The notes: a model not told the origin generated them from the letters alone. DNA of 58,592 nt, filler included, from Platydemus manokwari (GCA_037951405.1; 4 parts of 4 records of this genome joined end to end with filler, not necessarily neighbours in it); one strand, 5' to 3'; shown: positions 1-58,592, numbered from the whole stretch's first letter. Made by a program: numbers and translations.

Positions 1-13599: not shown

Positions 13600-15470
13600 A
13601 AAACCTATAGCACTATGGAGTCATATTTTGTTCATTTCAATTAGATTTCACAGCATCAGCGTATTGTCGACCACTTTAAGTTTATCTTTTATTCTCGAAA
13701 GTGAATGTTTTTTCAATAATTCCGCGCCAGTTAGAGTTATTTCATCATTTACAAATCTGGATGTCTCCACAGTTTCTGTCTTTTTATGCTGTTCTTCCTG
13801 TATTCTCTGCATAGTTTTAATTCGTTTTTAGTAGATTGTCATGCTCTTGTTGGGTTTTTCGGTATATAAACACATCATCCAAATAATCGACAAAGCCTTT
13901 AAAGATAAATTCATCGAACAGCTTGTGCATTAGTATTTGAAAAGTTGCAGGTGCTGTAAATAGTCCAAACAGGGTTCTGCTGAAGCAGTATTGGCCGGTT
14001 CTTGTGGTAAAAGGTCGACTTGTGGTAATTAGTTCGACTTAGTAATAAGCCTATCCAAAATCTATCGAGAAGAAATATTTAGCATCCGTCAAAAGAGTCT
14101 AGAGGTTAGTATAAGGAAACTAAATTTTCTGTCACTCCATTGAGTCATAGATAGTTCACACACATTCGGATAGATCCGTCCTTTTTTCATATAATGACCA
14201 GTAGTGAATTCCAAGCATTCTTGTATGGTCTTTTGAGCAGGTTTTTATCAGGGCTGTCTTTTGAGATCCTGCGAAATAGGATTTCCAGCGATTACTCCAC
14301 TTCCTACCAACGTTTAGTTGCTGTAATTTCTTGTTATATATTGATTCAAGCCCACTAACAAAATGTATGCGACGGAGTTGTTTTGGTTTTTTTGATATGC
14401 TATGTCGTGCATTACTGGGTCTTCATTTGGATAAAATTGATCTTCGATATCGTTTTGAATATACAAAATTCTAACTTCTACTCTGTGTCTTGTACCTGGT
14501 ATTAAATAGCATGATCTGAAATGATGGTCACCTTAGAGGGCACTGTAGTGTCCGCTTTCTTCATAGCAGAAGTAATTATCCAATAGTTCTTCTTTTGCAT
14601 CTGGCAGGCATCGACACTTATTGAAAATTTGCTTGCCCATGTATTTCATCGGATACAATGGTCTATTTTTACCTGAAGCGAACTTTTGTTCTGAAGCTAT
14701 TAGCTCGGGATTCCGTGTTATGATAATGGGGTGGTTTATAATTACTGGACTCGTTTCTTACTTTTTTGTACTGGTTATTCCACCGGTTGCTTCTTCCAGT
14801 TTTTAGCGCTTGAGCATAGTTGTCTCTACAAATTGTATTGACTGCCTGGAAATCTCGTTTTACACTTTGTTCACGATTCGCAAGCACTTCTGCAGCATTC
14901 CTAACATCTATGATATCCATTTCTGGTTTCAAAGCAAGAACGTCTTTTTATCTGTTCGATGATCATGATATCTCTTGCTGATGATATCTCTTACTATGGA
15001 ATCCGGTTTCAATATGGAATTCATAACCGCATAAACTAATATTTGAATTCTTATCTCGAAAGTGGCAAACCGTTCGTTCTTTGATTGTTAAACATTTGTG
15101 AGTTTGACAGTCATATCCATTATCGATTTTTTCATTGTAAATGTATTATCCAAACACGAATTAGATGATTCTTTTGTGGTATCGACCGATTCGAAGTAAT
15201 GTTCACAAAATTCTCGTCTTCTATGAAAGCAGTAAATTAAATGCGCTGAAAAGGCTAAAACTATTAATTAACCACCACTTCTCTGTGTCTAGCATGCACT
15301 TTGCGACCTCGTTTGAAATTCTTCCATAAATTTTCGAATATTGAAATTGAACGGTTCTTGTGCCAGTTTTGGCGAACTGTCTGATAACTGTTTCTTCTGC
15401 TGATTCCTTATAATTGCATTGAATTGTATGGGGTGGTCGCCAGGTACATCATAAACGCTTCCCGGCATAA
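13600..15470 (-). mobile_element. Degenerate, internally deleted Ty3/Gypsy LTR retrotransposon (gag-like region and RT)
   Basis: Minus-strand RT motifs WNSLLV..KKDGSIRMCVNY (~14157-14215), AKYFFSIDF, FTTRTGQYCFSRTLFGLFTAPATFQ and YLDD (13874-13885), with multiple stops and frameshifts. Gag-like ORF remnant at 14669-14932. Confidence 0.88.
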
Positions 15471-15506
15471 CATTTATTTAAAAAACTGCACTAATGTGCC
15501 AATCAA

Positions 15507-15900
15507 TTGTTTAAAAAAATACAACGTGTTTCTTCATTTAATCATTTATTTTTACCAGTACTACTTTTAGAGAAAAATTACATAGATATACTACACTCAG
15601 TTGGACAAACCCGTTTTGAAAAGTTCCATTTCCTTCACGATTTCCCTCTACTGCATTCGACGTATGTATTTCAAAAAATGCTTTCTGAGATCAGCTTTAC
15701 GATGATTTGGCCTCCATTATACTCGCCAACCCTGCCTACCTTCTCCTGAAAATACTCTATTCGTGGGAAAAACAATCAATTGGTTAAAGAAGTTAAAGAT
15801 GGTTTGGAAAAATATTTTGCTTCAAAACATGTCGAATTGCATGGAAACAACATAAAACAAAATCTTATGAGTGGCATCAGCGGATATTATCATTATTATT
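15507..15900 (+). mobile_element. Mariner transposase C-terminal relic
   Basis: FHFLHDFPLLHST..KMLSEISFTMIWPPLYSPTLP resembles mariner FLHDNARPH...HPPYSPDLAP; downstream EVKDGLEKYFASK resembles the mariner C-terminal helix. Confidence 0.65.
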
Positions 15901-18900
15901 AATATTGAAAATCACAAACAAATCATTTCATGAATTATTTATTTGTATTTATAACTATTTCAAATATCACATTTATTCTCAAATCATCTACAGGGAATGT
16001 AACATTTTTAGAATTGTAATTAAAAGATGATCACGTTGATATTTATTGCATTGATTATACACCACATAACAAAGGTAACAACGCCACGATTTTCTGTATT
16101 AAGTTTTTACTTTAATCATCAGTATTGACAAAATGACAATTACTAGAAATTTCCGAAATGTAATTTATAATCAATCAACATTAAGTGAATATTTACTATT
16201 TTCATTCCAATATTATTGAGCACTTTAAGTTATTGGATAAGTTCATGTGGTGTTTATATAGACGGAATTTAATTCTAAAAATGTGTGTTAAGATATTATT
16301 TATAAATAAATAAAATAATTATTTTTGAAAGTTCGGGTAATTGTTTCTCTCAGTATTTTTCCCACTTCTCATTTCCATTCAATTAATTTTTCGATATCGT
16401 CCTACATGTACATAATATCAAATAATTTTTCAGTTAAATTAGAAAAATCATTTATTTATTGTTGTTATTAAATTATTGTTTCACAATTTATAATAGAAAT
16501 GAAAATAATATTTCTTTTGAACATTTTTATTGTAATATTAGATAAAATTATAATACAAGGTAAATATTAATAAATATAATAATATAATTATACTTTTAGG
16601 TAAACTTTTTTCACGAATAGAACATTATTCACAAACTCATTAATTTTGTTGAAAGAATACAGTCTACACAATTAGTAAATGTTCAATGATTTATATTATC
16701 TTGGTGTTTGTAATTAATAAACGAACATCACTATCTGTTCTTTAGAATTCAGACATGCTAAATTCAGACATGACGTCTAAAGAGCTCCTAAATTTAGAAA
16801 CAAAACAGGCCAAAATTAGCACACAGATACGACTCATGCAACCTGCAAAATCAGTATATAAACACAAGCAGATTCCGTTTGATTGCACTTTATTGTACGC
16901 AATTACAACTCACGTTTGAGAACATTTCAGGTAGTTTTAAAGATATTTAGACGAAGCGATTCAATCTTATTATTACTCCGACGAAGAGAAAGAAATCATT
17001 TATTTAATTAGCAGAAGCATACATCGAATCTGTTGTATCAATTGTAACAAATCCTGAATCCGGTATATTATTGTTGTTTAATTATTTAGACCAACATGAT
17101 GAGTAAAAATGTTTATTTTTCTTATGCGCCATAACCATCTAGATTTACTAAGTTCCACTTATTATCTCCAATCTTCTTTTTTTAACCAAAGAGGTGTGTC
17201 GCCACCTAGTTGGACACACCTGAGAGTTCTTCTAAAGCGTCTATCCTTCAACAATAGAAATTGTCTCTTTAGTGTATTATAAAGTTCGATTTATAATGTT
17301 ATAAAATTATTTTATTGTAGCATTTTATTTTATAATTTATTTTTATTCTTATTTTTCAGGATAGCTTATATTCTCCCTGACTATTTATATTTGCAATATT
17401 ATTTGTAGCATAAGAGAGTGATTGAAATCTTCCTTACGTATCCAAGACGAGCGGATTCTGTTGAGAACAAAGTTGCAACCTAATCTTATATTTATAACTT
17501 CAATTTAATTAATAAGTTGTATTTTAAAGGAGTAGAATTTTAATTTAATTTCATTTATTAATTTATATCGTCATAAAACTCCAAGACATTTTGCTCAATA
17601 ATATTTTTTGAATCATCACAATGTCAGACAACAATGGAACTGAAACATGTCATAGTTGTACACTTACACTAAAATGTCTGACGTTTAGAATATAATTTAA
17701 TTTTTTGCTGACATTTCAAAACAATATTATCAATTAAAGAGTAAATGAAATATTTGCAATTGCGAGTTCGTTGAACCCACCTTTTTAATGGATTATTTTA
17801 ATTGTCTAGAATTTTATATGGAATCATGAAATTATTCATAATTATTTTTTATTCTCAAATTAATCATTGTTAATTTAAAAAAATCTAAAATGAATAAATT
17901 TAAGTTCTAGTTTCATAAAATGATCTCATTGTTTCGTTAACAAGTATTTGGTCAATGAATTTAGTAATGTAAAACTTGATAAAATTAATCATAAACGGAA
18001 GAAACTGAAAAGAATAATTTGATAATTAAACTTACTAGTTATGATTAACAATGTTTAAGGAAGAAATTAATTTTTAAAATTTTGAAAAAATATCTGATGA
18101 AAGAACAAAATCGAAATATATAAAGAATCAGATTTAGAATTTATCCAAGAATAAAAGCAATATTAATATTTGAATTATTGTTTTATCTTTCGTTATCTAC
18201 TCATTTTAATTTAAAAGTAAACTTTATTTAAAATAATTATTGAGGATATCGTTCACTTTATTTAGTGTGAAGAGGAAAAGATTATAAAACCAGATATTTA
18301 TTATAAAAACATTAATCGTATTTACTTTGTATTTTTAACCATATTTTCTGATTAACGATAAATTATATTGCTTTTCTTTGAGTCTTAATAGCGAGTCATT
18401 ATTGTTCGTTATGAATTATTGGGGTGGTTATTGTCTGCTTACACTCCTCCAACATGATTTCAGTATTTTAGATGAGGATGACGTTACTGGAAAGTTAACT
18501 GAAGTTTCAAGAGTTTAAAGCTTATTTGAAATTTATGGATTAACGCAGCAAGGATTAATTTGTCCTACTGCATTAATTTTGACTGGTATTAATTATTTCT
18601 TATAACACAAGATTTCTTATTGGGTGAATGTTATAAAATGGTATAATAAAATATTATAATATACTGTTATTTATTTATGATTCGGGTTTTACATGTAGCT
18701 AATTTTATTTGGAATTTTTATATTTTGTATAATTTTTTTTTCTAATTTTTCCTATTTTTCATTTCAATGTCCTGTTACTATTTTTATGTATTCGTAAAAT
18801 ATGTAGCAATTTTATGACTTACTATTTTCATTTCTCACTACTTTTTTATTCGCATTATTACGTCAGATGAGATGTAATTCATTTATTGTGATTTTATTAT

Positions 18901-21795
18901 TATTATTCTATTATTATTTTCATTCGATTTTCTTCTCATTCCTTATTTTATTGCTTAAAATGTTATTGAATTTGTACTATTATTCTTATCTTACAATCAT
19001 TTTTGTTAACTTTATTATTATGTATTGCTATTTGATAATTCTATCTAGCGTTATTTGATTATTATTATTGCTTTAATTCTTGTTTCTTATTTTAATCATT
19101 AATTTAGAATTTTCGGCCTCTCATTAATCTCTTTTATTGATTCACAATTTAAAAGAATAAAGTCAATTTTCATACAAAAATGCTAATTAAAATCATAAGC
19201 ATACACAACAAGTAAAAATTAAATATAAAAAATTGAAAAACGTAAACGAAAATTAATTCACGAGTTTATTTTAATTTTTTTTCAATCAAAATTTTAATTC
19301 AAAAAAAAAGTGAATAAGTTTTATCTATTATTTGAATTATTGTGCGTGATTTAATTGTATTGCTTTAATGGTTTAGTCTAGGAAACAGTATGAGTAGGGA
19401 GAAAAACGCTATTGTAACCTACACAAAAAAAAATTTTAAAAATTATAAATATTAAAAAATGAATAAATAAATAAATCAAATTGAAAAAAATATGAAAAAA
19501 ATATGAAAAAAATAGAAAAAAAAACAAAAATAAAGTAAATGAAGAAAACCAATAAAAGAAAAAAATAAATAGAAAAAATATACATAAAAAAAAATCACAC
19601 CCCAAAAAATTTTTTTTGACATACCTCCCTTTTTTTAAAAAATTTTTAAAAATTTAAAAAAAAATTAAAAAAAATAAAAATAAAAAAATAATTAAAAAAA
19701 TAGATAAAATGAAAAAAAAAACACCATGCTTTAAAACTGTTTATGAGTGTTTTAATACAATATTTTGCCTTGCTGGACTTGAATTTTTTGCAAGCGCAAA
19801 TTTAAAATTCTAAAAAATGATTTTGTTAACCCCCATATAAATAACCTACATAAACGACCAACGTCTTTGAGCACTTTACCAGATCATACATTAAATCTAT
19901 ACAATCCAAGAAAACTATTTTCTTTACTTCATCATCGTTACATACCATTTTTTCATACACTTTGCAAATTGGGTTGCATTTTCTAGTGTTTTTCTTCGAA
20001 GGTTTTTATATTTTGTCAGCCTATGGTTTCTATATTCAGATTGAGTTTCAAATTTATGGTTTCAATTTAGTGTTTACATTTCTCAAAATATTTGAATTTA
20101 CGTGTTTCGATTTTATGGAATAACCTAAATTATCAAAACGCCAAAAGTTGTCTATCTCTATAAATGACAAGCACAGCGTGTGTAACGTTAATCCGTTCAT
20201 TTGATTTGAAAATCCTTTAAAACAATGGTTACCATGACATAACTATAGTACAAATACCATGGTTATTTTTCAAAATATTATTTGTTTTCGAAGATTTAGA
20301 TAGCGACTGGATTTTAGAATGTTGATACAATGCATCTAAGTTTTGTTTAGAGGAGAACAGTTAATTAAAGTGATCCGAATTAATTAATTATTTCTAACAT
20401 AATCACAGAGACCAAACTTTATTTGGATTATTGAACTCCAGGTATTACTTTTACTGGATTCTCATTAATAAAATGAACGAAATCGTTAAATAAATCGTTA
20501 TTATTATAACGCATCATTCCATACAGTTAAAAAATTAGCTCTTCGTTTTTCTTTTCAAGTGGATCCATGTATTTTGTTTCTAGTAATACTTTCCACTTTT
20601 ATTTCTTCTTAATTTTCTCCTCTCGTCAAACGCTTTAAAGATGCCTGATCTGATCTTAGTTCTTGCTTTCGACGATGGTTAAGATCTCAACACTTCTTTT
20701 ACTCTCAGTCCATTCCATCTAATTTGCTCTGATGTTGTTTAACTAAATCTTGTTTCCCTTTTATCATCTCATTAGGTATCACTCTGTGTAATTTATTTAT
20801 TTTATCAACTGTGTTGAAAAAACCTATAAATCTTTTTCTAAACATTATTTAAAAGGAATTCACCAGTGCAATGACATAGAACGTTGTCAACTCCTGTGTA
20901 GATATTTTCTGTGTATCTGTAATATTTCATTTGATTCACTAATCGGTGCTCGCTGAATTCAGAATATTAAAAATATTTGCAATTCCTGATTTGTGCAATG
21001 ATGTAGATCAAATTATTCCTAACCCTAACCCATTTTTCCAAAATAAATTTTCAAATGGTGAATATTTTAAGGAAATTTTTGAATGCATATTTATAATCCC
21101 TATTCATCACGTTATATATCGGAAATTTGTTTCATTGTCTTAATGTAACTTGCCTGACATTCAATAATGACGAATTTACAATTTCCAGGTCGTTTTACAC
21201 GTTTTTAGGCTGAGCTCGTGCCCTTCATGTGTTAACGAGTCTCCAACTCGATTCAACGAACAGGTATTGGTAGAAGACTAGAATTTGAAAGATTAATGGT
21301 GACCAATTTATGAAATAGATGGAGTGAATTAAAATTAAAATATCATCGCGTTCTAAAACCCATAATCCAATGTGATAGTTCGATCGGATTAAACCTTTGT
21401 AAAATATGAAATTGAATTGCTCAATACATGGATCGTTTAACTTTTAATTGATATTTCTGCTTCGATATAATTCAAATCTTCGTCTGAGTACAATATTTTG
21501 AAATTTTCGTCTCATAAGTATGTCTATGACACATATCATCTCTTACAGACACTCAATTGATTCGATGAGAAAACTCTTTATTTGAAATTACACATCCATT
21601 ACCGTCTTGAGATGATATTTCTGAAAATTTAAGTTTCGAAATTAAAATACCCTATTAACCAATGCTGATATCAAATAGTTTTTGACACTCTTACTGATTT
21701 ACTCTGTTAGAAATACTTATGGTCCGATAAAAATATATACAAAATCCAATTATATAGTAATTTCAACGAAACAAATAAATTTAGCGAAACTAACA

Positions 21796-21864
<69 letters not shown>
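21796..21864. repeat. (ATT)n microsatellite running into a gap
   Basis: About 23 perfect ATT units abutting the N run. Confidence 0.95.
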
Positions 21865-21964
21865 NNNNNNNNNNNNNNNNNNNNNNNNNNNNNNNNNNNN
21901 NNNNNNNNTTAATTAATTAANNNNNNNNNNNNNNNNNNNNNNNNNNNNNNNNNNNNNNNNNNNN
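21865..21964. other. Assembly gap with artificial linker
   Basis: 44 N + TTAATTAATTAA + 44 N. Confidence 0.97.
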
Positions 21965-21999
21965 AAATCAAACAATGTTGACTGATTTTGATAGCTTAT

Positions 22000-24280
22000 G
22001 AATAGAGCTTCAAAATGACGCGTATGTTAATGATTTGCTACGGCACACACACAATTGTTTACATCTGGTGTCAAATTCCGGTTATTAAGTTATAGACCAA
22101 ATATCTTTTTCTTATACTATTTTCACCCCATCTTTATGATTATTTCACTGACCATCATTTCTTCTTCATCTGCTCGTATGTTATGACTGACGTATATGTT
22201 CTATATACTGTCTCAGAATCACAGAATCGCTTCGTTCTTACTGAAATGTCCTTTATCATCAAGTAATTATTATCGCGTAAAAAATGATTAAAACATGAAC
22301 GGAGCATCTCCTCCTACAATCTGACTTCTAATATCTCAAACTCATGAGAAAGAACTTCAAAATCTCAAAATTTCTTCCTTTATAAGTTACGTCTATAAAA
22401 TCTAACATTTCCGTCAATGAATTAATTGCGTTACTCCAATTTTCATTTCCACACAAATTTAAAAGTTCTAGCCTATTCGCCACCGTATTTCAAACTATTC
22501 TCGAAATTTTGTCAAAAATGTTATACAAGTCTCCAATTTTATCTACCATCTCTTTAATTTTTTATTACTCTACTCATAATCAATATTCTCACCACTATTA
22601 TCATAGCCTTCATTTATCAACCTCAATAATTTATTTAGTTCAATCATTAGATTATGCCCTTCTTCACTTTTATTTTTTCCATCAATTATTCTAGCTTGTC
22701 TCTCATCATCGATATTTATGATTCCAATTAAGATTGACATTCAGATTGTGTCAAATTGATTTTGAAATGATTTGTCATCTTTACATCGATATTTATATTT
22801 AAGATTTGTGTAAATCCTTGTATCACGTTTGTGTTACATTTTGATTTTACCTATCATTTCTCAAGTTCTTTTTGGATTTGTTGATTTTGTATACTCGATA
22901 TTGGTTGATTTCTATGTGTGTGTTACTATGTGGCTATGACCCTTTTTCAAATTAGTTGATTGAATGATTTTGTCGGCATGTAAATACCTAAAGTGCTAAA
23001 ATAAGGGTTCCAAGGTGTAAATTCATCTTCATTTTGGAATATTTCATCTTTACTCAACAATAGCTTTATCAATTGTCGTTATCTTCTGTACACATTCACA
23101 GATAATTGGTTCACAGTCATTATTGTTGTAGATCTGATAGTGCTAGTAAATGAACACATTTAAGGGTTTTTTAAAGGTTAATGCTCTTTCCGTTGGTCTC
23201 ATTGGGCAATCGCCCTCAAGAGAGTGAATGATTTCTGCTCTTTTTGCTTTTCTTTAGCAATAAAAAGAGTGCAATGCTGATTGTTGACAGTATTGCACAG
23301 GTTGAGATGAGATTGATTTCCTGCCTATTCCGAATTTGTTGACAATTATCGATTCTGCCAGGTAGAAATTGTTCTCCAATTTAGCCTATCTCAAAACATT
23401 GTGAACGAGAACGAGTTATCAGACATGAACGATCATATTCGCAAGTTTCTCCTTTACTATCCTGTCAGGTATTCGATTTTCTAAGATAGATCTGTCTGGT
23501 TGTGGCTTCCGGTATTGCATTTAATATACTTGTCTTTCACCCACGTATTGGAGAGAATTAGGTCCTGTTTGTATTAAAATTCATTTCTTTGAATCCCACG
23601 GATCATCTCTTAAGTTTTTTATTCTTGCTTCCAGATTATGGATTAAATCTTTTGTTCTTGTGAAGTTCTTTCAAGGTATTATTTGATTTTGACATATTGC
23701 ATGGATCATTTCTTCGCAATTTTCTTCCTTTGCGTACCTTGTAGATTTGATATGTGATTGATCTTTGATCAGATATACTGACATTATGATTTCCATGCCA
23801 AGGAACACGATTCGTTCTTGCGAATTTAGGCATTCGTTTCTGTCTTATCTACTTTTTAAAAAGCTCTGTTTGAACATTTCGTGCAGTTTTAACATTCTTT
23901 CTTCCTCTCTTCTTTAAATATTCGACCTGATATTCTTGGACCGATCAAGTTGATTACAACATTTTTGATTTCTCGAATGCTGGGTCTCGTGAATTCCCAT
24001 TTATTGAAGAAGATTTGAATGGTTAATATATCATCTTTGTCACTGGTGATTGTCAAAGATTGATTGTTAGCTTATCTTCTTTTTGATTGTTTTTGTTGCT
24101 TGATGTCAACTCCTTTTGCAATTTTGAGGTTTTGGTCATTATCGATATTTGTGGCTGTTACTATTTTAGAGTGGTTGATGATCTCTCTTGATTTTCTCGA
24201 TCTAGACCGACTATGATTATTTCTATTATTATACGATTGAGGCTGTCATAATGAGTTTCGGCGGGTTCCATTTTGCTTTG
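22000..24280 (-). mobile_element. Highly decayed retroelement-like coding relic, family unresolved
   Basis: Purine-rich minus strand with broken protein-like frames (e.g. SILENRIPDRIVKEKLA; ORF 23636-23833) and no splice structure. No diagnostic motif found. Confidence 0.3.
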
Positions 24281-26678
24281 AACTAAAATAATAGATATGT
24301 TGAAAATAAAAATAAATTGGATATAATGCAGCTCTGTAAAACTATTGAATTTCAGAGTTATCTAATTATTTAAAAAGTTATATTTGTTTGTTTCTCGATT
24401 TTCTTATGAACCGAAACCTATGAACTTTTCTTAAATTTAACCAAGATTTAAAAATCAACAAAATCAAACAAAAATAAAATTATTATTGCATCACGACTTT
24501 TATCTACTTACAATATTAAGTAAATTAGAAAAATATTAACTCGAGATTTACATTTTTTAAATTTTAAATCGTGAGACGTTTATAATCATTGAATAAATCT
24601 AGATTGAAATTATTAAATAATCATTATAATTACATTGGGTTTTACAAAAAGTTAGAACTGTCAGTAAAATACCAAATGATTCAAATGTTTTAACGTATTT
24701 GATTTGAAATCACTAACAAAATTGAGCCATCACAGTGCGCTATTATCAATCCAAAATAAAAAGCTTGTGAAATACTTTAATATAATTTGTGAATCATCAA
24801 ATATTGGTCATTGTGAATCACCAATTATTTATTGTTTGCCAAACTGAATTACCTTCAATGTTAAATGTCGCAATATTTAATTTACAATTAAAGTTAAATT
24901 TCGTGATCCAAAGCTGATCATTTTAAATAAGCTTTATTTCATTGGAAATAATTTTTCAAACAAAGCCAACTTTAAATTAACATGAATGCAAACATAGTCA
25001 TTGGAGAAATTTAAATTTTTAATTTGTTTTCAAATATTTATGTTTGATTAGTCACTTTCGATTATTTGCTTTCAAATGTTCAACTTTGTTACTTGGGCTG
25101 AGTAATTTTATTAGAAATTTGTTTCAATCTTTTTATCAATAACTTATAAAATGGTTTAATTGCTTATTTTTCTAACTTACTTCGTGTAATTTTATAAATG
25201 AATATTGATCCAAGTATCCCCACTTGTTAAAATTATTGGTCATTCATATTGATTTGTACCAAGTAAAAAATTGGCATGATTCAAAAAATAAAATATTTTG
25301 GACATAACATTTAAGATATGAAGTTATAAATAAGAATGAGTTAAAATTTCTTTTGCATTATCATAGTTGGTTTCTTCATTGTATTTTTGGTATCTTGCGT
25401 AATGTTTCGAAACATCAAGTAACTTTTATTATTTTGTAAAAATCTACATGAAATTCCTTCAATAGATTTTGGCGAATGTCACAAAACTCGAAATAATATT
25501 TGTATCTAATCATGATAATTGTAAATCAATAAACTAATTAATGAAATAATAAAACTAGAAATTGTAATACACAAAGTGTAAAGGGAAATAGAACAAAATT
25601 ATATTTATTCAAACGATGAAAACGAATATTTTATCATTTTTTGTGACTGAGTTCAATGAATTGATGCTTGCTATAAAACATCTCAAAAATCTCCCCAATG
25701 AGAAGAATTTTATCAATATCATCCAATATTGAGATGAATTGTGTAGTGTTCTCATATATAAAAATTAGTAGTTCTCCAAATATTTTGATAATATTACTAA
25801 TGAATTTGATAATAATAAAGTGCTATAGTTGCACGTGCTTCGAAACAAACTTAATATTTTCCACTAATAGATTCTTATCAAAGTTTTAACCAAAACCACT
25901 GCATCGGATAATTAGCGAACTTGTAAATGTCAAATTATATAATGATCCTCACAACAATGTCCGTACTTCGTTATTTTATAAAGTGATTTTTTAGTTAGTT
26001 AATTTAAATTTAACAAGATTTAATTATTTATTTATCAGACTTAATAGTTTTTATTTAATGAGTTTCTTTATTTGTATTTAACATATCGATTTTTTTAATT
26101 ATATAAGATTTTTTCCATTTTCATTAAATTAAAATTTTTATTTATTCAATTTATTTATTTATTTAATTATACTTTATTTATAATTTATCAAATTTATAAA
26201 TCTTTCATCAGAGTTATTAATCTCATTTATTGATTTTGTATTCATTTGTTTATGATTTCATCCAATTAACTTTTTATTGAGAAGTATATCAATTTTACTT
26301 TTTTATTCAAAATTTATCAATATTTGGTGCACAAAACTCTGTTATTGGGTAAAAGATACCCGGAAATAAGAAAAACCAAAAAAATTCAGGGTATGGGTTC
26401 AAAGACTGATTTTACTTGAAATGTTCATCTGCTGTTCTGATGAAATTGTTGTTTGAGTAGTGTTGATAAGACTTGAATTAATCACAACAAATTGTTGATA
26501 AGCCGAATGATAAATAAGTATGGTAGCTAATATATAATTGAAGTTATTTCACCAATATCTGACTCTTAGAAGTGATTAAATTCTGCTCTTGTGAATAGGT
26601 ATATGATAAATAAAATAATCTAAGATCCATAGAATCTATCGATTTTTTACAATAATACAATAATTACAAATATAATAT

Positions 26679-27354
26679 TGTTGGGTTTTATAAGTTTTAG
26701 TATCTGAGGTTAACGCGAGTCTATTCTATCCCAACTTATGTGTTTATTATTGTTCGTAACTGTTTACGTAACACCTGACTCCAAAGGTGCTGTGTATAAC
26801 TATGCTATGAAAACAATGAGTTTATTAGAAATATATATTCAAATAATAAACTACAATCTATTTAAATAATCAAATACAATCTATGATTTAATCGAGTTTG
26901 ATAAAAAGTTTTAATAATGACAAATAACCAGGCTTAGGGGTTTTTCTTAATTTACGCTTAATTATGGTTTAAAGATTTTACTGACTCTATGTAAATAGAG
27001 CTTGTGATTTTAGATGTGGTCTCTTAGGTTTCCCGGTAAGAGCCCTAAAGTTACTAATTTATTGGAGGTTAGGCCTACGTGGAACCGTAACCTCTTAGAC
27101 TAGATTTGTTTGATATTTTAGATTTTAAGGAAGTTAGTCTCTAGTTGAACTGGGTTCAGTCTAGAGTAGATGTGTAATTAGAATGGATTAATTAATTAAT
27201 AAACTGTAGATTTGGGCCACCAGAACAACAGAACAGAGTTGTTGGTGGAAGTTAATTTGTAGGAGATAGATTAAGCTGTTGGTACTTTGCACTATTAGAA
27301 TGAATAAAAATAATTTGTATTCAAGTTTGTTTATGATATAAAATGTTAGCAACA
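26679..27354. repeat. LTR-like dispersed repeat (possible solo LTR, TGTTG...CAACA)
   Basis: Begins TGTTGGG and ends CAACA. The first ~150 bp are homologous to 58453-58592, including the identical 26-mer ACACCTGACTCCAAAGGTGCTGTGTA (26771-26796 and 58525-58550). No clear target-site duplication. Confidence 0.55.
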
Positions 27355-29352
27355 AAGTTAACTTATAAAAATTAATATATAAGCTATTACTTAATAATCT
27401 TTCAAAGTAGTATAAAAGATTAAAAGGCTTACTATTTCCTTTAATTTTTCAATAATCCGTTATCTTGGTTCTGAATAATAATTAGCTGAAGATCTTCTTC
27501 GAATTGCTAGGTTCGGTTTTTAAGGATGATTCTCGTAGTTGGACGATTTTGTTCGGTTTCTTTTTCTACTCCCTTTTCTTTATTTCTCTTCTTCCTTTTA
27601 TAGAAATTGCAGTAATATTGCATTAATTAGCCTTGTCCACGGAAACCGCTTGTTAGTTAGAGACAACGGAAATCGATTGTTAACTAGAGATAATTGGTTG
27701 ACATATCGCTGCACAAGTTTAGTGACAATAGGATTCATTAACGATTATTGCCGGAACTGATTTCTTACTTATCAGAGTTAGTGAATTTGGAAAATTTTGT
27801 TTTCTTGATTATCAGAAATAATTAATTTGGAAAATTGTGCCTTCTTGTCAATTTTTTAATTCGATTTTATACACTTTCTTTTATTAAACTTTTTATTACA
27901 TTCATCTGTGGTTTATGTTAGTAATTTCTTATTTCCATTTTTGTTTTGTAAATTCTCAAATCCTATTTTTAGATTATTTTTCTATTTATTTATTTATTTA
28001 TTGCCATTTTCTATTTTTATTTTTATTTTTAAAATAATTATTTTATTTTTAGAATAATTATTTTGTTTTTATATTTCAGTGAATTATTATTAATTAATAC
28101 TCAATTCTCATTAATTGTTATTCTTTATTTATTTATTGTTCGCATTATTATTTTTTATTACAAATAATGGAATATTATTATATGTTATAAAGTTATTATT
28201 ATTTAACTGTAATATGATGTTCTTTTGTAATATGATGTTATTGTTGATGTGATGTTCAACAGTTATAAGATCAATAAAGCAATACTAGAGCCACTCATTC
28301 CGTCTCCATAAGTGGATTACAGTTGACAGAGGTGTTACAGACATGGACCAACAATAACATCTCAACAGTCATCAATGTCTTCAGTAGGATCATCTTCTCA
28401 ATTCCAATCTTCAGCCTACCTGAAGATAAGACTTCAATCCTAGTATCAATCTTCTTATCAATATCTGAAAAGGCCCCAATCTAAGTGGAAAGTCGATATA
28501 GATTATGACACCTTGTGACACTATTTGGATTTGACTCTTATAATTTTATTTTGACTTTTTGCATGAAATGATTATGATTTATTTGTGAATAATTTTGATA
28601 ATTTTATTCATGAAGATATAAAAAATTAATGTATAAAATTTAGTGTACAAAAATAATTAAATGTATTGGTGCAAAAATTATATTTTTGTAATGATGGATG
28701 AAATTATTGTATTATCGAAAACAATGGATGAAATAAAAATTAAATTTATAAATATAAAATATAAATGTGGACTAAAATTAATAAATTAAAATATGGGCGT
28801 ATTTGTTTGGGAAATCGAAATTTAAAAATGTGGGTGAAAAATAAATTAAAATCATTTATGTAGGCGGATTTGTAAAATAGTTTTAAAATCCAACTGGGAA
28901 AAAGAAAATAAAAACCAAAAATATTTATTCATAACCTGTGTTGGGAACTAACCAGGCCATTTTGAGCCAACCAAATTAACTAAAAAATAAGAATAAATTA
29001 ATATAAAAATTTTTTTTTCAAAAAACTACACATATTCATAAAATTCTAAATTTGTTTTACTGCACCAAAATTAATCGACATTAAGGTAATTGAGTAAAAT
29101 CATACTCAAATCTAAAAACAGATACAACGATGCAGGTAAAATTAAAATAACCACACTTGTTGTCATAAATAGACACATAGGCTAAAAATATTAACCTATG
29201 TTGTACATATGCTAAAATTAGCAACATATGCTACCAACCATAGAATGTTACCCAAAATAGCAACAAGATGTATGACTCACAATAAGAGACAAATTAGTAT
29301 ATATGCTGGCATAAACAGATAGCACTCGTACAATTACGACTCTTCACCTATT

Positions 29353-29421
29353 AAGCTAATTTTTACCAGAAGCTAATTTTTACAAGAAGCTAATTTTTAC
29401 AAGAAGCTAACTTTTTACAAG
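29353..29421. repeat. 17-bp minisatellite, about 4 copies
   Basis: Unit AAGCTAATTTTTACAAG repeated in tandem with minor variants. Confidence 0.9.
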
Positions 29422-30519
29422 CAAAGAATTATTGTATGCCAATTCTCCTGAAGATATTTTATTTCTATGATGTAATCTACGAGTAAATTTTTTATTGTTT
29501 TTCGACCCACGGCTATTATTAGTCTTGACGTCTTTTAAAATCACATAGGTTCTCACTTTAAAAGTTCCCCACTTTCAACTTTTTGTCACGAATAATAAGC
29601 CCAACAGAGGCGAAAGAACATCATAGTATTCGGGCAGCGATTACCAGTTGGTTATTAGAACTTCGGAGTTCTGATTACACTCAGACATTGACAGAAAGGT
29701 TCCAAAAATAGTTGTAATTAAATAAAAATCAAAATAAACCAAAGGCCTCCAAAAATCAACATATTTAATTCTTAAATAATTAAATTTAATTTGATATATT
29801 CAAAAATGGTAATTTATTTAATTATGGTACTGACTTCTAAAAGTTGTTTGTTCACGTGTACCCGATGAAATATCAGCAGCTAACATGATTTGAGTCTGTT
29901 TTGTTACAGTTTCTATTCAAGCGCACAGAAGTCTTTAACAAATATAAATTTAATGAATGAATTCACAAGAAATCCTTACTAAGACCTAATGATAATCGCA
30001 ATTCGCGTGAGTATAATTATTTATGAAATCCAAAAAATAAATTTGAAATTTTTTGATGTTGATTGTTCTCTCATTGGTCTTCATTATATTATTTGAACAG
30101 TAAAATGTAGAAATTATTTGTTAAGGCTTTTTTATTTTGTTGAAGCTATGTCGGGATAATACCCAAGCCTTATAATTTAATATATTATACAATAATACAT
30201 AAAAATAATAAAACCACATTAAGCAAATAAACCCACATTAATTAAAATACAGGCGTGTGGGGGGAATTATATTAGTAATAACCATAAATTTTTTGAAAAA
30301 ATGGTCATTATTCCACATTGCCATAGCAATTATAAGCATAGTCATAGAAATTCAAATTTAAATTCAAATTGCCATGACAATGGTGGATATTGCCAAGGGA
30401 ATCAGCAAATTAAATATAAAATAAATCATGCGCTCACATTCCAAAACACTATAAATACTGAAGTATAATTCAGTTTTTTCGCCACAAAACTTAACTAATT
30501 CCAAACGGATTATAGTTCA

Positions 30520-30661
30520 AGCGCGATTTCAAATTCTTTATTCGGCGAACCAGACTTGCGATCTGATAATCATTTACGTTAAAACGAATTACAGTACCAG
30601 CGCGACTTCGAATTCAATATTTGGCGAACCAGACATTGTAATCTGATATTTATTTACGTTA
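30520..30661. repeat. Two diverged tandem copies of a ~79-bp unit
   Basis: AGCGCGA.TTC.AATTC..TATT.GGCGAACCAGAC..TG..ATCTGATA.T.ATTTACGTTA at ~30520 and ~30599. Confidence 0.8.
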
Positions 30662-31791
30662 TATGCCCATTTCACAATAGTTAATTTTAATTGTTATACT
30701 AATCAATCGATATCATTCTCCGAAAGGAGATTTGTTGTCAATCAATAACACCTCACAAAGTCATAACTGAATTTGTGAGTTCTTAAATCATATTTTTTTA
30801 GTTTGTATACCACAGTGGGGCACCATTTAGTTCCCTTCGGCGGTTTTTCATTACTGATAAATTTCTTCAGGGCACGACAGCTTCTTTTTTCTAAAATTTA
30901 TCACATAGCACATTTGTCAATTATTATTAATAATAAAGTATTATATCATATTTTTGTCGTTATTGATATCTATGTATATTATCTACACGAAACTATTAAT
31001 CTGTGAAGTTTCAGATATTGATTGAAACGTCAATCTCTAACTCACGGTATCTCATCTAATGATATGACAAATTATCGATTGAAAAATCGTTGATTTATTA
31101 TTAATAAATAACCCAACCAAACAGGTTTCCATCAGCTAATTAAAAAGTATTATAATTAGTTGTATGTATATTGACATAGCTAGATACAGATACGTGCCTT
31201 TACATTTACAAGGTGAAATTGTTTGTCACGAATCCATGTTTTGTTCATTTTCAATAGAATAAACAGTTATCTAAATTAAATCCCAACAGATTTAATACCA
31301 CTAATTCATTGCTATCACTGTTGAAATCAAATCAAGTATAGCTTCGTGGTTAAGTCGTAATAAATCCAACAAAATTACCGGAAAGTTTTATAAATTACTT
31401 AATTTTTAATAACTGAATACAATAAAAATTTTTAGATCATACAAATAACAATGGGAAATTATAGGTTTTCACCTTAGTAACATCAAAAATTTCTCCATAA
31501 ACATAAATATGCAAAACCATAGATTCACGCATACACACGCTAATATATTTGCGAATATTTTTTAATTAAATCGAGATTTTTAAATCATTTCAAATGAATT
31601 TCCATCATTAGTTGCTGGAAGTATTAACGCAATAATTAAATAACATCAGGACAATATATTTTCAAAAAATTTGTTTTCAAATCTTAAAAAATCTATTTTG
31701 TTTAAATACAAAGCATTTCCCTCAACGTTAAAAACAGTAAAATTATTTCTGTGCTGAATTATATATCATATAAATGATAAAATCACAACGA

Positions 31792-33095
31792 TTATTTGAT
31801 TTGTTTTTTATTTTTATCATTTTCAATTTCTAGATTTTTTGTTTCGTTGGATTCAGAAACAATTTTCTTAATTGCATCACCAACTCTATCGGGTTGACCA
31901 GTTGTTTCTGCAATACTTTTTGGAATTAAAACATTTGGATTAATTACTATGTTGTCAACATCGGCTAATAAATCATTGGTACTATCATTTAAAAGATCCA
32001 TGCGCTTGCTTCTGAGTCTAACGATCTGTGCTTTGTCATCTTCGTGATAAGCGAACGATTTGGCAGGTAATATAAAAGCAGCAACATTTCGATCTTCATA
32101 ATTCAAGAAATTAAATGTTGTGAGAGCATCAGCCTAATAATTCAAAAAATCTATTATATAACATTTAAATGAAAAACAAATCCACACATATGAATTGTGT
32201 TTAAATTATTGAATTTGATTTTAAAATGAAGTTGATTAAACTACACTTAAATATAACACAATATCTTTTTCACAGGTGTTATCTTGGGACTAATATTAGA
32301 GGCAGTCATTGGATTGGTTAGGAATAGAAAATTTATTATTGGAAATGAATTAAATTTCTTTTAATAATTATTATTGCTGCGTGTAACCAAAGGCTTTCTT
32401 AAAGAAATTCACTTTTGAATTAATAACAGCCATAAATGCCCGTAAAATGTTATGTATACATATATAATTAAAAATATTTTAATTACAGTTGGTAGAATCT
32501 CAAAATTGATCTTAAGCTTTTTGGATAACTGTAATAAAGACTTGTAATCAGGCTTTGCATCTCTTGGACCTTTTCCAATGATAAGTATATCTAAAATTAT
32601 TTTACCATAGTATTTAACAAATCTTAATTATTTATCAGCTTTTCATGATTACCTAATTTTGGTTCAAGCACACTAATCAATTCCAAAGATTCTTCATTAA
32701 CTTCTTCAATATTAAGAACCTATAACAAATAGAAATGGCAGTTAATATTATAATTGATATTCGTATTTGTGAAGCCAAACACTTACATTCCAAAACAAAA
32801 CCGCTTTAGGTAGAGCAGTGCATGCACCAATTATCTTAAAATTATTACTCATTGTAAAACCGATTTCTGAGTATGATTTAAAATAAGTTTTTGCTGTGTC
32901 ATGATTTATAATATCTAAATTAGTCATTTGAGACATTTCACGGGAAGCATTTTCATCATAAATCGATCCAAACGCTTTTCCGGAATCGTATCTAAAAATT
33001 AAAATGACGTAATTTTTAATAAATTAAATAAAACTTTGCCTAACTGCCCTAAAAGTATGGTTAAGTTGCAAAAGGCGTTTCAAATAATTTAGCAT
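31792..33095 (-). CDS. ndufaf3: NADH dehydrogenase complex I assembly factor 3 (Mth938-like domain)
   Basis: Exons 33095-33040, 32991-32787, 32719-32653, 32590-32487, 32133-31792. Motifs SYSEIGFTMSNNFKIIGACTALPKAVLFWNV, ESLELISVLEPKLDILIIGKG and FEILPTADALTTFNFLNYEDRNVAAFILP. Basic, acid-free N-terminus (MLNYLKRLLQLNHTFRAVRY) fits a mitochondrial presequence. Confidence 0.9.
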
Positions 33096-34542
33096 CTGCC
33101 ACAATTATAAACAAATCAGAAATTCGCTATGAAAAACTTGTATAGTTAAAAGTATAACATAATAGAAGATTTTGAAATTTTTAATATCAATTTTTGTAAT
33201 TGTACTATTACTTTTTAAATGGTTAAATTTATACATAAATATTTTCACATTTATTATAATGTTGTAAAATCATTTTTATTGAATCTTATAATCAGTTTAT
33301 TTAGGTTTTGTATCTTCATGAATTCAGTTTAATTTGTTATCTGGTTATTACCTTTATTCTCCAATTTAATTATGAAAGTATCGTAATCCACTGTTTTAAT
33401 AATCATAAAATAAATATTATTCTTACTTAAACAATAGAAAATAAATAAAAATTTAATAATATTATTAATGGGTAATTTTTAAAAAATGTTATTTTTATTC
33501 TTTAAAGTACGCAAAACTTTTTAAAACGGCTTGCTAGGTTAAATTTGGTCCTTTTACTAAAACCTATCTTCCTATTAGTGAGCAAATCCACAATTGTAAT
33601 TGAAGATAATAACAAAAAGTAACAAAAGCGTTAGTGTTTGAATTTATCTTATTTTATTAAATAACGATATTATGCTCACGTTGCAGACACATGTTCATAA
33701 TTGTTAGATATCTGCTAACACTGAAAGTTCAAAAATGTAATTATGAATCAGAGTTGCACTTTAAAATCAAATTGTCAGTGTTCACACTCTAAATCACACT
33801 TAATAAAAATTTTTAATTAACAATACATAATGGGATCAGCACTCAAAGATAAAACAGCTAAAGAAATAACAAGCACAAAATATTGGTAGTCAGGATGATC
33901 ACGCAAAAGAATTAAAACAGAGAGAAAATTACCAATCACGAAAGTCTAGCAGTTACTCAGGAGACTCAGCAAGTTTTGTATACTTGACGTGTAGATTTAC
34001 TTTTTTATTCCTTAGAACCGTCAACATGCTAGTTTATTAGTAGATTCTCTTCTAACAGCCTTCTTCATTGCTTGTTGTTGATGAACGCCAATTGATAAAC
34101 TAATTTTGGGGGTATCTCATTGGCGCTTATCGTGCGCTTATCGTATCCATGTGATTATTTCGTAGTCTCTATAGTTACTTTGTTTTGCTTTTCTTACAGA
34201 CTCAAAAGAATAATAAATGTGAAAACAATAAAAATCAATAATAAATTATAGGGAAAATCTAGAAAAGAATACAGGGGAAAGATAAACCATGTAAATTCTT
34301 TGGGTGAACTAAAAATTAAAACAAAAAATTGAAAATTAAAAAAGAATGTTATAACAAGAAATTATAAGTAGATACATAGATAGTAATTCTAGAAATGAAT
34401 AATTTTATTGGGTCTATAACTTAAAAACCGGAATTTTTTTAGAACAATTGAGTGTTTATTAAAGTAAATCTTGTACAATTCTGTTATCCAAAGTAATGTC
34501 CATCGGAAGTTACAACATTTCCCCATCTTTCGGGCAATTTGT

Positions 34543-34642
34543 NNNNNNNNNNNNNNNNNNNNNNNNNNNNNNNNNNNNNNNNNNNNTTAATTAATTAANN
34601 NNNNNNNNNNNNNNNNNNNNNNNNNNNNNNNNNNNNNNNNNN
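34543..34642. other. Assembly gap with artificial linker
   Basis: 44 N + TTAATTAATTAA + 44 N. Confidence 0.97.
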
Positions 34643-35599
34643 AATTAAATTTATTCATTGAAATACAAATTTTAACTCATTTTTGTAAAAGCCGGAATCA
34701 TACTAATACACCTAATAGCTCATTTATTTTAACTTTCCTTTAGAAATTCCATTTTTATTAATTCGTAATATCTTATATATGTATATATAGTCAAGTGTTG
34801 ATTCATAAAGTAATTTCAAAGCAATCCAAATCAATAACAATGCTATTTAACTATTCTTAATTTTTCTATTTTAACAAAAAATTTAATTAAAAACGTAAAA
34901 TTTTTAAATCAAATATCGGAATTAAAAATAGTTAAACAGCTTTTATACAGAATTGGATTATTTTGAAGTTACTTTATGAGTCAACGTATAACTATTTCTA
35001 GCTTCCTCTGAATTCACTGTTTTCTATTTTCCCGATGCTTACCTTGAAGTCGTTTTGTTTTACTTTTCTTTAACTTCTCTTATATTTTATTTAATCCGCT
35101 TCACTGCATCCTAGTTTCTTGAGCATTTTTCTATCAATTGTTTTTAGTTCCTATTAACCCAAATTTTACGTTAAAATCTCTTATCTTGTCATTTCTGTTT
35201 CTTTATTCTTCTTCCATTGTTTATAAGGCTTCAATGGCCTAAGCATCTCTTCCTCTTTGGTCTCATTATCAGGATATAGTACAAAATTCTCATTAAATCT
35301 ATATGATTATGAGGTTTTTGGTATTTGTCTCCTCCAAACGTATATATAATACGAAAGATCATTGTTAGAAGAATAACTAACACTGAATGATCAAAGTAAT
35401 AATTGTAAAATAACAGTTCGTACAAATTCATTAATATTCTCAACGCACAATAATCAAAAATTCCAAATGAAAGTTATACAAAAAAGACGTTCCAAATGTC
35501 AAATATCAAATCACAGTGGGTTCAACATAGGTAAGATAAAAATAATAGAAAAAATTACCGACAATTAAAAAAACTAGCGGTTAACATATAGATTCAACT

Positions 35600-35950
35600 C
35601 CTTTTATAGACTTATCATATATGTTAACTTGTTCTCGTGCAGCTGTACTTTTTATTCGTTAGATCCGTCTGAAGAGCAGCTCATTGACAGATTTGTTTAT
35701 TCCGTGTGTTATTGGAGTATGTCGATATTCATTATTAGTGTGTGGCAATTGATGTCCAAATTTTATTTATGGGTTGACATTTTCGAGGTACTTGATTGAT
35801 TGCTGAATCATGAGTAATAATCTTTTGAAGGTTACATCGATGATTTCGATCATAATTTTTGATCGATTTATGCAGAATCCTTATCAACAATGAAATAGAT
35901 TTACTACAACACATTGTCATTTATGGTTAGCTCTTAGGAATTTATTCGAT
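35600..35950 (-). mobile_element. Possible Gypsy-type integrase relic
   Basis: Minus strand NEYRHTPITHGINKSVNELLFRR resembles the integrase motif YR.TP..TG.SP.ELLFGR. Confidence 0.35.
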
Positions 35951-37935
35951 ATCAGTGATCTAGAATTCTGTTGTTACCTTCTTTAATTATGATTTCAAAT
36001 AAAGACGTCGACCATTACTACTCCTGAGATCCTAACTATGATGGTTTTTTAGAAATAAAATCAATAATGATTTCTTAGCAAAAGAAATGATCACATAAAA
36101 TAAATCAAATGAAAAAATTGTCTCTCAACAGAATAAATTTCTGAAAGCTCAAATTTGTCGTGTTTTAATAAAACTACAAAAGCTTTCCATTGAAATGCTA
36201 ACAATGATCGAATTAAAATGGTTAGAATTAGCTGTTCAAAATTGGAATTCTGGAATGAGATTTGACATTCTTGATGATAGGAAGACAAATTCATAAAATT
36301 TCGAATTTAGGAATTATCAAATCTTTATTTTTAAAAAAACTTCATCGTTGAAAACACAAATTTGATAATTCTTAAATGTTGTGACCAATTTTTCTAATAA
36401 AATCAAAAGAAAAAATGGAGGTAAAATTACTTTTACATCAAACATATTTAATTCAACATCATTTTCGATTTCAAAATTTTTAAGCTCGTCTAAAATAATT
36501 AACAATTTTTAATAACTAAAATTCAGTTCATTCTCAAAAGATTCATATTTGAATTAATTGGATGTAAATATGCGAAAACAGATTTCAAAACATTAAATTT
36601 ACTCTGACGAATCAAAATAGAAATTTCAAATTAAAAAGTGCCGCGCTAATATGTAAATAGGTTTTTGTCTTTATATTTGTTCCGAAATCATTGTCAATAT
36701 TAGAATATTTTCATTTAGTGATGCACTTCGGCATTATAATTCAATTATTCTAACAATTTCTTTTAATCTCTGATATGATTTTCAACATAAATGATAACCT
36801 TAACATTATTGATACGTTATTTGAAAGTAATTGTGAATTTTTGTTTCTTTTTCATTCATATTTTCGATTTTACTCAAAAATATTTATTCGATACCTAAAC
36901 ACACGACACACAAATACGAAACACAATTAAAAAATACTCACAAATTAATCATAGAGTATTAACAAGTTTTGCCTCTGTAATGTAAGTGTATCTGAGTTGT
37001 ATTTTGAACAATTTGTAATTAACTTTTCCATTGGATTATTCGCGCGTTTTAATAATCGAAAAATGCTTTATTTATGCTTACCGATTAGTAGCCCGTTGAA
37101 ATAAATGCTATTTTCCTTCTGATTGGTCCCAAGAGTGATTTAGTTTTATTATATATAACATTCTAAGAAAAGTACCTTTTAATTAAATTTTATGAAAGCT
37201 ACTAATATAGCTTGAAAAATATTTTACAATAGATCGATAATCGGTGTTATCTTTAAGTAAAATAAAATTTTTCGGCTTAAGTTAAAAAATGATTCTTTTC
37301 ACCTACTTCCCTAGTGATGAATTTTCGAGCACTATGTAATTTTTGTAACATAATTTTATATACAATTGCGATATTTGGTTTATTCGTATAATTCAGTTAA
37401 TATCTCTCTTTTAGGATGTCGAATTTAGTCTAAATTTCTTTTACATTGGGTGTTTTTCAAAATCTAGTTAAATACGTATTCTTTAAGAATTAATATTTGG
37501 TATCTAAGATATCAAAAAATTAAACATAGAATGATCAAAATTTATCATTTTTTCGCTGAACTAGATCGTCATTCAGACATAGCATCTTAGTACAAACTGA
37601 CGATCTCGTAGTAAATATTATTAAAAATATTAAAATGCGTTTTCCTTATCAGTAATATATATTGAACAATTTCAATGACTAACATGTTTATATTAAATAA
37701 AAACAAAAGATTTTAAACACGAATCGATTAGCAATAAATCGGCAAGTGGTTCTCTAATTAGATATATAGGTTATGAGAAACACAAAAAGATTAATACTCT
37801 TTCATTAAAGCACAATATGTTAGAATAATAAATTTTGCTTGTTGAATAAGTCTTCTGGAAAATTTCATCTCCAGATATATTATTCAATATAAAATGATTC
37901 ACAAAAGATAAAACACTCTTTTCGTTACAAATGAA

Positions 37936-37941
37936 TTTATT
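37936..37941 (-). terminator. Polyadenylation signal of the prohormone gene
   Basis: AATAAA about 50 nt after the TGA. Confidence 0.5.
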
Positions 37942-37989
37942 TACCACCAAAATCTATTTTAAAGCCCGTGGTGAACATTTTTCTCACAA

Positions 37990-38428
37990 TCACAGATTCT
38001 CAAATCCACTTCCAAAAGTCATCGGATGGATGAGTCGCTTTTGAAGCAATCTTTTATAAATCTGGTATTCCGGAATTCGATAACCGGCGGAAAATCTCTG
38101 AAAATAGTTCGTTTTTTCATAAATATCATCTTATAAATTTTCCATTGCTTATTAGATATGTATTTGAAATTTAATAATATAATATAATATAATTTTTAGG
38201 AAAGGACTAAATAAAATATTTCCTATTTTGACTAAAATATAACGAGATGTGTATAATTCATTGTGATCATAATGACAATCATAATCACTTTAATTTTATA
38301 TAATTATAGAGGTTATAAGTAATAATATATGGTATTATTGATAAAAACTAATATTATACCTCTACACCTGCCCATACATCTGCCAAACATACCAAAGCTA
38401 TTAAAAGAACAGCAATTATGAGTTTCAT
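37990..38428 (-). CDS. Secreted peptide prohormone, planarin (SPP-6/7/8/9/17) family, 58 aa
   Basis: Exon 1 38428-38360 (MKLIIAVLLIALVCLADVWAGVE, donor GAG|gtataa); exon 2 38097-37990 (acceptor tattttcag|, RFSAGYRIPEYQIYKRLLQKRLIHPMTFGSGFENL*). Phase-0 join, hydrophobic signal peptide, two KR sites, C-terminal LIxPMTFGSGFxNL peptide, upstream TATA and downstream AATAAA. Confidence 0.9.
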
Positions 38429-38463
38429 TGTTGGAAATTATAAGTATGAATTATGTGGAGATA

Positions 38464-38469
38464 TTTATA
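38464..38469 (-). promoter_or_regulatory. TATA box of the prohormone gene
   Basis: GTATAAATA about 36-41 nt upstream of the ATG, which has A at -3 (acaATG). Confidence 0.6.
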
Positions 38470-41390
38470 CCGAATTTGTTTAATTTACTAATCGATCCAA
38501 CGACCTGCGGCTGAATTGGTTTAGTAATGGATTCATTAATGGGACCAACAGATATTTGATAATTTTCTAGGAGAAAATTAAAACCAATTTAAAGATGAAT
38601 AAAATTAGAAAAACACCACTGAAAATTAAGGAGAAATGAAAAACATGGAAAAGAGTTGACATATTCCGAAGAGGTATTCAATTTTTATCATTTATAATTA
38701 CTTTAACCGGCTTTGCAATTCAAAAAAATAATAATAAAATATAAAATAATATGATTATACGGAAATTTTCATATAAATATAAATATAAACATCAATAAGT
38801 AAACAATTTAGTAAACAGTTATGATAAACAAACCAATCTAATTACAATGTATTAATATAAGATTTATTTCCCCAATAATATTTTTCAAAATCGAAACACT
38901 TATTTGATTCCAATGATAAGCTCATCGAATTTCAAAATACAATGTTTTCACTAAATTTTACCAACACAAATAACTTACCCTAGGCAACCAATTATAATTT
39001 CAATATAATTTCATATTAGTATATCAACGTCAATTCATCTTCGTCTATCAATTTTCTTCAGATTCTTTGTACCAAAACTAGTTCGAATATTTTAGGCTTA
39101 TTAGTTATAAAAAGATAGAATTATTCCAATCGAATTAAAGCTCTTAAATAATATTGTCATTAATTTAAGATTTATTTTTGAATATGCCATTCCAATGAAT
39201 TAAAAATGTTTCTTTAATTAAATACAGTAAAACACAATCATAATATGATATACAACATTTAGTAGTAACTCTCCAGCACTGACCAGCCAAGACAACAAAT
39301 GTATAACAAAGATACTCGGTAACGTTGCAAAAGCGAATGAAAAGACTTCACATGAAGAAATCTCGAAACAAAATATCAGAAACATCAATCCCAAAAAATC
39401 AATTTAAAAGTCGATGTGAGGACTTGTGTCACTCCATCATGAAGACTGCTATGTTTATAAATCTAAATATATTATTTTACTACACAAAGTTTGGGGTTGA
39501 GTAAAATTCGACGTATATAGTCAAATCACAGAAAAACGAATTTTAAACAAAAAAGATCATAAAATCGACGAGAAAAAAGTCCGGAAAATTCAGTCAAGAG
39601 TCAGTTAATTTTATCTTTCATTTAATTTTTATGTTTTTAAGTTTCATATCTTAATTCAAGGATTTTAATCGATAACTTCCTGGTTTCCTATTTTTCATAG
39701 GAGTATGAGGGTGTTTGTTCCATTTTGTTTAAATGAGCCAATAAACGATGAAAATTCGAAAAGTAATCGTAAATTTCCAGATCCTTGATTTGTTGCAAAC
39801 AAGCTGTATCCCAATTTTTGCGTATACCATTTTCACTGGTTTATTTCTGGATTTTTAACACAATAATCTTTGTTTTCTTAATTAGTCCTTCGATTATCTT
39901 GAAACGGAGTAAGTCAAAAAAGTTAATAGAAAAAACTAAACTATGATGACACCATAGATTGAGTGATAACTAGTATTAAACGTTGCTTTATAGACAGTAA
40001 TCCGAGTTTTAAAATTCTGACTTATAAAATTTTTAAATAACTACTTATTATTTACACTCTAGTTGGTGGTACACCTATATAAATATTTTCTTTCATTACC
40101 ATTTCTGATTACTTGCAATCTTTATACTTAAGATTATTATGATATCGCACGGCTCTTATCCATTAACACTAAGTCCTACCAATGGGATTTTATTAGGTAA
40201 TTTATCAGTGCTCAATATCATTATATATACATACAACAACTCTTCAACCATACTTATATTAAACATTTGTGGTTATAATTATAAATTATATTCATGTTTA
40301 ATCATCACTTCAATTATAAAATAAACTTTCAGACGATAAATAAAGTACTAATCATTAATTGTTTCATTATATTAAATTTTAAAATAATCAGATATAATTA
40401 TGATTACCAAAAATATGATATTTTTTCATTTATATTTCAATTAATCTAATGAAATTTTCCGCTTAGTATAATTACGATAACAACTATCATTTAAAACAAA
40501 TGTTGTCACTAAAAGCTAACTCATTCGATCCAATTATAAATCTTTTTTTAATCAAAGGAAATTCTTTATTTATGTTAGAGAATGCATAAACAATCGGCTT
40601 AAAATATTATCTATGCTCAGCTGAATAATTTTTGCATGCATCATTTTCACAATGAAACCAATTATTTATTTCAATTAATTTCAAAAGATAAATAAGAAAT
40701 AGATTTATAAAATTGTAAATTTGCATGACAAAAATTTTCCAAATATATGTTTGATCAGAAAGCAAAAAATTCCTTTTGTATTTATTTAAAAAGATTACAT
40801 CGTTATCAAAGTCAAAGCATTTCTGGTTTGATGTTATAAAATAAAAATAATCCATTATCAAAATTAAATATTCATTTCAAAAACTTTCAGTGATTTTTTT
40901 GAAATTATTTTTTATTTGATGAAGAGAGTTTGATAAATTTTTTTGAAAAGTAGTTTTGCATGAAAAAGTTCAAGTTAAAAGTTTACAAAAAACAAAAAAT
41001 TATGAAATCAAAATTAAATAAGTACAAATTAATAAAGGCGTTTCCGTAAAATTATGGATAGTTAAAAGAATTTTATAATTGATTAAATGATTTGACTTTT
41101 TTAAAATAAATATTTAAATTCTCATAGATTAGTTTTAGGAACAATTTATTTTCATATTTCAACTTGCTACTTTTTAAAGTGCATAACAAACACCAATTGA
41201 TTTTAATAAACAAAAAAATAGTTTTACATTATATGAAGTCCACATCTAATGTATATTAATTTTTAAAACATTACAGACTTTCGAATAAAGTTACAAGATT
41301 TTTTTTTAAATTGAGACTTTTAAATCGATTTTTAAAAATCATTTGTTTGAATTCTAACAAAGCATTAATCTTTGATAATATAAATATAAG

Positions 41391-43223
41391 ATGACATCTC
41401 CAGCTATCGGTATTGATTTGGGAACAACCTTTTCCTGTGTCGGTGTATTTCAACACGGTAAAGTTGAAATTATCGGAAACGACCAAGGAAACAGAACTAC
41501 TCCATCATTCGTTGCTTTCAATGACAGTGAAAGACTCATTGGAGATGCTGCCAAGAATCAAGCTGCCATGAACCCAACTAATACTGTTTTCGATGCCAAA
41601 AGATTGATCGGAAGAAAATTCAACGATCCTTCATTGCAAAATGATTTAAAACATTTTTCATACAAGGTTATTGAAGAAGACACCCGACCAAAAATTCAAG
41701 TTGAATTCAAAGGTGAAAACAAAACCTTCTCACCAGAAGAAATTTCTTCCATGATTCTTTTGAAAATGAAAGAAACAGCAGAAGCTTATCTTGGAGTACA
41801 AGTTAGTGATGCCGTCATCACTGTTCCAGCATATTTCAATGATAGTCAGCGTCAAGCAACTAAAGATGCTGGTGCCATCGCTGGTCTCAATGTTTTGAGA
41901 ATTATCAACGAACCAACTGCAGCTGCCATTGCTTATGGACTTGATAAGAATGAAAAGAAAGTTAAAAACATTTTAATTTTCGATCTTGGAGGAGGAACTT
42001 TCGATGTTTCTATCCTTGCAATTGAAAACGGTATTTTCGAAGTCAAATCAACTGCTGGTGATACCCATTTGGGTGGTGAAGACTTTGATAACCGCATGGT
42101 TGATCATTTTATCCAAGAATTCAAGAGAAAGCACAAGAAGGACATGAGTCAAAACAAGAAATCACTTAGAAGACTAAGAACAATGTGTGAACGTGCCAAG
42201 AGAACTTTGTCATCAAGTGCTACTGCCAACATTGAAGTTGATTCATTATTTGAAGGTATTGATTTCTACACTTCAATTACAAGAGCTAGATTCGAAGAAC
42301 TCTGTGCTGATCTTTTCAAATCAACTCTTGATCCAGTTGAAAAGGCTTTGAAAGATGCAAAGATGGATAAGAAATCTATCAGTGAAATCGTTCTTGTTGG
42401 TGGTTCCACAAGAATTCCAAAGGTGCAAAAATTGCTCCAAGATTATTTCAATGGAAAGGAGTTGAACAAATCAATTAATCCAGATGAAGCTGTTGCCTAT
42501 GGTGCTGCTGTCCAAGCTGCCATCTTGTCTGGAGATACCAGTGATATTGTCCAAGATATGCTTTTGTTAGATATCACTCCTTTGAGCTTGGGTATTGAAT
42601 CCATTGGTGGAGTCATGTCAACCGTTGTTAAGAGAAACTCTACAATCCCAACTAAACAATTCGAAACATTTACAACAACCGAAGACAACCAAACCAGCTT
42701 GTTGGTCAGAATTTTCGAAGGTGAAAGAGCCATGACTAAAGATAACAACTTTTTGGGTGAATTTAATTTGAATGGAATTGCCCCAGCACCAAGAAACGTT
42801 CCTCAAATTGAGGTCACTTTTGACATTGATGCTAACGGTATCCTTAATGTCTCTGCTGTTGACAAGGGTACTGGAAGCAGAAACAAAATTACCATCAGTA
42901 ACGATAAAGGTCGCTTGTCAAAGGATGATATCGAAAGAATGGTAGCTGAAGCTGAGAAATTCAAAAAAGAGGATGATGATCAAAAGGAGAGAATAAGTTC
43001 CAAGAACGCTTTGGAAACATACGCTTACCAAGTCATGTCCACTGTCGAAGATCAACAATTCAAAGATAAGTTCACCTCATTTGACAAGATTATCGTATCA
43101 GACAAATGTGAAGAAGTCATCACCTGGTTAGAAAACAACCAATCGGCTTCTAAAGAAGAATTTGATTCAAAAAAGAAAGAATTAGAAAAGGTCTGTCGAT
43201 CATACATGAGCAAATTGTATTAA
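41391..43223 (+). CDS. hsp70: Intronless cytosolic-type HSP70, 610 aa, lacking the C-terminal GGMP/EEVD tail
   Basis: All three HSP70 signatures ([37 protein letters not shown]), plus [15 protein letters not shown] and linker DMLLLD. Ends CRSYMSKLY*, with AATAAA right at the stop. Confidence 0.97.
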
Positions 43224-43585
43224 ATAAAGTTAAATAACGGATCTATTCTTTTATTTAGTATTAAATATTTTAATTATTTTAAAAATGCGGATTTTAATTA
43301 TTATTGGTTATTTCAAAAATGAAATTTCTGTTGAGAAAGTTCTATACGTTGAATCAATTTTTATATTGTTGTAAAAGTAAACGGATTTATTTTCGTCTTA
43401 TTTCAAAAAATGACATTTTATTTTGTATATTCAAATAAGCAACGATGCTGCTTTTAATTTTTTTATTTTATCTTTAAATCTTAAAATTATTTTTGCTTTT
43501 TTAAATAAAAAACTCGACAACAATAAATCGGACTGAGGCCAAAAATATATTTGTAAAAGCACTAAAACAGAATATAAATAAATTT

Positions 43586-46500
43586 TCAAATGCCTTCGGG
43601 CTTTTTCATCTTGGAATTATATTTGCGTATTAGTTGTGATTGACTGACAACTCCGTGTTCTTCTTGAGAGAAAGCATATCCGCCTAGAATATTATGTAAG
43701 ATAAAATGATCACAATCCCCTCATACAACCGAAGGATTAATTTACGAAAAGTAATTATGTAACTTAATCCAAGATTCATTTGTATTAATAACTATTTATT
43801 GGATAACCATTGGATTTTTGATAACTATGACCAAAACTTGACACATAGATTGCCAATGTTTATATAAGAGATAATAATAGTTTATCAATTATTTTCATAG
43901 TTATTATTAAAATAAAGTATTTATTAATTTATTATCAAAATCCTTACGATTGATATCCTTCACCAGTTTGTCATCGCGTGAGCGAAATGAATTCAAAAAT
44001 TTAAATGACACTCGACTAAAAAATTATTATATATAATATATAAAAAATATCCTTTATGCCTCTTAATTTTTTCCATGACTGGAGGAATAATTTTACCCGG
44101 ATCTTGATCCTTCTGTTCCATTTGCATGACCCTTTCTCTGAGAGATTCGAATAATGTCGTTTTAATCCTTTAATATGAATAAAATTGCCAGATGAATTGA
44201 AATTTATTGAAAAATATATATTACGCTTTCCATGCAATATCGCGAGTAAGTGCCACACATGGAATAATAATAAATCCAAACCAAAACGAAGCACTACTGA
44301 ATACGGATTGATACTGGGATAAAAGTATGAACATAAAACCAATATTTATAAAAGCAATATTCGACAACCATTAGAGACATATCGACAGATGTGCCAAACA
44401 TTTGGAAGAAATGGGAATAGATTATGAAACATACAAACCACGTTACAATACTACCCCATATACCGATGTGGGACAGTCCTGTCCATGTAATATGTTCCAA
44501 TCCAGCTTTCATTGACACAGTAACAATAACAGACTATTTATACATGTTAATACAAAATAAACATTATAACAATATTTACAGTGTAAATAAAATTCCCAAG
44601 AAACCATAAGCCACCAGTTTGGCCATTTTTGAATGGAATATCTATCAATGAATGGAATAATTATTTTATGGTAATAATAAATAATTGTGATAAAAATAAA
44701 TTTGTTATCAATTTTCCGGGTTTCTTTCCGATAGAAATAACAACCAATTTAACATGAATCTGGTAGAGAGTTCAGAACATTATTTATTTATTCATGTTGA
44801 TAATAAATAATTTATTAATAATCATCAAAATAATAAGAAAACGATTTTCTTTAATATAAGAGATTCGTGAATGAAATATTTATATTATTATTATTCCACT
44901 TCATCTCCATGGAAATATCCAAATAATAGAAATAACAGAACCATATTTGATGATCAAAAGAAGCGTTTTATCGACACTTTTCAAATTAATCGAGGGAAAT
45001 CCTTCAAAACAGTGATGTTGGTTTAAAATTTCAACCTCCCAATGGATCAATATACAAATGAATTATATTATTTATCATGAATTTTAATTAACTTTTAATA
45101 TCGATGTGATTTTTCTAAACAATACAGCATTGTAATAACGGTCCCCATTAAATATCAAGTCAGTGAAAATAATAAATGTCTTCATGGTAAATAGAAACAG
45201 ATGAAAATCATACCGTGATTATTACTTAAAATAGTAAGCCAGAATATGATGAATGAATGATATAATGCATTCAACATCCATTGGATAAATACCTATGAGG
45301 AGAAATGAATTAATATATCGGTAAAAACAATTTTAAACTTTGTAATCAAAATGAGAGCTGTGTTGGATATCACGATATAGTTGAGGATATTTGATAGTAT
45401 TTTTAGAGCTACAACTGCGATCAAATAATCCGAGAGCTAAAGGTGGAAGAGAACTGAAGAACTAAATAACAATGAGCGACCATCCAATATATCGATCGGT
45501 ACAACTTACCACATTGTAAAAACTGATCGTCCAACGTTCAAAAATGATTTGACCAGAAAAACCACTTATAAAGCCAAACCAAAATTGAATGATAAAAAAA
45601 CAACAATTTTTATAAAAGAAATAAAGAATTAATTTTCGGATTCGTTCGAGATTCCAAGCACCATGAACAAGTAACAAGCGATTCAAAAATCGGAATTGTG
45701 CAATCGAATAATCGGCATTGGAAGCCGCTTGTTTGCCTTCCAATCCGTTGATTCCGACACCAACATGAGCTGCCTATTAATATTGTTTCTAGTTGTAATA
45801 TATAAACAAAGATATGAATTAACTTGTATCATAGCAACATCATTAGCTCCATCACCAATTGCAAGAGTTATGGTATCATTAATACTTTGTTTCACTAAAG
45901 TGACAACCTCAGCTTTTTGTGAGGGACTTACTCTAAAATTATTGTTAGAGTAATGAATGAATAATAAAAATGCATATTTTTATTCACATAATATTCAATA
46001 ACTTGATCATGAAATCATAGCATTTTTATACAATTTTTCTGCACAAATAATTTCTCAAAAAATGCCAAGCAAATCGAATCGTAAAACAGTTCATTTTGGT
46101 CGGATAAATTCCCAATAGATATTATTATGATTCCTAAACTTTTCAGAATAAATATTACTTAGTGCCCCCAAACTAATCTACACAATTTTTTTCAACTTTT
46201 AGTAGCAATTTATAAAAAAATCTTAATGTTATTATTTTTTGTTACTTAATTTTAACTTCTCGTAATATCACAACAAACTAACCTTTCTTTTAGTTTTATT
46301 TCAGCTAATCATTACGGGGAATCCCAGAAATACCACCGCTCTACTACCAGACTTCAGCGTTGCAAGCAGCATTGAGTCCGCGATTACACATACTTCAATA
46401 ACAATTAGTGAGAACGTACAGTGCGTTGTTTAAAGACAAATTAAGCGTTTTGGGCAAACAAGATACATCAAAATTTTTAATAATCATTTTCTTACATTAT

Positions 46501-49500
46501 TATAGTTTTATCGTCCCCAAATGAGCTTGTATTCACCACTGACCCTCTGGATCTTTGCAGCGCTCACTTTGGGAATCACTGCTCTAATATATCATATATC
46601 ACTAATTAAGATTATTACTGTATTATATTATTATTAATATTTATTTTTTCTAAAATCAATTAATTCTTTCTCAGTTTTCAATATGAAACCTTGAGAATTA
46701 TGAAACTTGTACCGATATAATAAGAACTCTAGCAAGTCTATTAAAAGCGTAAATGTTGACATATAATGGAACTATTCTATTTCAATAACATAATGCAGCT
46801 GAATAACTTATTCATAACTCTTTATCAATAAATGCAAACCAAATATATAAATACATACTAATTGAATGGAAAATCGAACTTACCTGCAACAAATCACGGA
46901 CTTACAAGAGAGAGCAAGTTGCAGAAAATTAGTTCGACATTGAAAGTCCAAAGCATATTTGAGAGTCTACAGAACGAAAATCATTAATTGATCAGTAGAA
47001 ACAAAGGATGATGTTTTTTTCTTATGGATTATTTGACATTTATAAATGGATGCTGACTCACTTCACCACTGATAATCAATCCAATATCGTTTTCTTTGCC
47101 AAGATTATCACCAAGTAATTGCATAATCATATATATTTGAGCTCGAGTAGTATCAAGTGTATTCGAATCAAGAATACACAAACTCATTGACTGATTCAAT
47201 AGTTGACAAGAATATCCTATTCATAGAGATAATAATAATATATTGGTCTTTCTTTTCAGTTGCATACCAATATTTATTGCAGTTTCTTGTTTATCACCAG
47301 TAAGAACCCATATTTTTATTCCAGCTTTGGTCAAATTTGATATTGTTTCAGGAACTTGTTCTTGTAATTTATCCTCAATAGCCGATGCTCCAATCAATAT
47401 CAAATCCTACACACATCACAATTCAATAATAAACAGTTTATTCAAATTCAGAGATAGACTTTTTCAATCATTTCTGCAACTTCGGCAAGCTTTTCTTCTC
47501 GCTTTTCAATGGCAACATTGGCTTGATGAAACAAACTATTCCATTTCTCATATTCAACACAATCAATTTCCGTATAAGCCATACATAAAGTTCTCAAACC
47601 TTATATCAGTGATAGCAAAACAACAATTGATTATATGAAGAATTAATAAAAATAAATACCGAGTCTAGCAAATTTTTCTAAATGTTCCAAGGTTACTTGA
47701 CTGTTTTGAGATTGGTCAGAGAGTCGCTCGTAAATGACATTATCCTATCAAAAGTAAAGATTCACATAATGTTAGAAATATATATCAAAATTGGTAAAGG
47801 GATTTGCAAAACTAGATCTTATTACAAATTATATTTCTGTGATAATAATAATCTAATTACATTAAGTTTAAATTTGCTATATCACAGCCAAATTCATTTA
47901 CCAAACTTATTAATATCCGACTTCAACGAATATGAATATAGAAAAATACTAGTTGCTGGAATCATGTTATTATGTTATTTACAAAACAGACCACTTTCAA
48001 TTTACCATAAATAACGATATATTGACCGTTCTGGCTTGACTGATGACATAAAACTACCATTATTTAAGATTTCTTATTGGTTTCATGAAGTTTTTAACCA
48101 ATTTTCTTAGATTTTTAATATATTTTTTCTGCAAACTAGTTTAACATCGACAGTTTCCCTTGTTAGAAAATCGCCTTATTAAAGAAGTTTCATGATAAAA
48201 TAAATAGAATCATTATATATACAAACAACTCTTTTAATTATCTGAAGCTTCCTTACTAGTGGATAAATGTTATTAAAATTGAAACTTGGATAAAAAACCA
48301 ATAAATATGGTGTGTACATAGTAAGGAATAATTAAAATATTAAAAATAATTTAATATTCATAACTATAAATGTTATTATTATTTATTAATTTACTGCTAG
48401 AATAAATATAACTCGCAATTTGATCGTAAATATTATATAAAAAATTAAAACATAGATTGTTATTCTTACAGCTCCTTTACAAAAGAGAATGATTTTGGAT
48501 TCTGGTGTTCTGACAATAACCGACATACGTTTACGGAGACTGGTGAATTCAATAACATTGAGTACGTCGTATTCATAATTTTTATTGTTCTATTGAAAAT
48601 GTAAATAACCTCTTATTAAATGATACTAATAATCCTTACAACTAATATGTTAACACTATCTGGTGTTCGAGTGTGAAATATATATCCCATTTCCTTAGCG
48701 GCTTTTACCAAAGCAGCTTCATCTAAAATGATTAAGTTCCGTTGATCATTCATCAACATCAATAATATTAACAGCACCTGGACTAGATGCTTGATAAATG
48801 ATATCATCACTTTCATCTTTTTCCGGTATAACCGTGTGACAAATACTTAAAGCCTTGAAGAACAAATCAACACTAGGATCACCGATATGAATCTTCTTCA
48901 ATAAATCTCTATCGTGTTGAATCAATTCATAATCGTTGTCATCGTCCCTGGATATCATTAACAAATAGAAAATGAGGATAAACAGATAAACATAAAAAGT
49001 ATTAAGTAAAAGACTAAAGATTTTTGTCTCGACCCAGGTTTAACAAACTTGATAGTCTTATCTCAAAATACCAATACTTTAAAAATCTTTAGTCTTTCAT
49101 TGAATATGCTTATGATATGGTATTATGAATAAAATTCTGACAACATTTGAGCATTATTGCAAACATTAACGTTAATAACAAGAATTATTAAGAGAAAAAT
49201 AATTAGTCCAAAGTTTTCGAGATCCAATTTTTCCTGGCTATTTTGATGAAAAATTGTATCATAATGAATATGAAAAAAGTACAAAACCCTTTACTAAGTC
49301 ATTGATGTGTATAAAAATACCTCAGAATAATGTTAACAATAGTTATATGCACTTAGGCAAGTTCAACTATATTTGGTAGAAGCTTAGCCTATATTATTAT
49401 TCTTATTTCTTGTATGATATTCTTATTGAAACCATATTGAGTTATCATAATTAACTGATTTTGTAGAAAAAAACAGGGATACATTAACGGATAATTATAT

Positions 49501-52500
49501 ATCGTAATAAGCACTTTCGATTTATTTTTAAAATATAATTTAAAAAGAAAATACAAAAAACAAGAAATCGAAAAGTGAAATGAGAATATTGCAATCGAAA
49601 CGAGTATAATACGATTGGAGATAAAAAAAATAAATATAGATAATAATTCTACAACATAAAAATACCCATATATCACTCCATCAATCGAACATTGCCTGAA
49701 TTCCATAATATTCCTTGTTAATGTTCCAGTTTTATCAGAGAATATGTATTTTATCTACGATAACAAATCATTAAATATACATTATCGATATAATTAATTT
49801 TATTTCTATTTATAATGAAAAATAATTATCACGTATAAATATATGATAATAAATATGATTCGTAGGATATTATTCGATATGTAACAAAAAAATTGAATTT
49901 CAAATTGATATTGTTGAAGAAAACTGATCAACAAAGACTAAATGAGATCAAAAAAACTTTTCAAACGTTAATTCGTTTTCAGTAAATTAATTTCCACTTT
50001 ATTATGAACAACATCATTATCTGGAAAATTTCGTTTTCAAAACCAATTTATCCATGCGATGAAAAGTGATTTGTAAATAAATTCTCTGCTCCAATGATTT
50101 TTGTTTAATTCGATAAGAGGCAAACGTTTATATTTTTTGACGAGAATAATTTTCGAGCAATATTTTTTCATCAATTTGAAACAGGAAAATTGAAATTTGC
50201 ATTAGATTTGTAAATTAATCAAATTTAATGAAAATATTTCGAATAAATCTCATATATATAAATATAAATTAGAATCAACTAAAGATCCTATATTTTATGT
50301 TTAAGACAAAGCACATTTCAACGATTAATTATTCATTTAATTGTCTTCAGCAACCATTTATTCTACAGATAAAAATATATCATAAAAATATTTTAAAATT
50401 AACGATCATAAATAATATTGCGTATTCAAAGAGAATTTCCAAGCTAATAATTGAAAAATAAGCGTTATTTTTTATATTTATTAATAGATATCTCCTTATT
50501 ATACATCGGATTTCATTGTCTATGTGTTTTATGTGGGAATTTTACAAATATATTACATTATTTTTACAAATACATTCCGATTTTCAAATTAGTATTCCCT
50601 ATATAAAACAATAAAATAAATTATAAGGGGTCATCACTTGTTTTGGTCAATGTTTATACATAGACAGTGTCAACACCTTAAAACATATAATCATAATTTT
50701 AGACATGAAAACTCATTATATTGAAATCGTACTTCGGGGCGCTAGTAATTATATTTAGCTTTGCAAGGAAATCGTTCAAAATACCTTTCTAAAGTACATT
50801 TTAAATACAGATAAATTTATTGATAAAGGCAAATGAAAATATCGGTTTGATCACGAATAAAATTCACATGTATGTTTTATAATATTTTACATTAGATGAA
50901 TCTTGAAAATATTGATAAAATCGGAATAAAATGCTATTTTGAAATAATCAAAGGAACACATTAAAAATCGTGTATAAATAGTAAAGCCATTTTTACAAAC
51001 ATCTTTACAGAACTGCATTTATTTCAATTGATATCAAGTGCCACAATTAATAATAAATATTATCTATTAACAAAAAGCACATTATTTCGATAACATTTGG
51101 TGTGCACTGAACCAATTAAAATAATTATCAAAAAATTTTCCAAAAACATCGAAATTCTATTCAAATCACATTAATGCTTGTAACCGGAAGAAGCCTATTA
51201 ATCAATATTTGCAAAAATATTGAAATATCAAATTTCAACTTAAACCATTGTTATTGTTTGTTACGTCACTCGCTCCTTTGCTTATTCTTTAATTACTTAT
51301 ACTTGAAAATATTTCAAATTTGCTTCTGTTGGGAACAAATAATATTTTATTAATCATATGACTAATTGATTCAAGACACCTTACAATAAGCACATTATTT
51401 TGAGATTATAATTTGTCGTTTTACATAATATATTATCTGCATAAAATTAAAATAAACAAAAAATATTTTATCTAATAAGATTTGATTAAAAAAATTAAAT
51501 TATTATGCAATTCCTAAGATCAAATAGATAATAAAAATTGTTATAAACATTGTATTGAGGATAAATCCGAAACAAAATAACACTTCATTAAAAATTTTGA
51601 TCGATTTTAAAAATGAAATCTTCTTTATATGCTGAATAAAGTCTATTCTCATTTTAATGAGCTAAATGAACAAAAATGCCGGTGTGCATAAAAATTGAGA
51701 TATATTATTAGCAAATAAACCAACCAATTAAAATTGTTTGTTAAAAAACACATTTAAAATGCTTACCTGGCCTAATTCTTCATTGAGATTTGATGTTCGA
51801 GCATTGGCAGGTGTATTTGTGATTGGATCATACATTTCAATGTCCTAAATATATAACGATATTAAAATCATATTCGCTTAAAGTAGAATCCATTGCAAGG
51901 CGTCGCAGAGAATAAAAGCGATATAAATGAATAGACGAGAATGCATAAAACATCACCGAGATCTTACCACATTAATAAAATGAGCTTGTGTGAAACGGAC
52001 CAATTCCATAGTAACTTGCATACTTATGGGGATAATAGAATGAAACATAATAAAAGCTGTTAGGAGCATCAGACCGAAATTGTTTGCTGGTAATTCTACA
52101 GTAAATATCAATGAAAATGTCTACACGTTTTGCAATTGACTGGGATTCTATATTTTCTTTTTAGATCTCGAGCAAAGTGAAAAGAGATTGGAGTAAGAAA
52201 AAATTTTCGTTAAATATATAATTAATTAAACCAAATTCTACAAATTCCTCATTATATCATAGAAAAAATCAAAGAGAAAATCATCGATAATAAAAATTTA
52301 TAAAAAGAAATATGAAAAAAAAACTCACTATCATAAGCAAGATACCAAGCACTGGCTTCATTACTGTTTTCCCAAACAACACCAGCAATAGCCGTTGCAA
52401 GGGTTAAAAGTAAAATCATGATACCCAGGCCCAAAATCTGAAAATAAATAATAATATTAATCTCTGAAAGTTTCGATTATTTTGTTTACGTATTTATTAG

Positions 52501-55173
52501 TTTTTTGATCAAGAGATGATCGTTTGAGTGGTGGTGTGGTACTGTTGAGCATAATTTTCGTTTCATGACCAGTATATACAACAACCCCTATAAATAATAT
52601 GAATAACATATGGATTGTATTGATAGATCGATGAGAAATATACCAAATAGCCATTTCGTATTTTTCAAAATCGCTCCACGCAAAAGCAATTGATCACTAT
52701 TAAGAGAATATGTCCTAGGAAAATCATGAGATTCATTACAACACCAATAATGATCAATGAGAATATGATTCCCAATCATTACCCTTTTTCACCAAGTGAT
52801 AAATTTCCATAAAATTCATAAAGATGTCGACTTGGTGGTTCACAAACAATCTGGCCTTTCAATTTTTCGAGATCAGCAATCGTCAATATGTTGCTGGTAC
52901 ATGATAATCCCTGAGTTTTAGAAATATTAATGCATTTCTTTTCATAAAAAATCAATTAATAAATATTTTTAATAAATATCATTTTTACAAATTTCACTGT
53001 TATTATGATAAACCTTAGATGTCAGCATATTTTTGTTCATAATATCATATTAGGCCAATGAAAAATTTAGTCTTTTGCTTAATGCTTTTAACATAAAAAT
53101 ACAGTTGATGTCAAATCATTAAAGCGACGATTTTAAATCAATAAGTACGGCTGATATGTGAATGGCTCGTGAAAATCTTGAAATTTATGATAAATAATTA
53201 CAAAATTATAATGGATACGAAATATAATTTTTATCTGCATGATAATCATTATATATTTGGAAAAAATATGGTTTCTAATTACATCTTTTATATAAAGATG
53301 ATAGGTTAATTATAAGAATAGAAAACAAAATGGTTTTGTTTCAAATAATCGATCGTCAGCTAAAACAATACGCCCACGCACGGTTGAAATTTTCATTTCA
53401 ACAAATACATTGATAAAATAATGTCTATTAAACCTATTGTAGTACAAAATTAACCCTTTACAAACGCCTAATTCCTCGAGGAACCTCACGAGACTCATCT
53501 TATTCTTAAAATTACATGTGAATAATATTTTGAAAAATATTGAACAAGTAACAACGGATATCAACGCGGAAAGAACTCCTGCAAAACTCGCCATGATGAT
53601 GCATATAATGAGCGATATTTGATAAATAACATTAATGATAATGCCCTTCCTAACAATGGTTTCATGATCATTTTATATGGATTTCAGACAAGAAATCGAA
53701 AATGATTTTTGTGAAAGAAAAGCGTAAAAGATGCTACCATGCAGAAAAAACTGTTGAAAATGCGATTCATATTGGTTCCTATGTCTAACTGGACAAGAAT
53801 GGAATACAAGTGGCTCGTTTAGTCCCTCGATTGCGAAGGATCTTGTTTAGAAATCACTCGATTAATTATTTTAAAAAGAACCTAGCATTGATTAATTGAT
53901 CAAATTATCAATCCGACTCATCATTGCTGGTTATATTTTCGAAATTTTCCAATTGGATATCAAAAATCCGGATAATCGAGATTATAAGAACATAAAAAAA
54001 GTTAAATTTTTCGAACAGATTTTAATGCAAATTTCGAGTATTAAGTATTTTAATAGAATAATTATTTCCATAAATCGAAAAAATGTCATCTACTTGTCGC
54101 ATTTTTAAATTTGTTTCTCCATCGAGATTTGATGTCTCGATGTAACTCATACCGTGCGGTTCACTCGATGAAATGAGTAACATATCGGCCGGTATGCTTT
54201 GATCTCTTAACAATTTTACATAGTCACCAACTTCAAGATCTTTCCAGCAAATTTCAATCCATTCGTGATTTCTCAATACTAAAAATAATCCATAAACCAT
54301 CAATATTGACGTTTTCCATGAAAATCAATGATGCATGAAAATCGTTCCGCATGAATAAACAGACGGTAAAAATGATCAATTAATGAAAAATCATGAAAAT
54401 GAAGAAACAAAAATCCATTTTAAACATTATTAAATAATGTGAAATTGAATTTTTATGGGTGATCGATTACAAAAATCTTACTAAGAATTTTGCTATTGTT
54501 TGTCGAATCGTCTGCTTTGTGTCGTTTCTGGAAATAAGAATGTGGTGAATTCTGTGAAAAATCATGACAATGAATACTCACATAATCTTCAACTATTTCC
54601 TTTATGGCTGATATTGTAAAAATAATAAATAATGGAACAGCTGTTGTAAAGCGTCCTGTTGGAGAAACTCTTGGAAATTGCTTAATGACATCGATTTATT
54701 AATGATTAAAGAGTCCAATTGCTAGTATATTTTTAAAATATATTTTCTTAAATAATCTTTCAAATTCGATCTTTAAATTATAAAATATAATTCATAAAAT
54801 TAAATTAAGATACTTAGAAAAAAAACTTTCCTTAATTACCAATTTATTTACTATTGATATCATTTAGAAAATGAAAATTTGCATATTTTTTATAAAAAAT
54901 AAAAATTTTATTGAATTGACTCACTTGCAAAATTGCAATAAATAAGAATAAAACATTTGAATATTTTCTAAATTGTTCAAATAAAAATTTTGGAACAAAC
55001 GTCAAAATACTGTATTTGGCCATGCTAGAAAACATTTCAATTGAGAAATTGTAACAATTTTAATGAAACCTGATTTTATTTGTAGAAAAACTTTCTATTT
55101 GGCCATTATTTAATCTCACAAAACGTTGTGCGGGTGATGTTTCGCTCGAATCTTCAACATTATTGAGAATCAT
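43586..55173 (-). CDS. atp8a: P4-ATPase phospholipid flippase, ATP8A subfamily (about 25 exons)
   Basis: Exons encode [29 protein letters not shown]|[61 protein letters not shown] (DKTGT 49722-49736), [57 protein letters not shown] and a C-terminal GYAFSQEE (GYAFS 43667-43681). The start at 55173 is provisional because a 3' splice site lies just upstream. Confidence 0.95.
46160..46581. mobile_element. hAT/Charlie-like MITE in atp8a intron
   Basis: Right end CACTTTGGGAATCACTG (46565-46581) is identical to 56481-56497 and is followed by CTCTAATA (Charlie-like target). Degenerate left end TAGTGCCCCCAAACT at ~46160. Confidence 0.55.
53450..53850 (+). mobile_element. Possible pogo/Tigger transposase N-terminal relic in atp8a intron
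   Basis: Broken frames [26 protein letters not shown] and a W-L motif resemble CENP-B-type HTH domains. Confidence 0.3.
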
Positions 55174-56143
55174 TGTTTGGTATAGTTGACAAAATAATCT
55201 GTAATCTTAAACTAGTAAATCAAAAAGTCAACATATAAATTTTCGGGATAATTTTAAACAACACCAAAATAACCAAATATTTTAAAAATTACTTATAAAT
55301 GTAATTTGAAAATTTTTAATTTATTTTTATTTAATTTATACAGCTTCATGTATAAAAAGAAACCTTTCACAAATTTTAGCTAAAGTTTTATTGAAAATTA
55401 AAGATTAATTTAAGTTTTTATAATTAAATTAGATTATAATTGATCTTTATATATTATTATATTAAATTTATTTTCTAAATCTAGTTTCTCTAATTTATTA
55501 ATTTTCTTTAATTCAATTAAAAATTTACTAATCCGTATGAATATTTAATATTTAAAAAATTTATACTTCCTGAATATCTTAGAAATGTTGAATATTTTGA
55601 AAATATTATCGGTAACATAGCTGAAATTTGAAATGCGAACTTATTGATTTTTCATTTTGATACTGGTACTTTTATACCGATACGTAAACATTATGATACT
55701 TTGAATTTATTAGTTTCTTTACACTGGAAAAAGTAATTCAATTTTTTTAGTTAAAGTATTCCTAAAATTATTTTTATCCAAAGAAATGGTGATCATTTCA
55801 CACATATCTAATTTTTATATTTCTAATTCTTTGAAACATGAATTAAAAATGAAAAATTAATTTATTTATTGTTATTATATCATGAAATAAAACGAATGTT
55901 TATATTTTCCTGTATTAAGCATCAGATTTTTTATAAAGTTTCTTCGAAAACTAATGACACACAAACCAAATGAAACTAATTTTAATTGTTTAGCAAAAGA
56001 TTTGAAATTTTAAAAAATTTAATGCAAAGGAAAATTAAGTTTTTTTCAATGAGAATTCTCGAATTTTTGTTGCACTGAATTTTCCCACATATTAGAAAAA
56101 AGATATTATTCATTCAAAAGAATTTTGATTTCATTGGCCAGAG

Positions 56144-56497
56144 CAGAGGTTCTCAAACTCTTTTATCTAGTAGATCCCTTGCCATGTTTCTCGGTTTTGG
56201 GTAGACCCCTTGCTATACACTATAAAAATTTCAATTTCAATAGTAGTGAAGTTCCTATAATGTGTAAAACAAAACATTTTTATATAATTTTTTTTGTGCC
56301 TAATTACCAGTTTATATTTATATTATTATTTATATTAATATTACCAGCTTATAATTTTTTATAATCTTTTTAAATATTAAAGTTGTATCAATTATACTGT
56401 TTTTTGCAATTTTTGAAAATTTCTTCCCACTGATTCCCCACATTTTTAACCCACGTAGACCCCTTGGGGGTCAAATGGACCACTTTGGGAATCACTG
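56144..56497. mobile_element. hAT/Charlie-like MITE upstream of atp8a
   Basis: Termini CAGAGGTTCTCAAAC and, reverse-complemented, CAGTGATTCCCAAAG; subterminal GTAGACCCC repeats near both ends. Confidence 0.75.
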
Positions 56498-58452
56498 GGT
56501 AATCACAACATTCACAAATTAATGTTCATTTTTAAAGGATACGAAATCGTAATATTGGTTAATAATTAAAGATGTAGTATCGGTTTAAGTGTTGGGTTTA
56601 TGTTGTTTGAATGTCATTATTGAACTCAACAGCGTGAGTTCTTGTAATTCATAACGTTTACTGTTTAGTCATTCAAGAGAAACATAAATTATTTTTTACA
56701 ATTTTATTGAATAAAAATGAATTACAATTGATAATCACATGAAATTATACTCACGCGAAAATCTATAAAAACAATAGTTACAGTGATATTGTTGATGCCG
56801 CAAGAACTTAATCGAATCTTTATTGATTTTAATGTGCAGAACTTAAATAAATTATTGCATTTCCAAAAGGAGCAAATATTTTGGCATATATATTATATAA
56901 ATAAATAAATTATATTAAACTTAAAAATGACTTTGTTAGCAATTTATCGTTAAATTTAAAATATTCTAAAAATAATTTTCACAGTATTAATCGCTGTCAA
57001 ATTGTTAAAAAATTCAAACTCAACTGGCACAGAGTTTATACATTTTTATGTTCTGGCTTATTTTGATTTTCGTCAACTTTATATACTAGTCGACTCTGAG
57101 TACTTTGTACCATCTAATCTATATTTAACACTAGAGTTATTGACTTTAAATGTTGTCGAAACTTAAATTGATCTTTACAAAAACTATTAATCACAAATTA
57201 TTATTAATACTTCTTAGATATATAATAATTATTATTACTCCTATTAACTATTAAAATTACTCTATGAATAAAAACAAAACAAACTTTCAAATTTAAACAA
57301 AAGATGAATTAACTGACAAATTATAAAATTATATAAAAAACAGCGATGCAACAATTCATGCAATTTTTAGAATTTTTGGCAACAGATGATTTTAACCTTA
57401 TCGATTCAAGAGAAAATTATAGTTTGTAGAGCGCCTTCGTTTTATTGGAGCAAAATCGTTACAAATTTGAGATATGACTCTGTAAATAGGAATATTATAG
57501 GTTTTAGAATTTAATTTCAGTTTTTAATAAAAGCGTTCACACTCGGTTTTTCAGTTAAAAATAACTGAGCATGAACTTCATCTTCCTTCAATTGGAATTT
57601 TGAAATCCTTAATTACGTATTATCGTGCCTTAAAATTTCCCATAATATGCTGATTTATATATGTTGAGGGTAGCAGCCAACCAAAAAATAATCAACACAA
57701 ACACAAACAGTATCTTTCCATTTTTCTCAGCTCAAATTCATTTAGATTCCAATGCAAACTCTTTAAAACAATGCGGAAATCATTCGCAATACAATTACAT
57801 CTGATGATTCCACACAATCGATTCAACTGGTCTATAAAACTGATAACTAAAACTTTTAAATTGAAACTTTGAAACTATTGAATTGAATTGATTTGAATTT
57901 TTGTTTTTACATTTATATTGTCTCAGTGTGAAGTGCTTAATATCAATAGGATTAGTTTATTATTACCTTGTTTTTGATTTTAATAATTTTCCTTTTATCT
58001 TCATTCTTTTTAATTGTAAAGCGCTAAAAGAGATAAACGAGGGCAACAAATTCTAAATAAATTATTAAAATAACAAGCAATAATTAAGGTTATAATGAAT
58101 AAATCACGATAATGATAATAAATATGGAATTATCAAACAATAATGATGTTGGGGTTTTCAATTAAAGAACAATTATAAAACAGTAACAAAATCTTGATAA
58201 AAACTGTATATGTATAGAAGTATTAATAATTTTATTAAGTGTATAAAAGTATAAAGTTTTTACAATTAGTTTTATGAAAAGGAAATTGTAACATTCATAA
58301 GCGCTTGATGCTGATGAATTATTTATTTGAAAGTTGTTATCCGCATTGTAGCGATGTATTTTGGTTTTATTATTTTGACAATTTGCATTGTAGCGAAATA
58401 TCTAATTTTATTGTAACGATTTGACGATACAATTCAGGAGTTTAATAAATAT

Positions 58453-58592
58453 TGTTGGGGTTGATAAGTTTTATTATCGAACTCTGATTTTTCCCAACTT
58501 ATGAGCTTATATTTTTGCTTTTAAACACCTGACTCCAAAGGTGCTGTGTAACTATGCTTCGAAAACAACAAGTTATTATTTAAAGTTTATTA
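58453..58592. repeat. Second copy of the LTR-like repeat, cut by window end
   Basis: Begins TGTTGGGG and shares CCCAACTTATG and the 26-mer with 26679-26830. Confidence 0.7.

What the first reader, a model, noticed from the sequence alone, without database searches (positions are those of the whole stretch)
37990..38470. Hidden two-exon neuropeptide prohormone gene: a variant planarin with an LIHPMTFGSGFENL peptide
Seen: this gene is absent from the ORF track, but a phase-0 GT-AG intron (38359-38098) joins two short exons into MKLIIAVLLIALVCLADVWA-GVERFSAGYRIPEYQIY-KR-LLQ-KR-LIHPMTFGSGFENL*, flanked by a TATA box and a polyA signal. Known (from memory): planarian SPP-6/7/8/9/17 'planarin' precursors have this layout, a Y-ending first peptide, KR-x3-KR, then LIDP(M/L)TFG(S/Y)GF(A/S)NL, non-amidated. 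Inference: the products would be (GVER)FSAGYRIPEYQIY and LIHPMTFGSGFENL. The usual Asp3 is His and an acidic residue appears in FENL, moving the negative charge from the N- to the C-terminal end. That could mark an undescribed paralog with different receptor selectivity. I know of no established receptor for this family.
Basis: partly seen in the sequence, partly recalled or inferred. Interest (0 to 1): 0.85.

Follow-up and report, generated by a model that had tools for sequence, protein, structure and literature searches.

The report
Unannotated SPP-9-like planarin neuropeptide gene
This is a small, intact, two-exon gene for a secreted neuropeptide precursor of the flatworm "Planarin" family, closest to Schmidtea SPP-9; it matches no published member, but it is an ordinary addition to a known family and its expression could not be tested here.

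Summary
A TATAAA lies 36 nt upstream of the ATG and an AATAAA 49 nt after the stop.

The Planarin family (SPP-6, -7, -8, -9, -17) is real (Collins 2010, PMC2953531), and mass spectrometry detected its peptides.

- Exon 2 searched against 1.84 billion proteins gave one hit, Schmidtea mediterranea SPP-9 (E 3.1e-5, 19/27 identical).
- Exon 1 aligns separately with the SPP-9 signal peptide (12/23), in the same order.
- None of the five published precursors is identical to this one.
- His3 and Glu12 of the C-terminal peptide fall outside the published range (Asp; Ser/Ala).
- A DNA run confirms both codons.

Also unusual: the first dibasic site is E-R rather than K-R, and the spacer is LLQ rather than x-x-E.

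No RNA run was found, so splicing and expression are untested. The species is hidden. I cannot tell a spp-9 ortholog in another planarian (my favoured reading) from a sixth paralog. Altered receptor selectivity is speculation.

Verdict: a real gene and a new member of a known kind, of modest interest.

The parts
38464..38469 (-). TATAAA box, 36 nt upstream of the ATG
   Evidence: Sequence and motif scan. This is only a consensus match; the transcription start was not mapped.
38360..38428 (-). Exon 1 coding part: 23 codons, MKLIIAVLLIALVCLADVWAGVE (signal peptide plus a short pro-region)
   Evidence: Translation. It aligns to SPP-9 residues 1-23 with 12/23 identical and 18/23 similar (tblastn E 1.7e-5). 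The h-region is 14 residues with mean Kyte-Doolittle hydropathy 3.49. Sites fitting the -3/-1 rule follow residues 14, 16 and 20.
38098..38359 (-). Intron: 262 nt, GTATAA...TTTTCAG, phase 0, 18% GC
   Evidence: Ten in-frame GT..AG combinations exist. Only this donor keeps all of exon 1 colinear with SPP-9. There is no RNA evidence.
37990..38097 (-). Exon 2 coding part: 35 codons plus TGA, RFSAGYRIPEYQIY-KR-LLQ-KR-LIHPMTFGSGFENL*
   Evidence: Translation. The only hit among 1.84e9 representatives is Smed SPP-9, E 3.1e-5. BLASTP gives 19/27 identical.
38056..38094 (-). Predicted first peptide core FSAGYRIPEYQIY. It shares PEYxxY with the mass-spectrometry-detected SPP-9 peptide SLPYNPEYELY.
   Evidence: The N-terminal boundary is uncertain because the upstream site is E-R, not K-R.
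38035..38055 (-). KR-LLQ-KR processing spacer
   Evidence: Published members have KR-MLE-KR or KR-FVE-KR.
37993..38034 (-). Predicted C-terminal peptide LIHPMTFGSGFENL: 14 aa, no Gly amidation donor, monoisotopic mass 1561.76 Da. His codon is at 38028-38026 and Glu codon at 38001-37999.
   Evidence: It is 12/14 identical to the SPP-7/8 peptide, 11/14 to SPP-6 and SPP-9, and 9/14 to SPP-17.
37936..37941 (-). AATAAA polyadenylation-signal match, 49 nt after the stop
   Evidence: This is only a consensus match.
38394..38394 (-). Single difference between the window and DNA run X1 (A>C on the + strand). It changes codon 12 from TTG to TGG, Leu12Trp in the signal peptide.
   Evidence: table 3; codon position worked out.

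Best explanation
A compact gene of about 0.5 kb, two exons on the minus strand, encodes a 58-residue preprohormone of the planarian Planarin family, SPP-9 subtype. Inferred mechanism, by analogy with the peptides detected by mass spectrometry from SPP-6/7/8/9: (1) the signal peptide is removed on entry into the secretory pathway; (2) a prohormone convertase cuts at the two KR sites; (3) a carboxypeptidase trims the basic residues; (4) this releases the non-amidated C-terminal peptide LIHPMTFGSGFENL, a spacer tripeptide LLQ, and an N-terminal peptide ending ...FSAGYRIPEYQIY. The upstream site is E-R, with no basic residue at P4, P6 or P8. The N-terminal product is therefore more likely to be the longer GVERFSAGYRIPEYQIY, or LADVWAGVERFSAGYRIPEYQIY if the signal peptide is cut after Cys14 as annotated for SPP-9. 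What is shown: the sequence, the exon structure, and homology of both exons to SPP-9. What is inferred: transcription, splicing, processing and secretion. I think it most likely that this is the spp-9-type planarin of a planarian other than S. mediterranea, rather than a sixth S. mediterranea paralog.
For:
- The family, its five precursor sequences and its detected peptides are in Collins 2010 and Ong 2016.
- Exon 2 gave one hit in 1.84e9 proteins, Smed SPP-9 (UniRef E3CTK1 / DAA33915.1), E 3.1e-5.
- The two exons match SPP-9 independently and in order: tblastn E 1.6e-11 and 1.7e-5 against background of 0.014 or worse.
- The stop falls directly after ...NL, as in SPP-9 and SPP-17.
- Start codon, GT-AG splice sites and reading frame are intact. 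Exon GC is 0.38-0.40 against 0.18 in the intron.
- The N-terminus is signal-peptide-like.
- TATAAA and AATAAA sit at sensible distances.
- DNA run X1 confirms the exon 2 letters.
- For 'another species': only one public run holds this DNA and none is RNA, whereas S. mediterranea has been sequenced many times (from my own knowledge). The neighbouring HSP70 has no hit above 81%.
Against: - There is no transcript evidence. The one run found is DNA.
- Several positions conserved in the published members are changed together: first KR to ER, spacer Glu to Gln, Asp3 to His, Ser/Ala12 to Glu. That pattern would also fit relaxed constraint.
- The only difference from run X1 in about 3 kb is nonsynonymous (Leu12Trp).
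- Neither predicted peptide appears in the S. mediterranea peptide tables. This is uninformative if the species differs.
- The protein is absent from the 5.8e9-cluster protein collection.
- The ortholog-versus-paralog call rests on indirect cues only.
Confidence: 0.78

Rival explanations
1. It is a sixth, previously uncatalogued Planarin paralog within S. mediterranea or a very close relative. It would have arisen by duplication of an spp-9-like gene, and its C-terminal peptide would have diverged (His3, Glu12) toward a different receptor preference.
For: It is not identical to any of the five published precursors. The family is known to have expanded by recent duplication (Fig. S3 legend). 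The protein is a mosaic: signal peptide and first peptide are closest to SPP-9, while the C-terminal peptide is closest to SPP-7/8 at 12/14. About 55% identity to SPP-9 lies within the spread among known paralogs.
Against: Only one public run holds the DNA and none is RNA, which is odd for a heavily sequenced model species. Neither peptide was reported in two S. mediterranea peptidomic studies. No other planarin gene lies within the 24-kb piece, unlike the adjacent spp-6/spp-7 pair. Receptor selectivity is untested, and I found no receptor reported for the family.
Confidence: 0.15
2. It is a decaying or silent duplicate: a planarin gene copy that still has an open frame but is no longer expressed or correctly processed.
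For: The first dibasic site is lost (E-R). The otherwise invariant Asp3 and the spacer Glu are replaced. The only variant against run X1 is nonsynonymous. There is no RNA evidence.
Against: The ATG, both splice sites, the frame, both KR sites flanking the spacer, the stop position, TATAAA and AATAAA are all intact. Twelve of 14 C-terminal peptide residues are retained. The exon/intron GC contrast is preserved. No frameshift or premature stop is present.
Confidence: 0.06
3. It is a chance resemblance in AT-rich non-coding DNA.
For: The elements are short. TATA-like and AATAAA-like strings are common in DNA with 26% GC (one search lists several).
Against: There are two independent, colinear matches to SPP-9 (E 1.6e-11 and 1.7e-5) joined in frame by GT..AG. 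The reverse search of 236 billion residues returns only SPP-9.
Confidence: 0.01

Closest known systems
Smed-SPP-9 (secreted peptide prohormone-9, S. mediterranea; UniRef E3CTK1, GenBank DAA33915.1 / BK007026)
   Same: Size is 57 versus 58 aa. The signal peptide core LI(V/L)ALVCLA(N/D)V..GV(Q/E) is shared. The first peptide has PEYxxY and ends in Y. Both have KR-x3-KR. The C-terminal 14-mer is 11/14 identical and ends the protein directly in ...NL without a trailing basic residue.
   Different: Overall identity is about 55%. The first cleavage site is E-R here, not K-R. The first peptide is two residues longer (FSAGYRIPEYQIY versus SLPYNPEYELY). The spacer is LLQ, not FVE. The C-terminal peptide has His3, Met5 and Glu12 instead of Asp3, Leu5 and Ser12. 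The Cys-Cys pair in the pro-region is replaced by Trp-Ala.
Smed-SPP-7 / SPP-8 (Planarins)
   Same: They have the closest C-terminal peptide: LIDPMTFGSGFANL versus LIHPMTFGSGFENL, 12/14. The KR-x3-KR layout is the same.
   Different: Their first peptide is of the xGFGFNRNxxxY type, unrelated to FSAGYRIPEYQIY. They carry a trailing K or R after NL. Their signal peptides differ.
Smed-SPP-6 and SPP-17 (Planarins)
   Same: They belong to the same family, with C-terminal peptides 11/14 and 9/14 identical.
   Different: SPP-17 has a long, unrelated first peptide and a KK site. SPP-6 has Tyr9.
Pedal peptide / orcokinin-type neuropeptides (recalled from memory, not tested)
   Same: They are non-amidated peptides of about 13-15 residues, with an Asp near position 3 and a G-S-G-F / G-F-G-F-N-like motif. 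The resemblance extends to both planarin peptides (GFGFN in SPP-6/7/8; xIDxxxFGSGFxN).
   Different: I ran no sequence search or alignment to test this. Collins 2010 lists separate pedal-peptide genes (ppp-1, ppp-2) and treats Planarins as their own family (file 5). Treat it as a lead only.

Membership tests
Planarin prohormone family (SPP-6/7/8/9/17, Collins 2010) | Significant sequence similarity to a named member across the precursor. The family was defined by paralogy and alignment. | tested here: met
   SPP-9 is the only hit in 1.84e9 proteins, E 3.1e-5. Both exons match in order, tblastn E 1.6e-11 and 1.7e-5.
Planarin prohormone family | Small secreted precursor (57-64 aa) with an N-terminal signal peptide | tested here: met
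   23 + 35 = 58 codons. The h-region is 14 aa with mean hydropathy 3.49, and -3/-1 sites are present. SignalP itself is not available here.
Planarin prohormone family | C-terminal, non-amidated 14-mer of the [LI]IDP[ML]T[FY]GxGF[SA]NL type at the very end of the precursor, preceded by a dibasic site | tested here: met
   KR-LIHPMTFGSGFENL-stop. It matches at 12 of 14 positions, with no Gly before the stop. See the next row for the two departures.
Planarin prohormone family | Asp at position 3 and Ser/Ala at position 12 of the C-terminal peptide. These are invariant or restricted in the five published members. They are a conserved trait, not a stated criterion of the family. | tested here: not met
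   The window has His3 and Glu12. Both codons are confirmed in DNA run X1.
Planarin prohormone family | KR-x3-KR spacer between the two peptides (present in SPP-6/7/8/9, absent in SPP-17) | tested here: met
   KR-LLQ-KR. Published spacers are MLE or FVE, so the terminal Glu is replaced by Gln here.
Planarin prohormone family | Dibasic (KR) site between the pro-region and the first peptide | tested here: not met
   The sequence reads GVE-R-FSAG: a single Arg with no basic residue at P4, P6 or P8. All five published members have KR there.
Planarin prohormone family | Transcribed and processed: expression in cells between the ventral nerve cords, around the pharynx and in the cephalic ganglia, with peptides detected by mass spectrometry | not testable with these tools
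   No RNA run holds the locus. The peptide strings are absent from the papers and supplements searched.
Planarin prohormone family | Host is a planarian (Tricladida) | tested here: inconclusive
   The organism name is coded. GC content of 24-30%, the SPP-9 match, and flatworm HSP70s among the best named hits are consistent with a planarian but do not identify the species.

The most novel reading that the evidence does not exclude
The gene is an expressed, previously uncatalogued Planarin. Its mature peptide has swapped the family-invariant Asp3 for His and gained Glu12, and has thereby acquired a receptor preference distinct from the LIDP-type planarins. If planarins are derived pedal-peptide/orcokinin-type peptides (a resemblance I recall but did not test), the change hits the residue most conserved across that wider family. 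That would give a natural ligand pair for deorphanising the planarin receptor.
Probability: 0.12. Interest if true: 0.5.

Novelty: new member of a known kind. Interest (0 to 1): 0.3.

Why it matters
Short, spliced neuropeptide genes are routinely missed by ORF finders and gene callers. This one is absent from a 5.8-billion-cluster protein collection. It adds a divergent member to a planarian-specific peptide family whose function and receptor, as far as I could find, are unknown. A natural Asp3-to-His / Glu12 variant could serve as a structure-activity probe once a receptor is found. Otherwise it is a routine annotation gain.

Tried and rejected
- **Extended query.** I lengthened the same reference in frame to 46 aa (window:37993-38130:-, which adds 11 intron-derived residues). 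No candidate was found.
- **SPP-9 as query.** It returned only itself, so SPP-6/7/8/17 could not be obtained as stored proteins. I compared them only as the short peptides printed in the paper's supplement.
- **Exact look-ups.** Look-ups of the window's HSP70 and of SPP-9 in public assemblies found nothing on record. Species, synteny and the spp-9 intron position therefore could not be checked.
- **Closest HSP70.** It traces to a Logan transcript contig (SRR33002330) of unknown species at 81% identity, which does not help.
- **Metagenome scan.** A scan with an SPP-9/exon 2 alignment found no relatives.
- **Pfam.** No family matched either exon or SPP-9.
- **Rfam.** Nothing was found in the piece.
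- **Paper searches.** Searches for the peptide strings, for planarin receptors, for later planarian neuropeptide catalogues and for an orcokinin link found nothing relevant.
- **Possible relic exon, rejected.** A + strand 'LIDPTTCG' at 38488-38511 has tblastn E 4.5 and no DNA inverted repeat with exon 2, so I rejected it as a relic of a head-to-head planarin exon.
- **Second planarin gene, rejected.** None is present in the piece.
- **Joined product left out.** The only use of junction-spanning residues was a local mass calculation for two candidate N-terminal peptides.

Full report
**What is there.** Read on the minus strand, the region holds these features:
- An ATG at 38428 opens 23 codons, MKLIIAVLLIALVCLADVWAGVE.
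- A GTATAA donor follows at 38359.
- After 262 nt, an acceptor ...CTATTTTCAG ends at 38098.
- The frame then continues in phase 0 for 35 codons, RFSAGYRIPEYQIYKRLLQKRLIHPMTFGSGFENL, to TGA at 37992-37990.
- TATAAA lies at 38469-38464, 36 nt before the ATG. The only AATAAA nearby is at 37941-37936, 49 nt after the stop.
- Exon GC is 0.38 and 0.40, against 0.18 for the intron and about 0.25 for the flanks.
- Without splicing, the frame stops one codon after exon 1.
- Neither exon appears in the mechanical ORF list at 25 aa or more.

**Is it more than chance?** Yes.
- Exon 2 was scored by phmmer against 1.84 billion representative proteins and gave exactly one hit at E of 0.001 or better: a 57-aa protein, E 3.1e-5.
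- That protein is Schmidtea mediterranea secreted peptide prohormone-9 (UniRef E3CTK1, DAA33915.1).
- BLASTP gives 19/27 identities for exon 2. Exon 1, tested independently, gives 12/23 identities and 18/23 positives against SPP-9 residues 1-23.
- In the reverse direction, tblastn of SPP-9 against the 24-kb piece puts exon 2 (E 1.6e-11) and exon 1 (E 1.7e-5) on top, on the same strand and in order. Noise starts at E 0.014.

**The splice model.** Ten in-frame GT..AG combinations are possible. Only donor 38359 with acceptor 38098 keeps the whole stretch that is colinear with SPP-9 (VCLADVWAGVE against VCLANVCCGVQ). Every alternative leaves exon 2 and its peptides unchanged.

**The family.** Collins et al. 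2010 (PMC2953531) named SPP-6, -7, -8, -9 and -17 the Planarins. They are a paralogous, expanded family expressed in cells between the ventral nerve cords, around the pharynx and in distinct brain cells. Both peptides of SPP-6/7/8/9, and the C-terminal peptide of SPP-17, were detected by mass spectrometry and again by Ong et al. 2016 (PMC4825013). The precursor sequences are in the 2010 supplement. None is identical to the window's product.

**How this member compares with the published five.**

| Published C-terminal peptide | Identity to LIHPMTFGSGFENL |
|---|---|
| SPP-7/8, LIDPMTFGSGFANL | 12/14 |
| SPP-6 | 11/14 |
| SPP-9 | 11/14 |
| SPP-17 | 9/14 |

- The signal peptide and the first peptide (PEYxxY) are of the SPP-9 type.
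- Position 3 is Asp in all five published members and His here.
- Position 12 is Ser or Ala in all five and Glu here. Net charge is essentially unchanged.
The site before the first peptide is E-R, not K-R, with no basic residue at P4, P6 or P8. The spacer is LLQ rather than MLE or FVE.
SPP-17 differs.

**Are the variant codons real?** The only public run holding this DNA (X1) gives a 2960-bp unspliced contig covering 37379-40337, with one difference from the window. It is therefore DNA. It agrees with CAT (His, 38028-38026) and GAG (Glu, 38001-37999). The single difference, 38394 A>C on the + strand, changes codon 12 from TTG to TGG (Leu12Trp in the signal peptide). X1 may come from the same sample as the assembly, so this is weak independent support.

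**What could not be shown.**
- Expression and splicing are untested.
- The protein collection holds no identical or near-identical protein.
- Exact look-ups of the neighbouring HSP70 and of SPP-9 in public assemblies returned nothing. Species, synteny and the spp-9 intron position are therefore unknown.

**Which species, and is it an ortholog or a paralog?** The organism name is coded. Four indirect cues bear on it:
- Only one run holds the locus, although S. mediterranea has been sequenced many times (my own knowledge).
- The adjacent HSP70 has no hit above 81%.
- Identity to SPP-9 is about 55%.
- Neither peptide appears in the two S. mediterranea peptide tables.

Together these make me favour the spp-9-type planarin of another planarian species (about 0.6). 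A sixth S. mediterranea paralog is less likely (about 0.15), and a silent, decaying copy least likely (about 0.06). The intact ATG, splice sites, KR sites, stop position and promoter/polyA matches argue against decay. The cluster of changes at conserved positions keeps that option alive.

**Mechanism (inferred by analogy).**
1. The signal peptide is removed. Candidate sites follow residues 14, 16 or 20. SPP-9 is annotated as cut after Cys14, with LANVCCGVQ seen at low confidence.
2. A convertase cleaves at the two KR sites, and a carboxypeptidase trims the basic residues.
3. Products: LIHPMTFGSGFENL (1561.76 Da), LLQ, and an N-terminal peptide ending in ...PEYQIY whose N-terminus depends on whether the lone Arg is cut. 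The three candidate masses are 1605.78, 2047.02 and 2702.35 Da.
4. No Gly precedes the stop, so the C-terminal peptide is not amidated, like the published planarins.

I found no reported receptor or phenotype for the family. 'Different receptor selectivity' remains a hypothesis.

**Context (in passing).** The gene lies head-to-head with an intronless 610-aa HSP70 ORF about 2.9 kb away. That HSP70 lacks an EEVD tail, and the piece has no perfect heat-shock element. A multi-exon P4-ATPase lies on the minus strand at about 45.4-54.3 kb. No second planarin gene is in the piece.

**Verdict.** This is a real, well-formed planarin-family gene that automatic annotation would miss. It is a new member of a known kind. 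The His3/Glu12 variant is genuine at the DNA level, but its significance is untested. Interest is modest.

Noticed in passing
window 41391-43223 (+): Intronless 610-aa HSP70 ORF (Pfam HSP70, E 2.5e-251). It ends ...SKLY, without the usual cytosolic EEVD tail. Best database identity is only 81% (a Logan transcript) and 78% to Dugesia japonica HSP70-2. No perfect heat-shock element (GAAnnTTCnnGAA) occurs anywhere in the piece. It lies head-to-head with the planarin gene, about 2.9 kb away.
   Followed up: partly
window about 45462-54303 (-): Multi-exon phospholipid-translocating P4-ATPase (flippase). The exon ORF at 54022-54303 hits E1-E2_ATPase, and the one at 45462-45743 hits PhoLip_ATPase_C (E 3.5e-34). 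The gene probably extends beyond these exons; I did not model it.
   Followed up: partly
window 38394: DNA run X1 reads C where the window has A on the + strand. This makes Leu12Trp in the predicted signal peptide. It is the only difference in a 2960-bp contig.
   Followed up: partly
window 37304-37437 and 39314-39447: Two short stretches flanking the gene have very high k-mer depth in run X1 (about 48,000 and about 1,080, against about 13 elsewhere). They are fragments of dispersed high-copy repeats and were not classified.
   Followed up: no
window 38488-38511 (+): The opposite strand of the promoter region reads LIDPTTCG, reminiscent of the planarin LIDPxTFG motif and of the head-to-head spp-6/spp-7 arrangement. 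However, tblastn gives E 4.5 and there is no DNA-level inverted repeat with exon 2. I judge it to be chance.
   Followed up: yes
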